From an uncultured Anaeroplasmatales bacterium (GTDB taxonomy: Bacteria; Bacillota_I; Bacilli_A; Acholeplasmatales; JAEDCM01), in assembly GCA_964634685.1 (NCBI GenBank), contig CAZWLD010000004.1:12430-76429 (forward strand): a stretch of DNA of 64,000 bases. The letters are read 5' to 3'. This document shows positions 1 to 64,000 of this stretch, one piece after another; positions within the stretch are counted from its first letter, which is position 1, and every line of letters begins with the position of its first letter. The notes under the pieces are model-generated. The model saw nothing but the letters and a program-made list of their open reading frames with translations, did not search any database and was not told where the DNA came from. The position numbers and the translations under genes were made by a program.

Positions 1-615
1 AACTATGCTCAGGCTTTAGAAAAAGCAACCCCGGAGGATGAAAAAAAATACATCGACACGATTATTTTTGCGGCTAATCGTTTAACTAATCTAGTTAATA
101 ATATAAAAATATTGAATAAACTGGAAAATGATGGAATAAAGCCAAATTTTGAAGAAATTGAGTTAAATGAGCTATTAAGTGAGGTCATTCTTTCCTATGA
201 ACAAATATGGGAGAATAAAGGTTTAGAACTCAGTTTAGATATTGATGAGATTTCAATGGTTAGTGTTAAGACATACTTAGAGATTGTTTGGTCAAATTTG
301 ATTTCTAATGCGTTGAAGTTCACTGATTCAGGAATGATATCGATATCATTAAAGGAAAAAAATAAAAGAATCATTTTTTCAATCAAGGATACTGGCTGTG
401 GCATTAGTAATGAAGTTGGAAAGCATATTTTTGATAAATTTTACCAAGGTGATACCTCCCATTCCCAAGAGGGCAATGGGTTAGGATTGTCAATGGTAAA
501 AAAAATAATTGATTTGCTTGGCGGCGAGATTACTGTTTCAAGTGCTTTGGGCAAAGGAAGTACCTTTACGGTTATATTAGAAAAAAAGGAGGAAAATGAT
601 GAAGGAAGATTTTAA
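1..615 (+). CDS. sensor histidine kinase, C-terminal part (5' end lies outside the window)
   Basis: Frame 1 is open from nt 1 (NYAQALEKAT...), so the ORF-track start at 112 is internal. HATPase_c motifs are present: N-box NLISNALKFT, G1 DTGCGI, G2 GNGLGLS. Confidence 0.9.
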   Translation, partial: NYAQALEKATPEDEKKYIDTIIFAANRLTNLVNNIKILNKLENDGIKPNFEEIELNELLSEVILSYEQIWENKGLELSLDIDEISMVSVKTYLEIVWSNLISNALKFTDSGMISISLKEKNKRIIFSIKDTGCGISNEVGKHIFDKFYQGDTSHSQEGNGLGLSMVKKIIDLLGGEITVSSALGKGSTFTVILEKKEENDEGRF

Positions 616-967
616 CTATTCATATAAGGCTTTGAATAAAAAAGAAAAGGATGAGGTAATTGAGATTAGGAATAAATATGTAATAGATGATGATGTGGAT
701 AAATTAAAAAAGCTTAATCGCAAGGTTGAGGCGATACCTCAGGTAATTGGCATTTCAACAGGAGTAATCGGAACACTAGTTTTAGGAACAGGGATGTCTT
801 TAGTTTTAGAAATGAATGTTTTTGTTTGGGGAATTATTTTGGGAGTTATTGGTTTATTAATGGTTGCGGCTGCTTTTCCTTTGTATAATCATTTTTACAC
901 TAAAAATAAAAATAGATATAAAGATGAAATTATCGCTCTTGCGAATAAGATTTTAAGTAAGGAATAA
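596..967 (+). CDS. small 2-TM membrane protein (uncharacterised family)
   Basis: The ATG follows GGAGGA located inside the kinase 3' end. The protein has a charged N-terminus, two adjacent hydrophobic helices and a basic tail. It is a paralog of the next gene. Confidence 0.6.
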   Translation: MMKEDFNYSYKALNKKEKDEVIEIRNKYVIDDDVDKLKKLNRKVEAIPQVIGISTGVIGTLVLGTGMSLVLEMNVFVWGIILGVIGLLMVAAAFPLYNHFYTKNKNRYKDEIIALANKILSKE

Positions 968-1060
968 ATTTTTTCTTCTTTTACAAAACATTAACAAATG
1001 ATTAATGATTTAGTAATAATCATCACGTAAAATATGGTTGTAATAAAGGAGAAGATAAAA

Positions 1061-1399
1061 ATGGATGAAATTAAAGAAATTGAAAGAATTCGCAATAGTT
1101 ATGTTGAAAAAGAGGAAACGAATGTTGATCGTTTAAAAAAATTAGATAATAAGGTCAAAAATTTTCCAATGATTTTTTGCTTGGCATTTGGTGTTGTTTC
1201 TTCATTAATAATGGGAGCAGGCATGAGTATTCTTTTGGGATCACTAGAATTAAGTGTAATCTTAGGCTATACTCTAGGAATTTTAGGCCTAGCCTTAATG
1301 ATTATTAATCCTTTTATTTATAGAGCAATTTTACAATCTCGTAAGAATAAATATGGGCAAGAAATAATTCTATTATCTGATGAAATTTTAAATGATTAG
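1061..1399 (+). CDS. small 2-TM membrane protein, paralog of 596..967
   Basis: Same architecture and shared motifs (IRNxYV, D+LKKL+xKV, G.GMS..L). I prefer ATG 1061, preceded by AAGGAG, over the ORF-track start at 1034, which has no RBS. Confidence 0.6.
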   Translation: MDEIKEIERIRNSYVEKEETNVDRLKKLDNKVKNFPMIFCLAFGVVSSLIMGAGMSILLGSLELSVILGYTLGILGLALMIINPFIYRAILQSRKNKYGQEIILLSDEILND

Positions 1400-1442
1400 T
1401 CCTTAGGTCAAATCTAAGGATTTTTTCTTTAGGAGAGGGAAT

Positions 1443-2435
1443 ATGATAAAGATTATAAATGATTATTTTAACAAAAGCTTTGAGGAAAAAATTGTTTTCA
1501 CAACCTTTATATCGATAATTTTTAATTTAGTAATGGCATTAGCCAAGGTTTTGTTAGCTTTATTTTCTAGAACATATATTTTCTTGGTTTGTGGCGCTAT
1601 TAATTTGTGTTTAGGTATTTCTAAGGCCGAATGCTATGACGGGATAAAGAAGAATGCCCGGGGAATTGATTTTAATCGAAAAAACAATATCATAAGTGCT
1701 TTATTTATCACATCGGGAGTCTTGTATTCCTATTATATGCTTAGGTTTTTATTGTTTAATCCGAAAACCTTTGATTATACTGAGATTCTAGGAATCACGA
1801 TTGCTCTTGTTTCTTTTATCGAGATTGGTATGGCAATTTATGGAATTTTGAAAATTCATAAAAGCAGTCATTTCTATCGAAATATCAAAATCATCAATTT
1901 AGCTACTGCTAGTTGCGCTATCGTAATGACACAAATAGCGATTTTATCATTTACTAAATATGAAAATTCGTATCTTTATAATGGTATTACAGGATTAATT
2001 GTTGGTGTATTTATGATTATTTTAGGAATATTCATTATTATTTTACCGAAAGTAAGTATGATAGATTGTATTGAAAACAATTATCAAGCCCCAATTAATT
2101 TTCAAGAAAAAAATCCGGATATTGTAAAGAATGGAAAGGTTAAAATCATTTTTTCAAAAAGTCTAATTTATGGTGATTATTATTATCTTGGATATCTTAA
2201 TCAAAATATAATTACTGGCAAGCTTATTCATGAAAGAAAAGGCTTTAAATGTTTTAATATTTATGTTAAAATCATTGTATGTATTTTATCAGAAATATTA
2301 ATTTTTGTGTGGCTTATTGGACGTTTAATCAGCTTCACTAAAAATAGCTGTTTGCCCGAAAGACTCAATCGAATTATGTTAGATTTAGGATGTATACGAA
2401 TAGAATTACCAAGAGGAGGCAATAATAATGTTTGA
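1443..2435 (+). CDS. multi-pass membrane protein, unknown function
   Basis: 330-aa ORF with an RBS (AGGAGAGGG) and several hydrophobic segments. I recognise no motif. Confidence 0.55.
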   Translation: MIKIINDYFNKSFEEKIVFTTFISIIFNLVMALAKVLLALFSRTYIFLVCGAINLCLGISKAECYDGIKKNARGIDFNRKNNIISALFITSGVLYSYYMLRFLLFNPKTFDYTEILGITIALVSFIEIGMAIYGILKIHKSSHFYRNIKIINLATASCAIVMTQIAILSFTKYENSYLYNGITGLIVGVFMIILGIFIIILPKVSMIDCIENNYQAPINFQEKNPDIVKNGKVKIIFSKSLIYGDYYYLGYLNQNIITGKLIHERKGFKCFNIYVKIIVCILSEILIFVWLIGRLISFTKNSCLPERLNRIMLDLGCIRIELPRGGNNNV

Positions 2436-3453
2436 AGTGATTAGTGTGAATTTTTATGAAAATATTAAGAAATTAATTAATGAATCTAGAGAACATATTG
2501 TTACTTATGTGAATACAACTATGTTATTTACTTATTGGAATATTGGAAAAATGATTGTTGAAGAACAAGGTGGTGATAGTAAGGCAAAATATGGAAATAA
2601 ATTAATTGCTGAACTATCAAAGCAGATGACTTTCGATTTCGGAAAAGGGTTTGATGAAAGAAATCTTCGATATATGCGTCAGTTTTATTTATCATTTCCA
2701 ATTTGGAACACAGTGTGTTCCGAATTAAGTTGGTCTCATTATCGTACACTTATCAAAATTGAAGAACAAAAAATAAGAAACTTTTATATGGAGGAAGCAA
2801 TTAAAGGTAACTGGAGTGTAAGACAACTTGAAAGACAAATTGCTACATGCACATATAGCAGAGTAATTGCAAATAATACTAAAGTACAAAAGATTGATAA
2901 TGTTGATGAGTCTACATCGTTAATAAAATATGAACCTAATACAGTTATCAAAGATCCATATATGTTAGAATTTTTAGGATTAGATAATAATGTAAATTAT
3001 TTAGAAAAAGAATTAGAAGATGCATTGATTAATCATTTGCAAAAATTTTTGCTAGAACTTGGTCGAGGTTTCTGTTTTGTTGCAAGGCAAAAAAGGATTA
3101 CTTTTGACAATGAACATTATTTTATTGATTTGGTATTTTATAATGCTATATTAAAATGTTATGTAGTTATAGATTTAAAAACAGACAAGCTATCTCATGA
3201 AGCGTTAGGACAAATTGATTTATATAGAAATTATTATGACCAAGAAGTAAAAATGGCTGATGATAATCCAACAATTGGATTATTACTTGTTACTGAACAA
3301 GATACATTAGTGGCTAAGTATTCAAGTATATACAAAGACCAAAATATATTTGTTTCCAAATATATGACATATATGCCGACGGAAGAAGAATTGAAAAGGG
3401 TTATTAATGAAGAAAAAAGATTAATCGAGGAATATAAAATTTCTAGTAAATAA
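2428..3453 (+). CDS. PDDEXK nuclease-domain protein, YhcG/DUF1016-like
   Basis: DUF1016-style N-terminal region, followed by a C-terminal PD-(D/E)xK-like core (IDLVFYN ... VVIDLKTDKL). Confidence 0.75.
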   Translation: MFEVISVNFYENIKKLINESREHIVTYVNTTMLFTYWNIGKMIVEEQGGDSKAKYGNKLIAELSKQMTFDFGKGFDERNLRYMRQFYLSFPIWNTVCSELSWSHYRTLIKIEEQKIRNFYMEEAIKGNWSVRQLERQIATCTYSRVIANNTKVQKIDNVDESTSLIKYEPNTVIKDPYMLEFLGLDNNVNYLEKELEDALINHLQKFLLELGRGFCFVARQKRITFDNEHYFIDLVFYNAILKCYVVIDLKTDKLSHEALGQIDLYRNYYDQEVKMADDNPTIGLLLVTEQDTLVAKYSSIYKDQNIFVSKYMTYMPTEEELKRVINEEKRLIEEYKISSK

Positions 3454-3654
3454 TTATTGGGGGATCCAATGGGACATTTCTTTATTCTAAGAGCAATACT
3501 CATTGGAGAGATTCTAGGATAAATCATAGGTCCGATATGTAATTTTGAGTTACAACTTATGTCAATTATAAAGATGATGGTTAAGAATTTAATGGCATTA
3601 TAAAAGTGTATGATTATCTTGGTTCAACTGTTTTTAAATGAGTAGGTATTATTT

Positions 3655-4116
3655 ATGAAAATTGAAATATTAAAAAGAGAAGAATTTGATAAATGGCTAG
3701 AGCAATCAATTCTTGAATATCAAAGGGAATTGACTTTACAAAATAAAATTGATTCGAAAATCGATTTTAGTATTGAGTTTGCGAAAAAGGATTTTTGTGA
3801 ATCCTTAATAGACGGCTATGATACTAAGAATTCACATATCCTTAAAGCAACTGAAAATGGCGAAATTAAAGGATATCTATGGTATTTTGTCCGAGAAAAT
3901 GATGTATTTTTTATATCCACCTTATTTGTTTTTCCGCAATTTAGAAATCAAGGAATAGCGAGTAAGATGTTAAACAGTCTTAAATGTAAAACAATAATGC
4001 TTCATGTTTTTGAATCAAACAAAAGGGCTATTGAATTTTATCAAAGGCGAGGCTTTGAAAGAATTAATATGGAAGCTGAAAAAGGCTCAATTTATATGGT
4101 CAAGCATATAAATTAA
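3655..4116 (+). CDS. GNAT family N-acetyltransferase
   Basis: Acetyl-CoA loop QFRNQGIASKML and a C-terminal AIEFYQRRGF motif. Confidence 0.75.
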   Translation: MKIEILKREEFDKWLEQSILEYQRELTLQNKIDSKIDFSIEFAKKDFCESLIDGYDTKNSHILKATENGEIKGYLWYFVRENDVFFISTLFVFPQFRNQGIASKMLNSLKCKTIMLHVFESNKRAIEFYQRRGFERINMEAEKGSIYMVKHIN

Positions 4117-4139
4117 CCTTTTTTTATTTATTATTTAAA

Positions 4140-4165
4140 ACATTTTGTTCAAAATGTGGTAGAAT
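4140..4165 (+). promoter_or_regulatory. 7-4-7 palindrome (ACATTTT-GTTC-AAAATGT) abutting an extended -10 (TGgTAGAAT); candidate operator and promoter of the GTPase pair
   Basis: The inverted repeat was read directly at 4140..4157. TGGTAGAAT lies at 4157..4165, about 30 nt upstream of the start at 4197. Confidence 0.35.
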
Positions 4166-4196
4166 ATATAGTGGTAGAAAAAGGAGTTGACTAATA

Positions 4197-5501
4197 ATGA
4201 TTAAGGTTGACGTAATTTCTGGCTTTTTAGGAGCTGGAAAAACAACATTAATTAAAAAATTATTTGAATCATCTTTAAAGGATGAAAAGGTAGTATTAAT
4301 TGAAAATGAATTTGGTGAAATTGGAATTGATGGTTCCTTTTTAAAGGATGCAGGAATTGACATTAAGGAAATTAATTCTGGTTGTATTTGTTGTTCTTTG
4401 GTCGGAGATTTTGCAGCTTCAATTAAAGAGGTTATTGCAAAATTTAATCCTGACCGCATTATTATTGAGCCATCTGGTGTCGGAAAGCTATCTGATATTG
4501 TTAATGCCATTGAAAATGTCGATGCCAATTTAGCATTGAATATTCTTGCGACGGTTGTGGATGGAACAAAAGCCAAGATTTATATGAAGAATTTTGGTGA
4601 GTTTTTCAACAATCAGGTTGAAACAGCTAATACCATTATTGTAAGTAAGACTGATAAAATGCAAGAGGATAAAATATTAACTGTTGTCGATCAGCTTAAG
4701 GAAAAGAATGAGCATGCCTTAATTATCACAACTGCAATTAATCTTTTAGATAGTAATAAGCTTTTAGAAACATTAGAAAAATCAGTTTCTTTACGTCAAG
4801 AGCTCTATGAGCAAATGATGGAAGAGCATCATCATCATGATGATGACGAATGTTGTTGTGACCATCATCATCACGACGATGATGAAGAATGTTGTTGTGG
4901 ACACCATCATGATCACGAGCATCATCACCATGACGATGAAGATGAATGTTGTTGTGGACACCATCATGATCACGATGAGGACGAAAATGAGTGCTGTTGC
5001 GGACATCATCATCACGACGATGATGAAGAATGCTGTTGTGGACACCATCATGATCACGAGCATCATCACGACGATGAAGAAGAATGTTGTTGTGGGCATC
5101 ATCATCACGATGAACACCACCATGATGACGAATGTTGTTGCGGACACCATCATCACGACGACGATGATGACGAATGCTGTTGTGGCCATCATCATGATCA
5201 CGAGCATCATCACCATGCTGATGAGGTATTTGTTAGTTGGGGCAAGGAAACACCACTTAGCTTTACGCGCGAACAATTAGAAAAATTCTTAAATGAATTG
5301 GCTAACAATGAGGAAGTTGGTATGGTTCTTCGTTCAAAGGGAATTCTTAAGGCTTCTGACAATGATTCTTGGTATTATTTTGATTTCGTTGCTGGTGATT
5401 ATGATATTCGCTTAGGCGAACCTGATGTTACAGGTCGAGTTTGTGTTATTGGCTCTAAATTAGATATAAAGAGAATTGAACATTTGTTTAGTGAAAGGTA
5501 A
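4197..5501 (+). CDS. COG0523 (CobW/YjiA/ZigA-type) G3E GTPase metallochaperone with a giant His/Asp/Cys-rich insert
   Basis: Walker A GFLGAGKTT, the family-defining CxCC motif (GCICCS), an SKTD specificity motif and a CobW_C-like tail. A 130-aa HHHH-DDD-E-CCC-G array sits between the domains. Confidence 0.9.
   Translation: MIKVDVISGFLGAGKTTLIKKLFESSLKDEKVVLIENEFGEIGIDGSFLKDAGIDIKEINSGCICCSLVGDFAASIKEVIAKFNPDRIIIEPSGVGKLSDIVNAIENVDANLALNILATVVDGTKAKIYMKNFGEFFNNQVETANTIIVSKTDKMQEDKILTVVDQLKEKNEHALIITTAINLLDSNKLLETLEKSVSLRQELYEQMMEEHHHHDDDECCCDHHHHDDDEECCCGHHHDHEHHHHDDEDECCCGHHHDHDEDENECCCGHHHHDDDEECCCGHHHDHEHHHDDEEECCCGHHHHDEHHHDDECCCGHHHHDDDDDECCCGHHHDHEHHHHADEVFVSWGKETPLSFTREQLEKFLNELANNEEVGMVLRSKGILKASDNDSWYYFDFVAGDYDIRLGEPDVTGRVCVIGSKLDIKRIEHLFSER
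4827..5216 (+). repeat. coding tandem array with eight CCC triplets embedded in His/Asp/Glu runs
   Basis: Eight TG(T/C)TG(T/C)TG(T/C) triplets, each flanked by CAT/CAC and GAT/GAC/GAA runs. The unit length is variable, roughly 39-48 nt. Confidence 0.9.
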
Positions 5502-5506
5502 TCGAA

Positions 5507-6442
5507 ATGAGAGATATTCCCGTATTTATTATTAATGGCTTTCTTGATTCTGGAAAAACCTCATTTATTATCGAAACCATTGCTCAAGATGAATTCTACA
5601 AAAAAGGGCGTACTCTAATTATAATGTGCGAGGATGGAGAGATTGAATATGATCCTGAATTCTTGCAAAATTACAATGTTGAACTATTGAAATTTGAAAA
5701 TCAATTAGAATATTCAATGCGTAAGGTTAATGATGTAATTAGAAAAAATGATATTCGTCGGGTAATTGTGGAAATGAACGATATGTGGGATTTTGATGCC
5801 ATTGATTTTCCATCCTATTGCCAGGTTATGCAGGAAGCTTTATTCATAAATTTTGAAACCTTTGGTATTTACTTCAATAACATGCGTCAAAAATTCGTGG
5901 AGCTAATTAAGCAAGCTGATTTGGTTGTCTTTAATCGTTGTGATGATATTGATGAATTACGAAAATACCAAACTAACATTAAAATGATTAATAATCAAGC
6001 TCGATATGTTGCGATGAACACTAGCGGTCAAATCCAAGAAGCATTTTTACGCGAGCTTCCATATGATATCAATGCCGATATCATTGAAATCCAAGATGAT
6101 GATTATGGTATTTGGTATATGGATACCTTTGATAATAAAGAGAATTATGTAAACAAGGTAGTTTGCTTTAATTGTCTAGTCGTATTATCAGATCAATTAC
6201 CAAAGGGAACCTTTATTGCTGGAAGATTAGCTATGACTTGCTGTGCCGATGATGTTCAGCTATTCGGACATCTTTGCAATGATATGCTTAATCTAAATTT
6301 GAAGGATCGCGAGTGGATAAAATTAACCGCAACCATTACCTATGAATATTCCGAAGAATATGAAGAGGAAGAGGCTATCCTAACACCTTTAAAAATTGAA
6401 AGAATAAAAGAAATCAAAACACCAATATTAAATTTTAGCTAA
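5507..6442 (+). CDS. P-loop GTPase-like protein lacking CxCC, fused to a DUF1980/YcgQ-type C-terminal domain (TCCxDD motif)
   Basis: P-loop NGFLDSGKTS and an NRCD motif in place of NKxD, with no CxCC. The C-terminal segment FIAGRLAMTCCADDVQLFG ... REWIKLTATI matches the DUF1980 (TIGR03943) C-terminal pattern as I remember it. Confidence 0.65.
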   Translation: MRDIPVFIINGFLDSGKTSFIIETIAQDEFYKKGRTLIIMCEDGEIEYDPEFLQNYNVELLKFENQLEYSMRKVNDVIRKNDIRRVIVEMNDMWDFDAIDFPSYCQVMQEALFINFETFGIYFNNMRQKFVELIKQADLVVFNRCDDIDELRKYQTNIKMINNQARYVAMNTSGQIQEAFLRELPYDINADIIEIQDDDYGIWYMDTFDNKENYVNKVVCFNCLVVLSDQLPKGTFIAGRLAMTCCADDVQLFGHLCNDMLNLNLKDREWIKLTATITYEYSEEYEEEEAILTPLKIERIKEIKTPILNFS

Positions 6443-6533
6443 ATAAATTGAAATACGTTTTCCGAATAAAAATTCCGGTTTATGTATTTCTTTTTTTCTA
6501 TTTGTGCTAAAATAAAGAAAGGGAGATGGTCAT

Positions 6534-7193
6534 ATGGATTTTTTATCAATTGATGGTCAATATGGCCATTATAAATTGATTTTAAAGGAAATTGAAGTCA
6601 AAAATATTGCTTATATCATAATTGATTCATATTCGGATTTAAAGCTTGTCCTCAAGGAGGCTAAAGCTGTGTTAAATAATTATCATCCGAAGAATATTTA
6701 TTTTCGGGTAAAAGAACCAATTAATGATTATTCTTTGCATTGTACAATTGATTGCTACTTGATGAAGCATCAGCGTTTTAAGATTAATAAGGATATGAAA
6801 TTTAAACCCCTTGATTTGGAAAATCGCTATGATTATCCTACTATGTGCAATAAAGCGATGGAAAAAATTGATTGTAGTGCAACCTTAACAGATGGTGATG
6901 TCTTTCAAATGATGAAGGATCAAACCAACAATATGGGATATATTCAGTATAAAAAGCAATTCGTGGCCGGATATAATATTTGTGGTAACACCCTTGATAC
7001 CTTCTTTGTCGATAAGGCTCATCAAAATCAAGGAATTGGTAAAATGGCTTTAGAGAAAATTATTAATAAAATCGATGATGATGTTTATCTAAATGTTGCT
7101 TCGACAAATAGTATTGCAATTAATTTATACCAAAGATATGGATTTACTTATGATCACACCGTTAGTTACTTTTATAAATTGGAGGAAAAATAA
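6534..7193 (+). CDS. GNAT family N-acetyltransferase
   Basis: C-terminal HQNQGIGKMALEKII and AINLYQRYGF motifs. RBS AGGGAGA. Confidence 0.7.
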   Translation: MDFLSIDGQYGHYKLILKEIEVKNIAYIIIDSYSDLKLVLKEAKAVLNNYHPKNIYFRVKEPINDYSLHCTIDCYLMKHQRFKINKDMKFKPLDLENRYDYPTMCNKAMEKIDCSATLTDGDVFQMMKDQTNNMGYIQYKKQFVAGYNICGNTLDTFFVDKAHQNQGIGKMALEKIINKIDDDVYLNVASTNSIAINLYQRYGFTYDHTVSYFYKLEEK

Positions 7194-8201
7194 ATGCGTA
7201 ATTTAATTTTAAAGGAAAATTATACATCTAAGCTTAGCTTACTAGAAACCGAAATCGCCATCAAATACGTTAAGGATACCTTCGAACAAACCTTAGCCAA
7301 TGCCCTTGATTTAACAAGAGTCTCTGCACCCTTATTTGTCGCTCCAAAAACGGGATTGAATGATAATTTAAATGGCTATGAGCGAGCTGTTCGCTTTGAT
7401 ATTTTAGATTTAAAGCAGGATGTTGAAATCGTCCAATCGCTTGCAAAATGGAAAAGAAATGCCCTTAAAAAATATAACTTTGAAAGTGAAAAGGGCTTGT
7501 ATACCGATATGAATGCGGTAAGACGCGATGAGGAGCTTGATACCTTTCATAGTGTTTATGTTGACCAATGGGATTGGGAGAGAATTATTAAGCCCAATGA
7601 AAGAACATATGAATATTTACAATCTGTTGTTAGAAAAATATATGCATGTTTATTAAAAACAGAAGAAAATGTTAATCAAAAATTTAAGGTTTTATCAAAA
7701 AAACTACCGGAAGATATTTTCTTTATTTCAACGCAAGAGCTTTTAGATACGTATCCAGGATTAAATTCTAAGGAAAGAGAAAATGCCATTTGTAAAGATA
7801 AAAAAGCTGTTTTCCTTTATCAAATTGGCTGGCCATTAACGAATGGAATGCCACATGATGGAAGAGCAGCTGATTATGATGATTGGAATTTAAATGGTGA
7901 CATTTTAGTTTGGTATGATGAGCTAAGTGTAGCTTTAGAGCTATCAAGTATGGGAATAAGGGTGGATAAGGATTCAATACTAGCGCAAACCAAGCACAAG
8001 CAAGAGGAAGAAAAACTTTATTCACCATATGCTAAAAATATCATTAATAATGAGCTTCCACTTACAATTGGTGGTGGAATTGGCCAATCCCGTTTATGCA
8101 TGTTCTTTTTAGAAAAAGCCCATATTGGCGAGGTTCAATCATCAATTTGGAGTGATGATGATATCAAGCTTTTAGAGGAACACAATATTCATTTGCTATA
8201 G
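7194..8201 (+). CDS. asnA: aspartate--ammonia ligase (asparagine synthetase A)
   Basis: Collinear with AsnA along its full length, including SLAKWKR, HSVYVDQWDWE, ELSSMGIRVD and GGGIGQSRLCMF. Confidence 0.93.
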   Translation: MRNLILKENYTSKLSLLETEIAIKYVKDTFEQTLANALDLTRVSAPLFVAPKTGLNDNLNGYERAVRFDILDLKQDVEIVQSLAKWKRNALKKYNFESEKGLYTDMNAVRRDEELDTFHSVYVDQWDWERIIKPNERTYEYLQSVVRKIYACLLKTEENVNQKFKVLSKKLPEDIFFISTQELLDTYPGLNSKERENAICKDKKAVFLYQIGWPLTNGMPHDGRAADYDDWNLNGDILVWYDELSVALELSSMGIRVDKDSILAQTKHKQEEEKLYSPYAKNIINNELPLTIGGGIGQSRLCMFFLEKAHIGEVQSSIWSDDDIKLLEEHNIHLL

Positions 8202-8852
8202 CTCAGAAATGCTTTTAAAAACATAGGTCTTTTTTAAATCAGTTAGGATTTTATCTAAGGCCAAGGCATTGGAGTCGAGCATTGTATGCATAAGAATAAT
8301 GGAACCATTTTGGACATGGGGAACAATTGAATTATAGGCATAAGAAACACCATAATCCTTTGTTCGGTCATAATCAACATAATTGACATCCCAAAGAAAG
8401 ATTTTATATCCCCGATAGGAGAGAATTCTTTCTTTTTTTTCATCGATAAAGCCCATCGGTGGTCGGAAATACAAAGGCATTTCTTGATTTGTGATTTCCT
8501 TGTATCTTGCACGATAGAGATTTAATTCCCGGACAAATTGATCATTAGAAAGTAAAGTTATATCGCGATGAGTCCAAGTATGACAAGCCACAATATGTCC
8601 CTCATCAATCATTCTTTTGATTAAAGTTGGATGATTGTCGAGAAATCCGCCCTCCAAGAAAAAAGCCGCTTGGATGTTATGTTTTTTTAGGGTATCTAAA
8701 ATAAGACAAGTATTTTTATAGCTATAGCCATCATCAAAGGTCAAATATATTTCGTTTTTTTCGCGAGAACCATGATAGATTTTATTAGGCTTAGCATTCA
8801 TTAATCCTGTAAGTGATAGAATACTAATTACGATATTTAAAAATTTTATCAT
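8196..8852 (-). CDS. secreted polysaccharide deacetylase (NodB homology domain)
   Basis: N-terminal signal sequence. NodB motifs LTFDDGY and HTWTH are present. Confidence 0.85.
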   Translation of the reverse strand: MIKFLNIVISILSLTGLMNAKPNKIYHGSREKNEIYLTFDDGYSYKNTCLILDTLKKHNIQAAFFLEGGFLDNHPTLIKRMIDEGHIVACHTWTHRDITLLSNDQFVRELNLYRARYKEITNQEMPLYFRPPMGFIDEKKERILSYRGYKIFLWDVNYVDYDRTKDYGVSYAYNSIVPHVQNGSIILMHTMLDSNALALDKILTDLKKTYVFKSISEL

Positions 8853-8991
8853 TATTTATACCTCCAAATTTAGTTTTTTCAAAAAGATAAAAAACATAAT
8901 TTGAAAAATATGTCTCGTAATTTGAAAAAAATGACTTTAATTTTTAAAAAATAAAGTATATAATAAATACAAACTCAGGGAGGATTATTAT

Positions 8992-9525
8992 ATGAATCTA
9001 TTAGAAATCAAAAATAGTATGCAAGCAATAGGTATTCGTGATCGAAAAAATTACCAGGAGGATACCTTTGAGGTTGTTAGATATGCATCTCGCGGTGTTG
9101 TCATAAAAAATAATAGGATTCTTTTGACGCAAAGCACTAAATATGGCGATAATAAGATTCCTGGAGGTGGAGTTGAAGATAATGAAGGTCCGATTGAAAC
9201 CTTAATTCGTGAAGTTCATGAGGAAACAGGCTATCGCGTTATCCCCTCTAGCATTAAACCTTTTGGCTATTTTGAGGAAAAAAGAAAGGGCCTCAAGGAG
9301 GATGCCATTTTTCATCAAGTATCCTTCTATTATTTTTGTGATGTTGAAGATAACCCTGATTCCTTGAGTTTAACATCAAGCGAGATTGAGTGTGGATATC
9401 ACCCAATGTGGAAATCTCTTGATGAAGCGATAAAGGAAAATGAAGCTTTGATTGATATTGAATATAGCGGAACCTGGATTTCCCGAGAATTAGAAGTGTT
9501 AAAAGCATTAAAAGCGGCTCAATAA
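8992..9525 (+). CDS. NUDIX hydrolase
   Basis: Nudix box GGGVEDNEGPIETLIREVHEETGY. RBS GGGAGGA. Confidence 0.85.
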   Translation: MNLLEIKNSMQAIGIRDRKNYQEDTFEVVRYASRGVVIKNNRILLTQSTKYGDNKIPGGGVEDNEGPIETLIREVHEETGYRVIPSSIKPFGYFEEKRKGLKEDAIFHQVSFYYFCDVEDNPDSLSLTSSEIECGYHPMWKSLDEAIKENEALIDIEYSGTWISRELEVLKALKAAQ

Positions 9526-9539
9526 TTGAACCGCTTTTA
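9511..9539. terminator. hairpin between convergent genes (AAAGCGG / CCGCTTT)
   Basis: A 7-bp stem with a 13-nt loop spans both stop codons, with a TTTT run on the plus side. Confidence 0.45.
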
Positions 9540-11768
9540 TAGTATTTCCTTATTAAAATGTCCTCTCGTGTTTTCACGCTCGTTAAAGTAATTTGTTTTA
9601 TCACCATTGAGTCTGTTTTTATATTGATTGATGATTCTTTGTGTTTCTTCCTTTGATTCAATTGTGAATTGAAGACGATAAACATTAACAAAAGAAATTT
9701 TTTCTAAATCATCAATTAGATTGAGAGTTTTACTATTAAGAATAGTTGTTGTGCAATCATCATGACTAATAAGAGGAAAGGAGGCAACATCATCTCTTAG
9801 ATAGTATTGTTGATCCTTGCATTTACCGCATAGATTGAATTTTTTTAAAGGACAATATTCGGTAAAGAGAAGATCCTGTCTTCCATAGACAATCATTTCA
9901 AGGTTGGGGTAACCGCCGGTGTTTTTTTGATATTCTTTTATCAAGTCCTTGATTTGTCGATTGTTTATCTCATGAGAAAGGGTTACTCTTTTTACCCCTA
10001 AGCTGTGGAGAAGATTAACGGATTTGGCATTCACAACATTTAATGAAAAGTCAGATACCATTTCTTGTCCCTTGTAATGGTATACTCCACTATATCCTCC
10101 AACTAAAACCTCACCAGTGATTTCTTTGAAATCGACATGGTTTCTTCTTATAACATTATTAAAATAAATGATTTCGATATTGCTTTCCTTGGCGGCCTCA
10201 TATTGCTCGATAGTCGTGCAATAGCATGCAAGCTTAGGCTGATTTATCTTGAAGCTAATAGGAACGTAATTTGGCTTACCTACAATCATTTCACGTTTTT
10301 GAATTCTTTGCTCATTTAGGGCCTTTATTCCCAATCTTCTTAATTCATTGATATCTCTCATATTGATAAATAAATGATCATCTAAATAAATGCTGGCATT
10401 ATTTATTTCATAAGGAGTATCATTTAATTTGGATAGCTGCTTATAAACATTATCCTCGGAGGTTGGATTATTAATGGCTTTCGTAGCGATTCCATATGTG
10501 ACAGTCACATAATAATCTTGATAGGAAATAGATAAGGACAAAGGTTCATTTTCCTTCGCGACGAAGATGATATCAAGAGGAAGACGTCTAAATTCTTTCG
10601 GGTATGATTTTTTCATATTGTTTAGATAATCAATATCCATTGTTTTATAAACAATATCACCAACGCTCGTCTTTTCCTTGAGTTCAATACAGCATAGACC
10701 TTTGGCTTCCTTGATTAGGTTATTGTTTTTGTCAAAAAGCTTTGTTATCGGAAGATTGATTTCACTCCTTGATTGAATCCGAATTTGATCTCCTTGCTTA
10801 AGGGGTAAAAACAATTCAAGGAAGCATTTGTTATTTAATGTTTTAATTACTTTGCCAATTTTGTAGCCATAATTATTGGGCTTTTCGATATTGGTAATAT
10901 TTTTTTTATCTTCATGGAAAAGATAGCCCTTGGTAAAGGTTCGATTAAAGGTTTTCGCAAGATTAAGATTGATCTCATCTATGGCTTCACCATTATTATC
11001 AAGAAGAGCTCGATAATTTTTAACGACACTCGCAACATAGGTAGGCTCCTTCATCCTACCTTCGATTTTTAAGGAATCGGCAATTTTTAATTCGTTTATA
11101 TGTTTAGTTGTATTTAAGTCCTTCATACTAAGAAGATAGCCATTACCAATTTCTTTTGAATTGGTAAGAAGAGTAAATTTTTTTCGACAGCTTCCAACAC
11201 AGCGTCCGCGATTACCGCTTCGTAATCCGATTAATCCACTCATTAAGCAATTACCCGAATAGGAAACACATAAAGCTCCATGCATAAAGAGTTCAAGAGG
11301 CATTTTCGTCTGCTTTTTCATTTTTTGGACTTCATCAATCGGAACCTCGCGCGCTAAGACGACGCGATCAGCCTTTAATTCTTCGAAGAATCTCACTCCA
11401 TCAATATTATCAATTCCTGTTTGCGTAGAAGCATGAGCCTCAAGATTAGGAAAATTATCCTTGATATAAGAAAGAAGAGCTAAATCCTGAACGATTATCG
11501 CATCAACACCCATTTCATTTAGCTTATCTAGGGTTTTATAGGCTAAAGGTAATTCACTTTCATAACAGATGGTATTCATTGTTACATGGACCTTAACATT
11601 TCGCAAATGGGCATAGGAGATAACATCCTCTAAATTATCAATAGTAAAGTTTTCCGCATAGGCGCGAGCGCTAAAGACATTTAATCCTAAATAGACAGCA
11701 TCGCAGCCATTGGAGATTGCGGCTAAAAAAGCTTCATAGCTTCCGGCCGGCGCTAATAATTCACTCAT
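9537..11768 (-). CDS. peptidase U32 family protein (long form)
   Basis: U32 signature ELFMHGALCVSYSGNCLMS. I start the gene at MSELLAPAGS (ATG 11768, GGTGA 7 nt upstream), not at the ORF-track start 11972. Confidence 0.85.
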   Translation of the reverse strand: MSELLAPAGSYEAFLAAISNGCDAVYLGLNVFSARAYAENFTIDNLEDVISYAHLRNVKVHVTMNTICYESELPLAYKTLDKLNEMGVDAIIVQDLALLSYIKDNFPNLEAHASTQTGIDNIDGVRFFEELKADRVVLAREVPIDEVQKMKKQTKMPLELFMHGALCVSYSGNCLMSGLIGLRSGNRGRCVGSCRKKFTLLTNSKEIGNGYLLSMKDLNTTKHINELKIADSLKIEGRMKEPTYVASVVKNYRALLDNNGEAIDEINLNLAKTFNRTFTKGYLFHEDKKNITNIEKPNNYGYKIGKVIKTLNNKCFLELFLPLKQGDQIRIQSRSEINLPITKLFDKNNNLIKEAKGLCCIELKEKTSVGDIVYKTMDIDYLNNMKKSYPKEFRRLPLDIIFVAKENEPLSLSISYQDYYVTVTYGIATKAINNPTSEDNVYKQLSKLNDTPYEINNASIYLDDHLFINMRDINELRRLGIKALNEQRIQKREMIVGKPNYVPISFKINQPKLACYCTTIEQYEAAKESNIEIIYFNNVIRRNHVDFKEITGEVLVGGYSGVYHYKGQEMVSDFSLNVVNAKSVNLLHSLGVKRVTLSHEINNRQIKDLIKEYQKNTGGYPNLEMIVYGRQDLLFTEYCPLKKFNLCGKCKDQQYYLRDDVASFPLISHDDCTTTILNSKTLNLIDDLEKISFVNVYRLQFTIESKEETQRIINQYKNRLNGDKTNYFNERENTRGHFNKEIL

Positions 11769-11854
11769 TTTGACATCACCATTATAATTATACCAAAATT
11801 GACAAATAATAAAAATAGGTCTTGATATCTTTTTTAAGTATGCTATAATAATTA

Positions 11855-11956
11855 GGAATGACAAAGGGAGTAGATTGCATATAATATATGCAGTATAGTC
11901 GTCAACACAAGATTTTTTAATCTTCGGGTATACTTTAAATGTCGAGACTTTGTATG
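11855..11956 (+). promoter_or_regulatory. probable yybP-ykoY (Mn2+) riboswitch in the 5' leader of the CaCA antiporter
   Basis: P1 pairs ACAAAG (11861) with CUUUGU (11948). Also present are the L1-like GGGAGUAG, a hairpin UGCAUAUA/UAUAUGCA, the helix AGUAUA/UAUACU enclosing GUCGUCAA plus a hairpin AAGAUU/AAUCUU, and a 3' GAGAC element. The layout parallels the L. lactis Mn2+ riboswitch as I remember it. Confidence 0.55.
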
Positions 11957-12005
11957 AAAAAATTTTTTTCATATGGGGTCTTTTTATTTTGTTTTGGAGG
12001 TAAAC

Positions 12006-12968
12006 ATGTTAAAAATCTTTTTGAATGTCTTATTTTTGATATTGGGGTTAGGATTTTTAATAAAAGGGGCAGATTGGTTTGTTGGAGGCTCAAGCTCGAT
12101 TGCAAAGAGACTTAAGATTTCACCATTTATTATCGGATTAACGATTGTCTCCTTTGGGACAAGTGCACCAGAATTATCGGTTAGCCTAGCGAGTGCGATT
12201 AATGGTAGTGCCGATATTTCGGTTGGAAATATTATTGGCTCGAATTTATTTAATTTTTTGATGGTTTTAGGCTTCTCCGCAATTTTTGTGCCGATTGCGG
12301 TTGATAAAAGTGTTATCAAAAAGGAATTTCCATTTCTATTAATGACGATGGTTGTTTTGCTTGCCTTCTCCTTTGATGTTTTTTTAGGAGAAAGTTTTAA
12401 TATCATCAGCCGGGGCGAAGGAATTGTTTTAGTTTTGTTGTTGGTATTATACATCGTGATTTTAATTAAGTCAGGAAATAAAGAAGAATTTGTTGAAGAA
12501 ATACCTGCAAATCAACCATTATGGAAGGCAATTCTTTTCTTTGTTGTTGGCTTAGGACTAGTGGTATTTGGCGGTGAATGTGTAACCCAAACCTCCAAAT
12601 TTCTCGCAATGAAAATGGGTATGAGTGAAACCCTAGTTGGTTTAACAATTGTGGCCCTAGGTACATCCTTACCGGAATTGATGACTTCCATAATTGCGGC
12701 TCAAAAGGGTGAAAATGATATTGCCTTAGGCAATGTAATTGGATCAAATATTTTCAATGTTTTGATGATTTTAGGCTTAACTAGTATTATTACACCGCTT
12801 GCGATTAACAATCTTGTTTTAATTGATATGGTTATTATGATGATTGTAGGTATCATTGTCTACATTTTTGCCGCAACCAAAAAGGGAATCTCAAGACTAG
12901 AGGGGGCCATTTTGATTTTGATTTATGTTGGATATGTAACCTATATTGTTTTACGAAATTATCTATAA
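12006..12968 (+). CDS. Ca2+/Na+ (CaCA, YrbG-type) antiporter
   Basis: Two alpha-repeat motifs, GTSAPEL and GTSLPEL, in about 10 TM segments. ATG 12006 is preceded by GGAGG. Confidence 0.85.
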   Translation: MLKIFLNVLFLILGLGFLIKGADWFVGGSSSIAKRLKISPFIIGLTIVSFGTSAPELSVSLASAINGSADISVGNIIGSNLFNFLMVLGFSAIFVPIAVDKSVIKKEFPFLLMTMVVLLAFSFDVFLGESFNIISRGEGIVLVLLLVLYIVILIKSGNKEEFVEEIPANQPLWKAILFFVVGLGLVVFGGECVTQTSKFLAMKMGMSETLVGLTIVALGTSLPELMTSIIAAQKGENDIALGNVIGSNIFNVLMILGLTSIITPLAINNLVLIDMVIMMIVGIIVYIFAATKKGISRLEGAILILIYVGYVTYIVLRNYL

Positions 12969-12970
12969 AT

Positions 12971-13002
12971 GAGGTTGGAAAAATTTTTCCAACTCTTTTT
13001 TC
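12971..13002 (+). terminator. rho-independent terminator
   Basis: GTTGGAA...TTCCAAC stem followed by a T-run. Confidence 0.7.
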
Positions 13003-13085
13003 TTTGTAAACGCATTCTTTCTTGTATTATTAGCTATCTTGTTATATTATATATATAGCACATACAAAACGAGGAGGTTTTTTTG

Positions 13086-15488
13086 ATGAACTATAATCAT
13101 TTAGAAATAGAAAAGAAATGGCAAAAATATTGGGAAGAGCATCAAACCTTTTACACTGATGTTTGGGATTTTTCAAAGCCGAAATTTTATTCAATCGATA
13201 TGTTCCCATATCCTTCCGGTCAAGGACTTCATGTTGGTCATCCAGAAGGCTATACTGCTTCTGATATCATTTGTCGAAAGAAAAGAATGGAAGGATATAA
13301 TGTTCTTCATCCGATGGGATGGGATGCCTTTGGACTTCCAGCTGAGCAATATGCAATAACGACCGGAAATCATCCTGATGGATTTACGAAAAAGAATATC
13401 GATACATTCACTCGCCAGTTAAAGATGTTAGGCTTCTCTTTTGATTGGAGTAAAGAAATTTCTACCTGCGATCCAAAATATTATAAATGGACGCAATGGA
13501 TTTTTAAGCAATTATATAACGATGGCTTGGCTAAGCAAATTGATATGCCAGTTAACTGGTGTGAGGAATTAGGAACTGTTTTGGCCAATGATGAGGTTAT
13601 CGATGGAAAAAGTGAGCGTGGAGGCTATCCGGTTGAAAGAAAGAATATGAAGCAATGGGTATTAGATATTCCGGCCTATGCTGAACGTCTATTAGCTGGT
13701 CTTGATGACTTAGACTGGCCAGAATCAACGAAGGAAATGCAAAGAAATTGGATTGGAAAATCGGTCGGAGCCCATGTTAATTTTAAGGTTAATGGAACTG
13801 ATGATTCCTTTACTGTCTTTACAACACGCTGTGATACCTTATTTGGCGCAACCTATTGTGTTTTAGCTCCAGAGCATAGGTTAGTTGATAAAATAACAAC
13901 TGATGAATGCCGTGAAAATGTTTTAGCGTATAAAAAGGTTTGCGCAACCAAATCTGATTTAGAGCGCACCGAGCTAAACAAAGAAAAAACGGGAGCCTTT
14001 ACAGGAGCCTATGCTGTTAATCCGGTTAACGGAAAGCTGATTCCGATTTGGATTAGCGATTATGTTTTAGCTAGCTATGGTACCGGCGCCATTATGGCTG
14101 TTCCAGCTCATGATTCGCGTGATTATGCTTTTGCTAAAAAATTTAATCTTGAAATTATTCCGGTTCTCGAGGGTGGAAATATTGAAGAGGAGGCCTTTGA
14201 GGATGATGGAATCCATATCAATTCTGGTTTCCTTAACGGTTTAGGCAAACAAGAGGCTATCGATAAAATGATTGAATTCTTGGAAGAAAATAAAATTGGT
14301 AAGAAAAAGATTAGCTATCGCTTAAGAGAATGGATTTTTGCTCGTCAAAGATATTGGGGAGAGCCAATTCCGGTTATTCATTTTGATGATCATGATGAGG
14401 CTCTAGATGATGATGAGCTTCCGCTTGTTTTACCAGTTTTAGATGATTATAAGCCTAAAAAATCAGGCTCTGCACCACTTGAAAATGCCAGCGATTGGGT
14501 TAATGTTTGTAAAAACGGTCAAAAGGGAAGAAGAGAAACGAATACGATGCCAGGTTCTGCAGGTTCAAGCTGGTATTTCCTAAGATATATTGACCCAAAT
14601 AATGATGAATGTTTGGCTGATAAGAAATTACTTGAGCATTGGATGCCTGTTGATTTATATATCGGTGGACCTGAGCATGCGGTCGGACATTTGTTGTATT
14701 CCCGCTTCTGGACAAATTATTTATATGATAAGGGCGTTGTTCCGGTTAAGGAGCCTTTCCAAAAATTGTTCCATCAAGGAATGATTTTAGGAGAAAACAA
14801 TGAGAAGATGAGTAAATCTCGCGGTAATGTTATTAATCCTGATGATGTGGTAAGAGAATATGGTGCCGATACCCTACGTTTATATGAAATGTTTATGGGA
14901 CCACTTGAGGCTTCGTTGCCTTGGTCTTCAAAGGGCTTAGAAGGATCACGTAAATTTCTTGATCGTGTTTTCCGTTTCATAACTAACGAGGAATATACAA
15001 ATAAATTTACATCTGAATATGATTCATCATTAGAAATTATTTATAATCAAACGGTTAAAAAGGTCACAAATGATTTTGATTCCTTGAATTTTAATACGGC
15101 TATTTCCCAAATGATGATTTTTATGAATGAGGCTTATAAGGCTGATAAGGTATATATAGGCTTTGTGGAGGGCTTTGTAAAAATGTTATCCTGTATAACT
15201 CCGCATCTTGGTGAGGAATTATGGCAAATTTTAGGTCATGATAATACGATCGCCTTTGAGCCTTGGCCAACCTATGATGAGGCGAAGACGGTCTTAAATG
15301 AAGTCACAATTGTTGTTCAGGTTAATGGAAAGGTCCGCGATAAATTAATTGTTCCGATGAACTCGAGCGCTGATACAATTAAGGAATTAGCTCACAAATC
15401 AGAAAGAATTATGGCTTATACTGCTGGCAAAGAAATTGTTAAAGAAATTGTTGTGCCAAATAAGCTATACAATATTGTTGTTAAGTGA
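13086..15488 (+). CDS. leuS: leucine--tRNA ligase
   Basis: HIGH motif (HVGHP), KMSKS motif and a full-length class I LeuS pattern. RBS GAGGAGG lies 8 nt before ATG 13086. Confidence 0.97.
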
Positions 15489-16312
15489 AGCTAGCTACTT
15501 TAGGACCTATCGGAACGTATGCTTCAATTGCGGCAAATATATATGATTATGATATAGAAAAGCTTTATTTTCGCTCGATTAATGAGGTTTTCAAGGCTGT
15601 TAATGAGGATATCTATGCGATAATTCCTTATGAAAATAGCCTTGATGGCTTCGTTCAACAAAGTATGGATTTACTAATAAATGATCGATTTCAAATAATT
15701 GATGAGCTATATTTACCAGTAACCTTTTCGGTTGTGGGAAATGTCAATAAGAAAGAGGAAATCAAAAGAATTTTTGTTCAATTTAAGGCTAAGGGTCAGT
15801 GTCTAAATTTTATTAATCAATTTCCAGATGCCGCAATAATGAATACCGAAAGTAATATGATTTCCTTAGAGGAAGTAAAAAAGGGCATTCATGGTGATGT
15901 GGCGATTATTCCAACCCATTCCTACGAAGATACCTTTCCCTTTGGCATTAAGGATGTCACAGACGCAAAAAATAATCAAACAAGATTTTTAGTTATTAAG
16001 CAAAGGGATAAAATTGAGCTTCAAAAGGAAGGGCATATTAAGGCAACAATTGTGGTTACGGCGATTAATGACCGCCCAGGAATGCTTTATGATATTTTAG
16101 GCTGCTTTTATCAAAAGAGCATCAATTTAGTTTCGATTGTCTCTCGCCCGACGAAAAGTGAGATTGGCAAATATCATTTCTTTATTGAAATTGCCTTTGA
16201 TAATAATATTCATATGATTGAAGAAGCAATTGAAGAAATAAAAAAGAACAATGATTTAAAAATCATCGTTCTAGGAATCTATGAAAATAAAGATCAAAAT
16301 CACTCAAATTAA
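15485..16312 (+). CDS. pheA: prephenate dehydratase with a C-terminal ACT domain
   Basis: The GTG start overlaps the leuS stop (GTGA). PDT motifs NQTRFLVI and SRPTKS are present, with an ACT-like tail. Confidence 0.85.
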
Positions 16313-16333
16313 GTCAACGCAAGTTGGCTTTTA
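16313..16333 (+). terminator. short hairpin plus T-run between convergent pheA and ktrA
   Basis: GTCAAC-gcaa-GTTGGC (one G-U pair) followed by TTTT. Confidence 0.45.
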
Positions 16334-16987
16334 TTTATTTAAATAGTTTTCGAATTTACGTAGATTATTATCCTTACCAATAACTAAGATGATATCGCCG
16401 GGTTTGACTAAATCGGTACCCTTAGGGATAAAGCTCTTTTTATCTCTTACAATCAAAACAACATTGACATCAAAACGATTTCGACTATTTAAATCTACTA
16501 AAGTTATTGGCGGGAAATCTTCTTTAATAAGCATTTGGACAACGTTATGATCATCGCTAATTTTGAAGTAATCGACAAAGCTATCCGAAATAATACTGCG
16601 GGCTAGACGGTTTCCTCCAGCCTTTTCTGGATAGACAATTGAGGTTGCGCCGAGCTTTAGAATGGTTTTCTCATAATAATCATTGTCGAGACGAACTGTT
16701 ATTTTTTTGACACCCAATTCATTTAGAATGGCTGTCGTTAGGATGGTTGCTTGTAAATTGGAACCAATTGCGACAACGGCATGGGTTACATTAGCAATTC
16801 CAAGCTCCTTTAAATTTACTTCATTTGTCGAGTCCGTCACAACCGCATAGCTTACAAATTTGCTTGCCCTTTCAACCGCATGACTATCGGAGTCAATGGC
16901 GATGACATCAGCTCCCATTTTGCTTAATTCTTCAACGATACCTAAACCAAATCGGCCTAAGCCAATAACGGCAAAACTCTTTTTCAT
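16331..16987 (-). CDS. ktrA: K+ uptake regulatory subunit KtrA/TrkA (RCK domain)
   Basis: Rossmann motif IGLGRFG and an RCK_C tail. ATG 16987 is preceded by AGGTG and lies directly after the ktrB stop. Confidence 0.85.
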   Translation of the reverse strand: MKKSFAVIGLGRFGLGIVEELSKMGADVIAIDSDSHAVERASKFVSYAVVTDSTNEVNLKELGIANVTHAVVAIGSNLQATILTTAILNELGVKKITVRLDNDYYEKTILKLGATSIVYPEKAGGNRLARSIISDSFVDYFKISDDHNVVQMLIKEDFPPITLVDLNSRNRFDVNVVLIVRDKKSFIPKGTDLVKPGDIILVIGKDNNLRKFENYLNK

Positions 16988-16996
16988 GAATAACAC

Positions 16997-18292
16997 CTAC
17001 CCAATCATAATTTTTTCTTCAACATATTTAATACTGTCCTCAGTATCCTTGTTCCATCTCGTATTGAATAATGAGGCAATTGTAAGAGGTCCTAAACGAC
17101 CAAAGAACATACCGACACAGAGGACTAATTTACAAATTACATTTAATTCGCTTGTTATACCTAAGGATAAACCGACAGTAGCAAAGGCACTAAAGCATTC
17201 AAACGTTACTTGTTTGATATTGAAATCACTAAAGCATAAGATCATAAAAGCCATAAAGATGATAAATGATGCCGAGAGGGCCACAACCCAAAAGGCTTTT
17301 AAGACATATTTATCTGAAATTTTTCTTTTAAAGGCAATACAAGGCTTTCCGGTCGCAAAGCTGTAGATTGATAAAACAATTACAAAGAGCGTTGTTGTTT
17401 TGATTCCCCCACCGGTTGATACAGGAGAACATCCGATAAACATGAAGACATCCATTAATAAAATGGTTGAATCATTTAGCGAATTCAAATCAACCGTATT
17501 GAAGCCTGCCGTCCTGACCGAGACGGCTTGAAAGAACGAATCAAGCCAAGATAAGGATGGTGATGTCAATTTAAATAGTAATGTTCCAATAACTAAGAGG
17601 ATAAAGGTTGTGATCACAACAATCTTTGTATGAATAGAGAAATGATGATTTTTTCGGAAATTGACAATATCAAGAATAACGACAAAGCCAATTCCTCCTA
17701 AAATAATCAAAAAAGCGGTATTAAGTAATAATAAGACATTAGTTTGATATGGGACAAGTGATTCACCACTTAGAATATCAAAGCCGGCATTATTGAATGA
17801 TGATATTGAGTGAAAAACACTAATTCCCAAGCCTTTCCAAAAGCCGAGCTTAGGGCAAAAAACAAACATATTGATGATGGCCCCAAAAACCTCAATAACC
17901 AAGCTGATTAAAAAGATAGTTTTAACGAGGCGCACGAGCCCAGAAAGACTGTTTTGATTTAAGGATTCTTTAATTAAAACACGTTCCTTAACGCCAAATT
18001 GAAATCCGAGCATTGATAGAAAGAAGATTCCAATTGTAACTAATCCTAAACCACCTGCTTGGATTAAAATCATTAAAACTATTTTTCCAAAAGGCGTCAG
18101 GGTGGTAGTAACATCAATAGTTGATAATCCAGTAACACAAATCGCACTCGTTGAGATAAAAAATGCATCAACGTAGTCTAAATGTGCCCCTTTTCGAACG
18201 GAGATAGGTAATACTAGCAAAATTGATCCTAATAGGATTACGGATAAAAAGGCGATAAGTATTACCAAATATGGCGAGATTTTTTTCGACAT
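16997..18292 (-). CDS. ktrB: K+ transporter KtrB/TrkH family membrane subunit
   Basis: Four pore-loop glycine motifs (CVTGLS, NNAGFD, RTAGFN, TGGGIKT) in a multi-TM protein. Confidence 0.85.
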   Translation of the reverse strand: MSKKISPYLVILIAFLSVILLGSILLVLPISVRKGAHLDYVDAFFISTSAICVTGLSTIDVTTTLTPFGKIVLMILIQAGGLGLVTIGIFFLSMLGFQFGVKERVLIKESLNQNSLSGLVRLVKTIFLISLVIEVFGAIINMFVFCPKLGFWKGLGISVFHSISSFNNAGFDILSGESLVPYQTNVLLLLNTAFLIILGGIGFVVILDIVNFRKNHHFSIHTKIVVITTFILLVIGTLLFKLTSPSLSWLDSFFQAVSVRTAGFNTVDLNSLNDSTILLMDVFMFIGCSPVSTGGGIKTTTLFVIVLSIYSFATGKPCIAFKRKISDKYVLKAFWVVALSASFIIFMAFMILCFSDFNIKQVTFECFSAFATVGLSLGITSELNVICKLVLCVGMFFGRLGPLTIASLFNTRWNKDTEDSIKYVEEKIMIG

Positions 18293-18410
18293 CTTGGTTC
18301 CTCCTTTGTTGTACTCATCTATTATATCATATTAATATCTATTATTAAAGAGATTTTATTTTGAAACTCATTAAACTTATGGTATAATTGTAAGATGAGG
18401 ATTGATAATT

Positions 18411-19022
18411 ATGGACTATAATAAAGAAATGGAAATGATAATTGAAAAATTACAGACAAAGCCTAAATTGCTATTACATAGCTGTTGTGCTCCTTGTAGT
18501 AGTCATTGTCTTTTATTGTTAGCCCCATTTTTTGAAATAACAGTTTTTTATTTTAATCCTAATATTTCTCCCTTTGAAGAATATGAAAAAAGGGTTATTG
18601 AACAAAAAAGATTTATCGATGAAATAAATAAAGAATTTGGGTATAATATTTCATATGTTGATAGCCCTTATGATAGTATTCCCTTTTATAATAAAATAAA
18701 AGGTCAAGAGGGATTAAAAGAGGGTCAGGCGCGCTGTTATAATTGTTATTATTTGCGCTTAGAGGAAACTGCAAAATATGCTAAAGAAAATCAATTTGAT
18801 TATTTTTGCACGACCTTATCGGTTTCGCCATATAAAAATTCTAATTGGATTAATGAAATCGGAAAAGAGTTAGAAAAGAAATATAATATTTTATTCTTAC
18901 CATCGGATTTTAAGAAAAAGGAAGGCTATAAGCATTCAATTGCTTTATCTAAACAATATAATTTATATCGCCAACATTATTGTGGATGCGAGTTTTCAAG
19001 GAGAGATTTCAATGAAAAATAA
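18411..19022 (+). CDS. queH: epoxyqueuosine reductase QueH (DUF208)
   Basis: The QueH cysteine motifs HSCCAPCS and HYCGCEFS are present. Confidence 0.85.
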   Translation: MDYNKEMEMIIEKLQTKPKLLLHSCCAPCSSHCLLLLAPFFEITVFYFNPNISPFEEYEKRVIEQKRFIDEINKEFGYNISYVDSPYDSIPFYNKIKGQEGLKEGQARCYNCYYLRLEETAKYAKENQFDYFCTTLSVSPYKNSNWINEIGKELEKKYNILFLPSDFKKKEGYKHSIALSKQYNLYRQHYCGCEFSRRDFNEK

Positions 19023-20121
19023 AATTATCAAAAAACAATTATCCTTTGATTTATATTTTTATGGATTTGTGATGTTTGTTTGTATATCAGTTATTGCTTG
19101 TGGATTTAAGCTAGAATCAAATCTATTGATTTTTTTGTTTTTTGGTATATTAGTTATTTATACCCTTTTGTTTTCCTTTTCTTTAGTTAAATATTTATTT
19201 TGTTATGGTGATTTAACCAAAAATGAATTTACAGATTATTTCAAAAATATTGATTTATTCACTAAAGAATATGTTGAAAAAAAGAAAAAAACAGATACTA
19301 TTTTAAAAAAGGTTTTTGATTGGAGCTTAATTGGAATATGCTTTGTTTGTGCTCTTTTTATCCTAATAGGTTCATTTTTTGACCAAATGGTTTTGGCATT
19401 AGTTTACCCGGGATGGTTTTGTTCATTGTTAGTTATTTTCTTTATTGTAATGATGATTATGAAGCATATTGATCATTCAAATGATTTTTTATATAAGCTT
19501 AAATATTGCTTCATAAGAATAACAAATGATTCGATATATTACCAAGGAAATGTTTATTTGATTAATCGCTTAGGCTTTAAATATCAGGATGGTGTTATTT
19601 CTTTTTTAGGGTTAAAGCTTGCGACCATTGATTTTGATGCTTTAACGAAGGTTGAACCAGAAATTGAATATTTAGTAAGTGCTTGTTTAGTTGGAAATAA
19701 TGTCAAATATGATGGTGGAAATAATTTACGGGAGCCAATTAAGGCTTTATTTCAAGAAGGAAAGGCTATTACTATTTGTCCAGAGGTTATGGGAGGAAGA
19801 ACAATTCCTCGTAAAACTTCAGAAAAAAATGGTGAGATTGTTATCGAAGAGGATGGAACGGATGTGACTAACCAATTTATTAGGGGTGCAGAATTAGCTT
19901 TAGAAAAGGCTGTTTTATATAATGTAAATAAAGCCATTTTAAAAGCGAAGAGTCCATCGTGTGGAGTGAATCAAATTTATGATGGAACCTTCTCGCATAC
20001 ATTGACATCAGGTGATGGTATTACGACGGAATTATTAAAGAAAAATGGAATTTTTTGTATGACGGATATTGAATACTTAGAATCCATTAAAGGGGAAGAT
20101 AACGATGGAGAAGAAAGTTAA
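19012..20121 (+). CDS. membrane-anchored DUF523 (TudS-like) protein
   Basis: ATG 19012 follows AGGAGAG and overlaps the queH end. The N-terminal ~210 aa contain four hydrophobic helices. The C-terminal part carries DUF523 motifs SACLVG..VKYDGG, CPEVMGG and SPSCG. Confidence 0.7.
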   Translation: MKNKIIKKQLSFDLYFYGFVMFVCISVIACGFKLESNLLIFLFFGILVIYTLLFSFSLVKYLFCYGDLTKNEFTDYFKNIDLFTKEYVEKKKKTDTILKKVFDWSLIGICFVCALFILIGSFFDQMVLALVYPGWFCSLLVIFFIVMMIMKHIDHSNDFLYKLKYCFIRITNDSIYYQGNVYLINRLGFKYQDGVISFLGLKLATIDFDALTKVEPEIEYLVSACLVGNNVKYDGGNNLREPIKALFQEGKAITICPEVMGGRTIPRKTSEKNGEIVIEEDGTDVTNQFIRGAELALEKAVLYNVNKAILKAKSPSCGVNQIYDGTFSHTLTSGDGITTELLKKNGIFCMTDIEYLESIKGEDNDGEES

Positions 20122-28529: not shown

Positions 28530-29453
28530 ATGAAAAAAATTATATTTAGCATTGCCATGGTCTTAGTTGCCTTTGGCGGAATTCTTGGTTTATCAGCATG
28601 TGGAACTAAGGATGAAGAAATTAAACTATACACACGTGACGTAACAAGTGGAACCAGAGATGGCTTCTTTACGGGAATTGGTTTTAGTGAAGCAAAAGAA
28701 GATAATGGACCTTTAAAGGCTGGATACATTGAGGTTGCATCAAATGGTGATATGATAACAGCTATTAAAGGAGATCAATACGGAATTGGATATATCTCAT
28801 TATCATCACTAGCAGATTCTGGATTAAAAGGCTTAGTATATGAAAATGTCGACCCAACTGAAGCAAATGTTCTAAATGGAACCTATAAGCTTACAAGAAA
28901 CTTCAATTATTGCTTAAGAGCAGAATACAGCAACGAGAAAAACGAACAAATAATAAAAGCCTTTGTAGCATATTTGAGTACAGTTGAAGGCAAAGCAACA
29001 ATCAAAGACAAGGGTGGAATCCTTGAAACATCTTCAAGTGATAAGTCTTGGGAAGCAATTAAAGCTGATTACCCAATCGCAAGTTTAGACAATTCAGGTG
29101 TTACAATCAATGTTGGTGGATCAACATCAGTTAAATCAATTGTTAGTGCCTTACTATTGGAATTCTCAAGTAAATGCGGAAATTTCAAATACAACTACAA
29201 TCCAACGGGATCATCAGATGCCTATAAGCGAACAAACGGGAATGACAAGGATTCAACAAACGCTTGTGATTTAGCCTTCGCTTCTCGTGAATTTAAAGCT
29301 GAAGAAGCAATGGACGCAAGCCTAAAGGGAAAAATGTGTATTGATGCAATTGTAGCTGTAGTCAATAAAAACAATAAAGTAACTAGCGTAACGGCTGCGG
29401 TGTTAAAATCAATATATAAAGGTGAAGTCGCTAAGTGGAGTGAGGTAAAGTAG
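28530..29453 (+). CDS. pstS: phosphate ABC transporter substrate-binding lipoprotein
   Basis: Lipobox LSAC. PBP-like pattern and its position at the head of the pstCAB genes. Confidence 0.9.
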   Translation: MKKIIFSIAMVLVAFGGILGLSACGTKDEEIKLYTRDVTSGTRDGFFTGIGFSEAKEDNGPLKAGYIEVASNGDMITAIKGDQYGIGYISLSSLADSGLKGLVYENVDPTEANVLNGTYKLTRNFNYCLRAEYSNEKNEQIIKAFVAYLSTVEGKATIKDKGGILETSSSDKSWEAIKADYPIASLDNSGVTINVGGSTSVKSIVSALLLEFSSKCGNFKYNYNPTGSSDAYKRTNGNDKDSTNACDLAFASREFKAEEAMDASLKGKMCIDAIVAVVNKNNKVTSVTAAVLKSIYKGEVAKWSEVK

Positions 29454-29471
29454 TCTTCGGACTACTTTTTG
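29449..29471 (+). terminator. intra-operon hairpin with a UUCG loop plus T-run between pstS and pstC
   Basis: AGTAGTC-TTCG-GACTACT followed by TTTTT. The pstS stop codon lies within the stem. Confidence 0.7.
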
Positions 29472-29475
29472 GCTT

Positions 29476-30402
29476 ATGGAAAATATAAAAAGAAAAACAA
29501 TTATTGATAAAATCATTCGCTATGCCTTTCTTGCAATTACCTGCTTATGTTCGCTTTGTGTTATTTTTATAGCTATCTTTATTTTTATCAAGGGCTTAAC
29601 GCCATTCTTCAAAAAATATGAAATAAATGGTTCGTACTATCGTGTTAATTTTTGGAAATTTATTACCGGAAATACCTGGTTTAAAAGCCCAAATATTTAT
29701 GGGGCTGGATACATTATTATTAATACCATTATTGTGACGACCTTGTCTCTTTTGATAGCCTGCCCGATATCGATATTAACAGCCCTATTTATCTCGAAGA
29801 TTGCCCCGAAAAGACTATCAATTATTTTGAACTCCATTATTGAATTATTATCGGGAATCCCATCGATTATTTACGGTTTATTTGGGGCCGGTATAATCAC
29901 CCAAATTGTTAGTAATTTAGGAGCTTTCTTTGGCATCCAAACAGCTGGAGGAATATCCCTTCTTTCCACGGTTTTAGTATTAGCAATTATGATTCTCCCA
30001 ACTATTACAATGATATCTGTCACATCAATTAACAGTGTCAATAATTCCTTGATTTTAGGATCCCTAGCCCTTGGGGCCTCAAAAACACAAACGAATTTCA
30101 AGGTTGTATTAACGAGCGCTAAATCGGGTATATTTTCAGGAATTATTTTAGGTGTTGGTAGAGCCTTAGGTGAAGCAACAGCGGTTTCGATGGTCTGTGG
30201 AAACAGTGGTAGCGGTCCGAATATTGGGTTATTTGATATTACGAGAACCTTGACATCGACTATGCTTCAGGGAATCCACGAAACAACGGGGATGGATTAT
30301 GATATTCGTTTTTCAATTGGTCTTTTATTAATTGTAATTATTATTATAACAAATGTTCTTTTAAATTTTATTAAGAATAGGATTGGTCGCCAAAATGGAT
30401 AG
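29476..30402 (+). CDS. pstC: phosphate ABC transporter permease
   Basis: Six-TM permease with an EAA-like loop (GASKTQTNFKVVL). Confidence 0.9.
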   Translation: MENIKRKTIIDKIIRYAFLAITCLCSLCVIFIAIFIFIKGLTPFFKKYEINGSYYRVNFWKFITGNTWFKSPNIYGAGYIIINTIIVTTLSLLIACPISILTALFISKIAPKRLSIILNSIIELLSGIPSIIYGLFGAGIITQIVSNLGAFFGIQTAGGISLLSTVLVLAIMILPTITMISVTSINSVNNSLILGSLALGASKTQTNFKVVLTSAKSGIFSGIILGVGRALGEATAVSMVCGNSGSGPNIGLFDITRTLTSTMLQGIHETTGMDYDIRFSIGLLLIVIIIITNVLLNFIKNRIGRQNG

Positions 30403-31582
30403 AAAAAGAAAAGATTTAATCTTAAATATTATTACTTATCTTTGCTCATCATTTTCGATTATCGTTTTGTTTGGCTTAATTATTTTCTTATTTTCAAGAG
30501 GAATAGGTAATCTATCCTTTAATATGTTGACAAAAGATTATTATGAAACCCCATATTTTGCCTATGTTGAGGAAAGCAGTAGCTTTGATCTTTTTGATAA
30601 AGATGGGATTTATTACTCTAAAAATTTTGGAATAGGTCTAAAGGATTCATATGATTTAGAAAAAAATGCGGTTGTTGAGATTGCTTATATTGATAATTTA
30701 TCTCCTTTAAAAAATGCGATTTCTCATAGTGGTGGGCGTCTCGAGGTTAAGGTTGGACAAATAATCAAAAGAATCCAAGTTAAAAATGGTGAAGAGATTA
30801 AAATTGAAACGCAAAGAAGCGGAGCCGAAGCGATGCGCGATGCTTTAGATTTTGGTTCGGAGATAACCGAATTATATTATCTTGATATGGGCGGCGGAAT
30901 CAGAGGTTCGCTTTTATCGACCCTTTATTTGATTGGATTAACCTTAATCATTGTTATGCCAATCGGCATAATTGCGGCAATTTATCTAGCGCTATATTCC
31001 AAACAAAATACCTTTGTTAAGGTATTGCGAAGCTTAATTGATATGATTTCGGGAATTCCATCAATCATTTTTGGTTTGATAGCAATAATAGTCTTTATTC
31101 CGATTGTGAGTGGCATAACTAAGAATAATGGTGGAAGTATCATTTCGGGTGCCTTAACTTTATCGGTTATGTTGTTACCGACTGTTATTAGAACAACAGA
31201 AGAGGCTATCAATAATATTCCCAAAAGCTATAAAAGTGCTTCTTTAGCCTTAGGAGCCTCGGAAACCCAAACGACCTTTAAGGTTATTCTTCCAAACGCT
31301 TTACCAGGAATCTTAACATCAATATTGTTGTGTATCGGACGTATAATTGGTGAAAGTGCAGCTTTAATTTTTGCCATTGGAACGGCTATTCAGGACCAAA
31401 TTGATATCACAAAGGGCTCGACAACCTTAGCTGTTCATATTTGGAGTGTAATGTCGGGGGAAAATCCTAATTATGGGCAAGCCTGTGCTATTTCATTAAT
31501 TATCCTAATGATTGTCTTATTATTAAATATTTTAGTAAAATTAGTTAGTAAAAAGCTAAATAAATTTGAGGTGAAACAATGA
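30395..31582 (+). CDS. pstA: phosphate ABC transporter permease (with a long first external loop)
   Basis: EAA-like loop ([14 protein letters not shown]). The ATG 30395 start overlaps the pstC end. A loop of about 125 aa follows TM1. Confidence 0.88.
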
Positions 31583-32328
31583 CAGAAGCTTTTAAAATTG
31601 AAAATGTCAATTTATCCTATGGTGAAAAGCATGTTTTAAAGGATGTAAGTATTGATTTATATAAAAATAAAGTGACAGCCTTTATTGGCCCATCTGGCTG
31701 CGGTAAATCAACATTGCTAAGGTGCTTGAATCGGATGAATGACTTAATTGAAAATTGTCAAATAACGGGGAGTATTAAATATAATGATTGTGATATTAAT
31801 GTCATCAATCCGATGGAATTAAGAACGAACGTGGGAATGGTTTTTCAAAATCCCAATCCCTTTCCAATGTCCATCTTTGATAATATTGCCTATGGCCCGC
31901 GCTGTCATGGCATTAAAAACAAGGCTAAGCTCAATGAGATCGTTGTCGATGCTTTAAAAAAAGCGGCAATTTATGATGAGGTTAAGGATAGGCTAAAGGA
32001 TTCAGCTCTTTCATTATCGGGAGGCCAACAACAACGTCTTTGTATTGCAAGAACGATAGCGATGCATCCGGATGTGATTTTGATGGATGAGCCAACAAGT
32101 GCCTTAGACCCAATCGCAACATTGAAAATTGAAGAATTAATCGATGAATTAAGAAAAGAATACACGATTATTATTGTGACCCATAACATGCAACAGGCCA
32201 CAAGAATTTCGGATTATACGGCCTTTTTCATGTTAGGTGAAATCATCGAATATAATAAAACCGAGGAATTATTTAAAAATCCTAAGGAAAAGAAAACAGA
32301 AGATTATATCACAGGAAGGTTTGGATAA
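31579..32328 (+). CDS. pstB: phosphate ABC transporter ATP-binding protein
   Basis: Walker [10 protein letters not shown], signature LSGGQQQR and Walker B ILMDEPTS. Confidence 0.95.
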
Positions 32329-32329
32329 A

Positions 32330-32968
32330 ATGAAGCTAGAAGAAGAAATTGAACACTTAACACAAATGGTTGTTAAAATGGCGGATGTTGTGTTAGATAA
32401 TTTAAGAATTGCTTTAGAGATTTATTATCAATATGATGAGACGAAAATTGAATTAATCAATGATGATTTAGTTGATATGCACGAGCGATTGATTGAAGAA
32501 ATGTGCTTGAATATTATGCTTAAGGAACGACCTTATGCTAAGGATTTACGAAAGGTTTCAGGAATTTTGAAATTAGTTGAGGATATTGAACGCTTAGGAG
32601 ATCATGCCGAAGACATTAGAGATTTTGCGGTTAAAATCAGTAATGCAAGTCATCATAAGATACCAAAGCTTGATGAAGCCATTACCATTACCTTAAAAAT
32701 GGTAAATGATAGTATTTTGAGCTTTGTGAATAAGGATATCAATTTAGCTAATGATGTTATTAAGCGTGATGATTTAGTTGATAAATTATACAATGAGTGT
32801 CTAGATATTATTATTGAAAACAATAAAAAAGACTATAGTAGTGAATTTTCAATCTACACAACGTTGATTGTCAAATATATTGAAAGAATTGCCGACCACG
32901 CCGTTAATGTCGCTGAATGGGTTATCTATATCCTAAGTGGATATCACAAGGATAAACAAATATTCTAA
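32330..32968 (+). CDS. phoU: phosphate signalling modulator PhoU
   Basis: Two PhoU repeats with ERLGDHAED and ERIADHAVN. ATG 32330 lies just after the pstB stop. Confidence 0.9.
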   Translation: MKLEEEIEHLTQMVVKMADVVLDNLRIALEIYYQYDETKIELINDDLVDMHERLIEEMCLNIMLKERPYAKDLRKVSGILKLVEDIERLGDHAEDIRDFAVKISNASHHKIPKLDEAITITLKMVNDSILSFVNKDINLANDVIKRDDLVDKLYNECLDIIIENNKKDYSSEFSIYTTLIVKYIERIADHAVNVAEWVIYILSGYHKDKQIF

Positions 32969-33022
32969 TTTATCTTGCAAAAGAAGATAAAAAAGATAAT
33001 AATAGAGGTGGGAGATGATAAA

Positions 33023-33688
33023 ATGGAAGGTTTAATTTATTCGGTTGAGGATGACAAGGACATCTCAAAAATCATCAATTTGACCTTGTCTAAGCAAGGG
33101 TATACCGTAAAATCATTTTATGATGGAGAATCGTTTTTTAAGGCTTTATATAGCGAAAAACCGGATATGATTTTACTAGATATGATGCTTCCGGATTATG
33201 ATGGCTTAGAAATATTAAAAATAGTTCGAGCAAATAAAAATTTTGATGATGTTTTTATTATGATTATCTCCGCTCGAATTATGCTTACTGATAAGGTTGA
33301 TGGTCTTGATTATGGAGCTGATGATTATATCGAAAAGCCCTTTGATATTTTGGAATTAATGTCGCGTGTTAATTCGAAATTTCGAAGAATAAAGAAGAAT
33401 AATATCTTGTCTTATGGCAATTTACGTTTAGATAAGGAATATCACAAGGCTTATTATGATGATGATTTGATTGAATTAACCTTAAAGGAATTTGAAATTT
33501 TAGAATTATTAATCAAGAGCCAAGGAAAGGTCGTCACAAGAGAAGAAATATTAAATGAAATTTGGGGCGATAATGAGGATTTGCAGACGCGAACGATTGA
33601 TATGCATATCAAGTCTCTTCGAAAAAAAATTGGCCATGATGATATTATAGAAACCATTTATGGGGTTGGATATCGGGTGAAATTATGA
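33023..33688 (+). CDS. phoP: OmpR/PhoB-family response regulator
   Basis: Receiver domain (VEDD, LLDMMLPD) plus a winged-helix domain (TIDMHIKSLRKK, VGYR). RBS GAGGTGGGAG. Confidence 0.9.
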   Translation: MEGLIYSVEDDKDISKIINLTLSKQGYTVKSFYDGESFFKALYSEKPDMILLDMMLPDYDGLEILKIVRANKNFDDVFIMIISARIMLTDKVDGLDYGADDYIEKPFDILELMSRVNSKFRRIKKNNILSYGNLRLDKEYHKAYYDDDLIELTLKEFEILELLIKSQGKVVTREEILNEIWGDNEDLQTRTIDMHIKSLRKKIGHDDIIETIYGVGYRVKL

Positions 33689-35364
33689 GAAAAAAATACA
33701 TTGTTATCAATACTTTGATTTTAGTTTTTTCGTTATTAATTTTTTTGTTTACCTCCGCTTGTATCGTTTCTGATTTGAATTTATCGAATCGAAATCAAAC
33801 CTTAAAGAATTATTTGTCGCTTATTGAATCATCCTTTAATGGATCGAATATGGAGACAATTTCTTCAAATATTCAAAAGACTAATAAGGATTTACGAATT
33901 ACCTTTATTGATAAAGAAGGTAAAGTTTTGCTAGATACAGCTAAAACAAGCGAAGAGAATCATCTTGATCGTTATGAGATTAAAAATATTGGCAAAATGG
34001 CCTGCCGTTATTCAGAAACAACCAATATTAAAATGTATTATCTTGCAGGCTATGACAGTACAAATGGTATTTATATCAGGGTCGCAATTCCGGAATCAGC
34101 GGTATCTGATACGGTTAATCACTTTACCTATTATGGCTTTGCGGCAATTATTATTTTAAGCTTTATTTCGTTTGGTTTCATTTATTTGTCTTCAAAAAAA
34201 TTAGTCAAGCCTTTGAAAAATGAAATAGCAAATTTATCAAAAATTACGAATACGGAATTATCCTATAAGGGTGATGATTTGGTAGAATTATCTAACCAAA
34301 TCGTAAGTGTTAGTCGAATAATTAATAACTATATTGCCTCAATCAAAAGCGAAACGGATAAATTGAATTACATTATTGAAAATATGAATAATGGAATTAT
34401 CATTATTTCAGGTTTAGGAAATATTTTATTGATTAATAATGTTGCCTTGAAGGTTTTAAACCGTAAAAAAGAGGATATTCAAAATAAATCATATCTTTAT
34501 TGCTTTGTTGATTTAAAAATTTCTAATGAGATTGAAAAAGCGATGAATTCGAAGCAGGAATATAGTACTATCTATGAAAATGAGGATCGGACCTATCTTG
34601 TATCTATTACATCACTTTACGCCGATTTTGTTATGGATGGAGAACAATCGGGAGTTAGTGTCTTCATTTATGATGTGACCGAAGAAAAAAGACTCGAGAG
34701 GGTTAAGCTTGATTTCTTTGCGAATGCCAGTCATGAGCTTAAAAGTCCTTTAACCTCTATTATTGGTTATCAGCAATTGATTAGTGAAGGAATTATTGCT
34801 GATGAAGCTGAAATCAAGGATGCGACAGCTAAGACAATTAAAGAGGCTTCACGAATGAATCAAATTATCATCGATATGCTTGAATTATCTAAGCTTGAAA
34901 TGGTACCTAGTGTGTTAAAAAAAGAGAATCTTTTGTCAATGAGTGAATCTGTTGATTCAACCTTAGAATCATTTGATGAAATTATCAAACAGAAGCAAAT
35001 CAAAATTGTTAAGGATTATAGTGATTTTCAGGTTCTATTTGATAAGGATGATTTATATCATTTGATAAGAAACATTGTGGATAATGCGATTAAATACAAT
35101 GTTATAAATGGCGTGATATTAATTAAGATTGATGCCTCAAATAAAACACTTGCGATAAATAATACCGGGGAGATTATCTCAAATGAAGATCAAACGCGCA
35201 TTTTTGAGAGATTTTATCGTGTTGATAAGGCTAAATCAAAGGAGCTTGGGGGAACTGGACTCGGCTTGGCGATTGTTAAGCATATTTGTTTAAACAATGA
35301 TGTTTTAATCAACGTTGAGTCAAAAGCTAACGAAGGAACAACCTTTACCTTTAAATTTAAATAG
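33685..35364 (+). CDS. phoR: phosphate-sensing histidine kinase
   Basis: ATGA overlap with the regulator gene. H-box SHELKSPL, N-box DNAIKYN, G2 GTGLGLAIV. Confidence 0.9.
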   Translation: MRKKYIVINTLILVFSLLIFLFTSACIVSDLNLSNRNQTLKNYLSLIESSFNGSNMETISSNIQKTNKDLRITFIDKEGKVLLDTAKTSEENHLDRYEIKNIGKMACRYSETTNIKMYYLAGYDSTNGIYIRVAIPESAVSDTVNHFTYYGFAAIIILSFISFGFIYLSSKKLVKPLKNEIANLSKITNTELSYKGDDLVELSNQIVSVSRIINNYIASIKSETDKLNYIIENMNNGIIIISGLGNILLINNVALKVLNRKKEDIQNKSYLYCFVDLKISNEIEKAMNSKQEYSTIYENEDRTYLVSITSLYADFVMDGEQSGVSVFIYDVTEEKRLERVKLDFFANASHELKSPLTSIIGYQQLISEGIIADEAEIKDATAKTIKEASRMNQIIIDMLELSKLEMVPSVLKKENLLSMSESVDSTLESFDEIIKQKQIKIVKDYSDFQVLFDKDDLYHLIRNIVDNAIKYNVINGVILIKIDASNKTLAINNTGEIISNEDQTRIFERFYRVDKAKSKELGGTGLGLAIVKHICLNNDVLINVESKANEGTTFTFKFK

Positions 35365-35424
35365 TTGAGTAAATGTAGGTTCTATAAGACAGTATTAGAA
35401 CATTACTAACATCGAGTGCGCCAA

Positions 35425-35470
35425 AAACAAGCGATAATTTGTTTTCATAACCGAATATCGCTTGTTTTTA
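35425..35470 (+). terminator. rho-independent terminator after phoR
   Basis: AAACAAGCGATA / TATCGCTTGTTT stem with a 19-nt loop, followed by a T-run. Confidence 0.6.
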
Positions 35471-35611
35471 TATTTTTAATCGCCCAATGAAAGCGTAGTT
35501 GTCACCATTTTACTTTATTCGCTGTAAAAAATGTAATTATTCCCCAAAAATTCGTTGTAATTTTTGTAATAGTGCGCTATAATATCTTTGTATTATGACG
35601 GAGGTGAGTCT

Positions 35612-36928
35612 ATGTACCGAATTGCGATTGAGAAACTATTAAAATGGAAAGAAAGCAAACGCCGGAAGCCACTAATCATCGAGGGAGCACGCCAAGTTGG
35701 CAAAACCTGGCTGATGAAAGAGTTCGGCAGACTAGCATATGCGGATACTGTTTATATTAACTTTGACTCTAATTCCAGAATGGCGGAGCTTTTTGCGTCT
35801 GATTTGGATATAAACCGCTTGATAATGGGATTTGAACTATATGAAGGTCGAAAAATAGACCCCAACAATACTTTGTTGATTTTTGATGAGGTGCAGGAAG
35901 TTCCGAGAGCCTTGGCGTCGTTAAAATACTTCTATGAAAATGCCCCTCAGTATCACATTGTCTGTGCCGGTTCTCTACTCGGCATCGCATTACATGAGGG
36001 AACTTCCTTCCCTGTTGGTAAGGTGGATTTTTTAAAGCTCTATCCCCTTTCTTTTAGAGAATTTATGATGGCAACTGATAAGGAGGATTTTGCGGAGCTT
36101 CTTAATAAACGGGATTTCCAGATGATCGCAAGCTTTAGACAAACATATATAGACCTCTTAAAGCAATATTACTTTGTAGGCGGTATGCCTGAAGCGGTGC
36201 AGAGCTTTGTAGAGAATAAAGATTTCAATGAGGTACGTGACATTCAAAAGCGGATCTTAGCTGCTTATGAGCAGGATTTTTCAAAACATGCTCCCAATGC
36301 CATTGTTCCGAAAATTCGTATGTTGTGGAATAGCATCCCATCTCAGCTTGCAAAAGAAAATAAGAAGTTTATTTATGGACTTCTTCGTGAAGGTGCTCGT
36401 GCAAAAGAGTATGAAACAGCTATTATGTGGCTGTCTGATTGCGGACTTGTTCACAAGGTCAGTCGAGTCAATACAGCTGGTGTTCCTTTGAAGGCTTATG
36501 AGGACTTAAAAGCTTTCAAGCTGTTTGTAGTCGATATAGGGTTGCTTGGCTGTATGGCTGGTCTTAATCAACGTACATTGCTTGACGGAAATGATTTTTT
36601 CGTAGAGTTTAAGGGAGCATTAACAGAACAGTATGTTTGCCAACAGCTTAAAACCATCGAGGATTTTGGGGTTTACTATTACACCAATGATAGAGGATCC
36701 TGTGAGGTTGATTTTGTTGTGGATACGGGTGATTTAATTATTCCTGTTGAGGTAAAAGCGGAAGTCAATCTCAAAGCTAAGAGTTTGAAGACCTATCAAG
36801 AGAAGTTTTCACCCAGAGTATCGGTTCGCACTTCGATGACCGACTACAAAAAGGAATCTTGGCTCATAAATCTTCCATTGTATGCAATCGAACAGCTTTC
36901 TAGGATATTATTGGACAATAATAAGTAA
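35612..36928 (+). CDS. AAA+ ATPase with a DUF4143-type C-terminal domain (compositionally foreign)
   Basis: Walker A GARQVGKT and Walker B LIFDEVQ. RBS GGAGGTGA. By eye, the G+C content is clearly higher than in neighbouring genes. Confidence 0.8.
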   Translation: MYRIAIEKLLKWKESKRRKPLIIEGARQVGKTWLMKEFGRLAYADTVYINFDSNSRMAELFASDLDINRLIMGFELYEGRKIDPNNTLLIFDEVQEVPRALASLKYFYENAPQYHIVCAGSLLGIALHEGTSFPVGKVDFLKLYPLSFREFMMATDKEDFAELLNKRDFQMIASFRQTYIDLLKQYYFVGGMPEAVQSFVENKDFNEVRDIQKRILAAYEQDFSKHAPNAIVPKIRMLWNSIPSQLAKENKKFIYGLLREGARAKEYETAIMWLSDCGLVHKVSRVNTAGVPLKAYEDLKAFKLFVVDIGLLGCMAGLNQRTLLDGNDFFVEFKGALTEQYVCQQLKTIEDFGVYYYTNDRGSCEVDFVVDTGDLIIPVEVKAEVNLKAKSLKTYQEKFSPRVSVRTSMTDYKKESWLINLPLYAIEQLSRILLDNNK

Positions 36929-37276
36929 GAGATTATCGAGGTTAAGGGAATTTAATTCTTAAATAAACAGTATATAAAATCCTTAAAAATTCTAATTTAT
37001 TTTTTATCTAACTGGCTAAAATCAGGTAAATCTGTCCTATTAAAACGAAATTCAATGGATTACTTGCACATCATTTGTGTGAAATTATTCCTTTGGATTT
37101 TTTTATCTAAGCAAGACTGAACTATAACCTTATTTATTATGATAAATTTATTTTTTGTTTAAAATCATTGACAAAAAGTGTATTTTTTGTTAATGATATG
37201 ATATAAAGTGGATTAATATTTTGAAATGAAATTTGACTATTTTATAGATTAGGTGAAAAAGATAGGTGGTTTGTTA

Positions 37277-37522
37277 ATGAAATTTGATGAAAGCTAAGCC
37301 GAACCTCATTTAATAAATAAGCGTTTTTGCGGCGATTCAGATTTCTTGTTTTTGGTTGAAAAGGAAATTGATAAGAGTTTTATGGAATTAAAGAACATAT
37401 ATGATAATGATAAAAATGAATATTTTAATCTATTAAAGAAAAATGAAAAGATAAATGTTTTGTTTTTTTTTGACTATCGTTTATTTTTTTCCAGATATCT
37501 AAATATAGCAAAAGGGAGATAA
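37277..37522 (+). pseudogene. interrupted small ORF (MKFDES-TAA-then 74 more in-frame codons) abutting the ABC operon
   Basis: AGGTGG RBS and ATG 37277, with an in-frame TAA at 37295. The same frame then stays open to TAA 37520, 2 nt before the ABC ATPase start. An internal ATG lies at 37382. Confidence 0.25.
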
Positions 37523-37524
37523 TT

Positions 37525-38172
37525 ATGATTCAAATAGAAAAATTATCAAAAAAAATTAAAGGAAAAACCATTCTAAAAATTGATAACTTAATTATCGATA
37601 AACAATTTACCATTATCACAGGTAATTCAGGAGCTGGAAAATCAACTCTTTTGCGTGTTATTTCTACAATTGATTGTGATTATGATGGTAATGTTTTTAT
37701 TGATGGAGTTAATTTAAAAAACAAAGAGATAAACATTCCAATATTAAGAAACAAAAAAATGGGATTTATGTTTCAAGATTATTTATTGGATGAAAGACTA
37801 ACTGTTTTTGAGAATATTGAAATACCTTTATTAATTGCTGGATGTAGTAAAGAGGAAAGAAAAAAGCGAATTGCTGATGTTTTGGTTAAGGTTCATCTTG
37901 ATGAAATAAGTAATCAAAAAGCTAAAACCTTAAGTGGAGGCGAGAAGCAAAGAGTAGCTTATGCCCGGGCAATAATCAATAATCCTGAAATAATATTTGC
38001 GGACGAACCAACTTCTTCATTAGATGAAGGCAATGCTAAAGATATAATGGAAATGCTAAAGAAATTATCTAAAGAGGGCACAATGGTTGTCATGGTATCA
38101 CATGATGATGATTTATTTTGCTATGGTGATCAAATCATTACTCTTAAGAATGGGATGATTAGAGATGAATAG
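37525..38172 (+). CDS. ABC transporter ATP-binding protein (MacB/LolD-like)
   Basis: Walker A GNSGAGKST, signature LSGGEKQR and Walker B IFADEPT. Confidence 0.9.
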   Translation: MIQIEKLSKKIKGKTILKIDNLIIDKQFTIITGNSGAGKSTLLRVISTIDCDYDGNVFIDGVNLKNKEINIPILRNKKMGFMFQDYLLDERLTVFENIEIPLLIAGCSKEERKKRIADVLVKVHLDEISNQKAKTLSGGEKQRVAYARAIINNPEIIFADEPTSSLDEGNAKDIMEMLKKLSKEGTMVVMVSHDDDLFCYGDQIITLKNGMIRDE

Positions 38173-39226
38173 TATAAATCTAACTGCGAAGCCATATTTG
38201 ATTTACAAAAGAAGAGTAATTCTTGTCACAATGGCTGTTATTTTATTGATTACTTCAGTTTTTTCAATGCTTAGTCTTAAGAATGGTTGTGACGATTGTT
38301 TGAGGGAAAAATTAAATGAGATAGAAGGGTCTATTCAATTAAAAATTAGGTATCCATTTCAAGAACTTGAGAAAATTAAGAGTCTTTATTGCTTGAAATC
38401 GGATGTCTCTTTGGCTAGAATTGATGGATTTGATGAGCCTGTTTACATATCACAGTTTTATTCAAACATTCCTTCTGAACAAATAAATAATTATACTTCT
38501 ATTGGCGACTTCTATTTTTGCGGTGAAGATTACTATTATGGTGATACATTAAAATGTAAAATTAGTTTAGCAATTGCAAATCAGTTTTCGCTTCATGTTG
38601 GAGAATATATCAAATTAAGTGATGATAATCAAATATTATATATCTCGGATATTATCAATATTGGATCATCACAAAGAATTTCTATTCCGATAAATCTTTA
38701 CGAAAAAAGAGGAAGAATTAATCTATATCAGGGTGAATTTTTATTTGATGATTATGTCTTACTTAATAGTAATGGGTTAAAGAGTGATAACCTAAATATG
38801 TTTGTTTACTATGATACGGTAAAAATAATTAAGTCATTATTTTCAACATTGTCTAATGTATTTTTGGTTGTTTTGTTCTTATGTTATTTTGCTTACATAA
38901 TGACTTTTATTATAAGTAATAGGAAATATTTTTTGATTGAAAACTATTTAGGCATTTCTAAAAAGCGATTATTTTTTGAATATTTCATTATAAATTTGGT
39001 TCATACTGCTCTAATTGTTGTCGTTTCCTTGGGATTGATTATGATATCAAGTTCAAAAATTGTTGATAATTTAGGAAAAGCCTTTTCAGTAGAATCTTTG
39101 CAATTTGTTTTTGATGGACATTTCTTTATAGTAATTTCATTATCCTTATTTTTGTTATCATCATTGGTAATTTTCTTTTTCTTTATTACTTTGGCAAAAA
39201 GGGGGATAAATTATGTGGAAGATTAA
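38165..39226 (+). CDS. FtsX/MacB-type ABC permease
   Basis: Topology is TM1, then a soluble loop of about 180 aa, then three C-terminal TM helices. The start overlaps the ATPase gene. Confidence 0.7.
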   Translation: MNSINLTAKPYLIYKRRVILVTMAVILLITSVFSMLSLKNGCDDCLREKLNEIEGSIQLKIRYPFQELEKIKSLYCLKSDVSLARIDGFDEPVYISQFYSNIPSEQINNYTSIGDFYFCGEDYYYGDTLKCKISLAIANQFSLHVGEYIKLSDDNQILYISDIINIGSSQRISIPINLYEKRGRINLYQGEFLFDDYVLLNSNGLKSDNLNMFVYYDTVKIIKSLFSTLSNVFLVVLFLCYFAYIMTFIISNRKYFLIENYLGISKKRLFFEYFIINLVHTALIVVVSLGLIMISSSKIVDNLGKAFSVESLQFVFDGHFFIVISLSLFLLSSLVIFFFFITLAKRGINYVED

Positions 39227-40412
39227 ACATCTAATTAGAAATGTATTTTGTAATACATCATCATATTTATTATTGCTAATATCAATAACCGTTTTTTCTT
39301 CTTTATTCTTTTTTTATACCTCAACAAAAGCGGTTAAAGAGATAAAGGAAGAAAAACCAGAAATGTATCTAGCAAGCAATTATGTTTATTCTAAAGGATA
39401 TTCTGATTTAGATTATCCATATATTAAGGAAAGAATTGATGCAAAGCTTATTAGACATGTTCCCTTAAATCAAACATTTTATTTCAATGATTTGATTAGT
39501 GATAAAATCTCATCTGTTGTAATATATGTATCAAAAGATACCTCAAAATCAATAAATAGTGAATCTGATAATAAAAGGGTTACATTTTTAATAGGCTCTG
39601 AACCTAAGTCTTCAAATGAAGTTGTTGTAGGCGAAGAATTATTATCATGTTATAATCTTAATTATAAAAATGCAATTGGCAGTAAAATATCTTATAAATA
39701 TACAAATAATAGTGGAAGTATCATTGAATTCAAGGGTTTAACAATTTGTGGAATAATTAGTTCAGATATAAACAAATTATCTGGAATGAGTAATAAAAAA
39801 TCAAATTTATTTTGGTTATATGATGATTTAAATATTTTTGTGGATAGAAAACCAATCGAAGATACAATTTTTGATAGTGATGTTTTGATAGATGAAAGAA
39901 CATACTATTTTATGAAGGATTTTGCACATTTAGATGTGATGGTAGAAAATGGAAAGAGTAGAGGCTATGAAATGGTTTCTTCCGACCTTGATATTTTAAC
40001 AGTACTAGGGCTTATTTCTAGTAATGCTGTCGATAAAGCAATTACAATTGTTTGGGTTATCTTTGGGCCAATATTTATTTTTGTGGCCGGTGTAATGATT
40101 GTCTTTATATTAGAGCGCTTTTTAAATGAAAGATTGAGAGAAATAAAGATAATGAAATATTTAGGATTGGGCAAATTTTCTTTTGCAGTAATATTTGTTA
40201 TAGAATTATTTGTTTTGTTTTCGATTTCGGTCTTGGCTTCATATTTTATTGCTAATGCGCTATATTCTGCATTTTCTCATATGTTAAGCGAAAAATACAT
40301 GTGTGAACTTAGATATGATATTAATAAGGGTATTTGGCTTCTATTGATATTTTCGCTAATAGCTTTCTTAGTTGAAGTAGTTTTATTATATAGAAAGAAG
40401 AGGAATATTTAA
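39213..40412 (+). CDS. FtsX/MacB-type ABC permease (second subunit)
   Basis: Same topology: TM1, a loop of about 230 aa, then three TM helices. It overlaps the previous gene. Confidence 0.7.
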   Translation: MWKIKHLIRNVFCNTSSYLLLLISITVFSSLFFFYTSTKAVKEIKEEKPEMYLASNYVYSKGYSDLDYPYIKERIDAKLIRHVPLNQTFYFNDLISDKISSVVIYVSKDTSKSINSESDNKRVTFLIGSEPKSSNEVVVGEELLSCYNLNYKNAIGSKISYKYTNNSGSIIEFKGLTICGIISSDINKLSGMSNKKSNLFWLYDDLNIFVDRKPIEDTIFDSDVLIDERTYYFMKDFAHLDVMVENGKSRGYEMVSSDLDILTVLGLISSNAVDKAITIVWVIFGPIFIFVAGVMIVFILERFLNERLREIKIMKYLGLGKFSFAVIFVIELFVLFSISVLASYFIANALYSAFSHMLSEKYMCELRYDINKGIWLLLIFSLIAFLVEVVLLYRKKRNI

Positions 40413-40567
40413 TGAAAAAAATGATTTCTTATTTAAAGTTTAGTTTAATTTCGTCACGGTTATTATGAACTAGCTGAAAAAAGTGCTGTTTCCGAAGAAC
40501 AACTTCTTGTAAATCTCCTTCTATGTCGAGAACAAAACTGGATGCCTCAATTTTTTTACAAAAGTAC

Positions 40568-40596
40568 TTGCATGAATAAATGAATTGCTTTATAAT
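40568..40596 (+). promoter_or_regulatory. sigma-A type promoter of cysK
   Basis: TTGCAT, 17 nt, then TATAAT. Confidence 0.5.
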
Positions 40597-40636
40597 GCTT
40601 AGTAAAATAGTAGGAATTAGAAAAGAGGAAAAGAAA

Positions 40637-41554
40637 ATGTTATTTAAATCAATTTTCGAATTAGTTGGTAATACACCATTAGTTCAAATTAACAAATTAA
40701 ATGATACATCAGCAAATATTTATGCTAAGGTTGAATATTTTAATCCAACCGGTTCAGTTAAGGATCGTATTGCCAAAGCAATGATATTAGATGCGGAGGA
40801 AAAAGGATTATTGAATAAGGATTCAATTATTGTTGAGCCGACTAGCGGCAATACCGGAATTGGATTATCCGCGATGGCAACGGCTCGTGGCTACAAAGCC
40901 ATCATTGTTATGCCGGATACGATGTCGGTTGAAAGAAGAAATTTAATGAAGGCTTATGGCGCAACTGTTGTTTTATCTGAAGGTGCAAAGGGAATGAAGG
41001 GCGCAATTGAAAAGGCTAATGAAATCAAGGCCGCAAATCCTAATGTTTTTATTCCAGGTCAATTTGATAATCCAAGTAATCCAGAAGCTCATTATCTTAC
41101 AACAGGTCCTGAAATATATCGTGATTTAGATGGTAAGGTTGACGTTTTAGTTGGTGGTATTGGAACAGGTGGAACGATAACTGGTGCTGGTAAATATTTA
41201 AAAGAACAAAATCCGAACATTAAGGTAATTGGCGTTGAACCGTCTTCATCTCCAGTCTTATCAAAAGGATATTCCGGACCTCATAAAATTCAAGGAATTG
41301 GGGCTGGCTTTGTGCCAAATACCTTAGATCGTGATATTTTAGACGAAGTGATTACGATTGAAAACGACGACGCTTTTGCGACGGGTCGTCTTTTATCAAA
41401 AGAGGAAGGTATTTTAGTTGGTATTTCAGCCGGAGCTGCGATGAAGGCGGCGTTGATGGTTGCGAATAGAGAAGAAAACAAAGGAAAAAATATTGTCGTA
41501 ATTTTGCCAGACGGTGGAGATCGATATATGTCAACTCCTTTATTTACGGAGTAA
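40637..41554 (+). CDS. cysK: cysteine synthase A (O-acetylserine sulfhydrylase)
   Basis: PLP lysine motif SVKDR, GTGGT loop and full-length CysK pattern. ATG 40637 follows AGAGGAAAAG. Confidence 0.93.
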   Translation: MLFKSIFELVGNTPLVQINKLNDTSANIYAKVEYFNPTGSVKDRIAKAMILDAEEKGLLNKDSIIVEPTSGNTGIGLSAMATARGYKAIIVMPDTMSVERRNLMKAYGATVVLSEGAKGMKGAIEKANEIKAANPNVFIPGQFDNPSNPEAHYLTTGPEIYRDLDGKVDVLVGGIGTGGTITGAGKYLKEQNPNIKVIGVEPSSSPVLSKGYSGPHKIQGIGAGFVPNTLDRDILDEVITIENDDAFATGRLLSKEEGILVGISAGAAMKAALMVANREENKGKNIVVILPDGGDRYMSTPLFTE

Positions 41555-41558
41555 AGCT

Positions 41559-41714
41559 ATGATTTCGACAAAAGGTAGATATGCCCTTCGGGCAATGATT
41601 GATATTGCCTGTAATGAAAAAAATGGATTTGTTTCATTAAAAGATATATCAAAAAGGCAAGAGATTCCAATAAATGTAAAACAGTTTCCCTTTGGAGAGA
41701 ATATTATCAGGTGA
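41559..41714 (+). pseudogene. truncated Rrf2/CymR-family regulator (only about 51 N-terminal codons remain)
   Basis: MISTKGRYALRAMIDIA...VSLKDIS.RQ is the canonical Rrf2 wHTH N-terminus. Similarity is lost and a stop occurs where about 90 more residues are expected. Confidence 0.6.
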
Positions 41715-41890
41715 CAAAACAATTTTTTTCAAGTAAACATTACCAGATTTAATGTATTTTTCCAAAGAAGAAATGTAATAATTAATGATTGTAGCTGATT
41801 AAAGATTGTTTACTTGGTCTAGATTAGTTTTTTAATTGTCATAGGTGATTACTCTTTGGTGAAAATATCTTTTGTATTATGGTCAATCCA

Positions 41891-41919
41891 TTGACAAATG
41901 GTCGGCATGCCGATATAAT
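41891..41919 (+). promoter_or_regulatory. consensus promoter (TTGACA-17-TATAAT) with a perfect 12-bp palindrome TCGGCATGCCGA filling the spacer
   Basis: TTGACA 41891..41896, palindrome 41902..41913 and TATAAT 41914..41919. Confidence 0.6.
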
Positions 41920-41939
41920 GAAATTAAGGAGTGATTTTT

Positions 41940-42401
41940 ATGAACCTACAAGAATATTTAGATTCTAGAAAAATTACCAAATATCATTTGTCCCAAATCA
42001 GTGGTGTTCCCAAAACGACTATAATAGATATTTGTTCCGGAAAAAGCTCTTTACAAAAATGCTCTGCCCATACGGTCCAACAAATTGCAAAAGCTCTTGA
42101 TTGCACGATGGAATTTATTATGACATTAGATTCACCGAAAACGGAGTACGATAATGAAACTGGACTTCCCAAAAGTAAAGAGTTTCTTGAATGTGATCTT
42201 CCACCTTATCTACAAGCTTCATTAGAAAATATGATTGCTTCTTGGAAGATTATAGATAGTGGCGAAACGGATCTTCATTGGGACTTAGCCTGGTGTGAGT
42301 TGAATGCGGATATTAATTCTGCAGAAGTCGAACAAGAAATATCGAGTGAACAAGCTTGGTACTTGCGTGAAAAATATTTAAGGCTGGAAAAAGATGATTA
42401 A
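41940..42401 (+). CDS. XRE-family HTH protein with an uncharacterised C-terminal domain
   Basis: N-terminal HTH (ITKYHLSQISGVPKTTIIDICSGK). AAGGAG lies 8 nt before ATG 41940. Confidence 0.75.
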   Translation: MNLQEYLDSRKITKYHLSQISGVPKTTIIDICSGKSSLQKCSAHTVQQIAKALDCTMEFIMTLDSPKTEYDNETGLPKSKEFLECDLPPYLQASLENMIASWKIIDSGETDLHWDLAWCELNADINSAEVEQEISSEQAWYLREKYLRLEKDD

Positions 42402-42446
42402 TCTGTGATTATTTTTGCTATTCTTTTTGTGAATTTTTAATCAATA

Positions 42447-42472
42447 GGCTGATGATTTCATCGGCTTTTTTT
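42447..42472 (+). terminator. rho-independent terminator
   Basis: GCTGAT / ATCGGC stem (one G-U pair) followed by T7. Confidence 0.55.
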
Positions 42473-42644
42473 ATATTTTGCTGATGGTATTTTTATTTAT
42501 AATATTCATAATATATAGAAAAAAGAAGAATATTTAATAATCGTTTCCGGAAAATCACGAAAACTGAAATCGTATATATATTTACTTTTTATTAAAAATG
42601 ATATAAAATACTAACGGTATAAACAATTAAAGGAGAGATATATA

Positions 42645-44303
42645 ATGAAGCTATCACCACTTCAAAAAGCAAGATACCAATACAATCCTAAATTACCTGG
42701 AATGTTGAGAAATGGTATTGCTAGTATTTGTGTTAAGGAAGGAAATGAAACAGAGAGCGTTGCTGATCAAGAAAAAATCAAAGCTTTATTCCCTAATACA
42801 TATGGTAAAAAAGAAATTACATTTGAAAAAGGCATAAACACTTCAGTTGCAAAAAAACAAGTAGTAGGTGTTATTTTGTCAGGTGGTCAAGCCCCAGGAG
42901 GACACAATGTTGTTTGTGGACTTTACGATGCTTTAAAAGCCACTAATAAAGATAATGTTTTATTTGGATTTAAAAATGGTCCTGCTGGATTATTAGAAGA
43001 CAATTATTTAGTATTTGATGATGAATACATCGATCAATATCGTAATACTGGTGGATTTGATATTATCGGTTCTGGTCGTACAAAGCTTGAAACAAAGGAG
43101 CAATTTGCGGTTGCGGCTGAGGTTTGTAAAAAACATGGAATTACAGCTATCGTCATCATTGGTGGCGATGATTCCAACACTAATGCCGCTGTTTTAGCTG
43201 AATATTTTGCAGCTAACAACACAGGCGTTCAAGTTATTGGTTGTCCAAAAACAATTGATGGTGACTTAAAGAACGATGACATTGAATGCTCATTTGGTTT
43301 TGATACAGCTACTAAAACATATAGTGAAGTTATTGGAAATATTGAAAGAGATGCTAACTCAGCTAAAAAATATTGGCATTTTGTTAAGGTAATGGGACGT
43401 TCTGCATCACATGTTGCCTTAGAATGTGCATTACAAACTCAACCAAATATTTGCTTAATTTCCGAAGAGGTAGAGGCAAAGAAAATGTCTTTATCACAAA
43501 TCGCTGATTATATTGCGGATTCAGTCGAAAAAAGAGCAGCTAATGGAATGAATTTCGGTGTTGCGATTATTCCTGAGGGTGTTGTTGAATTTGTTCCTGA
43601 GTTCAAGGTATTAATTCAAGAAATCAATGAATTATTAGCTGGAGCTAAAGCCGAAGCCTTCAATGCTTTACCAACATGGGCTGAAAAATATGCCTTTATT
43701 GAAAAAGGATTAACTAAAGAATCAATGGCTGTTTTTGCGATTTTACCACAAACAATCCAACAACAATTATTCTTAGAAAGAGATCCTCACGGAAATGTTC
43801 AAGTTTCTTTAATTGAATCAGAAAAGCTATTCTCAGCTTTAGTTAAGGATAAATTAGATCAAAGAAAGAAAAACGGAACATATAATGGTAAATTTAATGC
43901 CCTACATCATTTCTTTGGTTACGAAGGAAGATGTGCGTTCCCATCAAATTTTGATGCTGACTATTGCTATTCATTAGGATACAATGCCTTTATGTTAATT
44001 CAATACGGATATAATGGATATTTATCAAAGGTTTCTAATTTATCTAAGCCAGCTGAGGAATGGGTTGCCGGCGGAATGCCAATCACAAAGATGATGAATA
44101 TGGAGCGTCGTCATGGTGAGGATAAACCAGTTATTCGTAAGGCTTTAGTTGATTTAAATGGTAAGCCATTCAAATTCTTTGAGGCTAATCGTGATACTTG
44201 GGCTGTCGAAACAGCATATACATATCCAGGCGCAATCCAATATTATGGACCATCTGAGGTTTGTGATTTAACTACTAGAACCTTAGCATTAGAAAAAGAA
44301 TAA
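42645..44303 (+). CDS. pfp: diphosphate--fructose-6-phosphate 1-phosphotransferase (long-form PPi-PFK)
   Basis: PFK motifs [16 protein letters not shown] and MGR in a 552-aa long-form architecture. Confidence 0.9.
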
Positions 44304-44318
44304 GCTAATCTAATGTTT

Positions 44319-44347
44319 AAAAAAGGCTTCAATGAAGCCTTTTTTTT
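44319..44347 (+). terminator. rho-independent terminator
   Basis: AGGCTTC-AAT-GAAGCCT followed by T8. Confidence 0.85.
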
Positions 44348-44415
44348 ACAATTAATTAACAAATATTAAATGCGTTTTTTTTATTGCTTTGGATATTTGT
44401 ATTATGGATGTAGTT

Positions 44416-44650
44416 ATGGAGTATTTATTAATGATTGTTGGCTTATTATTAGGTGGCATTTTTATTCCTCGACAATTTAAACAACAGATTTAAAGGTTGT
44501 TTCTGATGATTTAAATTCTGGAACCTTTAATGCTCTTAAGCATTGTGGAATTAAAATCGGAATTATCTGTTTTACTTTAGTTTTTTTGAAGGGCTTTGTT
44601 CCGGTATTTTTCGCATCTCTTTTTTTAAAGCCTGATAATATTTGTTTTTC
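44416..44650 (+). pseudogene. degraded plsY-like (glycerol-3-phosphate acyltransferase) remnant
   Basis: MEYLLMIVGLLLGG... stops after 25 codons. In a shifted frame, ...DDLNSGTFNALKHCGIKIGIICFTLVFLKGFVPVFFA parallels the PlsY GSGNxGATN...KG..PV region, but it is degenerate and ends early. Confidence 0.4.
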
Positions 44651-44727
44651 TTTGATGAGAATATCAAATAACCATTTATTAGAAAAGAAAGGATTAGAAT
44701 ATCGAACCTCTAATCTTTTTTTGTTTG

Positions 44728-44756
44728 TTGAAAAGAGAAAAAAAATAAGATATAAT
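44728..44756 (+). promoter_or_regulatory. candidate promoter of the sensor operon
   Basis: TTGAAA, 17 nt, then TATAAT, located 27 nt upstream of ATG 44783. Confidence 0.4.
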
Positions 44757-44782
44757 TGAGACAAGAGATGGGAGGGACAAAT

Positions 44783-46438
44783 ATGCGAAATGAAGTCAAA
44801 AAAAATATAGTATATATTGGCTGCTTTGTTGTTTTTTTGATAGCTGGTTTTTTTCAAGGTATTGATACTTATTTGCCCTATCCATATGATAGCTTTTTAA
44901 AAGTATCATCAAACCTTTTGTTTTTTTCGCTTTTAATTATTTGGACTCTTTCAATTAAAAATAGAATCATTCAAAAATCAACGAGAATGTCTCTTTTATT
45001 CATTGCCTGCTGTTTATTTTTTTGGATGATTCTTCGCTTTTATAAATATTACCTTTATTTAGGGGGACCTTTAATAGAGCGAATAATATGGTACCTATAC
45101 TATTTCCCTCAGCTTTTCGTTCCTCCAACGATGATTCTAGTTTCTTTGGGAATTGAAAGGAAAAATAATCAACCCTTAAAAAAATATTGGTATTTGCTTT
45201 ACCTTCCTGCCTTTGTTTTGTTTTCCTTTATCATCACCAATGAATTCCATCAATTAGCTTTTTCGATCTATCCAAAGACAGAATATACTTATTCATATAA
45301 GCATGAAATCATTTATTATTTAGCAATTGTTTGGATTTGCCTTACTATACTTTTAAGTATCATTGTTTTTACTGTTAAATCTTCCTTATCAACCGCAAGA
45401 AAAAAGGCTTGGATTCCAGTTTTTACAATCGTTTTTGCCTTTGTGTTCATCTTTATTAATTTTCAAATCGGCCATTTTTTTTATAATGATCCAGAATTGA
45501 TATCTTTCTTCTGTATTTTAATTATTGAAAGCTGTATCTACATTGGCTTGATTCCATCAAATGATAATTATGCTAATTATTTTAGGATTTCTAAAGCCTC
45601 AGCTATGATTGCGGATAATGATAATGAGATTGTCTATTTATCAAATAATTCGATTGATATTTCGAAAGAACAAATGGCCTCCGCAATTATCGATCCTCTT
45701 TATCTTGATGAAAATACGATATTATCCTCAAATAGAATTAATGGTGGTAATGTTTTTTATGTTGAGGATATCACAGAAATTAATGAATTAAATTCAGAAA
45801 TGAAACGAATTAATGAAAAGCTTGAGATGGAGAATTCATTAATCAAGGATGCTAATAAATTAAAAGAAAAAGAATTGCGAATTAATGAGCAAAATAAAAT
45901 ATATGATTCGGTTTCGGAATCAATCCATAACGAATTAAATATCGTTAATGATATTCTTAAGCAAACCTCGGCCCATAATGATGATTTTGAAATGAGAATA
46001 CGTTTGTCTTGCCTTTATATAGCATACATTAAAAGACTCAGTAATTTGATTGTTTCTAATTATGATAATGATTTGGTTAATTCAAAGGAATTAGAATATG
46101 CTTTAAAGGAGTCAGTTGATTATTTATCATTATGTGGCGTTGATTGTTCATTGTTAGCCTTTTGTGAGGATTTGGTTCCTATCCGAGTTATTAAAATGCT
46201 ATATTTGTTTTTCCAAACCTGTATTATTAAAGCTCTCCCTTCCTTATGCGCTATTATTGTAAGCTTGACAATTAATAAAAAAATCGTTTTTCGAATAACA
46301 TGTGATAATGCTAAAGCTTCTATAGATTCCTCGTTTTGTCAAGATGAGTTAGATAAGCTTGGTGGAAGTATTACGATTGAACAGCAGGATGATACGACAT
46401 ATTCAACCTTGTCTTTTGATTTGGGTGGTGATAAATGA
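44783..46438 (+). CDS. 8-TM sensor protein with a degenerate histidine-kinase C-terminus (probable pseudokinase)
   Basis: RBS GGGAGGG. About eight hydrophobic helices, a coiled-coil and a DHp-like SIHNELN motif. The CA-like tail (LGGSITIEQQDDTTYSTLSF) lacks recognisable N and G1/G2 boxes. Confidence 0.7.
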   Translation: MRNEVKKNIVYIGCFVVFLIAGFFQGIDTYLPYPYDSFLKVSSNLLFFSLLIIWTLSIKNRIIQKSTRMSLLFIACCLFFWMILRFYKYYLYLGGPLIERIIWYLYYFPQLFVPPTMILVSLGIERKNNQPLKKYWYLLYLPAFVLFSFIITNEFHQLAFSIYPKTEYTYSYKHEIIYYLAIVWICLTILLSIIVFTVKSSLSTARKKAWIPVFTIVFAFVFIFINFQIGHFFYNDPELISFFCILIIESCIYIGLIPSNDNYANYFRISKASAMIADNDNEIVYLSNNSIDISKEQMASAIIDPLYLDENTILSSNRINGGNVFYVEDITEINELNSEMKRINEKLEMENSLIKDANKLKEKELRINEQNKIYDSVSESIHNELNIVNDILKQTSAHNDDFEMRIRLSCLYIAYIKRLSNLIVSNYDNDLVNSKELEYALKESVDYLSLCGVDCSLLAFCEDLVPIRVIKMLYLFFQTCIIKALPSLCAIIVSLTINKKIVFRITCDNAKASIDSSFCQDELDKLGGSITIEQQDDTTYSTLSFDLGGDK

Positions 46439-47721
46439 TGAAGTTTTACGAGACGCCAATTGTTCTTCAGGAATACATATTAATTTTTTATACTATCTCC
46501 GCTTTATTAATGGTTATTAACTTAATCAATCAGGTTATATTAAAGTGGAATCTAAAAACGATTGCTTTGTTTGTTGTTTTAATCGTAAATGATGCTTTTT
46601 TGACAATGCTTTTGATTGATGGAATGTATTATTATAATTATGGTTATGATGTAGATTTGATCTTGATGAAGGTCATTAGCACTCCATTATGGCTTATTAT
46701 CATTCTTTTAGTGCTTTATTTAGCCTGCGGAATTGCTTGTAGCTATTTTCTTCATCGCTTTCGCAAACGTAAACTATCGCCGATGTCGATTAAAGAAAGT
46801 ATTGATCATTTGCCGGTTGGTATTTGTATTTATTCTAATGAGGGTAAACCTCGATTAATCAATAGCATAATTAATGAGCTATGCTTACAAACTACCGGTA
46901 GGGCGTTATTAAATGCGAATACCTTCTGGAGTCTTTTAGAGGAAGGTAAGGTTTTAGAAGGCTGTCTTGTTATAAAGGATGGAATTAATCCGATTATTCG
47001 TTTTACAAATGATAAAACATATTCCTTTTCAAGGTATGAGCACAATATTGATGGAATGATGTTCTATGAAATTGTGGCGGTTGATGTTACAATGGAATCA
47101 GAATTAAATTCGAAATTGAAAGAGAAGAATTATGAGCTTTCACAAATCAATACAAGCTTAAAAAAATATGGTGAAAATATATTGGAATACACTCACGAAA
47201 AAGAAAAACTAGCGACGAAAATTCGTATTCATGATGATATGGGAAAGCTTCTGTTATTTACGAAAAAGCAGCTATCTGAGCCTTTAAATGAAAATCAAAA
47301 AAATGATTTATTGAACACTTGGAAGGATACGCTTTTGGAATTTGGAAAAATAAAGGACGATACGGAAAAAACCTTTGATGAATTAAAAATAGCTGCCCAA
47401 TCCTTGGGAGTTGAAATCATTTTTAGTGGAATAAACCCTGATTATGATTTGGTTAGAAGAATTGTTATTAGCGCGGGAATTGAATGTATGACTAATACGG
47501 TCGCCCACGGTGAAGGCAATAAATTATTCATTGATATACAAAAGGATGATAATTGGATTATTAGGTTGTGGAATAACGGAAAGAATCCAGATGGAGATAT
47601 TAAGGAAGGAACAGGGCTTTCCTCTTTACGAAATATTGTGGAAAGCGAAGGAGGAATTATGAATTTTCTGTATGAACCTCAGTTTACGTTAAAAATAATC
47701 CTTACAGGGGGGAAATTATGA
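46435..47721 (+). CDS. membrane histidine kinase, HisKA_3 type
   Basis: ATGA overlap with the upstream gene. H-box RIHDDMGKLL, N-box-like CMTNTVAHG, and G2 GTGLSSLRNIVESEGG. Confidence 0.8.
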   Translation: MMKFYETPIVLQEYILIFYTISALLMVINLINQVILKWNLKTIALFVVLIVNDAFLTMLLIDGMYYYNYGYDVDLILMKVISTPLWLIIILLVLYLACGIACSYFLHRFRKRKLSPMSIKESIDHLPVGICIYSNEGKPRLINSIINELCLQTTGRALLNANTFWSLLEEGKVLEGCLVIKDGINPIIRFTNDKTYSFSRYEHNIDGMMFYEIVAVDVTMESELNSKLKEKNYELSQINTSLKKYGENILEYTHEKEKLATKIRIHDDMGKLLLFTKKQLSEPLNENQKNDLLNTWKDTLLEFGKIKDDTEKTFDELKIAAQSLGVEIIFSGINPDYDLVRRIVISAGIECMTNTVAHGEGNKLFIDIQKDDNWIIRLWNNGKNPDGDIKEGTGLSSLRNIVESEGGIMNFLYEPQFTLKIILTGGKL

Positions 47722-48371
47722 AGGATGGAAAATACTTAGTAATGGTTGTGGAAGACCAGGAAATGCCACGTCAATTATTTGAACAATTCATTAAACAATC
47801 GGATTGCTTTTTGTTGGCAATTTCAATTGCCAATGCTGAATATGCGGAAATATATTGTATGAATAATGCAATTGATTTGATTTTAATGGATGTTTTTACA
47901 AAGGAAGGACAAAATGGTCTTCAAGCTGCCGAAAAAATCAAACGAAAATATCCACATATTAAAATAATCATCGTTACATCAATGCCTGAATGCTCCTACA
48001 TCGATCGAGCAAAGGCCATTGGGGTCGAGGGATTCTGGTATAAGGATACCAGCAAGGATACAATTCTTTCCTTGATGAATCGCGTAATAAAGGGTGAGAA
48101 TGTCTATCCCGAAATGTCACAACCCGTTATGATTGGTTTAGTAAATAGCACCGAATTCACGAAAAGAGAAATTGAAATTTTACGAGAAATGACGGGAGGC
48201 TATAGTAATCAGGAGATTGGGGAAAAGCTTGGTATATCGGTTAATGTTGTCAGAAATCACATTTCCAATATGCTTGAGAAAACTGGTTTTCGCTCACGAA
48301 CACAGCTAGCGGTAAAAGCAAGGTCCACGGGTTTGGTTATTTTAGATAAGTCCGAGGATGATATCGATTAG
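47718..48371 (+). CDS. NarL/LuxR-family response regulator
   Basis: Receiver domain (VVEDQ, LILMDV, IIIVTS, YK) plus a LuxR HTH (TKREIEILREMTGGYSNQEIGEKLGISVNVVRNHISNM). Confidence 0.9.
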   Translation: MKDGKYLVMVVEDQEMPRQLFEQFIKQSDCFLLAISIANAEYAEIYCMNNAIDLILMDVFTKEGQNGLQAAEKIKRKYPHIKIIIVTSMPECSYIDRAKAIGVEGFWYKDTSKDTILSLMNRVIKGENVYPEMSQPVMIGLVNSTEFTKREIEILREMTGGYSNQEIGEKLGISVNVVRNHISNMLEKTGFRSRTQLAVKARSTGLVILDKSEDDID

Positions 48372-48391
48372 GTTATACACTTGATATGGAG

Positions 48392-48416
48392 AGTCACATT
48401 TTTGTGACTTTTTTTG
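48392..48416 (+). terminator. rho-independent terminator after the regulator gene
   Basis: AGTCACA-TTTT-TGTGACT followed by T7. Confidence 0.85.
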
Positions 48417-48420
48417 TTAA

Positions 48421-48465
48421 GGGTTACAAATGTAACTACTCATCCTCATAAATTGATGATAGAAT
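48421..48465 (+). promoter_or_regulatory. operator-promoter copy A: GGGTTACAAATGTAACT palindrome plus an extended -10 TGATAGAAT
   Basis: GTTACA-AA-TGTAAC at 48423..48436 and TAGAAT at 48460..48465. The same 17-mer and the same spacing recur at 52436..52480. Confidence 0.6.
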
Positions 48466-48510
48466 ATGGCGATATCATAGATATAGAAATAATTAAGGAG
48501 GTATGTAGAT

Positions 48511-51500
48511 ATGAATAGATTTACGAAAAGCATAGGAAAAATCTTTTTCTTACTATGCTTATTATTAACCGTATCTTTAGCGGTAAATAGTAATCCTGGC
48601 AAAGTGTATGCTGCTGATGCCGAAGGTATTAGCGTTACTCGTGACAATACGGATGGAACTAAGACGGGATCAGGATGGACCTGGACAAAAACAGGTAGTA
48701 ATCAGTCAGGAAAATTATCTTTAAACGGCTATAACGGTGGAAGAATTGCAATTGGAGGTCCGGTTGGAGATACTGAAATTGAACTTATAGGAGACAACAC
48801 GGTTACTGTTACCGAGCCATATATTGATGGTGGTAATATCTGCTATGGGATTATCGTTTGTAATGCTCAAAACCTCACATTTAGTGGAAGTGGAACCCTC
48901 ACTATAAATGTTATGGCAACTTCAATGGTGAAGGTTTGTGGCGTTTATATTTATAAGGATAACGCTGTATCTTTAGGAAATCTTGTTTTTAGCGAAGGTA
49001 CAGTAAGCATTAATGTTACGTGCTTGAATTTGTCAGATGGAGGCGGAGCATACGGCATCAATTCATATGAAATGACAACCGGTGGATCCGTTACTGTTTC
49101 TGAAAATGCAACCCTTAAGATTGACTTGAAGTCTGATTATTATGGCAATGCATATGGAGTTTATTCATACGGAGATATCATATTAAATGGAACAGTTAGT
49201 TCGAAAATGGAGTATACAGGATCTAGTAATCCGAATAATTATTGGAGAGATTTTTCTTCTAATAGTTCACAAAATGTGATTGGTCTAAATGCAATTATTG
49301 ATTCGTATAATCCTGGTACAAGTGGAACATTATTAGGTTATTTTGCACTTGAAGCTAATAGCAATACAAAGATTGAAACTTGGACTTTAGTAGGATCAGA
49401 AGAAAAGTATTTTGAAAATGATAATTGCTTTGTCCATATTTCTGAAGTGAATGTTTACAGTGGATATGCAAGGTATTCATATCGTAAAATAGAGACTCCA
49501 CTTACCTTTGAGGATAAGGATGAATATGATATTCCAGAGATTGTATATGGTAATGAGGCATATTCAGCTCCTTTTGTCGCAACTGGTGGTAGTGGAGAAT
49601 ATACCTATACAATATATAGTGTTGCAAATGGTAATCAAACAGGTCTTAGAATTGTTGATAACAAATTATGCTCATCTGGTAGAGGAGTAAGTGAAGCTAC
49701 AACCTGTACGATTCAGGTAATGGATAAGGGTGGATACACAAAATACATCATTGTCAATATTGGTGCGGTTGTTGCGCCAACCTATAGTGCTACTGTTGAT
49801 GATATCGATTTTGGTACCGTTAAACCTGGATATGAATCAGTTACTGCCGTTCCTATTAATATTCATAATACAGGTACTGGAAATATAAAAATTATTTCTA
49901 ATAGTTCAGTATATCTCAGTAGTCAAAGTTATTTTATTTTAACATATGATAGTGTGCCATCATTAATTAATGGTGGTGAAACAAACACAAGCTGGAGTAT
50001 CAAACCTAAGGATGGCTTATCAGTTGGTACATACACCGTGACGATAACATTTAGAGGTACACCAGAATTACCAGGATTTTCAGGTGAAATCCAAGTTTCC
50101 GCAAAAGTTACTTTTGTTGTAAGTGACCATAATTTTGATACATCAAAATGGGAACATGATGATGAAAAGCACTGGAATCCATGTAAGGATGCTTTATGTA
50201 CTGCTCATGGTAATGAAGCTTTACACGATAAAGATGGTGAATTAACAGGTTATTATCCTGCAACTGAAGAAACAAATGGATATACTGGTGATAGGCATTG
50301 CTCAGTGTGCGGAGCTATATCTGAATATGGAGAAGTTATTTTTGCTAACAAGATTAATAGTGTTGAATTAGGATTTTCATCAGGAACTGATGAAATGATT
50401 GTTAGAGGAAGTAGTTATAATTTTAAGGCAAAAGTTATTGGCACAGGTTCTTTTGATAACACGATTAAGTGGATTGTAGAAGGCGGTTCGACAGGTACAA
50501 CTATATCGTCTGATGGTGTATTAACAGTAGCAGCAAACGAGGTTAATTCAACCATTACGATAAAAGCAGTTGCCAATGGCGATAATGAAGTCTTTGCCAC
50601 AAAAGTCCTTGATGTTTATTCAGAAGTAACTATTGTTAATGGAACTGAAACAACAGATTATTATTTAGTAGGTCAAACTATTGATCTTGCGGCTATAGAG
50701 GCAAGCGAAGGATATCATTTTAAAAACTGGACTAAAGATGGCTATGGATCCTTTACTAACGATAAAGCTAAAAATGCTCAGTTTATTGTCGCAAATTCCA
50801 ATGTAACTATTACATCAAATTATGAATTACATTATACAAATGATACAGTATGGACACATAATGCAACAAGTCATTACCATTTCTGTATATGTGGAGAAAA
50901 AATTGATATTGAAGATCATGTTTATGATAATGATGTAGATACAACTTGTAATGTTTGCGGATATGAAAGACCAGCCCATACTCATACAGCTGATAGTGAA
51001 TGGCATTATGATAATGATAATCATTGGCATATTTGTACAATTAATGGTTGTACCGAAAAGCTTAATGTTGAGGAGCATTCCTTTGGCAATTGGACGGTTA
51101 CAGTAGAGCCACAGGTTGGTGTTGCTGGTGAAAAGAAACGTGAATGTACAATTTGTGGATATAGTGAAACCGCTCCTGTTGATGCCCTTATCGAACAAAT
51201 CACTGTAACAGTTAATGGAGGAAAAGTTAATGGTGGCGCAAGTGTAACAGTTGACAAGAATGGTTCCGTTACAGTTGTTGCGGATTCAGCTCCAGAAGGA
51301 AAAGAATTTAAAGGCTGGAGTAAGGATGGTGGAGAAACAATCCTAAGTGAGGATTCAAGCTATACCTTCAACGCAACCGAAAATGTTACACTTACAGCGA
51401 TTTATAAGGATATAAAATCAAAAGGACTTTCTGGTGGTGCCATTGCTGGAATTGTAATTGGCAGTGTTGTTGTTATCGGAATCGGAGGATTTTCTATTTT

Positions 51501-51558
51501 TTGGTTTGGTATTAAGAAAAAGAAGTTCACAGACCTTCTAGCAGTTTTTAAAAAGTAA
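48511..51558 (+). CDS. 1015-aa surface protein: signal peptide, beta-helix-like repeats, Ig-like/Listeria-Bacteroides-type repeats, three His/Cys modules, C-terminal TM anchor
   Basis: The signal sequence ends in VYA/AD. Repeats follow a G(V/I)Y...(L/V)T(F/V)S..GT(L/V).I pattern. G.HFKNW and FKGW repeat signatures are present. His/Cys modules lie at 50128..50313, 50830..50964 and 50977..51162. The C-terminal hydrophobic helix is followed by KKKK, with no LPXTG motif. Confidence 0.85.
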   Translation: MNRFTKSIGKIFFLLCLLLTVSLAVNSNPGKVYAADAEGISVTRDNTDGTKTGSGWTWTKTGSNQSGKLSLNGYNGGRIAIGGPVGDTEIELIGDNTVTVTEPYIDGGNICYGIIVCNAQNLTFSGSGTLTINVMATSMVKVCGVYIYKDNAVSLGNLVFSEGTVSINVTCLNLSDGGGAYGINSYEMTTGGSVTVSENATLKIDLKSDYYGNAYGVYSYGDIILNGTVSSKMEYTGSSNPNNYWRDFSSNSSQNVIGLNAIIDSYNPGTSGTLLGYFALEANSNTKIETWTLVGSEEKYFENDNCFVHISEVNVYSGYARYSYRKIETPLTFEDKDEYDIPEIVYGNEAYSAPFVATGGSGEYTYTIYSVANGNQTGLRIVDNKLCSSGRGVSEATTCTIQVMDKGGYTKYIIVNIGAVVAPTYSATVDDIDFGTVKPGYESVTAVPINIHNTGTGNIKIISNSSVYLSSQSYFILTYDSVPSLINGGETNTSWSIKPKDGLSVGTYTVTITFRGTPELPGFSGEIQVSAKVTFVVSDHNFDTSKWEHDDEKHWNPCKDALCTAHGNEALHDKDGELTGYYPATEETNGYTGDRHCSVCGAISEYGEVIFANKINSVELGFSSGTDEMIVRGSSYNFKAKVIGTGSFDNTIKWIVEGGSTGTTISSDGVLTVAANEVNSTITIKAVANGDNEVFATKVLDVYSEVTIVNGTETTDYYLVGQTIDLAAIEASEGYHFKNWTKDGYGSFTNDKAKNAQFIVANSNVTITSNYELHYTNDTVWTHNATSHYHFCICGEKIDIEDHVYDNDVDTTCNVCGYERPAHTHTADSEWHYDNDNHWHICTINGCTEKLNVEEHSFGNWTVTVEPQVGVAGEKKRECTICGYSETAPVDALIEQITVTVNGGKVNGGASVTVDKNGSVTVVADSAPEGKEFKGWSKDGGETILSEDSSYTFNATENVTLTAIYKDIKSKGLSGGAIAGIVIGSVVVIGIGGFSIFWFGIKKKKFTDLLAVFKK

Positions 51559-51573
51559 AATCGATTTGAAAAA

Positions 51574-51609
51574 GGATCTATGAGGTATATATCTCGTAGG
51601 TCCTTTTTG
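51574..51609 (+). terminator. rho-independent terminator
   Basis: AGGATCTATGAG / CTCGTAGGTCCT stem (two G-U pairs) followed by TTTTT. Confidence 0.55.
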
Positions 51610-51699
51610 GAGGGTTGATAAAGCATGGTAAAGGATATATCTTAATTTAAACTCACAAAAGAAACGGCAAAAGAATATTTTTTTCTAAATGATTGTAAG

Positions 51700-52155
51700 A
51701 TGTCTTCAATTGATCGTAATGGATTATCTAATTCGACTAAGTTTCGAAATTATTGTTTTTCTAATTCGACGTTGTCTGAATGGACAAATGAGTGGATGAA
51801 ACCAAAAATTGTGGAAGGGATAATCAATAAAGATTATGAACTTTTATATTCTTTTATCGAAGATTATAGCGATAGAATTGATGTTGATAATTCATTGCTG
51901 TTAATTGAATTATATAAAAGTGTACAACAAGATTTTAAATTCTTGGAAAGAAAAGAATTAGATGTTTTATATCACTGTGAAGAACCTGTATTTTTGGATA
52001 GGAAATTTGAGTATGGATTGATTTATTTGGCTCATAAAAATAAATTGCCTAATGAGCAAAATATCCTTTTTGAGCGTTTTTTAGTAGTAAATTCGTCAAT
52101 AAATTTTTATGATGATTTTTTTATATCTAAAATGAAAAGAGAATTAATGAACTAA
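51700..52155 (+). CDS. hypothetical protein
   Basis: 151-aa ORF with no convincing RBS and no recognised motif. Confidence 0.4.
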   Translation: MSSIDRNGLSNSTKFRNYCFSNSTLSEWTNEWMKPKIVEGIINKDYELLYSFIEDYSDRIDVDNSLLLIELYKSVQQDFKFLERKELDVLYHCEEPVFLDRKFEYGLIYLAHKNKLPNEQNILFERFLVVNSSINFYDDFFISKMKRELMN

Positions 52156-52435
52156 TTGTAATAAAGAGTCCCCAACAAGGAGGATTCTTTTTTTATGGTG
52201 TTAAATAATTTGAAATTATTATCGACATCTTATTCAATAGAAAGAAGTTTAATCAAAATGTTTTATGGAATTAAAAAGGGTAGAACCTTTTTTATGCATA
52301 CAATCCCTTCGTATTTGGTAATCAGTTGTTTATGTCAATTCCATTATACAAAGGAAGCTTTTTGCTGAAAGATTTACTCCGATTATTTTATTATTTATAT
52401 ATTTTTTGATATAAACTTTAATAAAATGAAGGAAG

Positions 52436-52480
52436 GGGTTACAAATGTAACTCCTCTCTTTTTTTTATTGATGATAAAAT
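52436..52480 (+). promoter_or_regulatory. operator-promoter copy B: GGGTTACAAATGTAACT palindrome plus an extended -10 TGATAAAAT
   Basis: GTTACA-AA-TGTAAC at 52438..52451 and TAAAAT at 52475..52480. The distance from palindrome centre to the -10 is identical to copy A. Confidence 0.6.
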
Positions 52481-52512
52481 AAGGTGAAATCTAAAGAAAG
52501 GAGAAAATTGTA

Positions 52513-52893
52513 ATGAAAAGAGTGATATTATCAATAAGCAATTCCTTAGTTAATGATGCTGTTAAAAATGCATTAAAGCAAGTGGGATATTTAGTTCAAT
52601 CAGTTCCTTCATATAAAACAGATGACGTTGTCAATTCCTGTGATGCTTTTTTTGCTAACCTTTTATTGATGGATGTTAATCGCGTTGGTTCAGATATCAA
52701 TGTTCGTCTTGAAACCATTGATAAGGTAAAAAAACAAAATCCGAAAATTAAAATTGCTTTGTTGTGTGATAATGTTTCAGATCCAGAAATAGCTTATAAG
52801 ATTAAACAAGCAAAAGAAGAAAAAATCATTGATTCATTTTTTTATGAATCGGTTAGTATGGATTATATGATTGATATCCTCGATTCATTGTAA
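52513..52893 (+). CDS. stand-alone receiver-like (pseudo-receiver) protein
   Basis: CheY-like length and pattern, with LLLMDV at the phospho-Asp position. However, the N-terminal acidic pair is replaced (ILSISNS), the T/S position is Cys (ALLCD), and no conserved Lys lies in FFYES. Confidence 0.6.
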   Translation: MKRVILSISNSLVNDAVKNALKQVGYLVQSVPSYKTDDVVNSCDAFFANLLLMDVNRVGSDINVRLETIDKVKKQNPKIKIALLCDNVSDPEIAYKIKQAKEEKIIDSFFYESVSMDYMIDILDSL

Positions 52894-52912
52894 GAAAGTT
52901 ATTTTATAAAAA

Positions 52913-53405
52913 ATGTTAAATTAGTTTTTGCTTTGACTTTAGTTATGATGATTTGTTCGATTATCCTTGTTGGTTGTGGTGAAAAGCAAGCCATTGCAAA
53001 AAAAAAATAGCTGCCGATGCTACTGCTCATGACCATTCCTATAATCTTTGGGAAGCTGATGAGGAAAATCATTATCAAGTATGTAGTGAAGGAAATTGTG
53101 AAGAAGAAGTTAATAGGGGACCACATAATTTTGATAATGGTACGGTTTTAGCCGTTGCGGATAGCGGAAAAAATGGCTTGAAGGTCTATACCTGTACTAC
53201 CTGTGGATATAAATCATATGTTTATTTTCCAATTGAAAAGACAGAGACTATTCAAAAAACCGCAACAATTACTTTTGAAGCGAATGGAGGTACTCCTGTA
53301 GCTCCAATAACTGCTAATGTTAGTTCGAAAATTGAAGAGTCTACTACAACTCTTCTACCCCTTGGATCAGCATCAAGCGGAATATTTAAGTCTTACCAAA
53401 AATAA
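52913..53405 (+). pseudogene. small lipoprotein with one His/Cys module and a Listeria-Bacteroides-type repeat, disrupted at an A10 tract (and possibly at its start)
   Basis: Lipoprotein signal KLVFALTLVMMICSIILVGC-GEKQAIAKKK ends at TAG 53008. In the next frame, AADATAHDHSYNLWEADEENHYQVCSEGNCEE...YTCTTCGY...TITFEANGGTPV runs to 53405. The ORF track shows only 53178..53405. Confidence 0.55.
52998..53007 (+). repeat. poly(A)10 homopolymer at the frame break of the small lipoprotein gene
   Basis: Counted directly. One extra A joins the signal-peptide frame to the downstream frame. Confidence 0.95.
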
Positions 53406-53423
53406 AAGGAAAGGAAGAAGATT

Positions 53424-55736
53424 ATGCAAAAGAAATCAATTTTAAGCTTAGCCATTATGGCAATGTTAATCGTTGGATTAACCTTAACTGGTTGTGGCAA
53501 ATCGCACAAATATAACGAAAATTGGTCTTCTGATGCCGAAAATCATTGGCATGCTTGCGAAGATAAAAATTGCGATAAAAAGAAGGATGTTGCAACCCAT
53601 ACATTTGATGAAGGAGTAGTTACAGTTGAACCAGGTATTGGTACAAAGGGTGTAAAAACTTATACCTGTAGCGTATGTAATTACCAAAAAACGGAAGAGA
53701 TTCCAGCAATTGACCACACTCATGTGGCTGGAAGTACTTGGGAGAAAGATGCTACAAATCACTGGACTTTATGTACCTGTGGTGAAAAAATGGATGTGGC
53801 TGCCCATACATTTGATGAAGGAGTAGTTACAGTTGAACCAGGTATTGGTACAAAGGGTGTAAAAACTTATACCTGTAGCGTATGTAATTACCAAAAAACG
53901 GAAGAGATTCCAGCAATTGACCACACTCATGTGGCTGGAAGTACTTGGGAGAAAGATGCTACAAATCACTGGAATTTATGTGAATGCGGTGAAAAAATGA
54001 ATGTCGCAGTTCATATTTCTAGTGATTGGATTGTTGATAATGAACCAGATTATGGTGTTAAAGGTAACAGTCATAAGGAATGTACTGTTTGTGGATTTGT
54101 TCTTGAAGAAAAAGAGACTGATGCCCCTCCAGCTAAGGATGTAACCATTACTTATGATGTTGAATTAGATAAGACATATGATGGTACTCCGGTAGCCTTT
54201 AATATCGCTGATGTAGTTGTTTCTAATGGCGCAACTCCAGTAGCTGAATGGTATAAGGTTGATGGTGAAAGCAACGCTACGAAGATTGAAAATGTACCTG
54301 TTGATGCTGGAACTTATAAGTTATTACTAAAGACTTTAGGAACTGCTGAATGGAAGGAAGCAACCCTTTCAGTTGATGTTCTTATTTTCACAAAATTTGG
54401 TGAAATTGAAGTTACAAAGGTTTTAGATAAAGTTTATGATGGCGAAGCTGTTTCTTTAAGTGATTCGGATATTACTGGAAATAGTGATGATCTAAGCTAC
54501 ACTATCACTTGGTATAATTATACAACTGATCATCCTGATTATGTGCTTGCTGAAGCACCAAAGGATGCTGGAAATTATACAGTGAAGGTTGAAATGGCTG
54601 AAACAAATAATGTTAGTAAAGCTTCATTTGTTGTTAACTTTGATATTTCAAGACGTACATTGTATTATGGTCAAACATATGCATACGGAAATCCAAATTA
54701 TTTAAACCCAAATCTTACTTGGGAAATCGGTGATACTTATTCTAATAATGGCTTTAAATCTACAAATAAAGTAGAAGGTGATTATGTTGCAATCAATTTC
54801 TGCTTTGATAATATTTATGTTGGTTCAAATTTAAGTGTATTTAAAATTGACGAAGCAGCTTGTATTGCTCATAATAGTAAAGCTCATTTAAATTATGTCT
54901 TAGATACAGAGGTTAAACCAGTGATTGTTCCGAAGAAATTAACTAATCTTAATTTAGTAACGGAATATAACGGCGAAAAAGGAAGACCTAATTTTGTATT
55001 AACAGCTGCCGATGGAATATTTGAGGATGATGATGTAAGAGTAGTAATCTCTGGTAATGCTCTAAGCTGGGATGCTTTGACCGAATTAACATTATCCTTA
55101 GCTGACAACATTGTTGGTGATGAAACTATTTCCTTTGTTGAGGAAGGTGAGTACGCAAACTATGTCTTGACTCTTACTGGTGACTATGTTGGAACACTTA
55201 CAATTAATCAAAAGGTTTTAACTAATCTTGATTTACAAACATATTATGATGAAACAGCCGGAAGAACAAATTTTGTTTTAACTGAAGCTGATGGAATTGT
55301 GGCTGGTGAGTCCGTTTTTGTAAATATTTCAGGAGATAATTCCAGTGATTGGGGAGAAGGAGATTCATATGTCTTGCGTTTAAAGGGAACTGTTCAAGGT
55401 GAAGAAACTATTACTTTAGTTGAAAATGAAAATTCATCAAACTATATTTTAGTAGAAAAAGATGGTAGCGTTGGAACAATTACAATTAATCATTCTGTTA
55501 TTCTAAAGAATATTACCTTCAAGGCTTCTCAAGGAATATTTTCTAATCGATTTGGATTTAAAACTTGGATATTTTCGCTAACTAATGAGACAGGACTTGA
55601 AGCTGGTGATACTGTAAATATTAGTGTTAAAGTATTTGATAATAGCGGTAAAATTAGCTTAACAAAAGAGAATACTTCATTTAATAATAAGAAATATTTT
55701 ATTGGTAGTGGTTGCTATCTTGATTTAGATAACTAA
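53424..55736 (+). CDS. 770-aa surface lipoprotein with three tandem His/Cys modules and Ig-like repeats
   Basis: Lipobox LTGC. Modules lie at 53505..54095. Repeated segments of about 90 aa follow (KV/TYDG..V ... AG.Y pattern). Confidence 0.85.
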   Translation: MQKKSILSLAIMAMLIVGLTLTGCGKSHKYNENWSSDAENHWHACEDKNCDKKKDVATHTFDEGVVTVEPGIGTKGVKTYTCSVCNYQKTEEIPAIDHTHVAGSTWEKDATNHWTLCTCGEKMDVAAHTFDEGVVTVEPGIGTKGVKTYTCSVCNYQKTEEIPAIDHTHVAGSTWEKDATNHWNLCECGEKMNVAVHISSDWIVDNEPDYGVKGNSHKECTVCGFVLEEKETDAPPAKDVTITYDVELDKTYDGTPVAFNIADVVVSNGATPVAEWYKVDGESNATKIENVPVDAGTYKLLLKTLGTAEWKEATLSVDVLIFTKFGEIEVTKVLDKVYDGEAVSLSDSDITGNSDDLSYTITWYNYTTDHPDYVLAEAPKDAGNYTVKVEMAETNNVSKASFVVNFDISRRTLYYGQTYAYGNPNYLNPNLTWEIGDTYSNNGFKSTNKVEGDYVAINFCFDNIYVGSNLSVFKIDEAACIAHNSKAHLNYVLDTEVKPVIVPKKLTNLNLVTEYNGEKGRPNFVLTAADGIFEDDDVRVVISGNALSWDALTELTLSLADNIVGDETISFVEEGEYANYVLTLTGDYVGTLTINQKVLTNLDLQTYYDETAGRTNFVLTEADGIVAGESVFVNISGDNSSDWGEGDSYVLRLKGTVQGEETITLVENENSSNYILVEKDGSVGTITINHSVILKNITFKASQGIFSNRFGFKTWIFSLTNETGLEAGDTVNISVKVFDNSGKISLTKENTSFNNKKYFIGSGCYLDLDN
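53596..53973 (+). repeat. tandem duplication with a 207-nt period and a 171-nt perfectly identical core
   Basis: 53596..53766 is identical to 53803..53973, and the flanks diverge. The repeat duplicates one His/Cys module exactly. Confidence 0.92.
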
Positions 55737-55850
55737 AAATGGGGATTAATTATATAGTTTTAGTTAGTACTTCAATGCTAAATAGTTAATAAGATTGTTA
55801 ATAAGTGATGGTGGATTTCTGCCATCACTTTACTTCTGTATAAAAAAAGT

Positions 55851-55882
55851 TTTCCCAATATGAAAATGGGAAAGCTTTTTTT
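55851..55882 (+). terminator. rho-independent terminator (a second hairpin lies at 55805..55829)
   Basis: TTTCCCA / TGGGAAA stem followed by T7. Upstream is a GTGATGG / CCATCAC hairpin. Confidence 0.7.
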
Positions 55883-55945
55883 ATATAGCTATGTTCTTTT
55901 TTATAAAAATAATGTATAATTAGGAAGAGAAATTTAGGTGAGAAA

Positions 55946-56410
55946 ATGATTAGAGAAGCGAATAAAAATGATATACCAGAAATAATTAATTTATTAAAGC
56001 AGGTTAATTTAATTCACCATCAAGGCCGACCAGATATTTTTAACATTGGAACGAAATATACTAAAGAAGAATTAGAAGAAATTATCAATGATAATAAAAG
56101 GCCGATTTATGTTTATGACGATAATCAAATATTAGGCTATGCCTTTTGTATAATTAAAGAAACCAAAGATGATAATATCTTAGCTAGTAGAACGGAATTA
56201 TATATAGATGATTTATGTGTTTTAGAAGGGAATAGAGGCAATCATATCGGTTCCTCTTTATTTTCCTATGTCAAAGAAAGAGCAATTGATTTAAAATGTG
56301 ATGCGATTACCTTAAATGTTTGGAGTTTTAATGAAGGGGCAATGGCCTTTTATAAAAAAATGGGGATGAAGCCCTTAAAAACAGTTATGGAATATCCGAT
56401 AAAGAAGTGA
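55946..56410 (+). CDS. GNAT family N-acetyltransferase
   Basis: NRGNHIGSSLF acetyl-CoA loop and AMAFYKKMGM motif. RBS AGGTGAG. Confidence 0.8.
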   Translation: MIREANKNDIPEIINLLKQVNLIHHQGRPDIFNIGTKYTKEELEEIINDNKRPIYVYDDNQILGYAFCIIKETKDDNILASRTELYIDDLCVLEGNRGNHIGSSLFSYVKERAIDLKCDAITLNVWSFNEGAMAFYKKMGMKPLKTVMEYPIKK

Positions 56411-56414
56411 TTTT

Positions 56415-64000: not shown

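What the first reader, a model, noticed from the sequence alone, without database searches (positions are those of the whole stretch)
4827..5216. COG0523 GTPase with an eight-fold E-CCC-G-HHH(H)-D/E array (24 Cys in triplets inside a 130-aa His/Asp tract)
COG0523 metallochaperones are known to carry His-rich linkers between the GTPase and C-terminal domains. This linker is unusually long and strictly periodic. Each unit contains a Cys triplet followed by Gly and a His run, separated by Asp/Glu runs. Cys triplets suggest thiolate-rich, cluster-type binding of soft metals (Zn, Cu(I), Cd, Ni, Co) rather than simple His-tag-like buffering. At the DNA level the array is a degenerate tandem repeat, so its copy number could vary between strains.
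Basis: partly seen in the sequence, partly recalled or inferred. Interest (0 to 1): 0.7.

Follow-up and report, generated by a model that had tools for sequence, protein, structure and literature searches.

The report
Cys-triplet/His repeat linker in COG0523 GTPase
A metal-chaperone GTPase from a low-GC gut Firmicute carries a real, eight-unit cysteine-triplet/histidine repeat between its two domains; the repeat is common and length-variable in relatives, appears undescribed, and most likely acts as a multi-site metal-holding tether.

Summary
ORF 4197-5501 (+) is a COG0523 G3E GTPase, and nt 4827-5216 encode 130 aa made of only H50, D29, C24, E19, G7 and N1, with 8 CCC triplets.

The array is not unique. 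119 of the 120 best homologues (Erysipelotrichaceae/Bacilli MAGs) carry 2-8 such units. Copy number varies among proteins whose folded domains are at least 95% identical: 3-7, 3-8 and 2-8.

In the wider Clostridia family the same position holds CxC, CxCxC, CC or CCC motifs within His-rich repeats, so CCC is one version of a conserved "E-C-x-C-G-His" unit.

The gene always travels with a second gene. This encodes a paralogous G-domain that has lost the CxCC metal site, fused to the uncharacterised DUF1980_C domain with an invariant TCCxxD motif.

I found no Zur/Fur/NikR-type operator, no riboswitch and no metal-related neighbours.

Best reading: a disordered thiolate/imidazole metal-binding tether that stores metal and reloads or gates the CxCC site. 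Zn(II) is most likely, with Ni/Co as rivals. It is comparable to the His-rich region of Cupriavidus CobW2 and the Cys/His tails of SlyD and Hpn.

This is a new variant of a known kind. No paper found describes it. Metal identity and stoichiometry are untested.

The parts
4157..4165 (+). Extended -10 promoter-like element TGgTAGAAT. The palindrome ACATTTTGTTCAAAATGT (4140-4157) lies just upstream of it.
   Evidence: Read from the sequence. A TGnTAnAAT element lies at the same distance from the RBS in all six other lineages inspected (L001, L003, L005, L006, L018, L086/L088). The palindrome has a mismatch in the conspecific contig L088 and is absent elsewhere, so it is probably not an operator. 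The consensus promoter scan found no -35/-10 pair here.
4197..5501 (+). COG0523 (G3E P-loop) GTPase gene, 434 aa
   Evidence: Pfam cobW plus CobW_C. The closest solved structure is E. coli YjiA, E 8.5e-18. No NCBIfam equivalog reaches its cut-off.
4221..4244 (+). Walker A motif GFLGAGKT (aa 9-16)
4383..4394 (+). CxCC metal-binding motif C63-I-C65-C66
   Evidence: This is the defining COG0523 metal site (PMC13001444, PMC11672702).
4827..5216 (+). Eight-unit E-CCC-G-His-(D/E) array, aa 211-340 (24 Cys, 50 His, 48 Asp/Glu)
5217..5498 (+). CobW_C C-terminal domain. The conserved junction ADEVFVSWG immediately follows the array.
   Evidence: Pfam. The junction is conserved in all lineages inspected.
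5331..5342 (+). RxKG 'arginine finger' motif RSKG (aa 379-382)
   Evidence: present in 120 of 120 close homologues and 63 of 67 genome-set orthologues. Motif function is taken from PMC13001444.
5507..6442 (+). Co-transcribed partner, 311 aa: a COG0523-like G-domain lacking CxCC, fused to DUF1980_C
   Evidence: Pfam DUF1980_C at aa 182-306 (E 6e-17) and cobW at aa 5-167 (E 2e-9). hhalign against the COG0523 G-domain gives probability 99.5%, with a 7-residue gap exactly over SGCICCS. The AF2 model has mean pLDDT 90. Foldseek finds HypB and YjiA for the N-domain and OB-fold chains for the C-domain. The gene starts 5 nt after the first gene's stop codon.
6236..6253 (+). Invariant TCCADD motif of the partner (C245, C246 and D249 invariant)
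   Evidence: Alignments of 54 and 63 homologues

Best explanation
The array is an intrinsically disordered, multi-site metal-binding tether. It links the G-domain, which carries the CxCC metal site, to the C-terminal domain, which carries the RxKG arginine finger, in a COG0523 metallochaperone GTPase.

Each unit consists of an acidic run, E-C-C-C-G, and a His run. Each unit therefore offers a thiolate plus imidazole site, and eight units should hold roughly eight or more divalent ions. Zn(II) is the most likely metal.

The tether probably does two things. It acts as a local store or buffer. It also supplies ligands and metal to the CxCC site, reloading it and/or gating GTP hydrolysis when the C-terminal domain docks back on the G-domain.

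The protein works with the co-transcribed paralogue, which has a CxCC-less G-domain and a DUF1980_C domain with an invariant TCCxxD motif.

The array grows and shrinks by in-frame gain and loss of units and is homogenised within each lineage, so metal capacity differs between strains.

Shown: the anatomy, the conservation, the polymorphism and the gene pairing. Inferred: metal binding, metal identity, stoichiometry, and the store/gate role.
For: 1. Canonical COG0523 features are present: Walker A, CxCC, ExSG, CobW_C and RxKG.

2. The array contains only metal-ligand or acidic residues plus Gly.

3. The Cys positions are under constraint.
- All 24 Cys codons are kept although 5 have drifted TGT to TGC.
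- In 575 units from 120 homologues, the middle residue is Cys in 550, the preceding residue is E in 529, and the following residue is G in 486.
- 61 of 67 species-level orthologues, mostly Clostridia, keep at least 2 Cys in a His-rich linker.

4. All repeat periods are multiples of 3.

5. Copy number varies within lineages whose folded domains are at least 95% identical. Exact 3-unit and 4-unit proteins were each recovered on 5 or more independent contigs.

6. Precedents in the literature.
- C. metallidurans CobW2 is a COG0523 protein with a large internal His-rich region predicted to be random coil. It binds about 7 Zn and is proposed as a zinc store (PMC11340326).
- In ZigA the linker folds over the CxCC Zn site and gates GTP hydrolysis (PMC13001444).
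- His/Cys-rich tails of SlyD and the EEGCC repeats of Hpn bind Ni/Zn (PMC3292732, PMC5312948).

7. The two-gene pair is conserved in 54 of the 67 genome loci analysed and in every close relative examined, while all other neighbours vary.
Against: - There is no experimental metal data for any member of this subfamily.
- I found no Zur, Fur, PerR, AdcR, NikR, CsoR or CopY-like box upstream in 67 loci. There is no riboswitch and no metal-related neighbour enrichment. Nothing therefore ties the module to zinc or to any particular metal.
- A high-capacity Cys/His sink seems counter-productive for a zinc-starvation chaperone.
- CGC and CTCGC variants in relatives resemble the HypB and SlyD nickel motifs. 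This resemblance is from my own knowledge and was not tested.
- Some of the apparent copy-number variation could come from short-read assembly. 8 of 9 contigs carrying the identical partner end inside the array.
Confidence: 0.55

Rival explanations
1. Nickel and/or cobalt handling. The Cys/His array would be a Ni(II)/Co(II) reservoir like the SlyD tail, Hpn or His-rich HypB, serving a Ni or Co enzyme.
For: - Relatives carry CGC, CTCGC and CC motifs in His-rich repeats. These resemble the SlyD tail and the HypB N-terminal motif, but the resemblance is from my own knowledge and is a lead, not a test.
- SlyD and Hpn precedents exist.
- The absence of Zur-type control fits a role outside zinc starvation.
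- CobW3 binds Ni, Co and Cd as well as Zn in metal mixtures.
Against: - No hyp, ure, coo, lar or cobalamin genes lie next to the pair in any of 67 genomes.
- No NikR-like box and no NiCo riboswitch were found.
- HypB and CobW NCBIfam models score far below their cut-offs.
Confidence: 0.2
2. Metallothionein-like sequestration of thiophilic or toxic metals such as Cu(I), Cd or As. The GTPase part would be secondary.
For: - There are 24 clustered Cys.
- The partner domain belongs to DUF1980/TIGR03943, a putative permease subunit family, and has an invariant CC pair.
- No starvation-type regulation was found.
Against: - No efflux pump, CsoR, CopY or ArsR lies nearby.
- His outnumbers Cys 2:1, and in many orthologues by 5-10:1.
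- Intact GTPase and arginine-finger motifs argue for a chaperone cycle.
Confidence: 0.1
3. Redox switch. In these strict anaerobes, oxidation of the vicinal thiols would release stored metal or alter linker compaction, coupling oxygen or oxidant exposure to GTPase activity.
For: Vicinal Cys triplets are highly oxidisable. The carriers are gut anaerobes (source names). This is inference only.
Against: - There is no associated thioredoxin, peroxiredoxin or PerR signal.
- Lineages with CxC or a single Cys, and a few with none, keep the same architecture.
Confidence: 0.08
4. The exact length of 8 units is an assembly artefact, or the array is a neutral low-complexity expansion with no specific function.
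For: - 8 of 9 metagenome contigs carrying the identical partner gene break inside the array.
- The 434-aa product is not on record in the gene index.
- The window's internal unit order differs from that of the conspecific contig L088.
Against: - The longest exact internal repeat is 36 nt and no 41-mer is repeated, so the array is resolvable from ordinary reads.
- An independent assembly of the same species also has 8 units.
- The Logan contig L089 reproduces the window's last three units exactly.
- An unrelated lineage, P0002, also reaches 8 units.
- Cys, E and G positions are conserved across about 575 units, and synonymous drift is seen without replacement. This argues against neutrality.
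Confidence: 0.07

Closest known systems
Cupriavidus metallidurans CobW2 (COG0523 with an internal His-rich region; proposed zinc store)
   Same: Same family and same architecture: G-domain with a metal site, a long disordered metal-ligand-rich insert in the middle of the chain, and a C-terminal domain. CobW2 binds about 7 Zn per chain at low affinity (PMC11340326).
   Different: The paper describes CobW2's insert as His-rich and never uses the word cysteine. CobW2 is Zur-regulated. Here the insert carries 24 Cys in triplets, is a length-variable tandem repeat, shows no Zur-type box, and the gene is paired with a DUF1980_C paralogue.
Acinetobacter baumannii ZigA / MigC (zinc metallochaperone COG0523 proteins)
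   Same: CxCC Zn site, CobW_C domain with an RxKG arginine finger, and a linker that can fold over the metal site and gate GTP hydrolysis (PMC13001444). The window protein has CxCC and RSKG.
   Different: The ZigA NCBIfam model scores 72 bits against a cut-off of 600. The ZigA linker is short, with a conserved PETEEY element, and is not a Cys/His repeat.
E. coli YjiA (the only solved COG0523 structures)
   Same: Best PDB sequence match for the G-domain, E 8.5e-18 over aa 2-180.
   Different: The YjiA-type model (PRK11537) scores 86 bits against a cut-off of 361. YjiA has no long Cys/His linker.
SlyD C-terminal tail and Helicobacter Hpn (His/Cys-rich metal-binding sequences)
   Same: Disordered His-rich sequences with embedded vicinal Cys, such as the EEGCC repeats in Hpn. 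They bind several Ni/Zn ions (PMC3292732, PMC5312948). This is a functional analogy.
   Different: They are unrelated proteins, have far fewer Cys and no regular 8-unit array, and sit at a terminus rather than between two domains of a GTPase.
DUF1980 / TIGR03943 'putative permease subunit' (relates to the partner gene)
   Same: The partner's C-terminal 125 aa match PF21537, E 6e-17, and share the TCCxxD motif.
   Different: TIGR03943 scores 53 bits against a cut-off of 89. Here the domain is fused to a CxCC-less COG0523-type G-domain. The family has no characterised member.

Membership tests
COG0523 (G3E P-loop GTPase metallochaperones) | G-domain with Walker A GxxGxGK[ST], ExxG and NKxD-type motifs | tested here: met
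   Pfam cobW E 9e-37. GFLGAGKT at aa 9-16, EPSG at 91-94, SKTD at 150-153.
COG0523 (G3E P-loop GTPase metallochaperones) | CxCC metal-binding motif in the G-domain | tested here: met
   C63-I-C65-C66
COG0523 (G3E P-loop GTPase metallochaperones) | CobW_C C-terminal domain with the invariant RxKG motif | tested here: met
   PF07683 E 9e-9. RSKG at aa 379-382, conserved in 120 of 120 close homologues. Motif definition from PMC13001444.
COG0523 (G3E P-loop GTPase metallochaperones) | Metal-stimulated GTP hydrolysis and metal transfer to a client | not testable with these tools
   Requires biochemistry.
CobW (cobalamin-biosynthesis cobalt chaperone, TIGR02475) | Equivalog model score; cob gene context | tested here: not met
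   87 bits against a cut-off of 332. No cobalamin genes were found among the annotated window ORFs or the neighbours in 67 genomes.
ZigA / Zur-regulated zinc-starvation COG0523 | Equivalog model score | tested here: not met
   NF038288 scores 72 bits against a cut-off of 600.
ZigA / Zur-regulated zinc-starvation COG0523 | Zur operator upstream, or linkage to znu/adc genes, folE2 or ribosomal paralogues | tested here: inconclusive
   The best match to the Bacillus-type Zur box has 4 or more mismatches in all 67 upstream regions, and neighbours are not enriched for such genes. However, the Zur consensus for these taxa is not known to me.
HypB (nickel GTPase) | Equivalog model score; hyp operon context | tested here: not met
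   TIGR00073 scores 20 bits against a cut-off of 121. No hyp neighbours were found.
CobW2-type 'zinc-storage' COG0523 (functional class, not a curated family) | Large internal disordered ligand-rich insert between the G-domain and the CTD | tested here: met
   130-aa insert made only of H, D, C, E, G and N between Pfam domain ends 174 and 347. Disorder is inferred from composition and was not modelled.
CobW2-type 'zinc-storage' COG0523 (functional class, not a curated family) | Binds several Zn(II) per chain | not testable with these tools
   Needs ICP-MS or ITC.
Metallothionein | Small Cys-rich protein forming metal-thiolate clusters; matches an MT family model | tested here: not met
   No MT family appears among the Pfam hits. 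Cys is 18% of the array and His 38%. The array is embedded in a 434-aa enzyme. Cluster formation was not tested.

The most novel reading that the evidence does not exclude
The pair is a self-contained, uncharacterised two-GTPase metal-trafficking module of gut Firmicutes.

In this reading the long Cys/His tether acts as a reloadable 'magazine' for the CxCC site. It also gives the RxKG-bearing C-terminal domain enough reach to act as the GTPase activator for the partner's G-domain as well. The partner has no CxCC and, in this genome, no RxKG, but it carries a TCCxxD OB-like domain that could be the metal acceptor or hand-off point.

Array copy number would then set a heritable, strain-specific metal quota. 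It would be a coding VNTR tuning metal physiology in the gut.
Probability: 0.15. Interest if true: 0.7.

Novelty: new variant of a known kind. Interest (0 to 1): 0.45.

Why it matters
COG0523 proteins are central to bacterial responses to metal scarcity, yet the role of their variable linkers is only now being worked out (PMC13001444).

This subfamily is widespread in human and animal gut Clostridia and Bacilli. The word-index search returned 8,000 scored relatives, which is its cap, and the partner has 985 protein clusters. It offers an extreme, naturally variable linker made almost entirely of metal ligands, plus an obligate partner built from a domain of unknown function.

If the array stores or gates metal, natural 2-8-unit alleles form a ready-made dose series for testing how linker capacity affects chaperone function. 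They could also explain strain differences in metal tolerance under dietary or calprotectin-imposed zinc limitation.

There is also a practical point. The array breaks metagenome assemblies, so the gene is often truncated or missing in MAG annotations.

Tried and rejected
- Exact look-up of the 434-aa product returned nothing on record. The identical partner protein was used instead.
- The palindrome ACATTTTGTTCAAAATGT (4140-4157) was considered as an operator. Occurrence in the window is no better than chance (4 matches against 2.6 expected). It has a mismatch in the conspecific contig L088 and is absent in other lineages. Rejected.
- A shared-palindrome search and scans for Zur, Fur, PerR, AdcR, NikR, CsoR and CopY boxes in 67-80 upstream regions found nothing.
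- The Rfam gathering scan found no riboswitch near the operon, only a c-di-GMP-I element 58 kb away.
- Neighbour enrichment used 117 flanking proteins from 67 genomes. The top family was peptidyl-tRNA hydrolase, in 6 of 117. Nothing metal-related appeared.
- The idea that DUF1980_C is a diverged CobW_C was rejected. hhalign probability was 1.5%.
- Single-sequence AF2 of the partner was unusable, with pLDDT 42. It was repeated with a 63-sequence alignment.
- The PDB sequence search with the partner returned no meaningful hit.
- Literature searches covered COG0523 with cysteine-rich, His-rich, linker, SSN and C. difficile, and also DUF1980, COG3689, TIGR03943 and YcgQ. Literal strings CCCGHH, CCCHHD, CGCGHDH and CTCGCHD were searched too. 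No description of this array or of the partner was found.
The window organism is therefore placed only as a low-GC (about 32%) Erysipelotrichaceae/Bacilli-like gut bacterium, based on the names of homologues.
Full report
**1.

The ORF at 4197..5501 (+) encodes a 434-aa protein. Pfam finds a cobW G-domain at aa 4-174 (E 9e-37) and a CobW_C domain at aa 347-432 (E 9e-9). The expected motifs are present: Walker A GFLGAGKT, CxCC (C63-I-C65-C66), EPSG and SKTD.

The flagged interval 4827-5216 is in frame. It translates to 130 residues using only six amino acids: H50, D29, C24, E19, G7 and N1. It contains exactly eight CCC triplets. Every triplet is preceded by Glu. Seven are followed by Gly and the first by Asp. 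No other long ORF in the window contains CCC, and background Cys and His are 1.7% each.

At the DNA level, Tandem Repeats Finder reports a degenerate array over 4827-5224. Unit periods are 39-57 nt, with a higher-order 141-nt period at 82% matches. All periods are multiples of three. Units are 13-19 aa long, so the array is quasi-periodic rather than strictly periodic. The ORFs at 4791-5276 (-) and 4837-5280 (+) are other-frame readings of the same repeat.

**2. The array is a family trait, not a curiosity of this genome**

Of the 120 best homologues, nearly all from gut metagenomes and named Erysipelotrichaceae or Bacilli bacterium where named at all, 119 carry 2-8 CCC units. In 575 units from these proteins:
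- the middle residue of C-x-C is Cys in 550;
- the preceding residue is Glu in 529;
- the following residue is Gly in 486;
- units are mostly 14-17 aa long.

A search with the G-domain alone against 50%-identity representatives is not biased by the linker. It shows that more distant relatives have His-rich linkers with CC, CGC, CxCxC, CDDPxCxC or occasionally CCC motifs, or no Cys at all.

I analysed 67 species-level orthologues from GTDB genomes. They include Lachnospiraceae, Oscillospiraceae, Ruminococcus, Blautia, Anaerostipes, Butyrivibrio, Gemmiger, Flavonifractor and an Alloiococcus.
- 61 have at least 2 Cys in the linker.
- Motif classes, counted by species, are CxC 25, CxCxC 22, CC 15, CCC 11 and CxxxxCxC 6.
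- CCC arrays occur in species whose nearest relatives carry CGC arrays in the same sequence context. Ca. Blautia equi has ECCCGHDH and Blautia difficilis has ECGCGHDH, with folded domains about 81% identical.

The conserved element is therefore an acidic run, C-x-C-G and a His run. CCC is the version fixed in this clade. All units of one array usually share the same version, which indicates concerted evolution.

**3. Copy number is polymorphic**

I clustered the 120 homologues plus the window protein at 95% or more identity of the folded domains only. CCC counts within clusters were 3-7 (71 members), 3-8 (11), 3-5 (10), 2-4 (5) and 2-8 (the window's own cluster).

In the window's cluster, P0001 has 5 units and P0003/P0004 have 2. 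Their G-domains are 97-98% identical to the window's, although the surrounding DNA is only 86-91% identical.

Loci L001 and L003 have 96-97% identical flanks and come from different samples. They carry 3 and 4 units. Each of these exact proteins was recovered on 5 or more contigs.

The partner protein of the window occurs with 100% identity on nine other contigs.
- Eight of these contigs end inside the array.
- Only L088 spans the array, giving a 424-aa protein that also has eight units, but with a different order of short and long units.
- L089 reproduces the window's last three units exactly.

The longest exact internal repeat is 36 nt and no 41-mer is repeated. The contig breaks are therefore better explained by co-existing array variants than by an unresolvable repeat. 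Read-level confirmation is still missing.

**4. Evidence for selection**

All 24 Cys codons are retained although five have drifted from TGT to TGC. His (CAT/CAC), Asp and Glu codons are also mixed. Together with the cross-lineage conservation described above, this argues against a recent neutral slippage product.

**5. Context**

A 311-aa gene follows at 5507-6442, starting 5 nt after the stop codon.
- Its N-terminal half is a COG0523-type G-domain. hhalign probability is 99.5%, and a 7-residue gap falls exactly over SGCICCS, so the CxCC site is deleted.
- Walker A and several other motifs are invariant.
- Its C-terminal half matches DUF1980_C (PF21537, E 6e-17) and carries an invariant TCCxxD.
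- It is not homologous to CobW_C. In this genome it has no RxKG, and 41 of 54 orthologues also have none.
- An AF2 model built with 63 homologues has mean pLDDT 90. Foldseek matches HypB and YjiA for the G-domain and OB-fold chains such as 8d0b_C for the C-domain.

The pair is conserved in every close relative examined and in 54 of the 67 analysed genomes, while other neighbours vary. Among 117 flanking proteins, no family occurs more than 6 times and none is metal-related.

The window neighbours are ordinary genes:
- two GNAT acetyltransferases;
- AsnA;
- a polysaccharide deacetylase;
- NUDIX;
- a U32 peptidase;
- LeuRS;
- TrkAH.

An extended -10 element (TGnTAnAAT) precedes the gene in all lineages inspected. 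I found no Zur, Fur, PerR, AdcR, NikR, CsoR or CopY-like box, no shared palindrome and no riboswitch. The local palindrome at 4140-4157 is not conserved. Nothing therefore indicates metal-responsive control.

**6. Mechanism**

*Established knowledge*
- COG0523 proteins bind Zn(II), or Co(II) in CobW, at CxCC and couple this to GTP (PMC11672702).
- The C-terminal domain supplies an RxKG arginine finger.
- In ZigA the linker folds over the CxCC site and gates hydrolysis (PMC13001444).
- C. metallidurans CobW2 has a large internal His-rich, predicted-disordered region. It binds about 7 Zn and is proposed as a zinc store (PMC11340326).
- SlyD tails and the Hpn EEGCC repeats are Cys/His sequences that bind several Ni/Zn ions.

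*Inference*
- The window protein has CxCC and RSKG, joined by a 130-aa tether made of ligands.
- The tether is most likely a multi-site thiolate/imidazole metal binder.
- It would store metal next to the CxCC site and reload and/or gate that site.
- Capacity would scale with unit number.

Zn(II) is the default for the family. Ni/Co is a serious rival, given the CGC-type motifs in relatives and the lack of Zur-type control. Detoxification, a redox switch and neutral expansion are less likely, for the reasons given under the rival explanations.

**7. Comparison with what is known**

The protein is a member of COG0523, and every sequence-level defining feature tested was met. It does not reach the cut-off of any curated equivalog:

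| Model | Score (bits) | Cut-off (bits) |
|---|---|---|
| CobW | 87 | 332 |
| YjiA-type (PRK11537) | 86 | 361 |
| ZigA | 72 | 600 |
| HypB | 20 | 121 |
| CobW-related selenoprotein | 96 | 180 |

It probably works like CobW2 and ZigA. It differs from them in its Cys-containing VNTR linker, in the apparent absence of Zur control, and in its obligate DUF1980_C paralogue.

Ten of the 60 literature look-ups I could make were full-text searches, nine of which were used, including literal sequence strings. None found a description of the array or of the partner.

**8. Verdict**

This is a real and conserved feature that appears undescribed, but it is a variation on a known theme and not unique to this genome. 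Novelty: new variant of a known kind. Interest: 0.45. The conserved two-GTPase pairing and the natural allelic series of array lengths are the most useful leads.

Noticed in passing
window 5507-6442 (+): Conserved partner gene. It encodes a COG0523-like G-domain with the CxCC motif precisely deleted, fused to the uncharacterised DUF1980_C domain. That domain is predicted to be an OB-like beta-barrel and has an invariant TCCxxD. The partner family has 985 protein clusters, named only 'hypothetical', 'GTPase' or 'putative membrane protein'.
   Followed up: yes
loci L089-L096 (contigs carrying the identical partner protein): Eight of nine metagenome contigs end inside the CCC array, although the longest exact internal repeat is only 36 nt. 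The gene is therefore often truncated in MAGs. This probably reflects co-existing array variants.
   Followed up: partly
window 4197-5501: The exact 434-aa product is not on record in the gene-position index, although products of neighbouring genes from the same 93,785-nt NCBI contig are on record.
   Followed up: no
window 63126-63209 (+): c-di-GMP-I riboswitch aptamer, 75 bits against a gathering score of 35. It is the only Rfam hit in the window.
   Followed up: no
window 22829-24442 and 24665-25489 (+): Two BspA-type leucine-rich-repeat proteins. In related contigs the first appears only as fragments of about 190 aa.
   Followed up: no
window 2428-3453 (+); L088 424-654: A YhcG/DUF1016 PDDEXK nuclease gene lies upstream. 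In the conspecific contig L088 only a 76-aa remnant is called, so this flank varies between strains.
   Followed up: no
window 4117-4196; L086, L087, L088: The last 80 nt or so before the start codon are almost identical between the window and sister contigs whose coding DNA is only 86-91% identical. The region contains TGgTAGAAT, a 9-nt direct repeat GTGGTAGAA present twice, and a strong RBS. The reason for this conservation was not resolved.
   Followed up: partly
L022 (Ca. Blautia equi) vs L017 (Blautia difficilis): Whole arrays differ by a single residue class, ECCCGHDH versus ECGCGHDH, between species whose folded domains are about 81% identical. This is an example of concerted evolution of a coding repeat.
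   Followed up: partly
window 18402-19022 and 18940-20121 (+): The QueH (epoxyqueuosine reductase) ORF overlaps by about 80 nt the start of an ORF containing a 2-thiouracil desulfurase domain. The start of the second ORF is probably called too early.
   Followed up: no
window 6534-7193 (+) vs L088/L090: The downstream GNAT gene exists in two forms among contigs carrying the identical partner: 219 aa starting about 90 nt after the partner, and 236 aa starting about 40 nt after it.
   Followed up: no

What the first reader, a model, noticed from the sequence alone, without database searches (positions are those of the whole stretch)
5507..6442. Partner gene: a CxCC-less P-loop domain fused to a DUF1980/YcgQ-type TCCxDD domain, with no membrane partner nearby
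The gene starts 5 nt after the COG0523 gene and has a G3E-like N-terminal domain (GFLDSGKTS, NRCD) that lacks the metal-binding CxCC. Its C-terminus (AGRLAMTCCADDVQLFG...WIKLTA) looks like the conserved C-terminal domain of TIGR03943/DUF1980 proteins. Those normally pair with a membrane permease and are often found in Zur-type contexts. Here the domain is soluble and fused to a GTPase-like module. This suggests a two-protein metal hand-off device: a donor with the CCC/His store and an acceptor with the TCC site.
Basis: partly seen in the sequence, partly recalled or inferred. Interest (0 to 1): 0.6.

Follow-up and report, generated by a model that had tools for sequence, protein, structure and literature searches.

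The report
Soluble COG0523-like/DUF1980 fusion partner gene
This gene encodes a soluble protein that joins a stripped-down metal-chaperone GTPase domain to a cysteine-bearing domain otherwise found on zinc-regulated membrane permeases; it always sits directly after a true metal-chaperone gene, so the two probably handle zinc (or a similar metal) together.

Summary
ORF 5507-6442 (+, 311 aa) starts 5 nt after a COG0523 gene. It has a cobW-type P-loop domain (res 5-167) without CxCC and a DUF1980_C domain (res 182-306) with an invariant CCxxDxQ motif. It has no TM segment.

It belongs to a large unstudied family: about 985 clusters at 90% identity and at least 574 species genomes, in gut Bacilli and Clostridia. 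Databases call it "GTP-binding protein".

In 76 of 76 informative loci a CxCC-, RxKG- and His-rich COG0523 gene lies directly upstream on the same strand (median gap 20 nt). No other neighbour is conserved. No ArsP_1 permease occurs in 1.22 Mb around these genes.

Canonical DUF1980 proteins (YcgQ/ScfB) always follow an ArsP_1 permease gene (41/41). They often sit beside ZnuA or COG0523 genes, and 16 of 39 carry a Firmicutes Zur box (0.1 expected). The fusion operons carry none (0/74).

AF2 models (pLDDT 90 and 94) give a HypB/YjiA-like G domain and an acidic OB-fold, with the CC motif in the β2-β3 hairpin.

Best reading: a soluble, probably zinc-handling partner of the adjacent COG0523. The physical hand-off and its direction are inferred. 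I classify it as a new variant of a known kind, interest about 0.6.

The parts
5507..6442 (+). Fusion gene (311 aa): COG0523-like P-loop domain plus DUF1980_C OB-fold domain. Soluble.
   Evidence: ORF. Pfam cobW and DUF1980_C. Family of ~310-aa proteins with the same two domains. AF2 pLDDT 90.2. No TM segment.
5519..6007 (+). N-terminal G3E/COG0523-like domain (res 5-167). Walker A G11-FLDSGKTS. C41-E42-D-G44-E45-I-E47 is the counterpart of COG0523 'NEFGE'. Walker B/switch II is E89-M-N91-D-M93-W94. NRCD lies at 143-146. There is no CxCC.
   Evidence: Pfam. Column counts. Profile alignment to 73 neighbouring COG0523 proteins shows two 7-residue deletions, one at GCICCSL and one after switch II. 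Foldseek hits: HypB 2hf8 E=6e-7, YjiA 4ixm, UreG, Ffh.
6050..6424 (+). C-terminal DUF1980_C domain (res 182-306), a predicted OB-fold. Invariant G239-R240 ... C245-C246-x-x-D249-x-Q251, then G254-H255-L256-C257. The CC motif lies in the β2-β3 hairpin.
   Evidence: Pfam PF21537. TIGR03943 C-terminal half. Invariant columns. AF2 domain model pLDDT 94.4, pTM 0.87. Foldseek finds OB folds: TEN1 (TM 0.56/0.60), RPA14/32, SSB, MCM. Alignment to canonical proteins: RFGISCCAAD..YG.
4197..5501 (+). Upstream partner: canonical COG0523 (434 aa). It has Walker A, ENEFGE, GCICCS (CxCC), EPSG, SKTD, a ~130-aa His/Asp/Cys (CCC) repeat linker, and a CobW_C domain with RSKG (the RxKG arginine-finger motif).
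   Evidence: ORF. Pfam cobW E=9e-37 and CobW_C E=9e-9. RxKG present in 73/73 orthologous neighbours. Always directly upstream of the fusion gene.
4137..4196 (+). Likely operon promoter and RBS. Extended -10 TGTGGTAGAAT (about 4155-4165). An 8-bp inverted repeat ACATTTTG-TT-CAAAATGT (4140-4157). SD AAAGGAG before the COG0523 ATG.
   Evidence: Sequence read directly. A similar 'ACATTTT...TGTGGTATAAT' arrangement appears in related Bacilli loci, but the inverted repeat is not conserved. No Zur, Fur, PerR or AdcR box. This element is inferred, not tested.
5502..5506 (+). 5-nt intergenic gap. The SD-like GAAAGG for the fusion gene lies inside the end of the COG0523 gene, which suggests co-transcription and translational coupling.
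   Evidence: Sequence (one search prints 5481-5515). Across 76 loci the gap has a median of 20 nt; 64 are <=50 nt and 5 are 4-nt overlaps.

Best explanation
The gene encodes the soluble second subunit of a two-gene cytosolic metal-handling module, most probably for zinc.

Subunit 1 is the upstream gene, a complete COG0523 metallochaperone. It has a GTPase domain with the CxCC metal site, a long His/Cys/Asp-rich linker, and a CobW_C domain carrying the RxKG 'self-GAP' arginine finger.

Subunit 2 is this gene, a diverged COG0523 paralogue. It keeps the phosphate-binding P-loop and the acidic ExGExE switch-I segment. It has lost the CxCC loop, the canonical switch-II ExxG (in this protein), a reliable NKxD motif, and the whole CobW_C/RxKG domain. 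In place of CobW_C it carries the OB-fold DUF1980_C domain. The invariant Cys-Cys-x-x-Asp hairpin of that domain is the same motif found on the ScfB/YcgQ subunit of Zur-regulated ArsP_1 permeases.

Proposed working: the degenerate, nucleotide-binding but probably poorly hydrolysing G-like domain docks subunit 2 onto the COG0523. The CC/D site (with Q251, H255 and C257 nearby) then exchanges a thiophilic metal ion with the CxCC/His-Cys store of the COG0523 under control of that protein's GTP cycle.

Shown here: the architecture, the motifs, the folds (predicted), strict gene pairing with close spacing, and the zinc-regulon context of the canonical domain. Inferred: physical interaction, metal binding, identity of the metal, and direction of transfer.
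For: - Two-domain architecture.
- Retained and lost motifs.
- Strict pairing. All 76 of 80 species-representative loci that have upstream sequence carry a CxCC, His-rich (15-70 His) cobW+CobW_C gene immediately upstream on the same strand. The same holds in L001-L004 and in Vescimonas. Gap median is 20 nt, with five 4-nt overlaps.
- No other neighbour family occurs in more than 14 of 80 loci.
- All 73 partners have RxKG; the fusion lacks it. The role of RxKG is taken from PMC13001444.
- The CC..D motif is shared with canonical DUF1980 proteins.
- Canonical ArsP_1+DUF1980 operons sit beside ZnuA, FolE2, L33/S14 paralogues and COG0523 genes. They carry Zur boxes in 16/39 loci at <=2 mismatches, against 0.1 expected.
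- The C-domain is acidic, with pI 4.4 and a family median of 5.3.
Against: - There is no direct evidence of interaction or of metal binding.
- Fusion operons lack Zur, Fur, PerR and AdcR boxes (0/74 at <=3 mismatches for Zur) and lack known riboswitches. Zinc is therefore inferred only from the canonical relatives. One canonical locus (Priestia plasmid) lies among Ni/Co ABC transporters.
- COG0523 proteins are thought to act as monomers, with the CTD docked so as to hinder HypB-like dimerisation (review PMC11672702). A G-domain heterodimer is therefore not a given.
- The membrane topology of the canonical DUF1980_C domain is unresolved. A crude positive-inside count is not decisive, and the domain could be extracellular there.
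- The full-length model has pTM of only 0.61, so the relative orientation of the two domains is not defined.
Confidence: 0.55

Rival explanations
1. Soluble substitute for ScfB/YcgQ. The protein's DUF1980_C domain docks on an ArsP_1-type permease encoded elsewhere in the genome. It thereby couples that transporter directly to the COG0523 chaperone, as a membrane-to-chaperone adaptor rather than a purely cytosolic device.
For: In canonical systems DUF1980_C is always paired with an ArsP_1 permease (41/41). COG0523 genes often sit beside those operons. Only +/-8 kb around each fusion gene and 64 kb of this genome were examined.
Against: No ArsP_1 homologue was found in 1.22 Mb around 86 fusion genes. 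The TM-anchoring PF09323 domain is absent. The operon is a self-contained pair in very different genomic neighbourhoods.
Confidence: 0.15
2. The fusion protein is not a transfer partner but a client, buffer or sensor. In this reading it is a cytosolic metal-storage or metal-sensing protein whose CC site is loaded by the COG0523, or it is a pseudo-GTPase regulator that modulates the GTPase cycle of the COG0523 without handling metal itself.
For: Loss of CxCC, of the switch-II Gly (D92 here) and of RxKG, together with a degenerate NKxD, points to a pseudo-enzyme. COG0523 CTDs act in trans on cognate G domains (PMC13001444). The tight gene pairing fits any stoichiometric relationship.
Against: The Walker A motif and the acidic ExGExE segment are invariant. 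That argues for retained nucleotide/Mg binding rather than a dead scaffold. A single CC site is a poor store compared with the partner's His/Cys array.
Confidence: 0.15
3. Not metal-related. The OB-fold domain binds nucleic acid or another macromolecule, and the pair acts in a housekeeping process such as ribosome or DNA transactions.
For: The closest solved folds are ssDNA-binding or telomere OB folds and the MCM OB domain. Frequent neighbours in Lachnospiraceae are mfd, pth, radA and clpC.
Against: Fold similarity is generic: TM about 0.4-0.6, identity 5-13%. The domain is acidic, pI 4.4. The invariant residues are Cys-Cys-x-x-Asp, shared with membrane proteins of Zur-box operons. The partner is a bona fide metallochaperone type. 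The housekeeping neighbours are lineage-specific synteny, each in at most 14 of 80 loci.
Confidence: 0.07

Closest known systems
COG0523 metallochaperone GTPases (YjiA, ZigA, ZagA/YciC, CobW, ZNG1)
   Same: G3E P-loop fold, with Foldseek hits to YjiA and HypB. Walker A, the ExGE switch-I segment and a Walker-B Glu are kept. It is alignable along the whole G domain with the adjacent COG0523. It lies in an operon with a true COG0523 gene.
   Different: No CxCC; that loop is deleted. Switch II is ExN[G/C/T]MW instead of ExSG, and this protein has D92. NKxD is degenerate across the family. The CobW_C domain, and hence the RxKG arginine finger, is replaced by a DUF1980_C OB-fold. It scores far below every NCBIfam COG0523 equivalog cutoff.
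DUF1980 / TIGR03943 'putative permease subunit' (B. subtilis YcgQ, S. pyogenes ScfB, S. mutans SMU.747)
   Same: The C-terminal domain PF21537 with the R-h-x-h-[ST]-C-C-x-x-D...[YF]-G motif.
   Different: Canonical members have an N-terminal ~3-TM PF09323 domain with a CxCGxDH or His-rich loop. They always follow an ArsP_1 permease gene, often under a Zur box. Here the TM domain is replaced by a soluble G-like domain, there is no permease and there is no Zur box. The function of ScfAB/YcgQR is itself unknown (PMC5584981, PMC12173739).
Paired SIMIBI/G3E NTPase systems (HypB or UreG dimers with an interface metal site; SRP54-FtsY heterodimer)
   Same: The idea of two related P-loop domains meeting in a nucleotide-dependent way, with metal ligands near switch I. 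The best Foldseek hits are HypB, UreG and Ffh/FtsY.
   Different: No heterodimer has been shown for any COG0523. The comparison is an analogy from established knowledge and was not tested here.
Rv0106-type COG0523-like proteins lacking the canonical CxCC/Walker A
   Same: Diverged COG0523 relatives that fail the CxCC criterion (Haas 2009, PMC2770081).
   Different: Rv0106 lacks the Walker A motif and has no DUF1980_C domain. The present family keeps an invariant Walker A and has a different C-terminal domain.

Membership tests
COG0523 (sensu Haas 2009 / Giedroc) | G3E P-loop G domain with Walker A GxxxxGK[ST] | tested here: met
   Pfam cobW E=1.8e-9. G11-x4-G16-K17-T18 is invariant in 120 homologues. 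Fold matches HypB and YjiA.
COG0523 (sensu Haas 2009 / Giedroc) | Conserved CxCC metal-binding motif in the G2/switch-I region | tested here: not met
   No C.CC in any of 85 family members. A 7-residue deletion sits where the neighbours have GCICCSL.
COG0523 (sensu Haas 2009 / Giedroc) | CobW_C C-terminal domain with invariant RxKG (arginine finger) | tested here: not met
   No PF07683 hit. RxKG occurs in only 6 of 85 fusion proteins, anywhere in the sequence, against 73 of 73 neighbours.
COG0523 (sensu Haas 2009 / Giedroc) | G3 (ExxG) and G4 (NKxD) GTPase motifs | tested here: inconclusive
   E89 is invariant, but the Gly position is D in this protein and G/C/T (53/30/22 of 120) in the family. 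NRCD is present here, but position 143 is N in only 80 of 120 sequences.
TIGR03943 / DUF1980 (YcgQ/ScfB) permease subunit | DUF1980_C domain with the CCxxD motif | tested here: met
   PF21537 E=6.4e-17. C245, C246 and D249 are invariant. The domain aligns with canonical proteins.
TIGR03943 / DUF1980 (YcgQ/ScfB) permease subunit | N-terminal transmembrane DUF1980 domain (PF09323) | tested here: not met
   No PF09323 hit and no TM segment. Canonical proteins have it.
TIGR03943 / DUF1980 (YcgQ/ScfB) permease subunit | Adjacent ArsP_1 (PF03773) permease gene | tested here: not met
   No hits to an ArsP_1 HMM in the window plus 85 loci, 1.22 Mb in total. Canonical loci have it in 41/41 cases.
TIGR03943 / DUF1980 (YcgQ/ScfB) permease subunit | Full-length score at or above the NCBIfam cutoff (88.8 bits) | tested here: not met
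   53.4 bits, covering profile positions 108-217 only.
OB-fold | Five-stranded closed β-barrel with a capping helix | tested here: met
   AF2 domain model pLDDT 94.4. Foldseek finds TEN1, RPA14/32, SSB and MCM-OB with probability 1.0 and TM up to 0.60. This rests on a predicted structure, not a solved one.
Zur regulon member | Zur box upstream of the operon | tested here: not met
   The best match in the window has 4 mismatches. 0 of 74 fusion operons reach <=3 mismatches, no better than shuffles. Only the Firmicutes and actinobacterial consensus sequences were tested.

The most novel reading that the evidence does not exclude
The pair is a dedicated heteromeric G3E metallochaperone. A catalytically competent COG0523 works with an obligate pseudo-GTPase paralogue, whose OB-fold Cys-Cys site is the built-in metal acceptor or donor. 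By extension, DUF1980_C is a previously unrecognised zinc-binding OB-fold class. That would mark ScfAB/YcgRQ (ArsP_1 + DUF1980), a streptococcal fitness/virulence locus of unknown function, as a new Zur-regulated zinc importer that feeds COG0523 chaperones.
Probability: 0.3. Interest if true: 0.8.

Novelty: new variant of a known kind. Interest (0 to 1): 0.6.

Why it matters
COG0523 proteins are widespread, but their clients and transfer mechanism are mostly unknown. Here a COG0523 comes with an obligate, co-translated partner that carries a candidate metal site. This gives a defined two-protein system in which transfer, nucleotide dependence and trans-GAP effects could be measured.

The fusion also works as a 'Rosetta stone'. 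Together with the Zur boxes and the ZnuA/COG0523 neighbours of the canonical operons, it ties the DUF1980/ScfB-ArsP_1/ScfA family to zinc or metal homeostasis. ScfAB is required for group A Streptococcus fitness in vivo and was still listed as genomic 'dark matter' in 2025. The link turns an open functional question into a testable one.

The family occurs in hundreds of gut Firmicutes species. These include small-genome RF39/Acholeplasmatales-type Bacilli, which suggests a housekeeping role.

Tried and rejected
- PDB sequence search with the whole protein found nothing meaningful.
- The search for homologous proteins with the C-domain alone returned only one hit, because the word index failed on the short query.
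- phmmer of the C-domain against 1.84e9 representatives returned mostly fusion proteins or N-terminally truncated fragments. P0132 and P0170 are spurious repeat proteins, and P0161 and P0249 look like chimeric calls.
- Zur, Fur, PerR and AdcR boxes upstream of 74 fusion operons are not enriched over shuffles.
- Rfam found no riboswitch near the pair in the window or in 8 Blautia/Lachnospiraceae loci whose upstream hairpins looked conserved. Those hairpins are probably terminators of upstream genes.
- The 8-bp inverted repeat in the window promoter is not conserved in relatives, so I do not claim it as an operator.
- A conserved third gene was sought by clustering all neighbours. None was found.
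- Topology of the canonical DUF1980 proteins by a positive-inside count was inconclusive.
- Literature searches for DUF1980, TIGR03943, COG3689, UPF0703, COG0701 with COG0523, and PF03773 found no paper on this fusion.
- A two-chain complex prediction could not be run with the tools available.
Full report
**1. The observation**

The ORF listing gives an ORF at 5507-6442 (+) of 311 aa. It starts 5 nt after the stop of a 434-aa ORF at 4197-5501.

Pfam assigns the upstream protein to cobW (E=9e-37) plus CobW_C (E=9e-9). It assigns the 311-aa protein to cobW (res 5-167, E=1.8e-9, 37.9 bits, above the 20.7 cutoff) plus DUF1980_C PF21537 (res 182-306, E=6.4e-17, 62 bits, cutoff 25.9). NCBIfam TIGR03943 matches only with its C-terminal half (profile 108-217 of 221; 53.4 bits, below the full-length cutoff of 88.8).

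The protein has no predicted TM segment.

**2. It is a family, not a one-off**

A word-indexed search of 5.8e9 proteins found 985 clusters. The best 120 are almost all ~310 aa with the same two Pfam domains. Where they are named at all, the names are 'GTPase', 'G3E family GTPase', 'putative membrane protein' or 'hypothetical'.

A scan of one genome per GTDB species found at least 574 genomes encoding a relative. These are gut-type Bacilli (Acholeplasmatales, Anaeroplasma, Firmicutes CAG:449) and Clostridia (Lachnospiraceae, Blautia, Christensenellaceae and others). RefSeq calls the Vescimonas fastidiosa pair 'CobW family GTP-binding protein' and 'GTP-binding protein'.

The window itself (about 31% GC) is closest to the Bacilli members. 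That assignment is an inference.

**3. The pair is strictly conserved and self-contained**

80 species-representative loci were examined. Every one with upstream sequence (76/76) has a cobW+CobW_C gene directly upstream on the same strand, with a CxCC motif and 15-70 histidines. The other four loci are cut within ~500 nt of the fusion gene. The same holds for four strain-level contigs carrying P0037.

The gap from the COG0523 stop to the fusion start has a median of 20 nt. 64 of 76 gaps are <=50 nt, and five are 4-nt overlaps.

Clustering of all neighbouring ORFs found no other family in more than 14 of 80 loci. The recurrent ones (mfd, pth, clpC, radA, a sigma factor) reflect lineage synteny.

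An HMM built from eight ArsP_1 permeases finds nothing in 1.22 Mb comprising the window and 85 related loci. The multi-TM proteins scanned in the window are an unassigned 330-aa protein (weak MFS hit only), Na_Ca_ex, TrkH, HisKA_7TM and CitMHS/ArsB. 'No membrane partner nearby' is therefore robust for the neighbourhood. It is not established for whole genomes.

**4. Anatomy of the N-terminal domain**

A profile-profile alignment of 85 fusion G-like domains with 73 neighbouring COG0523 G domains shows co-linearity along the whole domain.

Kept features:
- Walker A, G11-x-L-[DE]-[SA]-G16-K17-[TS]-[TS]-F20, which is invariant.
- The segment C41-E42-[ED]-G44-E45-x-E47, which aligns with COG0523 'N-E-F-G-E-I-G'.
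- The Walker-B Glu (E89).

Lost or changed features:
- A 7-residue deletion removes exactly the GCICCSL (CxCC) loop.
- EPSGVGKLSD becomes E-x-N-[G/C/T]-M-W, with a second 7-residue deletion. This protein has D92 at the Gly position.
- The NKxD position is N in only 80 of 120 sequences.

All 73 neighbours carry RxKG in their CobW_C domain. A 2026 preprint shows that this motif is a cis-acting arginine finger required for GTP hydrolysis in ZigA and MigC, and that it can act in trans on the cognate G domain (PMC13001444). The fusion protein has neither CobW_C nor RxKG.

The AF2 model (pLDDT 90.2, pTM 0.61) matches HypB (2hf8, E=6e-7), YjiA (4ixm), UreG and Ffh/FtsY.

I therefore read the N-domain as a COG0523 paralogue that probably still binds a nucleotide but is unlikely to be a canonical, self-activated GTPase. 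This is an inference.

**5. Anatomy of the C-terminal domain**

The invariant or near-invariant residues are G239, R240, M243, T244, C245, C246, D249, Q251, G254, H255, L256 and C257.

The domain modelled alone has pLDDT 94.4 and pTM 0.87. It consists of a helix followed by five strands. Foldseek against the PDB returns only OB folds: TEN1 (TM 0.56/0.60), RPA14/32, SSBs, the MCM OB domain and the AsnRS N-domain, at 5-13% identity. No solved homologue exists by sequence.

From the secondary structure, CCxxD lies in the β2-β3 hairpin, and Q251, H255 and C257 lie on alternate positions of β3. That is the usual ligand face of an OB fold. This reading combines the model with general knowledge of OB folds.

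The domain is acidic (pI 4.4; family median 5.3). This argues against nucleic-acid binding.

**6. What the canonical DUF1980 proteins tell us**

tblastn of the C-domain against plasmids found annotated 'TIGR03943 family protein' genes in Priestia and Enterococcus gilvus. Each is preceded by a 'permease' gene. Pfam confirms PF09323+PF21537 next to PF03773 ArsP_1.

The motifs align: canonical R-F-G-I-S-C-C-A-A-D-A-S-V-Y-G against fusion G-R-L-A-M-T-C-C-A-D-D-V-Q-L-F-G. Canonical proteins also have a CxCGxDH or His-rich loop between TM2 and TM3, and the permeases have a CEC motif (read directly from the sequences).

These proteins are YcgQ/YcgR of B. subtilis, ScfB/ScfA of S. pyogenes and SMU.747/746 of S. 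mutans. ScfAB is needed for in-vivo fitness and dissemination. Its function is unknown, and a 2025 review still lists it as 'dark matter' (PMC5584981, PMC12173739).

Six genome loci were sampled:
- B. weihaiensis: ZnuA and FolE2 nearby.
- Anaerobacillus: a divergent cobW+CobW_C gene.
- Heyndrickxia: two cobW genes, ZnuA, and L33 and S14 paralogues.
- A JGI contig: S14-znuABC-cobW-ArsP_1-DUF1980 on one strand.
- Two loci with no clear zinc context.

The Priestia plasmid locus has a CobW_C gene fragment and Ni/Co ABC transporters.

In 60 metagenome loci:
- ArsP_1 is directly upstream in 41/41 loci with enough sequence.
- 13 of the 31 loci that are >=6 kb contain a cobW or ZnuA homologue.
- Across 39 canonical loci (these metagenome loci plus the annotated ones above), the Firmicutes Zur box TCGTAATNATTACGA occurs upstream of the permease gene at <=2 mismatches in 16, with four perfect matches. 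Shuffled controls predict 0.1.

Many of these loci are related to each other, so the counts are not independent events. The signal is nonetheless unambiguous.

**7. Regulation of the fusion operon**

Upstream of the COG0523 gene in the window there is an extended -10 (TGTGGTAGAAT), a good SD, and an 8-bp inverted repeat that is not conserved in relatives. Across 74 operons no Zur, Fur, PerR or AdcR box is enriched. No Rfam family lies near the pair. The operon looks constitutive, or at least not regulated like the canonical system.

**8. Mechanism**

Best explanation (confidence about 0.55): a soluble two-subunit metal-handling module, most likely for zinc. The complete COG0523 supplies the GTP-driven switch, the CxCC site and the His/Cys store. 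The fusion protein supplies a paralogous docking domain and an OB-fold Cys-Cys-Asp site that receives or delivers the ion.

Rivals:
- A soluble ScfB substitute that couples a distant ArsP_1 permease to the chaperone (0.15).
- A client, buffer, sensor or pseudo-GTPase regulator (0.15).
- A non-metal OB-fold function (0.07).

The direction of transfer, the metal and the contact are all untested. The review literature holds that COG0523 proteins may be monomers, with the CTD blocking HypB-like dimerisation. That is a caution against the G-domain heterodimer version of the model.

The topology of canonical DUF1980_C is not resolved. If the domain is extracellular there, the fusion would represent re-use of a metal-capturing domain inside the cell.

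**9. Comparison and novelty**

The protein fails the defining COG0523 criteria (CxCC; CobW_C/RxKG). It also fails the TIGR03943 criteria (TM domain; adjacent permease; full-length score). It is a member of neither family. It combines a COG0523-derived G-like domain with the DUF1980_C domain.

The architecture is present in databases under generic names. I found no description of it, or of its obligate pairing, in the searchable literature. I class it as a new variant of a known kind, with interest 0.6.

The most novel reading not excluded is a dedicated heteromeric COG0523 machine, with DUF1980_C as a new zinc-binding OB-fold that marks ScfAB/YcgRQ as a Zur-regulated zinc importer. I give that a probability of 0.3 and an interest of 0.8 if true.

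Noticed in passing
L098, L126, L129, L135 (perfect matches); L102, L103, L105, L108, L113, L121, L122, L090 and others: 90-320 nt upstream of the ArsP_1 gene: Canonical ArsP_1+DUF1980 (YcgRQ/ScfAB-type) operons carry the Firmicutes Zur box TCGTAATNATTACGA in 16/39 loci at <=2 mismatches (0.1 expected). They often neighbour ZnuA, cobW, FolE2 and L33/S14 paralogues. This implies an unrecognised Zur-regulated transporter family.
   Followed up: partly
L001-L004, gene just upstream of the fusion gene (e.g. L001 6932-7990, L002 6866-7990, L004 2720-3712): Strains that encode an identical fusion protein (P0037) have COG0523 partners of 330, 352 or 374 aa, which are 22-aa steps. The His/Cys-rich linker therefore varies in repeat copy number within a species.
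   Followed up: partly
window 4837-5280 region inside 4197-5501: The window's COG0523 has an unusually large linker of HHHHDDDECCC-type repeats (52 His and 28 Cys in 434 aa). Orthologues have 15-70 His but usually far fewer Cys.
   Followed up: partly
L099-L109, L113, L117, L119 (e.g. L099 9262-10245): Many metagenome loci have a second ArsP_1-like permease gene a few hundred nt downstream of the DUF1980 gene, giving the arrangement permease-DUF1980-permease.
   Followed up: no
L029, L046, L083, L067 (6045-6557) and about 5 more Lachnospiraceae loci, directly upstream of the COG0523 gene: A ~170-aa protein ending in a SEC-C-type zinc-binding motif (CPCGSGKKYKKCCG) immediately precedes the pair in about 9 loci. 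It could be a lineage-specific client or merely synteny.
   Followed up: no
window 4140-4157: A perfect 8-bp inverted repeat, ACATTTTG-TT-CAAAATGT, lies between the putative -35 and the extended -10 of the operon promoter. It is not conserved in related Bacilli loci.
   Followed up: partly
window 63126-63209 (+): A c-di-GMP-I riboswitch (Rfam RF01051, 75 bits, E=6.7e-13).
   Followed up: no
L085 6765-6935 (Priestia sp. J2 plasmid pA): A 56-aa 'GTP-binding protein' is a CobW_C fragment lying right after a canonical permease+TIGR03943 pair. The locus is flanked by two Ni/Co ABC transporter clusters. This is a hint that the metal may not always be zinc.
   Followed up: partly
window 3655-4116 and 6534-7193; 2428-3453: Two GNAT acetyltransferase genes flank the pair, and a YhcG/DUF1016 PDDEXK nuclease gene lies upstream. 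A GNAT gene, a Na_Ca_ex gene and a 2-thiouracil desulfurase gene also occur near the pair in L001-L004, which indicates shared synteny with those Bacilli.
   Followed up: no
L033, L039, L050, L053, L054, L070 (about 40-80 nt upstream of COG0523); L043, L064, L073, L076: Two conserved GC-rich hairpins (GGGGCGGAAG...CTTTCGTCCCC and ACCAGGGGG...CCTGGT) precede the operon in Blautia-type loci. They have no Rfam match and are probably terminators of the upstream genes.
   Followed up: partly

What the first reader, a model, noticed from the sequence alone, without database searches (positions are those of the whole stretch)
44783..48371. Three-component module: 8-TM pseudokinase, HisKA_3 kinase and LuxR regulator with coupled translation
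All three genes overlap by ATGA. The second protein has an intact H-box (RIHDDMGKLL) and a G2 box. The first retains a DHp-like His (SIHNELN) and the terminal beta-strand pattern of a CA domain. It has lost recognisable N, G1 and G2 ATP-binding boxes while gaining a large 8-TM input domain. This looks like a dedicated sensory co-receptor that signals through the neighbouring kinase, possibly by heterodimerising through the DHp helices. It does not look like a redundant kinase.
Basis: partly seen in the sequence, partly recalled or inferred. Interest (0 to 1): 0.55.

Follow-up and report, generated by a model that had tools for sequence, protein, structure and literature searches.

The report
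Dead-kinase sensor paired with kinase
Three tightly coupled genes encode a membrane sensor that has the shape of a histidine kinase but none of its catalytic residues, a working DesK-type kinase and a LuxR-type regulator; the trio is conserved and unannotated in hundreds of gut Firmicutes species and probably controls neighbouring surface-protein genes.

Summary
The three genes and both ATGA overlaps are real. P1 (44783-46438) has a HisKA_7TM-type 8-helix membrane bundle, a small PAS-like domain and a C-terminal half with no detectable sequence match to kinases. Its AlphaFold model nevertheless folds as a DHp hairpin plus CA domain.

Across about 230 relatives, P1 has no conserved cytoplasmic histidine, N-box Asn, G1 glycines or G2 box.

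P2 (46435-47721) is a DesK-class kinase with invariant H-box, N-box and G2. Pfam's HisKA_3 model does not detect it, and its G1 Asp is an invariant Asn. P3 is a normal NarL/LuxR regulator.

P1 is followed by P2 in 78 of 78 related loci with room, and by P3 in 69 of 72. The family has 1,854 clusters and occurs in at least 569 species.

P1's membrane bundle is conserved and P2's is not; P2's catalytic domain is conserved and P1's is not. This supports a split into a sensing pseudokinase and a catalytic kinase. Heterodimerisation through the DHp helices is untested.

A conserved palindrome downstream of P3 points to surface-protein genes and an atypical receiver gene as the output. The closest analogues are RocA/CovS, FasBCA and DivL/CckA, so this is a new variant of a known kind.

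The parts
44728..44756 (+). Best sigma-70-like promoter match (TTGAAA-17-TATAAT, 11 of 12), just upstream of P1
   Evidence: The number of promoter-like sites in the region is not above the shuffle expectation, so the position is only suggestive. It overlaps the alternative TTG start at 44756, which favours the ATG at 44783 as the true start.
44783..46438 (+). P1: 551-aa pseudo-histidine kinase with 8 TM helices, a PAS-like domain, a DHp-like hairpin and a degenerate CA domain
44783..45544 (+). P1 residues 1-254: 8-helix membrane bundle. HisKA_7TM (PF16927) covers residues 47-247. The conserved residues K88, R100, W103, Y104, T152-N153-D154-x-H156 and P237-E238 sit at the ends of the helices predicted to face outward.
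   Evidence: Pfam 32.7 bits against a cutoff of 28.6; 81 of 82 relatives hit. AF2 helices. Topology. Conservation.
45599..45769 (+). P1 residues 273-329: small PAS-like beta-sheet domain with invariant G321-G322 and D329
   Evidence: AF2 strands 273-329. Top Foldseek hits are PAS/LOV-DHp-CA kinases.
45773..46057 (+). P1 residues 331-425: long helix plus return helix (DHp-like hairpin).
46073..46420 (+). P1 residues 431-546: CA-like alpha/beta domain without N-box Asn, G1 or G2 glycines. It is the least conserved part of P1 (28% mean pairwise identity).
   Evidence: AF2. Foldseek VraS CA TM 0.69, DosS CA TM 0.72, ChpT..
46435..46438 (+). ATGA overlap of the P1 stop and the P2 start
   Evidence: Conserved in 63 of 78 loci.
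46435..47721 (+). P2: 428-aa DesK-class histidine kinase. Poorly conserved 3-helix membrane anchor (residues 1-112), cytoplasmic PAS (116-217), DHp with H266 (codon 47230-47232), and CA domain (314-424) with an N-box, a G1 box reading N380-N-G, and a G2 box.
47718..47721 (+). ATGA overlap of the P2 stop and the P3 start
   Evidence: A 4-nt overlap is present in 29 of 69 loci; most others have short overlaps or small gaps.
47718..48371 (+). P3: 217-aa NarL/LuxR-type response regulator with conserved E12-D13, D58, T87 and K109
   Evidence: Pfam Response_reg 2.4e-15 and GerE 6.2e-16. NCBIfam NarL-like, below the equivalog cutoffs. Conservation.
48388..48418 (+). Terminator-like hairpin and T-run directly after the P3 stop
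   Evidence: RNA fold -12.4 kcal/mol, z -5.4 against shuffles. The consensus scan did not call it.
48423..48436 (.). Palindrome GTTACAAATGTAAC, about 20 nt upstream of a -10-like TGATGATAGAAT and 88 nt before the surface-protein gene. Putative operator of P3.
48511..51558 (+). 1015-aa secreted and anchored surface protein with Cys/His-rich motifs and Flg_new repeats. Probable target gene.
   Evidence: Homologous segments lie downstream of the trio in 23 loci.
52438..52451 (.). Second copy of the palindrome GTTACAAATGTAAC, with the same downstream -10-like TGATGATAAAAT, 75 nt before the REC-like gene
52513..52893 (+). 126-aa atypical single-domain receiver-like protein. In 25 of 55 related loci its gene lies downstream of the regulator gene, in nearly all cases directly after it.
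53424..55736 (+). 770-aa surface protein (MBG domain, Cys/His-rich N-terminal repeats) related to the downstream genes of other loci

Best explanation
The locus encodes a conserved three-protein signalling module in which sensing and catalysis are split between two histidine-kinase-fold membrane proteins.

P1 is a pseudokinase. Its conserved 8-helix bundle, with polar invariant residues at the ends predicted to face outward, perceives an unknown membrane or extracellular cue. Its cytoplasmic PAS-like, DHp-like and CA-like scaffold cannot accept or donate phosphate.

P1 is made together with P2 through translational coupling and controls P2. P2 is a DesK-class kinase whose own membrane region is only an anchor. 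P2 autophosphorylates on H266 and transfers the phosphate to D58 of P3.

P3~P then binds a palindrome (GTTACAAATGTAAC in this genome) centred near -40 of the promoters just downstream. It switches on genes for large Cys/His-rich surface proteins and a small atypical receiver protein.

Shown here: the gene order and coupling, the folds, the motif losses and retentions, the complementary conservation pattern, and the conserved palindrome.
Inferred: the physical P1-P2 contact and its interface, the sign of regulation, the ligand, and P3 binding to the palindrome.
For: - Genes and overlaps.
- P1 fold: AF2 model with pLDDT 84, showing 8 TM helices, a PAS-like domain, a helical hairpin and an alpha/beta domain. 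Foldseek hits are LOV-HK YF1, DesK, ChpT, VraS CA and DosS CA.
- P1 motif loss: no HisKA or HATPase hit in 0 of 82 relatives, no PDB kinase hit with the family profile, and no conserved cytoplasmic His.
- P2 is catalytically equipped: H266, E350, N354, H358, G382 and G394 are invariant. The profile matches DesK DHp+CA at 2e-11. HATPase_c is detected in 18 of 25 relatives.
- P3 is a standard phospho-accepting regulator.
- Synteny: P1-P2 in 78 of 78 loci and P3 in 69 of 72. Tight junctions.
- Family size: at least 569 species and 1,854 clusters at E<=1e-30.
- Complementary domain conservation.
- Operator: the palindrome occurs only twice in 64 kb, before two downstream genes. The clade variant GTGCCNAATGGCAC occurs exactly once in each of 14 loci, always just after the regulator gene. 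Perfect 5-4-5 inverted repeats occur in 11 of 27 upstream regions against 5% of shuffles.
- Precedents: RocA-CovS (PMC7028121) and FasB-FasC-FasA (PMC12675982).
Against: - There is no direct evidence of a P1-P2 contact. Both structure models are monomers and no multimer prediction could be run.
- Profile-profile comparison of the P1 and P2 C-terminal halves is not significant (E 0.06, probability below 1%). P1's kinase ancestry therefore rests on a predicted fold alone.
- P2's G1 Asp is an Asn (N380; the window reads N-N-G). In other GHKL ATPases this substitution impairs ATP binding (own knowledge), so P2's activity is not certain.
- The two nearest relatives (L001, L002) lack the regulator gene next to the pair.
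- Conserved synteny alone would also fit a model in which P1 acts on the regulator rather than on the kinase.
Confidence: 0.6

Rival explanations
1. DivL-like or RedE-like reading. P1 does not relay an external signal to P2. It uses its dead DHp surface to bind a receiver protein: P3~P, or the small atypical receiver encoded downstream. It then feeds that state back onto P2, or acts as a phosphate sink or phosphatase scaffold.
For: - The most conserved part of P1's cytoplasmic half is the DHp return helix (52% identity; invariant K417, R418, N421). This is the region that docks receivers in canonical kinases (established knowledge of HK-RR complexes such as DesK-DesR).
- A near-invariant Tyr (Y374) sits where hhalign places P2's His. 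DivL likewise has Tyr for His and binds DivK~P (PMC5361649).
- An atypical single-domain receiver gene accompanies the trio in 25 of 55 loci.
- A precedent combines a kinase, a kinase-like protein and two regulators: RedCDEF (PMC2755868).
Against: - The atypical receiver is absent from more than half of the loci, whereas P1 is always present.
- P1's strongly conserved, outward-facing membrane residues argue for an input function of its own.
- The Y374/H266 equivalence is not statistically supported.
- This reading is not exclusive of the main one.
Confidence: 0.17
2. P1 is an active but non-canonical kinase or phosphotransfer protein. For example, it could bind nucleotide in a remodelled pocket and be phosphorylated on Y374 or another residue, working in parallel with P2.
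For: - The CA-like fold is retained.
- Some acidic positions are kept: E478 (120 of 149), E482 (134 of 149), D/E508.
- Tyr374 is near-invariant.
Against: - No N-box Asn, no G1 or G2 glycines, and no lid motif in any of about 230 relatives.
- The CA-like domain is the least conserved part of P1 (28% identity, 3 of 116 conserved columns).
- The window's own P1 has lost even E478 (Q) and E482 (I).
- ChpT, a top structural match, also has a nucleotide-free CA-like domain (the ChpT property is own knowledge).
Confidence: 0.05
3. P1 works independently of the two-component pair, for example as a transporter, membrane enzyme or scaffold for another pathway. On this reading the co-location only reflects co-regulation.
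For: - HisKA_7TM bundles are a generic membrane module; Pfam describes the family only as an N-terminal 7TM region.
- Weak sub-threshold Rnf-Nqr and ABC2_membrane hits were seen.
Against: - P1 and P2 are adjacent in 78 of 78 loci, nearly all with overlapping or abutting stop and start codons, across Clostridia and Bacilli.
- P1's cytoplasmic half is a signalling-type PAS-DHp-CA scaffold.
- P2's own membrane part carries no conserved residue that could sense anything.
Confidence: 0.05

Closest known systems
RocA / CovS-CovR of Streptococcus pyogenes (PMC7028121)
   Same: A polytopic membrane protein with kinase-like DHp and CA domains that is catalytically dead. It interacts with a bona fide sensor kinase and modulates phosphorylation of the regulator.
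   Different: - rocA is not stated in the passages read to be co-encoded with covRS; that it lies elsewhere on the chromosome is own knowledge.
- RocA has 6 predicted TM helices and keeps a dispensable His (H246).
- CovS/CovR are, from own knowledge, HisKA/OmpR-class rather than DesK/NarL-class.
- Sequence relationship to P1 was not tested here.
FasB-FasC-FasA 'three-component' system of S. pyogenes (PMC12675982)
   Same: Two sensor-kinase-like membrane proteins and one regulator in a single operon. The two kinase-like proteins interact as a heterodimer or higher oligomer. One (FasC) is proposed to be a sensing pseudokinase, while the other supplies the catalytic domain.
   Different: - FasC keeps the essential phospho-acceptor His (H246) and only its CA domain is dispensable. 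P1 has no conserved His at all.
- FasA acts at a ComE-like site and drives an sRNA gene. Here the regulator has a GerE output domain and the kinase is DesK-like.
DivL / CckA (and DivK) of Caulobacter crescentus (PMC5361649)
   Same: A pseudo-histidine kinase with Tyr in place of the phospho-acceptor His. It retains the HK fold and controls another, active kinase.
   Different: - DivL's input is a phosphorylated single-domain regulator, giving reversed signal flow. It has multiple PAS domains rather than a 7TM/8TM sensor.
- It is not shown to be operon-coupled to its kinase.
- The Y374/His equivalence in P1 is not established.
RetS / GacS of Pseudomonas aeruginosa (PMC8498467)
   Same: One kinase-fold protein regulates another by direct contact that involves the DHp dimerisation interface.
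   Different: - RetS is inhibitory.
- From own knowledge, RetS is a hybrid kinase-fold protein with receiver domains, encoded away from gacS.
- Both proteins can also form homodimers (as cited in PMC12675982).
RedCDEF 'four-component' system of Myxococcus xanthus (PMC2755868)
   Same: A kinase, a kinase-like protein and two receiver proteins act together. This is the same parts list as P2, P1, P3 and the 126-aa receiver-like protein.
   Different: Different domain families, a developmental role, and no 7TM sensor. Only the abstract was consulted.

Membership tests
HisKA_7TM (Pfam PF16927) membrane sensor domain [P1, N-terminal half] | Match to the Pfam model above its gathering score | tested here: met
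   32.7 bits against a cutoff of 28.6, residues 47-247. 81 of 82 relatives hit, best E 1.4e-13. One extra N-terminal helix gives 8 TM helices.
Histidine kinase, catalytically competent [P1] | Conserved phospho-acceptor His on DHp helix 1 | tested here: not met
   No cytoplasmic column with at least 10-15% His. H382 is His in 2 of 79 and 0 of 148 relatives.
Histidine kinase, catalytically competent [P1] | ATP-binding motifs of the GHKL domain (N-box Asn, G1 DxGxG, G2 GxGL) | tested here: not met
   0 of 82 relatives hit HATPase_c at E<=1. The family profile finds no kinase in the PDB. The aligned positions hold E/I, D/E/S and no glycines.
Pseudo-histidine kinase (HK fold kept, catalysis lost; RocA, DivL, FasC type) [P1] | DHp hairpin plus CA-type alpha/beta fold | tested here: met
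   AF2 pLDDT 84. Foldseek: YF1 3e-7, ChpT 8e-6, DesK 4e-5, VraS CA TM 0.69, DosS CA TM 0.72. This rests on a predicted structure, not a solved one.
Pseudo-histidine kinase (HK fold kept, catalysis lost; RocA, DivL, FasC type) [P1] | Maintained by selection rather than decaying as a pseudogene | tested here: met
   Full-length ORFs of about 550 aa in 1,854 clusters at E<=1e-30. Invariant N153, H156, K417, R418 and E443.
Pseudo-histidine kinase (HK fold kept, catalysis lost; RocA, DivL, FasC type) [P1] | No autophosphorylation, and physical or functional control of a partner kinase | not testable with these tools
   Needs biochemistry, genetics or a multimer prediction. The only indirect support is synteny and coupling and complementary conservation.
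HisKA_3 / DesK-class histidine kinase [P2] | Match to Pfam HisKA_3 (PF07730) | tested here: not met
   No hit at E<=1 in the window protein or in any of 25 relatives.
HisKA_3 / DesK-class histidine kinase [P2] | Homology of DHp+CA to a solved member, with the H-box His aligned | tested here: met
   The family profile matches DesK residues 8-223 at E 2e-11, with 'aKiriHDelGk' aligned on 'LHDTLGQ'. DosT, DevS and VraS CA domains score 2.5e-12 to 3e-7. DesK is the best DHp-CA fold match.
HisKA_3 / DesK-class histidine kinase [P2] | Invariant H-box His, N-box and G2 box | tested here: met
   H266 in 73 of 73, E350 in 73 of 73, N354 in 73 of 73, H358 in 72 of 73, G394 in 72 of 72, R399 in 72 of 72.
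HisKA_3 / DesK-class histidine kinase [P2] | G1-box Asp (D-[DN]-G) that contacts adenine | tested here: not met
   The position is Asn in 72 of 72 (N380). It aligns with the first D of DesK 'DDG' and DosT 'DDG'. The window reads N-N-G.
HisKA_3 / DesK-class histidine kinase [P2] | DxxxQ phosphatase motif after the His (established for NarX-type kinases; own knowledge) | tested here: not met
   Position H+5 is K in 31, R in 21 and H in 6 of 73, with no Gln among the six commonest residues.
NarL/LuxR (FixJ) family response regulator [P3] | Receiver domain with acidic pair, phospho-Asp, Thr and Lys, plus a GerE helix-turn-helix | tested here: met
   Pfam Response_reg 2.4e-15 and GerE 6.2e-16. E12-D13, D58, T87 and K109 are conserved in 68 sequences. 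No NCBIfam equivalog cutoff is reached.
FasBCA-type three-component system | Two kinase-like membrane proteins plus one regulator in one operon | tested here: met
   This is an analogy of architecture only.
FasBCA-type three-component system | Homology to FasB, FasC and FasA; pseudokinase partner retains the essential His | tested here: not met
   The kinase is DesK-like, the regulator has a GerE output domain, and P1 has no conserved His. Direct sequence comparison with the Fas proteins was not run.

The most novel reading that the evidence does not exclude
P1 and P2 form an obligate hetero-oligomeric sensor kinase. One chain contributes only the ligand-binding 8-TM bundle and a dead DHp/CA scaffold whose conserved Tyr374 / K417-R418-N421 patch replaces the H-box. 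The other chain contributes only catalysis, through an unusual Asn-type G1 nucleotide pocket and without the DxxxQ phosphatase motif. The co-regulated atypical receiver closes a DivK/DivL-like feedback loop on the dead chain. This would be a previously undescribed four-part circuit governing surface-protein display in hundreds of gut Firmicutes species.
Probability: 0.2. Interest if true: 0.75.

Novelty: new variant of a known kind. Interest (0 to 1): 0.55.

Why it matters
Pseudo-histidine kinases that steer real kinases are known from only a handful of genetically studied cases (RocA, FasC, DivL, RetS). They are usually treated as oddities.

Here the same logic appears as a fixed, translationally coupled gene pair. 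It is present in at least 569 species representatives and 1,854 sequence clusters of mostly uncultured gut Clostridia and Bacilli, and no curated family covers P1's cytoplasmic half or P2's DHp domain.

The strict pairing gives a large natural data set for working out how a dead kinase talks to a live one, for example by inter-protein covariation. The predicted operator and the adjacent Cys/His-rich surface-protein genes provide a direct read-out for experiments.

P2's invariant Asn in place of the G1 Asp is a separate question about nucleotide recognition in GHKL kinases.

Tried and rejected
It is not; the column is K/R/S/A in relatives.
- I looked for sequence-level homology of P1's C-terminal half to kinases. 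Pfam on 82 members, phmmer and a family profile against the PDB, BLASTP of P1 against P2 (E 0.045) and hhalign of the two family profiles (E 0.06, probability below 1%) were all negative or insignificant. Only the predicted fold links it to kinases.
- I considered Y374 to be the H-to-Y equivalent of the H-box His, as in DivL. hhalign pairs it with H266. Helix geometry in the two models is ambiguous, though: H266 lies 14 residues, Y374 20 residues and H382 12 residues before the end of helix 1. This remains a lead only.
- A second profile search for P2 relatives in the word-indexed protein database returned only 10 proteins. P2 statistics therefore rest on translations of the 80 fetched loci.
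- A 961-aa P1-P2 fusion (P0190, L081) looked like Rosetta-stone evidence. The junction lies next to an A6 run, where a 1-nt indel would restore a stop 5 nt before the P2 start. I do not count it.
- NCBIfam gave no family for P1 or P2, and cluster look-ups returned no source names.
- No copy of the palindrome lies upstream of P1 in the window, so autoregulation is not indicated.
- The consensus terminator scan missed the hairpin after P3; folding recovered it.

Full report
**1. What is in the sequence**

Three + strand ORFs occupy 44783-46438 (P1, 551 aa), 46435-47721 (P2, 428 aa) and 47718-48371 (P3, 217 aa). Both junctions read ATGA, so each stop overlaps the next start.

The ATG at 44783 has a GGGAGGG ribosome-binding site 8 nt upstream. 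The best promoter-like match of the region (TTGAAA-17-TATAAT) ends at 44756. A hairpin followed by a T-run comes directly after the P3 stop (-12.4 kcal/mol, z -5.4). The trio therefore looks like one transcription unit. The window is low in G+C, about 0.27-0.36.

**2. Domain content by sequence**

| Protein | Result |
|---|---|
| P1 | Pfam finds only HisKA_7TM (residues 47-247, 32.7 bits, cutoff 28.6). No PDB kinase match. |
| P2 | No Pfam hit at E<=1. Weak single-sequence matches to CA domains of VraS, DevS and DosT. |
| P3 | Response_reg + GerE. |
| P1 and P2 | No NCBIfam family. |

**3. Relatives and synteny**

P1 has many full-length relatives of about 550 aa that carry only the PF16927 annotation. 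They are mostly uncultured gut Clostridia and Bacilli, including Enteromonas, Coprobacillus, Faecalibacterium, Acutalibacteraceae, Blautia and Anaerovoracaceae. An exhaustive profile search of 1.84 billion representatives gave 1,854 clusters at E<=1e-30 and 3,339 at E<=1e-3. All of the best 150 match over the whole profile.

In the 80 loci fetched:
- A P2 homologue follows P1 in all 78 loci with room.
- A P3 homologue follows P2 in 69 of 72 loci with room.
- The exceptions are the two nearest relatives (L001, L002), which have no regulator gene there, and L044, where an insertion-sequence transposase follows P2.
- The P1/P2 junction is a 4-nt overlap in 63 of 78 loci (61 ATGA). With two irregular exceptions (L037, L040), the rest overlap by 1-14 nt or are separated by 0-2 nt.
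- The P2/P3 junction is likewise tight in most loci.

The gene triplet and its translational coupling are thus a conserved feature, not an accident of this genome.

**4. P2 is a real kinase of the DesK class, with two oddities**

In 73 syntenic relatives, H266, D267 and G270 (H-box), E350, N354, H358 and A359 (N-box), and E391-G-G-G394-L-x-x-L-R399 (G2) are invariant or nearly so.

A family profile matches DesK over DHp and CA together (E 2e-11), with the H-box aligned on DesK's LHDTLGQ. It also matches the CA domains of DosT, DevS and VraS. The AF2 model (pLDDT 83) shows three membrane helices, a PAS domain (116-217), a long helix carrying H266, a return helix and a CA domain. Apart from PAS-containing kinases, its best matches are DesK structures. 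HATPase_c is detected in 18 of 25 relatives, but HisKA_3 in none.

The two oddities are:
- The G1 Asp is an invariant Asn (N380), followed by D or N. The window reads N-N-G.
- The Gln of the HisKA_3 DxxxQ phosphatase motif is replaced by K, R or H (the motif's role is own knowledge of NarX-type kinases).

The other nucleotide-pocket residues are invariant, so I infer the pocket is functional. This is not shown.

**5. P1 is a kinase-shaped protein without kinase chemistry**

The AF2 model (82-sequence alignment, pLDDT 84) has:
- eight membrane helices;
- a short beta-hairpin between helices 5 and 6;
- a small PAS-like sheet (273-329);
- a 64-residue helix (331-394);
- a return helix (402-425);
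- an alpha/beta domain (431-546) whose order of elements matches P2's CA domain, including a 12-residue loop where the ATP lid would be (compare).

Foldseek against the PDB returns LOV-kinase YF1, DesK, the phosphotransferase ChpT, KinB, and isolated CA domains of VraS (TM 0.69) and DosS (TM 0.72).

At sequence level nothing catalytic is left:
- None of 82 relatives hits any HisKA or HATPase model at E<=1.
- The family profile finds no kinase in the PDB.
- The position aligned with the N-box Asn is E or I, and there are no G1 or G2 glycines.
- No cytoplasmic column is His-rich.

That column is K, R, S or A in relatives, with His in 2 of 79 and 0 of 148.

What is conserved instead:
- L373-Y374-D375 (Tyr in 144 of 149);
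- Y415-I-K417-R418-x-S-N421-L on the return helix (K and R in 149 of 149);
- E436, E443-S444 and Y474..F477-E478.

hhalign places Y374 on P2's H266, but the alignment is not significant, and helix geometry does not settle it. The parallel with DivL, which has Tyr for His (PMC5361649), is therefore only a lead.

**6. Division of labour**

| Region | P1: mean pairwise identity (columns >=90% conserved) | P2: mean pairwise identity (columns >=90% conserved) |
|---|---|---|
| Membrane part | 35% (20 of 254) | 19% (0 of 112) |
| DHp return helix | 52% (4 of 24) | 24% (1 of 23) |
| CA or CA-like domain | 28% (3 of 116) | 42% (22 of 111) |

With the N-in/C-in topology that the positive-inside rule supports, P1's invariant polar residues lie at the outward ends of helices 3, 4, 5 and 8 and next to the extracytoplasmic hairpin. 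These are K88, R100, W103, Y104, T152-N153-D154-x-H156 and P237-E238. This is the pattern expected if P1 carries the input site and P2 carries the catalysis, with P2's membrane helices serving as an anchor or a contact surface.

**7. Output**

P3 has the full set of receiver residues (E12-D13, D58, T87, K109), conserved in 68 sequences.

Downstream of the trio, related loci repeatedly carry two kinds of genes:
- genes for large secreted Cys/His-rich proteins (homologues of window 48511-51558 and 53424-55736 in 22-23 loci);
- a gene for a protein of about 127 aa (homologue of window 52513-52893), present in 25 of 55 loci with room and in nearly all of them directly after the regulator gene.

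In the window the perfect palindrome GTTACAAATGTAAC occurs only twice in 64 kb, at 48423-48436 and 52438-52451. With one mismatch allowed there are 4 matches against 0.7 expected by chance. Each of the two perfect copies lies about 20 nt upstream of a near-identical -10-like TGATGATA(G/A)AAT, one before the first surface-protein gene and one before the small gene.

Other clades have the same layout with co-varying arms around a CAAATG-like core. Perfect 5-4-5 inverted repeats occur in 11 of 27 upstream regions against 5% of shuffles. The variant GTGCCNAATGGCAC occurs exactly once in each of 14 loci, always just after the regulator gene. That includes loci where the next gene is a surface protein rather than the small protein.

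I infer that this is the operator of the LuxR-type regulator and that the downstream genes are its direct targets. Binding was not tested.

**8. The small downstream protein**

It has no Pfam hit. Its family profile best matches a receiver domain in the PDB (2qxy, E 0.005), with 'LLMDV' aligned on the phospho-Asp strand. The family lacks the N-terminal acidic pair, and it has Cys-Asp and Glu/Ala-Ser where I would expect the Thr/Ser and Lys by eye. It looks like an atypical or pseudo-receiver.

Its presence gives the cluster the same parts list as the Myxococcus RedCDEF system (PMC2755868). It also keeps open a DivL/DivK-like feedback reading.

**9. Mechanism and rivals**

The best-supported reading (confidence about 0.6) is a split sensor. 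P1 senses and P2 phosphorylates. The two are made in fixed proportion by translational coupling, and P3 activates the adjacent surface-protein genes.

The rivals are:
- a receiver-binding feedback or phosphatase-scaffold role for P1 (about 0.17, not exclusive of the main reading);
- a cryptic catalytic activity of P1 (about 0.05);
- an unrelated membrane function (about 0.05).

**10. Comparison with known systems and novelty**

The concept of a dead kinase-fold protein steering a live kinase is established:
- RocA-CovS (PMC7028121);
- FasC-FasB-FasA, which is also a three-gene operon with evidence for heterodimerisation (PMC12675982);
- DivL-CckA (PMC5361649);
- RetS-GacS (PMC8498467).

This module differs from all of them in four ways. 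It combines a HisKA_7TM sensor with a DesK/NarL-class core. The pseudokinase has completely lost the His, whereas FasC keeps an essential His and RocA keeps one at the predicted phospho-acceptor position that proved dispensable. The pair is strictly coupled in an operon across hundreds of species. The partner kinase has an Asn-type G1 box.

I found no paper on this family. The only two library papers that mention HisKA_7TM concern archaeal kinases. The sources give the proteins no names.

I therefore rate it a new variant of a known kind, of moderate interest (0.55). It is worth following up chiefly because the large set of natural pairs and the predicted operator make the mechanism directly testable.

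Noticed in passing
window 52513-52893 (+); alignment A5; e.g. L003:9800-10183, L081:6636-7022: A conserved 126-128-aa protein with no Pfam hit. Its family profile best matches a receiver domain (2qxy, E 0.005). It keeps D/E at the phospho-Asp strand but lacks the acidic pair, the Thr/Ser and the Lys. It lies downstream of the regulator gene, in nearly all cases directly after it, in 25 of 55 related loci.
   Followed up: partly
window 48423-48436 and 52438-52451; 14 related loci (e.g. L003:9704-9717, L012:4242-4255): The palindrome GTTACAAATGTAAC (clade variant GTGCCNAATGGCAC) lies about 20 nt upstream of a conserved -10-like element. It occurs only before the genes that follow the regulator gene, and exactly once per locus in 14 loci. 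It is a likely operator of the LuxR-type regulator.
   Followed up: partly
window 48511-51558 and 53424-55736 (+): Large secreted proteins carry repeated His/Cys-rich motifs (H..H...C..C-type, e.g. 'CSVCG', 'CNVCGYERPAH', 'CTICGYSE') plus Flg_new and MBG repeats. The first has a C-terminal membrane anchor. Related proteins follow the trio in 22-23 loci. Their function is unknown.
   Followed up: partly
window 47572-47580 (P2 codons 380-382): P2's G1 box reads N-N-G. Asn replaces the adenine-contacting Asp in all 72 relatives, while every other ATP-pocket motif is invariant.
   Followed up: partly
L081:3001-5886 (protein P0190): A single 961-aa ORF fuses P1 and P2 in frame. The junction lies beside an A6 run, and a 1-nt indel would restore separate genes, so it may be an assembly artefact or a slippage variant.
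   Followed up: yes
proteins P0163 (808 aa), P0272 (769 aa), P0280 (772 aa): Some P1 relatives carry an extra N-terminal stretch of about 220-230 residues. In the two sequences inspected (P0163, P0272) it is strongly hydrophobic and looks by eye like a second multi-helix membrane module.
   Followed up: no
L001:2874-4157, L002:3232-4515, L044:8712-10662: The two closest relatives of the window's P1-P2 pair have no regulator gene next to them, making them orphan pairs. In L044 an insertion-sequence transposase follows P2.
   Followed up: partly
window 48388-48418 (+): A strong hairpin with a T-run lies directly after the P3 stop (-12.4 kcal/mol, z -5.4). The consensus terminator scan did not report it.
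   Followed up: yes
window 37525-40412 (+) and 42645-44303 (+): Upstream neighbours are an ABC ATPase with two FtsX-type permease genes, a PLP-dependent enzyme, an HTH protein and a 552-aa phosphofructokinase. None recurs next to the trio in other loci.
   Followed up: no

What the first reader, a model, noticed from the sequence alone, without database searches (positions are those of the whole stretch)
48421..52480. Identical 17-nt palindromic operator at identical spacing in two promoters downstream of the LuxR regulator: a ready-made mini-regulon
GGGTTACAAATGTAACT occurs at 48421..48437 and again at 52436..52452. In both cases the palindrome centre lies 30.5 nt upstream of the first base of an extended -10 (TGATAGAAT and TGATAAAAT) within a shared ATTGATGATA(G/A)AATA block. 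That places the dyad near -42, the class II activator position that substitutes for a -35 element. Neither promoter has a good -35. The first copy starts 5 nt after the terminator of the regulator gene. Copy A drives the 1015-aa surface protein. Copy B drives the receiver-like gene, the small lipoprotein and probably the 770-aa lipoprotein. A 6-2-6 inverted repeat fits a dimeric LuxR/NarL-type HTH.
Basis: partly seen in the sequence, partly recalled or inferred. Interest (0 to 1): 0.75.

Follow-up and report, generated by a model that had tools for sequence, protein, structure and literature searches.

The report
Conserved response-regulator operator in duplicated promoters
Two promoters downstream of a two-component regulator gene share a palindromic DNA site that recurs beside the same regulator, at a fixed distance from the -10 box, in dozens of uncultured gut bacteria; it is very probably that regulator's binding site, switching on surface-protein genes, which makes it real and undescribed but an ordinary kind of switch.

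Summary
GGGTTACAAATGTAACT occurs exactly at 48421-48437 and 52436-52452, each inside a 56-nt colinear block.

Identity alone is weak evidence, because five unrelated 17-mers also repeat in this AT-rich window. The comparative evidence is strong:
- 68 of 91 loci carrying the same gene module (7TM kinase-like protein, kinase, LuxR-type regulator) have a related palindrome beside it.
- The best -10 lies 20 or 21 nt after the palindrome in 58 of the 66 sites with a good -10, and the -35 position is poor throughout.
- The palindrome sequence changes together with the regulator's recognition helix, nearly one class to one class.

Corrections:
- Copy B is the ancestral promoter. It drives a pseudo-receiver paralogue of the regulator.
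- Copy A is a duplicated promoter cassette. Close strains carry different cargo genes behind it, and one probably has three copies.
- The "small lipoprotein" is a frameshifted gene.

This is a new member of a known kind, of moderate interest. Binding and transcription starts remain untested.

The parts
44728..44756 (+). Sigma-70-like promoter (TTGAAA-17-TATAAT) of the sensor/regulator operon. No operator lies upstream, so there is no evident autoregulation.
   Evidence: It is an 11/12 consensus match. No palindrome of the family occurs in 44280-44800.
44756..46438 (+). A 7TM membrane protein with a histidine-kinase-like C-terminus that lacks conserved H, N and G boxes. It is probably a pseudokinase or sensor partner.
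   Evidence: Pfam HisKA_7TM match. Conservation profile across 64 homologues.
46435..47721 (+). Histidine kinase with a conserved H-box (riHD..G), N-box (hEClTN.v.HA.G) and G-box (EGgGLssLR).
   Evidence: Conservation profile across 77 homologues. It has no Pfam or NCBIfam hit.
47718..48371 (+). NarL/FixJ-type response regulator (REC + GerE HTH). Its recognition helix is SVNVVRNHISNMLEK.
   Evidence: Pfam. E12, D13, D58, T87 and K109 are invariant in the family. The nearest solved homologues are VraR, DesR and NarL.
48392..48415 (+). Intrinsic terminator of the regulator operon: stem AGTCAC/GTGACT followed by T6.
   Evidence: Sequence. Fold energy -25.3 kcal/mol, z-score -5.9.
48421..48440 (+). 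Operator copy A. The 14-nt core GTTACAAATGTAAC is at 48423-48436.
48457..48465 (+). Extended -10 of promoter A (TGATAGAAT). It starts 20 nt after the palindrome.
48511..51558 (+). A 1015-aa surface protein (signal peptide, Flg_new/Flg_new_2 repeats, C-terminal TM anchor). It is the cargo of promoter A and is followed by its own terminator at about 51569-51608.
   Evidence: Pfam. Translation. Terminator fold -25.3 kcal/mol.
51700..52155 (+). A 151-aa protein of unknown function with its own terminator (about 52166-52195). It varies between strains and does not belong to either operator-driven unit.
   Evidence: No family hit. Terminator fold. Absent in L143.
52436..52455 (+). Operator copy B. 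The core is at 52438-52451. Here it extends to a 9-2-9 repeat (GGGGTTACA/TGTAACTCC) and is followed by T8, so it also looks like a terminator.
52472..52480 (+). Extended -10 of promoter B (TGATAAAAT). It starts 20 nt after the palindrome.
52513..52893 (+). A 126-aa pseudo-receiver, paralogous to the regulator's REC domain. It lacks the acidic pocket (N10 in its place), the Thr (Cys in its place) and the Lys (Glu/Ala in its place). It is the ancestral first gene behind the operator.
   Evidence: BLASTP E=2e-6. hhalign 94.8%, E=5e-8. Family alignment. Synteny.
52913..53405 (+). Frameshifted Flg_new lipoprotein gene. The start codon, the lipobox signal peptide (LVGC) and the body are in three different frames. 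One break is at an A10 run (52998-53007).
   Evidence: Three-frame translation. The intact 328-aa and 334-aa genes occupy this position in strain L143.
53424..55736 (+). A 770-aa lipoprotein (MBG domain, internal 207-nt tandem repeat). It is the last gene of the promoter-B unit, with a terminator at about 55843-55885.

Best explanation
The palindrome is the cognate DNA site of the response regulator encoded at 47718-48371.

Proposed mechanism:
- Once phosphorylated by the kinase at 46435-47721, a regulator dimer binds the 6-2-6 repeat (extended 9-2-9 in copy B).
- The repeat is centred about 42.5 nt upstream of the inferred start. It overlaps the position of the missing -35 element.
- From there the dimer recruits RNA polymerase to an extended -10 promoter. 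This is class-II-like activation, as for NarL at yeaR.

The two promoters:
- Promoter B is the ancestral one. It drives a pseudo-receiver paralogue of the regulator, probably a feedback element, and then lipoprotein/surface-protein genes.
- Promoter A is a duplicated copy of the same promoter cassette. It places a 1015-aa surface protein under the same control.

Shown here: the sequence anatomy, conservation, spacing, helix/operator co-variation and cassette duplication. Inferred: binding, activation rather than repression, the transcription starts and the role of the pseudo-receiver.
For: 1. Exact repeat and 56-nt colinear block.
2. An orthologous regulator that is 70% identical has GGGGTTACATTTGTAACTCCC followed, 20 nt later, by TGATAAAAT, in front of the pseudo-receiver gene.
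3. 68 of 91 loci with the module carry a related palindrome. Of the 66 sites with a good -10, the best -10 lies at 20 nt in 40 and at 21 nt in 18. Mean -35 match is 2.2/6.
4. An unbiased spacing histogram peaks only at 20/21: 31 and 20 sites against about 10 background per spacing.
5. Recognition-helix classes map to operator classes:
   - NVVRNHI[ST] with GTTACA
   - GV[VI]KNHVA with GTGCC[AG]
   - KRVRNHVA with G[GT]GTCA
   - NA[IV]KKHIS with GTACCC
   - ATVK[TS]HIL with TAGCCA
6. The site keeps its orientation and spacing when the target gene is divergent from the regulator operon (L009-L014, L064/75/83, L056/58/73).
7. The regulator has all phospho-acceptor residues, and the kinase has conserved catalytic boxes.
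8. The high-G+C relatives have weak -10 boxes (TGCTATGCT, TGGTACGCT) and no -35, which implies dependence on an activator.
9. The NarL 7-2-7 site at yeaR is centred at -43.5 and activates (PMC10853779).
10. In strains 97.5% identical to the window, the palindrome and -10 are invariant in all six cassette copies, while the spacer, flanks and cargo vary.
Against: - No binding or expression data exist, and the transcription starts are unmapped.
- Extended -10 promoters in low-G+C Firmicutes can fire without a -35. A protein bound at -42 could therefore repress instead.
- The two window copies are paralogous and show mosaic exchange between strains. Their mutual identity reflects common descent or gene conversion as well as selection.
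- Helix/operator co-variation is confounded by phylogeny: classes largely follow clades.
- 23 of the 91 loci showed no recognisable site. Some of these are on short contigs.
- Copy B also fits a terminator pattern.
Confidence: 0.77

Rival explanations
1. The regulator binds the palindrome but acts as a repressor. It would occlude RNA polymerase at extended -10 promoters that do not need a -35.
For: The low-G+C promoters have near-consensus extended -10 boxes, TGATAAAAT and TGATAGAAT. These could be active on their own. The site would lie within the polymerase footprint.
Against: The spacing is restricted to 20-21 nt across distant clades, which is typical of face-of-helix contacts by activators. 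Relatives with weak -10 boxes and no -35 would be silent without an activator. NarL at the same position activates.
Confidence: 0.13
2. The palindrome is the site of a different transcription factor encoded elsewhere, for example a Crp/Fnr-type or other dimeric regulator. Its position beside the response regulator would then be incidental.
For: GTTACA..TGTAAC-type palindromes followed by -10 boxes occur in unrelated environmental contigs. Such palindromes are therefore used by other factors too.
Against: The site follows the module through rearrangements, whether the target is downstream or divergent. Its sequence class changes with the recognition helix of the adjacent regulator. No other DNA-binding gene is conserved in the neighbourhood.
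Confidence: 0.05
3. The element acts as an RNA hairpin: an intrinsic terminator or attenuator of the upstream transcripts, or a structured RNA.
For: Copy B scores as a terminator, with a 9-bp stem followed by T8 and a fold energy of -15.5 kcal/mol, z-score -4.4. Symmetric changes in both arms across species would also preserve a hairpin.
Against: Copy A has no T-run, folds weakly on its own (-5.2 kcal/mol, z-score -0.9) and lies after a separate strong terminator. Most orthologous sites lack a T-run. The conserved feature is the distance to a downstream -10, and the element lies upstream of that -10. The 151-aa gene upstream of copy B has its own terminator. There is no Rfam match.
Confidence: 0.03
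4. The repeat is a functionless trace of a segmental duplication, or a chance repeat in AT-rich DNA.
For: Five unrelated exact 17-mer repeats occur in the window. The two copies are paralogous and exchange sequence between strains.
Against: The element is conserved, with fixed spacing, in dozens of species whose flanking sequence is unalignable. Within the 56-nt block, the invariant parts are exactly the palindrome and the -10.
Confidence: 0.02

Closest known systems
NarL 7-2-7 site at the E. coli yeaR promoter (NarX/NarL)
   Same: Both involve a NarL/FixJ-family regulator and an inverted repeat of 6-7-bp half-sites separated by 2 bp. In both, a single dimer site is centred just upstream of or over a weak -35: -43.5 in yeaR (PMC10853779) and about -42.5 or -43.5 here. 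The outcome in yeaR is activation.
   Different: The half-site sequence differs: TACCCAT-type for NarL, GTTACA here and GTGCCA in most relatives. The promoters here are extended -10 promoters of Bacillota. The regulator scores far below the NarL equivalog cut-off (72.8 against 250 bits). The signal is unknown, and the system has an extra 7TM pseudokinase and a pseudo-receiver.
VraSR / LiaSR-type systems of Firmicutes (closest solved homologues: VraR 7VE6/4GVP, DesR 4LDZ)
   Same: These have the same regulator architecture and the best sequence matches among solved structures (E about 1e-22). The kinase has a HisKA_3-like H-box. From general knowledge, their targets lie beside the regulator operon.
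   Different: There is no LiaF/VraT-type accessory protein. The targets are surface or lipoproteins with Flg_new/MBG repeats, not cell-envelope stress genes. No equivalog assignment was reached.
EvgA box of E. coli (18-bp inverted repeat TTCYTACA-N2-TGTARGAA; recalled from memory, not tested here)
   Same: Both are bound by a NarL-family regulator. The core TTACA-NN-TGTAA is the same as in the window's operator.
   Different: EvgA is only a weak match to the regulator (E about 1e-9 to 1e-11). The flanks and the promoter context differ. The resemblance is a lead only.
FixL-FixJ-FixT and CckA-Osp negative feedback by receiver-like inhibitors
   Same: In both, a single-domain receiver-like protein is induced by the pathway it belongs to (PMC7078487 and PMC9430884). 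Here the pseudo-receiver gene is the conserved first gene behind the operator.
   Different: No homology beyond the receiver fold was shown. An inhibitory role is pure inference here. The protein lacks the four-Cys Fe-S motif of Caulobacter FixT.

Membership tests
NarL/FixJ (LuxR-type HTH) response regulator with cognate operator | The regulator has a receiver domain plus a GerE/LuxR-type HTH. | tested here: met
   Pfam Response_reg matches at 2.4e-15 and GerE at 6.2e-16.
NarL/FixJ (LuxR-type HTH) response regulator with cognate operator | Conserved phospho-acceptor Asp and catalytic residues (acidic pair, Asp, Thr/Ser, Lys). | tested here: met
   E12, D13, D58, T87 and K109 are invariant in 14 homologues.
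NarL/FixJ (LuxR-type HTH) response regulator with cognate operator | An adjacent histidine kinase with an H-box and an ATP-binding N/G box. | tested here: met
   The motifs are conserved in 77 homologues of the 428-aa protein. No Pfam or NCBIfam model matches it.
NarL/FixJ (LuxR-type HTH) response regulator with cognate operator | The DNA site is an inverted repeat of 6-7-bp half-sites with a 2-bp spacer (7-2-7 geometry). | tested here: met
   GTTACA-AA-TGTAAC in the window. The same geometry holds in all operator classes.
NarL/FixJ (LuxR-type HTH) response regulator with cognate operator | Operator sequence co-varies with the recognition helix of the regulator. | tested here: met
   The mapping of helix classes to half-site classes is nearly one-to-one. 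It is confounded by phylogeny.
NarL/FixJ (LuxR-type HTH) response regulator with cognate operator | Physical binding of the phosphorylated regulator to the site. | not testable with these tools
   This needs EMSA, footprinting or DAP-seq.
Class II-type activator-dependent promoter | The activator site is centred near -41.5 to -43.5 and overlaps a weak or absent -35. | tested here: inconclusive
   The centre lies 30.5 nt (or 31.5 nt in relatives) before the -10 hexamer, and the -35 position matches TTGACA at 2-3/6. The start site is inferred, not mapped.
Class II-type activator-dependent promoter | Transcription depends on the activator. | not testable with these tools
   This needs reporter or transcript data.
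Rho-independent terminator | A G+C-rich hairpin immediately followed by a U-run. | tested here: not met
   Only copy B fits. Copy A and most orthologous sites have no T-run.
Known structured RNA (Rfam) | A match to a covariance model at or near the gathering score. | tested here: not met
   No relevant hit in 44000-56500 at E<=1.
Mobile-element terminal repeat or recombination site | Repeats flank a segment that encodes a transposase or recombinase. | tested here: not met
   The 4-kb segment between the copies encodes a surface protein and a 151-aa protein with no transposase or integrase domain. The repeats are direct copies of a promoter.

The most novel reading that the evidence does not exclude
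The operator plus -10 block may be a portable promoter cassette of a previously undescribed four-part signalling module. The module consists of a 7TM pseudokinase, a kinase, a NarL-type regulator and a regulator-induced pseudo-receiver that closes a feedback loop. It is conserved across uncultured gut Bacilli (RF39-like) and Christensenellales.

In this reading the cassette is copied and exchanged by recombination in front of swappable surface-protein genes. Strains of one species would then display different regulator-controlled surface repertoires. The family would also provide a natural specificity code for LuxR-type helices.
Probability: 0.3. Interest if true: 0.6.

Novelty: new member of a known kind. 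Interest (0 to 1): 0.42.

Why it matters
- It gives a concrete, testable cis-element and target set for a signalling module that is widespread in uncultured human-gut Bacillota: 154 relatives among species-representative genomes. None of its parts carries an annotation beyond "response regulator".
- The targets are large surface and lipoproteins with Listeria-Bacteroides (Flg_new) and MBG repeats. These are likely host- or particle-facing molecules.
- The natural series of matched recognition helices and half-sites could serve to derive or test specificity rules for LuxR-type HTH domains.
- The strain-level duplication of the promoter cassette shows how a small regulon grows.
- None of this changes current concepts of two-component regulation.

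Tried and rejected
- **Weaker sites in the window.** GTTACANNTGTAAC at up to 2 mismatches gave 10 extra hits. All those inspected are inside coding sequence or lack a -10. Two are copies of the internal repeat of the 770-aa gene. I judged them to be chance or coding bias.
- **Paralogue upstream region.** The region upstream of the 770-aa paralogue at 22829 has no palindrome.
- **Autoregulation.** No site lies upstream of the sensor operon. That operon has its own consensus promoter. A 26-nt resemblance to the B spacer at 44616-44641 has no palindrome in front of it.
- **Metagenome scan.** I scanned for GTTACAWWTGTAAC-N19-22-TGNTANAAT and got 44 hits. Only two belong to this system, both at the already known locus of the 70%-identical species. 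The rest are unrelated environmental sequences spread over all spacings. No new regulon members were found.
- **Window's own species.** It is not among the species-representative genomes, so a genome-wide regulon search was not possible.
- **Rfam.** Nothing relevant.
- **Literature.** Full-text search for six operator variants returned no paper. Searches for the module returned nothing specific.
- **L002 hybrid site.** I first read it as a 4-kb deletion. I rejected this because the cargo gene is still present there, so it is a mosaic spacer.
- **Copy B as terminator of the 151-aa gene.** Rejected, because that gene has its own terminator.


Full report
**1. Observation**

GGGTTACAAATGTAACT is present exactly at 48421-48437 and 52436-52452, and nowhere else in the window even at three mismatches. 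Its core GTTACA-AA-TGTAAC is a perfect 6-2-6 inverted repeat. In copy B the flanks extend it to 9-2-9 with one G/A asymmetry: GGGGTTACA and TGTAACTCC.

The two copies head a colinear 56-nt block that is 77% identical and 4015 nt apart. In this block only the palindrome, ATTGATGATA(G/A)AATA and a few following bases are shared.

The dyad centres lie 30.5 nt before the -10 hexamers TAGAAT and TAAAAT, and 27.5 nt before the TG. With a start 7 nt after the hexamer, the dyad is at -42.5.

The -35 positions read TACTCA and TCCTCT. Copy A begins 5 nt after the T-run of a strong terminator that ends the regulator operon.

A caution applies. This 32% G+C window holds five unrelated exact 17-mer repeats and 48 perfect 6-2-6 palindromes. 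The identity alone proves little.

**2. Gene context**

Upstream lie three genes:
- a 7TM protein with a kinase-like C-terminus that has lost the H, N and G boxes (44756-46438);
- a histidine kinase with these boxes conserved (46435-47721);
- a NarL/FixJ-type regulator with all phospho-acceptor residues (47718-48371).

This operon has its own near-consensus promoter and no operator.

Promoter A is followed by a 1015-aa Flg_new surface protein and a strong terminator. A 151-aa gene with its own terminator comes next.

Promoter B is followed by four features:
- a 126-aa protein;
- a frameshifted lipoprotein gene;
- a 770-aa MBG lipoprotein;
- a strong terminator.

The 126-aa protein is a paralogue of the regulator's receiver domain (BLASTP 2e-6; hhalign 94.8%). 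It has Asn for the acidic pair, Cys for Thr and Glu/Ala for Lys, and in some clades Glu for the acceptor Asp. It is therefore a pseudo-receiver.

**3. Comparative evidence**

The regulator has thousands of relatives. Those at 57-70% identity come from uncultured gut Bacilli and Clostridia. The record labels include RF39-like "Mollicutes", Coprobacillus sp. CAG:826, Clostridium sp. CAG:288, Candidatus Enteromonas and Christensenellales.

I collected 91 loci. Four findings follow.
- **Gene order.** The order 7TM protein, kinase, regulator is conserved. In about 45 loci the pseudo-receiver gene follows directly, then Flg_new/MBG proteins.
- **The site.** A palindrome of the same geometry lies beside the module in 68 loci. 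The best -10 lies 20 nt after it in 40 sites and 21 nt after it in 18, out of 66 sites with a good -10.
- **The control.** A search that did not assume the spacing counted G+C-containing palindromes followed by TGnTAnnnT at 12-30 nt. It peaks only at 20 and 21.
- **What varies.** The spacer sequence is not conserved, and the -35 position matches TTGACA at 2.2/6 on average.

The arrangement holds when the target gene is divergent from the sensor operon, and when two tandem lipoprotein genes each carry a site.

**4. Co-variation**

The half-site differs between clades and tracks the recognition helix:

| Recognition helix | Half-site | Where |
|---|---|---|
| NVVRNHI(S/T) | GTTACA | window species, the 70%-identical species, L015 |
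| GV(V/I)KNHVA | GTGCC(A/G) | about 20 species |
| KRVRNHVA | G(G/T)GTCA | several species |
| NRVRNHIV | GGTACA | one locus |
| NA(I/V)KKHIS | GTACCC | several species |
| ATVK(T/S)HIL | TAGCCA | Christensenellales |
| SSVKTHIL | TGGCCA | one locus matched the class pattern (L064); L075 and L083 share the helix |

The variable helix positions align with NarL K188, V189 and K192, which contact bases. That alignment is from my own knowledge of the NarL-DNA structures and was not tested here.

This pattern is what one expects if the adjacent regulator is the binder. Phylogeny confounds it, since classes largely follow clades.

**5. Mechanism**

The geometry is that of a NarL 7-2-7 site. At yeaR a single such site centred at -43.5 activates by a class-II-like mechanism (PMC10853779).

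Three observations favour activation (about 0.75 given binding):
- the strict 20-21-nt spacing;
- the absent -35;
- the weak -10 boxes of the high-G+C relatives.

Repression is the main rival.

The pseudo-receiver as first target suggests feedback of the FixT or Osp kind (PMC7078487 and PMC9430884). This is inference only.

**6. Origin of the two copies**

The ancestral layout is regulator, site, pseudo-receiver. Copy B is therefore ancestral in its downstream context, and copy A in its upstream context. A promoter duplication brought the 1015-aa gene under the same control.

Contigs that are 97.5% identical to the window add detail:
- The same promoter A sits in front of a different 896-aa Flg_new gene (L139, L141, L142).
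- Cassette copies lie before the 1015-aa gene and before the pseudo-receiver, with a longer shared upstream flank (L143).
- Two contigs from one sample (ERZ27303964) carry three distinct cassette copies between them, which suggests three copies in that strain if they belong to one genome.

The spacer occurs as two haplotypes that are mosaic between copies and strains. The palindrome and the -10 are invariant in all six copies.

**7. Rivals**

- **Terminator or RNA hairpin.** Only copy B has a T-run. Copy A folds weakly and follows a separate terminator. Rfam finds nothing.
- **Foreign factor.** Similar palindromes occur in unrelated metagenomes, but only this family follows the module and its helix.
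- **Chance or relic.** Excluded by the cross-species data.

**8. Regulon size**

The window has two sites. Most relatives show one site within 8-10 kb, and four lineages show two. A strict composite scan of metagenome contigs recovered only the known locus of the 70%-identical species. The regulon therefore appears small and local. The full genome of the window's species could not be searched.

**9. Verdict**

The element is an undescribed operator of a known kind: no paper contains the site and no curated family names the proteins. Interest is moderate.

Noticed in passing
window 52913-53405: A lipoprotein gene with a Flg_new repeat is broken into three frames. The ATG, the lipobox signal peptide and the body are out of frame. 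One break is at an A10 run (52998-53007) and the other is in a short A-run near the start. In strain L143 this position holds intact 328-aa and 334-aa genes. The cause could be a pseudogene, phase variation or an assembly error. An independent contig (L001) is identical, but it may come from the same sample.
   Followed up: partly
window 44756-46438, with homologues in 64 loci: The 7TM HisKA_7TM protein encoded first in the operon has no conserved His, N-box or G-box in its kinase-like C-terminus. It looks like a pseudokinase sensor paired with the true kinase encoded next.
   Followed up: partly
L139:10706-13482, L141 and L142 compared with window 48421-51558: In strains about 97.5% identical to the window, promoter A is unchanged up to just after the -10. 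The gene behind it is a different 896-aa Flg_new protein that shares only its C-terminal roughly 550 nt with the window's 1015-aa gene. L003 also diverges right after the ribosome-binding site. The surface-protein cargo is swapped between strains.
   Followed up: partly
L143:245-258 and 3536-3549, with L141 from the same sample: Promoter-cassette copies precede both the 1015-aa gene and the pseudo-receiver gene, and they share a longer upstream flank (AGATTTATTATTAAAAAGTATAAAG). L141 comes from the same sample (ERZ27303964) and carries a further copy next to the regulator gene. If the two contigs belong to one genome, that strain has three operator copies.
   Followed up: partly
window 51700-52155: A 151-aa protein with no family match and its own terminator sits between the two cassettes. 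It is present in L140 and absent in L143, so it is a strain-variable insertion of unknown function.
   Followed up: no
window 53571-53984: A 207-nt tandem duplication (94% identical) lies inside the 770-aa lipoprotein gene. It repeats a Cys-rich HxH...CxxC module that is also found in the 1015-aa protein.
   Followed up: no
window 4840-5220: A dense set of exact repeats of CATCATCA/GATGATGA-type codons suggests a His/Asp-rich repetitive coding region inside the 4197-5501 ORF.
   Followed up: no
L009:2341-2358, and the same position in L010-L013: A 16-bp palindrome TGTAACAAATGTTACA lies directly upstream of a cNMP-binding (Crp/Fnr-type) regulator gene. It is an inside-out relative of the window's operator and probably belongs to that other regulator.
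   Followed up: no
window 44616-44641: A 26-nt stretch upstream of the sensor operon resembles the spacer and -10 of promoter B (77%) and includes TGATAATAT. No palindrome precedes it. It may be a relic or chance.
   Followed up: no

What the first reader, a model, noticed from the sequence alone, without database searches (positions are those of the whole stretch)
52913..53405. Small His/Cys-module lipoprotein broken at an A10 tract just after its lipobox; both A tracts of 10 nt or longer that I found sit at frame breaks and both need +1 A
The signal-peptide frame (…ILVGC-GEKQAIAKKK) ends at TAG 53008, immediately after A10 (52998..53007). With A11 it reads on as …KKKIAADATAHDHSYNLWEADEENHYQVC…YTCTTCGY…TITFEANGGTPV to 53405. 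A poly(A) tract in the first codons after a lipoprotein signal is the classic phase-variation design of Mollicute surface lipoproteins, for example the vaa-type on/off switch as I recall it. The Fic junction (A12) has the same +1 requirement. That consistency fits either systematic homopolymer under-calling by the sequencing platform, or a shared slippage mechanism (replicative phase variation or transcriptional slippage). The annotated start region may also be off by one base (ATGTTAAATTAG versus the expected ATG TTA AAA TTA G..).
Basis: partly seen in the sequence, partly recalled or inferred. Interest (0 to 1): 0.55.

Follow-up and report, generated by a model that had tools for sequence, protein, structure and literature searches.

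The report
Frameshifted remnant of a lipoprotein gene
The broken small lipoprotein gene is what is left of two neighbouring surface-lipoprotein genes that are intact in related strains; besides its reading frame it has lost its start codon and 1.5 kb of sequence, so it is an ordinary decaying gene and not a demonstrated on/off switch.

Summary
A10 (52998-53007) breaks the frame straight after a lipobox. A12 (26021-26032) splits a Fic gene. These are the only A runs of 10 or more in the window.

The interpretation mostly fails. Nine contigs from other samples all carry A8 in frame at the lipoprotein tract, so the window is 2 bases too long, not 1 too short. Ten contigs carry an intact 407-aa Fic gene with TT-AAA-G-AAAAAAAA where the window has T-A12. 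The shared "+1 A" need is therefore a coincidence of modulo-3 arithmetic, and it gives no sign of under-calling.

The lipoprotein ORF has two further lesions:
- Its true start codon (52906-52908) is ATA; it is ATG in strains with the intact gene.
- A 1.5-kb deletion fuses codon 147 of a 328-aa gene to the last 14-16 codons of the next 334-aa gene, cutting a Listeria-Bacteroides repeat at 27 of 65 positions.

Polymorphism in this deleted allele fits neutrality (8 non-synonymous to 1 synonymous). A sister strain carries a 12-base tract, also out of frame.

The best reading is a gene remnant whose poly-A tract drifts by replication slippage. A vaa-like switch in the intact A8 allele is not excluded. 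Interest is low.

The parts
52906..52908 (+). Former start codon of the lipoprotein gene. It is ATA in the window and ATG in strains with the intact 328-aa gene.
   Evidence: ATG is found in L004, L005, L019, L020, L021 and L022. ATA is found in the window and in L006, L007 and L008, and it is always linked to the deletion allele.
52906..52977 (+). Signal peptide (I/M)KNVKLVFALTLVMMICSIILVGC, with the lipobox LVGC at 52966-52977.
   Evidence: Read directly from the sequence, in the same frame as the former start codon.
52998..53007 (+). A10 tract. It is A8 (in frame, AIAKKIAAD) in nine contigs from other samples. The window is +2, which produces TAG at 53008-53010.
   Evidence: A 12-nt state is inferred for the strain that encodes P0196.
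53028..53210 (+). One copy of a roughly 60-aa extracellular module (invariant W, H, C, C, H, C, C), read in the frame downstream of the tract.
   Evidence: The module has 2059 relatives in the 50% representative library and up to 19 copies per protein. It has no Pfam family. The AlphaFold2 model is all-beta with pLDDT 78, and it has no significant PDB fold match.
53265..53354 (+). Truncated Listeria-Bacteroides (Flg_new, InlB B-repeat) domain. Only profile positions 2-27 of 65 remain.
   Evidence: The intact 328-aa protein matches PF09479 at residues 120-186, profile 2-65/65, E = 8.6e-11. The deleted allele scores 15.7 bits against a cut-off of 27. One search gives the alignment to InlB.
53355..53359 (+). 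Deletion junction. Five filler bases (CTACC) lie between gene-1 sequence (up to 53354) and gene-2 tail sequence (from 53360). In the intact locus 1516 nt occupy this place.
53360..53405 (+). Tail derived from the 3' end of the second lipoprotein gene (334 aa in relatives: ...SLGSASSVIFKSYKI*), including the stop codon.
26021..26032 (+). A12 at the Fic frame break. Relatives read T-AAA-G-AAAAAAAA here (13 nt, ...IVKEKKV...) in an intact 407-aa gene.
25623..26845 (+). Fic-family gene split into 137-aa and 270-aa ORFs. Apart from the tract it differs from all ten relatives at only one other position.

Best explanation
Window 52906-53405 is a non-functional remnant of a pair of adjacent surface-lipoprotein genes.

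In related strains the locus holds a 328-aa lipoprotein. Its parts are a signal peptide with lipobox, an A8 tract coding KK, one His/Cys module, one complete Flg_new repeat and a C-terminal region. A 334-aa paralogue follows it.

In the window's lineage three lesions have accumulated:
1. The start codon changed from ATG to ATA.
2. A 1516-nt deletion (with 5 filler bases) joined codon 147 of gene 1 to the last 14-16 codons of gene 2, cutting the Flg_new domain in half.
3. In the window's sub-lineage only, the A8 tract grew to A10, shifting the frame.

Lesion 3 is most simply explained by replication slippage on a tract that is no longer under selection for frame. A sister strain has 12 bases there, which is also out of frame.

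The Fic break at A12 is a separate, strain-specific lesion in an otherwise intact gene. It needs one lost base plus a G>A change, which together turned TT-AAA-G-A8 into T-A12.

Shown: the three lesions, the intact alleles, the tract lengths in other samples, and the truncated domain. Inferred: that the remnant makes no functional protein, that slippage was the mutational route, and that A10 and A12 are true bases rather than read errors.
For: - An intact locus exists in a related contig, L004: 328-aa, 334-aa and 701-aa genes, ATG start, A8. A further 328-aa protein is encoded in L019, P0042 is another 328-aa member of the cluster, and L020 shows the undeleted junction as far as the contig reaches.
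- A full HMMER search gives a 328-aa protein as best hit, 94% identical over query residues 1-117 only. The last 15 residues do not match, which marks the deletion junction.
- The DNA alignment shows ATG>ATA, A8>A10 and the deletion.
- ATA and the deletion are perfectly linked: window, L006, L007 and L008 against six ATG contigs.
- The tract is A8 in 9 of 9 other contigs.
- Flg_new is complete in the long allele and cut at profile position 27 of 65 in the short allele.
- Variable codons within the short-allele clade split 8 non-synonymous to 1 synonymous. This fits neutrality (expected 78% non-synonymous, p = 0.69). The upstream 126-aa gene in the same contigs shows 1 to 4 (p = 0.007), and Fisher's test between the two gives p = 0.023.
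- Independent decay: L005 carries the long allele with its own 1-nt deletion at a non-homopolymer site.
- P0196 needs a 12-nt tract and shares the window-private S139 and S145 changes.
- The assembly is otherwise clean. Other 7-8 nt runs have the same length as in relatives, A8/T8 runs lie inside intact ORFs, and the Logan contig is identical.
- Fic: ten contigs hold an intact 407-aa gene. Only 3 of 1224 columns are private to the window, and 2 of them are in the tract.
Against: - Three short-allele contigs (L006-L008) keep a 163-codon open frame with A8, and gene callers predict a 152-aa product from the internal ATG (MMICSIILVGC...). Some expression of a small protein cannot be excluded. These sequences are so close to one another that an open frame is expected by chance anyway.
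- The non-synonymous to synonymous counts are small.
- No reads, RNA or protein data could be examined.
- The Logan contig may come from the same reads as the deposited assembly, so the two may not be independent.
- The 12-nt state is inferred from a protein, not read from DNA.
- An A8 tract is long enough to switch in known systems: vaa, where A8 is ON (PMC524362), and swrA A8/A9 (PMC2831843).
Confidence: 0.78

Rival explanations
1. Functional phase-variable lipoprotein of the vaa/swrA type. The poly-A tract just after the lipobox is a contingency switch: A8 or A11 is ON, and A10 or A12 is OFF. The window strain is caught in an OFF state and the protein is made again after slippage.
For: - The tract sits 7 codons after the lipobox cysteine.
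- The in-frame length in relatives is A8, the same as the vaa ON state (PMC524362). It is in the range of other 5' homopolymer switches in Firmicutes (PMC2831843).
- Three length states occur among samples.
- The downstream frame is still open.
Against: - The window copy has ATA instead of ATG and a truncated Flg_new domain, so an in-frame tract would still not give the ancestral protein.
- 9 of 9 other contigs have A8, and none has the expected one-step OFF lengths A7 or A9.
- Both expanded lengths (10 and 12) are out of frame, and no A11 was seen.
- The substitution pattern fits neutrality.
- A8/T8 runs are common here (19 in 64 kb) and stable between strains, so an A8 coding KK is not a special design.
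Confidence: 0.08
2. Sequencing or assembly artefact. The true tracts are in frame (A8 or A11 for the lipoprotein; 13 nt, in frame, for Fic), and homopolymer miscalling in this one data set produced both breaks.
For: - Both anomalies are seen as DNA only in the window and the identical Logan contig.
- Long homopolymers are the usual site of indel errors.
- No reads could be inspected.
Against: - The errors would have to go in opposite directions: +2 against relatives for one tract, and -1 plus a G>A change for the other.
- A different assembler gives the identical sequence over 7.1 kb, and the same split Fic products are on record from Logan.
- All other 7-8 nt runs match relatives, and no other frame breaks were found among overlapping ORF pairs.
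- A second strain with a 12-nt tract shows that the tract really varies.
Confidence: 0.08
3. Rescue at the RNA or translation level. RNA polymerase slippage on A10 and A12, or ribosomal frameshifting on A AAA AAA, yields a fraction of full-length product, so the frame breaks are tolerated or even used.
For: - It is established knowledge, recalled and not tested here, that runs of 9 or more A give heterogeneous transcripts in bacteria, as reported for poly(A) frameshifts in insect endosymbionts.
- The Fic gene is otherwise intact and nearly identical to its 407-aa relatives, so partial rescue there would give a functional protein.
Against: - For the lipoprotein remnant there is no start codon and the domain is truncated, so rescuing the frame gains nothing.
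- Neither tract is conserved. Relatives have A8 and an interrupted tract, so this is not a programmed, selected feature.
- No RNA data are available.
Confidence: 0.05

Closest known systems
Mycoplasma hominis vaa (variable adherence-associated lipoprotein adhesin), switched by a poly-A tract in the 5' coding region
   Same: Both are surface-lipoprotein genes with a poly-A tract in the first codons after the signal sequence. In vaa the in-frame ON length is A8 (PMC524362), which is the same length as in the intact 328-aa allele here.
   Different: - vaa OFF states are A7 or A9, and the gene is otherwise intact and reversible at 1e-3 to 1e-4.
- Here the out-of-frame lengths are 10 and 12, and the copy has also lost its ATG and half a domain.
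- No switching has been shown here.
- There is no sequence relationship to vaa.
- The host uses TGA as a stop codon and has two-component systems and a c-di-GMP riboswitch, so it is not a code-4 Mollicute.
5' homopolymer-tract gene inactivation in Firmicutes (Bacillus subtilis swrA A8/A9, Listeria monocytogenes inlA A6/A7)
   Same: A poly-A run near the 5' end of a coding sequence acquires indels that truncate a surface or motility protein after a few codons (PMC2831843).
   Different: Those genes are intact apart from the tract, and reversion restores function. Here reversion would not restore function, because other lesions are present.
Ordinary bacterial pseudogenes or gene remnants with homopolymer indels; poly(A) frameshifts in decaying genomes, partly rescued by transcriptional slippage (recalled knowledge)
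   Same: There are several independent disabling lesions, an intact orthologue in close relatives, a neutral-looking substitution pattern, and a homopolymer that lengthens once constraint is lost.
   Different: This is not a reduced endosymbiont genome, and the neighbouring genes are intact. No evidence for rescue was obtained.
Listeria-Bacteroides repeat (Pfam PF09479 Flg_new; InlB B-repeat) surface proteins
   Same: The intact 328-aa and 334-aa proteins each carry one complete repeat that aligns to the InlB B-repeat of PDB entries 1m9s and 2y5p.
   Different: The window copy keeps only 27 of the 65 profile positions and scores below the family threshold.

Membership tests
Homopolymer-switched phase-variable (contingency) surface gene, vaa/swrA type | Homopolymer tract in the 5' coding region or promoter, long enough to slip (about 7-9 nt or more) | tested here: met
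   A10 lies 7 codons after the lipobox Cys. Relatives have A8 at the same place.
Homopolymer-switched phase-variable (contingency) surface gene, vaa/swrA type | The gene is otherwise intact in the OFF state, so that a tract change restores the full protein | tested here: not met
   The start codon is ATA instead of ATG. A 1516-nt deletion truncates Flg_new at 27 of 65 profile positions.
Homopolymer-switched phase-variable (contingency) surface gene, vaa/swrA type | Both ON and OFF tract lengths occur among close relatives, typically one step apart | tested here: inconclusive
   Nine contigs have A8, the window has A10, and one strain has an inferred 12 nt. The lengths do vary, but no A7, A9 or A11 was seen. 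Both non-A8 states are out of frame and confined to one sub-lineage of the already damaged allele.
Homopolymer-switched phase-variable (contingency) surface gene, vaa/swrA type | Within-population heterogeneity and reversible switching of expression | not testable with these tools
   This needs read-level counts, amplicon sequencing, colony immunoblots or proteomics.
Bacterial lipoprotein (Lgt/Lsp substrate) | N-terminal signal peptide with a basic n-region, a hydrophobic h-region and a lipobox [LVI][ASTVI][GAS]C | tested here: met
   The sequence (M/I)KNVKLVFALTLVMMICSIILVG-C is read directly. Only the pattern was judged; no predictor was run.
Bacterial lipoprotein (Lgt/Lsp substrate) | A usable start codon upstream of the signal peptide | tested here: not met
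   The window has ATA at 52906-52908. The next in-frame starts, TTG 52933 and ATG 52945, would remove the basic n-region.
Pseudogene / gene remnant | An intact orthologue at the same locus in close relatives | tested here: met
   L004 and L019 encode the 328-aa protein, and L020 keeps the undeleted junction as far as the contig reaches, in each case between the same flanking genes.
Pseudogene / gene remnant | One or more disabling lesions relative to the intact orthologue | tested here: met
   There are three: loss of the start codon, the deletion fusing two genes, and the +2 frameshift.
Pseudogene / gene remnant | Relaxed selective constraint | tested here: inconclusive
   The short allele shows 8 non-synonymous to 1 synonymous changes, which fits neutrality. 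The upstream gene shows 1 to 4, and Fisher's test gives p = 0.023. This is suggestive, but the counts are small.
Listeria-Bacteroides repeat (PF09479 Flg_new) protein | A match to the repeat profile above Pfam's gathering score | tested here: not met
   The window-type (short-allele) protein scores 15.7 bits against a cut-off of 27 and covers profile positions 2-27 of 65. The repaired window protein gave no family at E <= 0.01. The intact 328-aa allele does meet the threshold (42.2 bits).
Fic/DOC family (the second tract) | A match to PF02661 above the gathering score, and a single uninterrupted ORF as in relatives | tested here: inconclusive
   The 270-aa ORF matches PF02661 (39.8 bits against a cut-off of 24). 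The gene is split, whereas ten relatives have one 407-aa ORF. Domain membership is met; intactness is not.

The most novel reading that the evidence does not exclude
The A8 tract placed 7 codons after the lipobox of the intact 328-aa lipoprotein is a genuine vaa-like contingency switch in an uncultured low-GC, non-Mollicute Firmicute. The A10 and A12 forms seen in the window's sub-lineage would then show that the tract is hypermutable in nature. Alternatively, the short allele is still expressed from an alternative start and switched by this tract.
Probability: 0.08. Interest if true: 0.4.

Novelty: already known. Interest (0 to 1): 0.12.

Why it matters
It matters little in itself, because it is a strain-specific decaying gene.

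Its main use is as a caution. A poly-A tract after a lipobox, and two frame breaks that both "need +1", looked like a designed switch or a platform artefact. Comparison with a dozen related contigs showed an ancestral in-frame A8, lesions in opposite directions, and two further disabling mutations.

For annotation, 52906-53405 should be flagged as a pseudogene (a fusion remnant), and the Fic gene as frameshifted.

The locus does show rapid turnover of a surface-protein cluster within one species: deletion, repeat-number change, independent frameshifts and an insertion. The widespread, uncurated His/Cys module in these proteins may deserve a family description.

Tried and rejected
- A word-indexed protein search with the repaired 164-aa protein returned nothing, although close relatives exist. 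The exhaustive HMMER search and the cluster look-ups found them.
- An exact DNA scan of JGI metagenomes for the sequence flanking the tract gave no match.
- The GTDB genome scan with the mature protein gave only a 33%-identical module in a Faecousia MAG. The source species is therefore not among the representatives, and the taxon could not be named.
- Exact look-ups of several neighbouring proteins found nothing on record.
- A paper search for the sample accessions gave no hits.
- The promoter scan was uninformative, with 23 sites against 22.3 expected.
- I checked whether overlapping ORF pairs elsewhere in the window were further frameshifts. They are artefacts of upstream alternative start codons, not breaks.
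- I considered that the GTGA overlap at the Fic junction marks two naturally coupled genes. This was rejected because ten relatives have a single 407-aa ORF.
- The PDB fold search with the module model gave no significant match. The best E-value was 0.2, to zinc-ribbon proteins.

Full report
**1. The observation.**

The window is 32% G+C. It has exactly two A runs of 10 or more: A12 at 26021-26032 and A10 at 52998-53007. The longest T run is T9.

At the second tract, the frame that encodes a lipoprotein signal peptide (...MMICSIILVGCGEKQAIAKKK) stops at TAG 53008-53010. A different frame continues as IAADATAHDHSYNLWEADEENHYQVC...YTCTTCGY...TITFEANGGTPV... to the stop codon ending at 53405.

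At the first tract, a 137-aa ORF ends 4 nt into a 270-aa ORF that carries a Fic domain (PF02661, E = 8e-10).

The 19 A8/T8 runs and the T9 run lie inside long open frames or between genes. Overlapping ORF pairs elsewhere are alternative-start artefacts, not frame breaks.

**2. Related sequences decide the matter.**

Exact-protein look-ups showed that the window comes from a 93.8-kb NCBI contig. A Logan assembly of run SRR6824180 carries the same locus and is 100% identical over 7113 nt, including A10.

Proteins at least 90% identical to the neighbouring 126-aa gene led to nine further contigs from other samples.

In L004 the locus is intact. The 126-aa gene is followed by three genes:
- a 328-aa lipoprotein, starting ATGAAAAATGTT..., with signal peptide MKNVNLVFALTLVMMICSIILVGC, then GEKQAIAKKIAADATAHDHS..., and a complete Flg_new repeat at residues 120-186;
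- a 334-aa paralogue;
- a 701-aa MBG-domain lipoprotein.

The exhaustive HMMER search with the window's downstream frame gave a 328-aa protein as top hit. It is 94% identical over residues 1-117 and has no match for the last 15 residues.

**3. Three lesions in the window copy.**

These were found by DNA alignment.

1. The start codon at 52906-52908 is ATA. It is ATG in six contigs. It is ATA in the window and in L006, L007 and L008.
2. The same four sequences share a deletion. Gene 1 runs up to ...ACTACAACTCTT (53354). Five bases of unclear origin follow (CTACC), and then comes the tail of gene 2 from CCTTGGATCAGC... (53360). In the intact locus 1516 nt lie between these points. The deletion cuts the Flg_new repeat after profile position 27 of 65. 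The short-allele protein scores 15.7 bits against a gathering score of 27.
3. The tract is A8 in all nine other contigs and A10 only in the window. The window is therefore two bases longer than the in-frame state, not one base shorter.

**4. Signs of decay rather than regulation.**

Within the short-allele clade, 9 codons vary: 8 non-synonymously and 1 synonymously. This fits the neutral expectation of 78% non-synonymous sites (p = 0.69). The upstream 126-aa gene in the same contigs shows 1 non-synonymous and 4 synonymous changes (p = 0.007 against neutrality). Fisher's test between the two genes gives p = 0.023. The counts are small.

L005, which carries the long allele, has its own 1-nt deletion at a non-homopolymer site (TGTAC-ACCTGT). 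The gene has therefore been inactivated independently in another lineage.

One further cluster member, P0196 (143 aa), shares the window-private S139 and S145 substitutions. It can be produced from the window's flanks only with a 12-nt tract. The expanded tract thus varies within this sub-lineage (10 and 12), and both lengths are out of frame with the signal peptide. No A7, A9 or A11 form was found.

**5. The Fic junction.**

Ten contigs from other samples encode a single 407-aa protein that reads ...LEIVKEKKVKNANEQ.... Their DNA is ATTG-TT-AAA-G-AAAAAAAA-GTG, where the window has ATTG-T-AAAAAAAAAAAA-GTG. The window has therefore lost one base and changed G to A, or an equivalent two-step path.

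Only three alignment columns out of 1224 are private to the window, and two of them are in this tract. The frame-shifting base need not have been an A at all. This lesion differs in direction and in kind from the lipoprotein lesion. The shared "+1 A" requirement is simply what any -1 or +2 change looks like modulo 3.

**6. Artefact or real?**

Evidence that the tracts are real:
- All other A/T runs of 7-8 nt in the regions shared with relatives have identical lengths in every relative.
- A second assembler reproduces A10, and the split Fic products are also on record from Logan.
- The two differences from relatives go in opposite directions.
- Another strain shows a further length state.

This argues against systematic homopolymer under-calling. 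Reads could not be inspected, and the Logan run may be the same data as the deposited assembly, so a residual doubt of about 8% remains.

**7. Mechanism.**

The best-supported account, which I hold at about 0.78, runs in three steps:
- A surface-lipoprotein pair was reduced to a fusion remnant by a deletion.
- The remnant lost its ATG.
- With selection for frame gone, the A8 tract drifted upward by replication slippage (A10 in the window, 12 nt in a sister strain). Longer runs slip more readily.

The lesions and the allele distribution are shown. Non-expression and the slippage route are inferred.

The Fic break is an unrelated recent lesion in an otherwise intact gene. Some full-length Fic protein could arise by transcriptional slippage on A12. 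That is general knowledge, not tested here.

**8. Comparison with known systems.**

The vaa gene of M. hominis switches on A8 (ON) against A7 or A9 (OFF), at a rate of 1e-3 to 1e-4 (PMC524362). swrA, flhA and inlA use 5' homopolymers in a similar way (PMC2831843).

The intact 328-aa allele here has an A8 at a comparable position, so a switch in that allele is not excluded. However, A8 runs are common and stable in this genome, and all nine consensus sequences are A8.

The window copy fails the defining requirement that the gene be intact apart from the tract.

The host is not a code-4 Mollicute. LeuRS is full length with TGA read as stop, and the window also encodes PhoR-type kinases, a PPi-dependent phosphofructokinase and a c-di-GMP-I riboswitch. 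The taxon could not be named: the GTDB scan found only a distant Faecousia module.

**9. The protein family.**

The His/Cys module is about 60 aa long. Seven copies in the window share invariant W15, H22, C26, C31, H40, C63 and C66. It occurs in 2059 proteins of the 50% representative library, with up to 19 copies per protein. It has no Pfam family.

An AlphaFold2 model is all-beta with six strands and a mean pLDDT of 78. It has no significant PDB match; the best E-value is 0.2, to zinc-ribbon proteins. A zinc-binding extracellular repeat is a reasonable guess, but it is not shown.

**10. Verdict.**

The feature is an ordinary gene remnant, and interest is low.

Noticed in passing
window 53424-55736 (tandem repeat at 53571-54008); L004 6031-8136; L005 6985-9090: The downstream 770-aa MBG-domain lipoprotein contains a 207-nt tandem repeat of 2.1 copies, and each unit encodes one His/Cys module. 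The orthologue is 701 aa (one unit fewer) in L004, 770 aa in L006, and split into 289 + 397 aa in L005. The repeat number and the intactness of this surface protein therefore vary between strains.
   Followed up: partly
window 53028-53210, and further copies in 48511-51558 and 53424-55736: A roughly 60-aa module with invariant W, H, C, C, H, C, C is very widespread. It occurs in 2059 representative proteins, with up to 19 copies each, but matches no Pfam family. The AlphaFold2 model is all-beta with pLDDT 78, and it has no significant PDB fold match. It may be an uncurated zinc-binding extracellular repeat.
   Followed up: partly
window 51581-52418: About 0.84 kb that holds a 151-aa ORF (51700-52155, no Pfam match) and a 57-aa ORF is absent from six related contigs, including the short-allele contig L007. 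Those contigs have about 110-145 nt in its place. This looks like a window-lineage insertion. Parts of the flanking intergenic sequence are repeated on both sides of the 1015-aa gene.
   Followed up: partly
L005 around 5240 (long allele of the lipoprotein gene): An independent 1-nt deletion at a non-homopolymer site (TGTACTACCTGT becomes TGTAC-ACCTGT) frameshifts the otherwise intact 328-aa gene in another strain.
   Followed up: yes
window 25623-26845: The Fic gene is split by the strain-specific tract change. Its active-site region reads HPYIDFNGRTAR, which departs from the canonical HPFx[D/E]GNGRxxR motif at the first glycine. In most other samples the gene sits on very short contigs (1.3-2 kb), which suggests repeats or a variable context around it.
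   Followed up: partly
protein P0196 (ENA, 2 contigs; DNA not fetched): This 143-aa product, MVKSKPLQKKKIAADATAH..., can arise only from a 12-nt tract on the window's flanks. It shares the window-private S139 and S145 changes, so it represents a third tract-length state in a sister strain.
   Followed up: partly
window 63126-63209 (+): A c-di-GMP-I riboswitch aptamer (RF01051, 75 bits) lies upstream of an open frame that runs off the end of the window.
   Followed up: no
window 52434-52466: A terminator-like hairpin followed by T8 lies just upstream of the 126-aa receiver-like gene. That gene and the lipoprotein genes may therefore form one transcription unit. The T8 has the same length in all eight relatives that cover it.
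   Followed up: no
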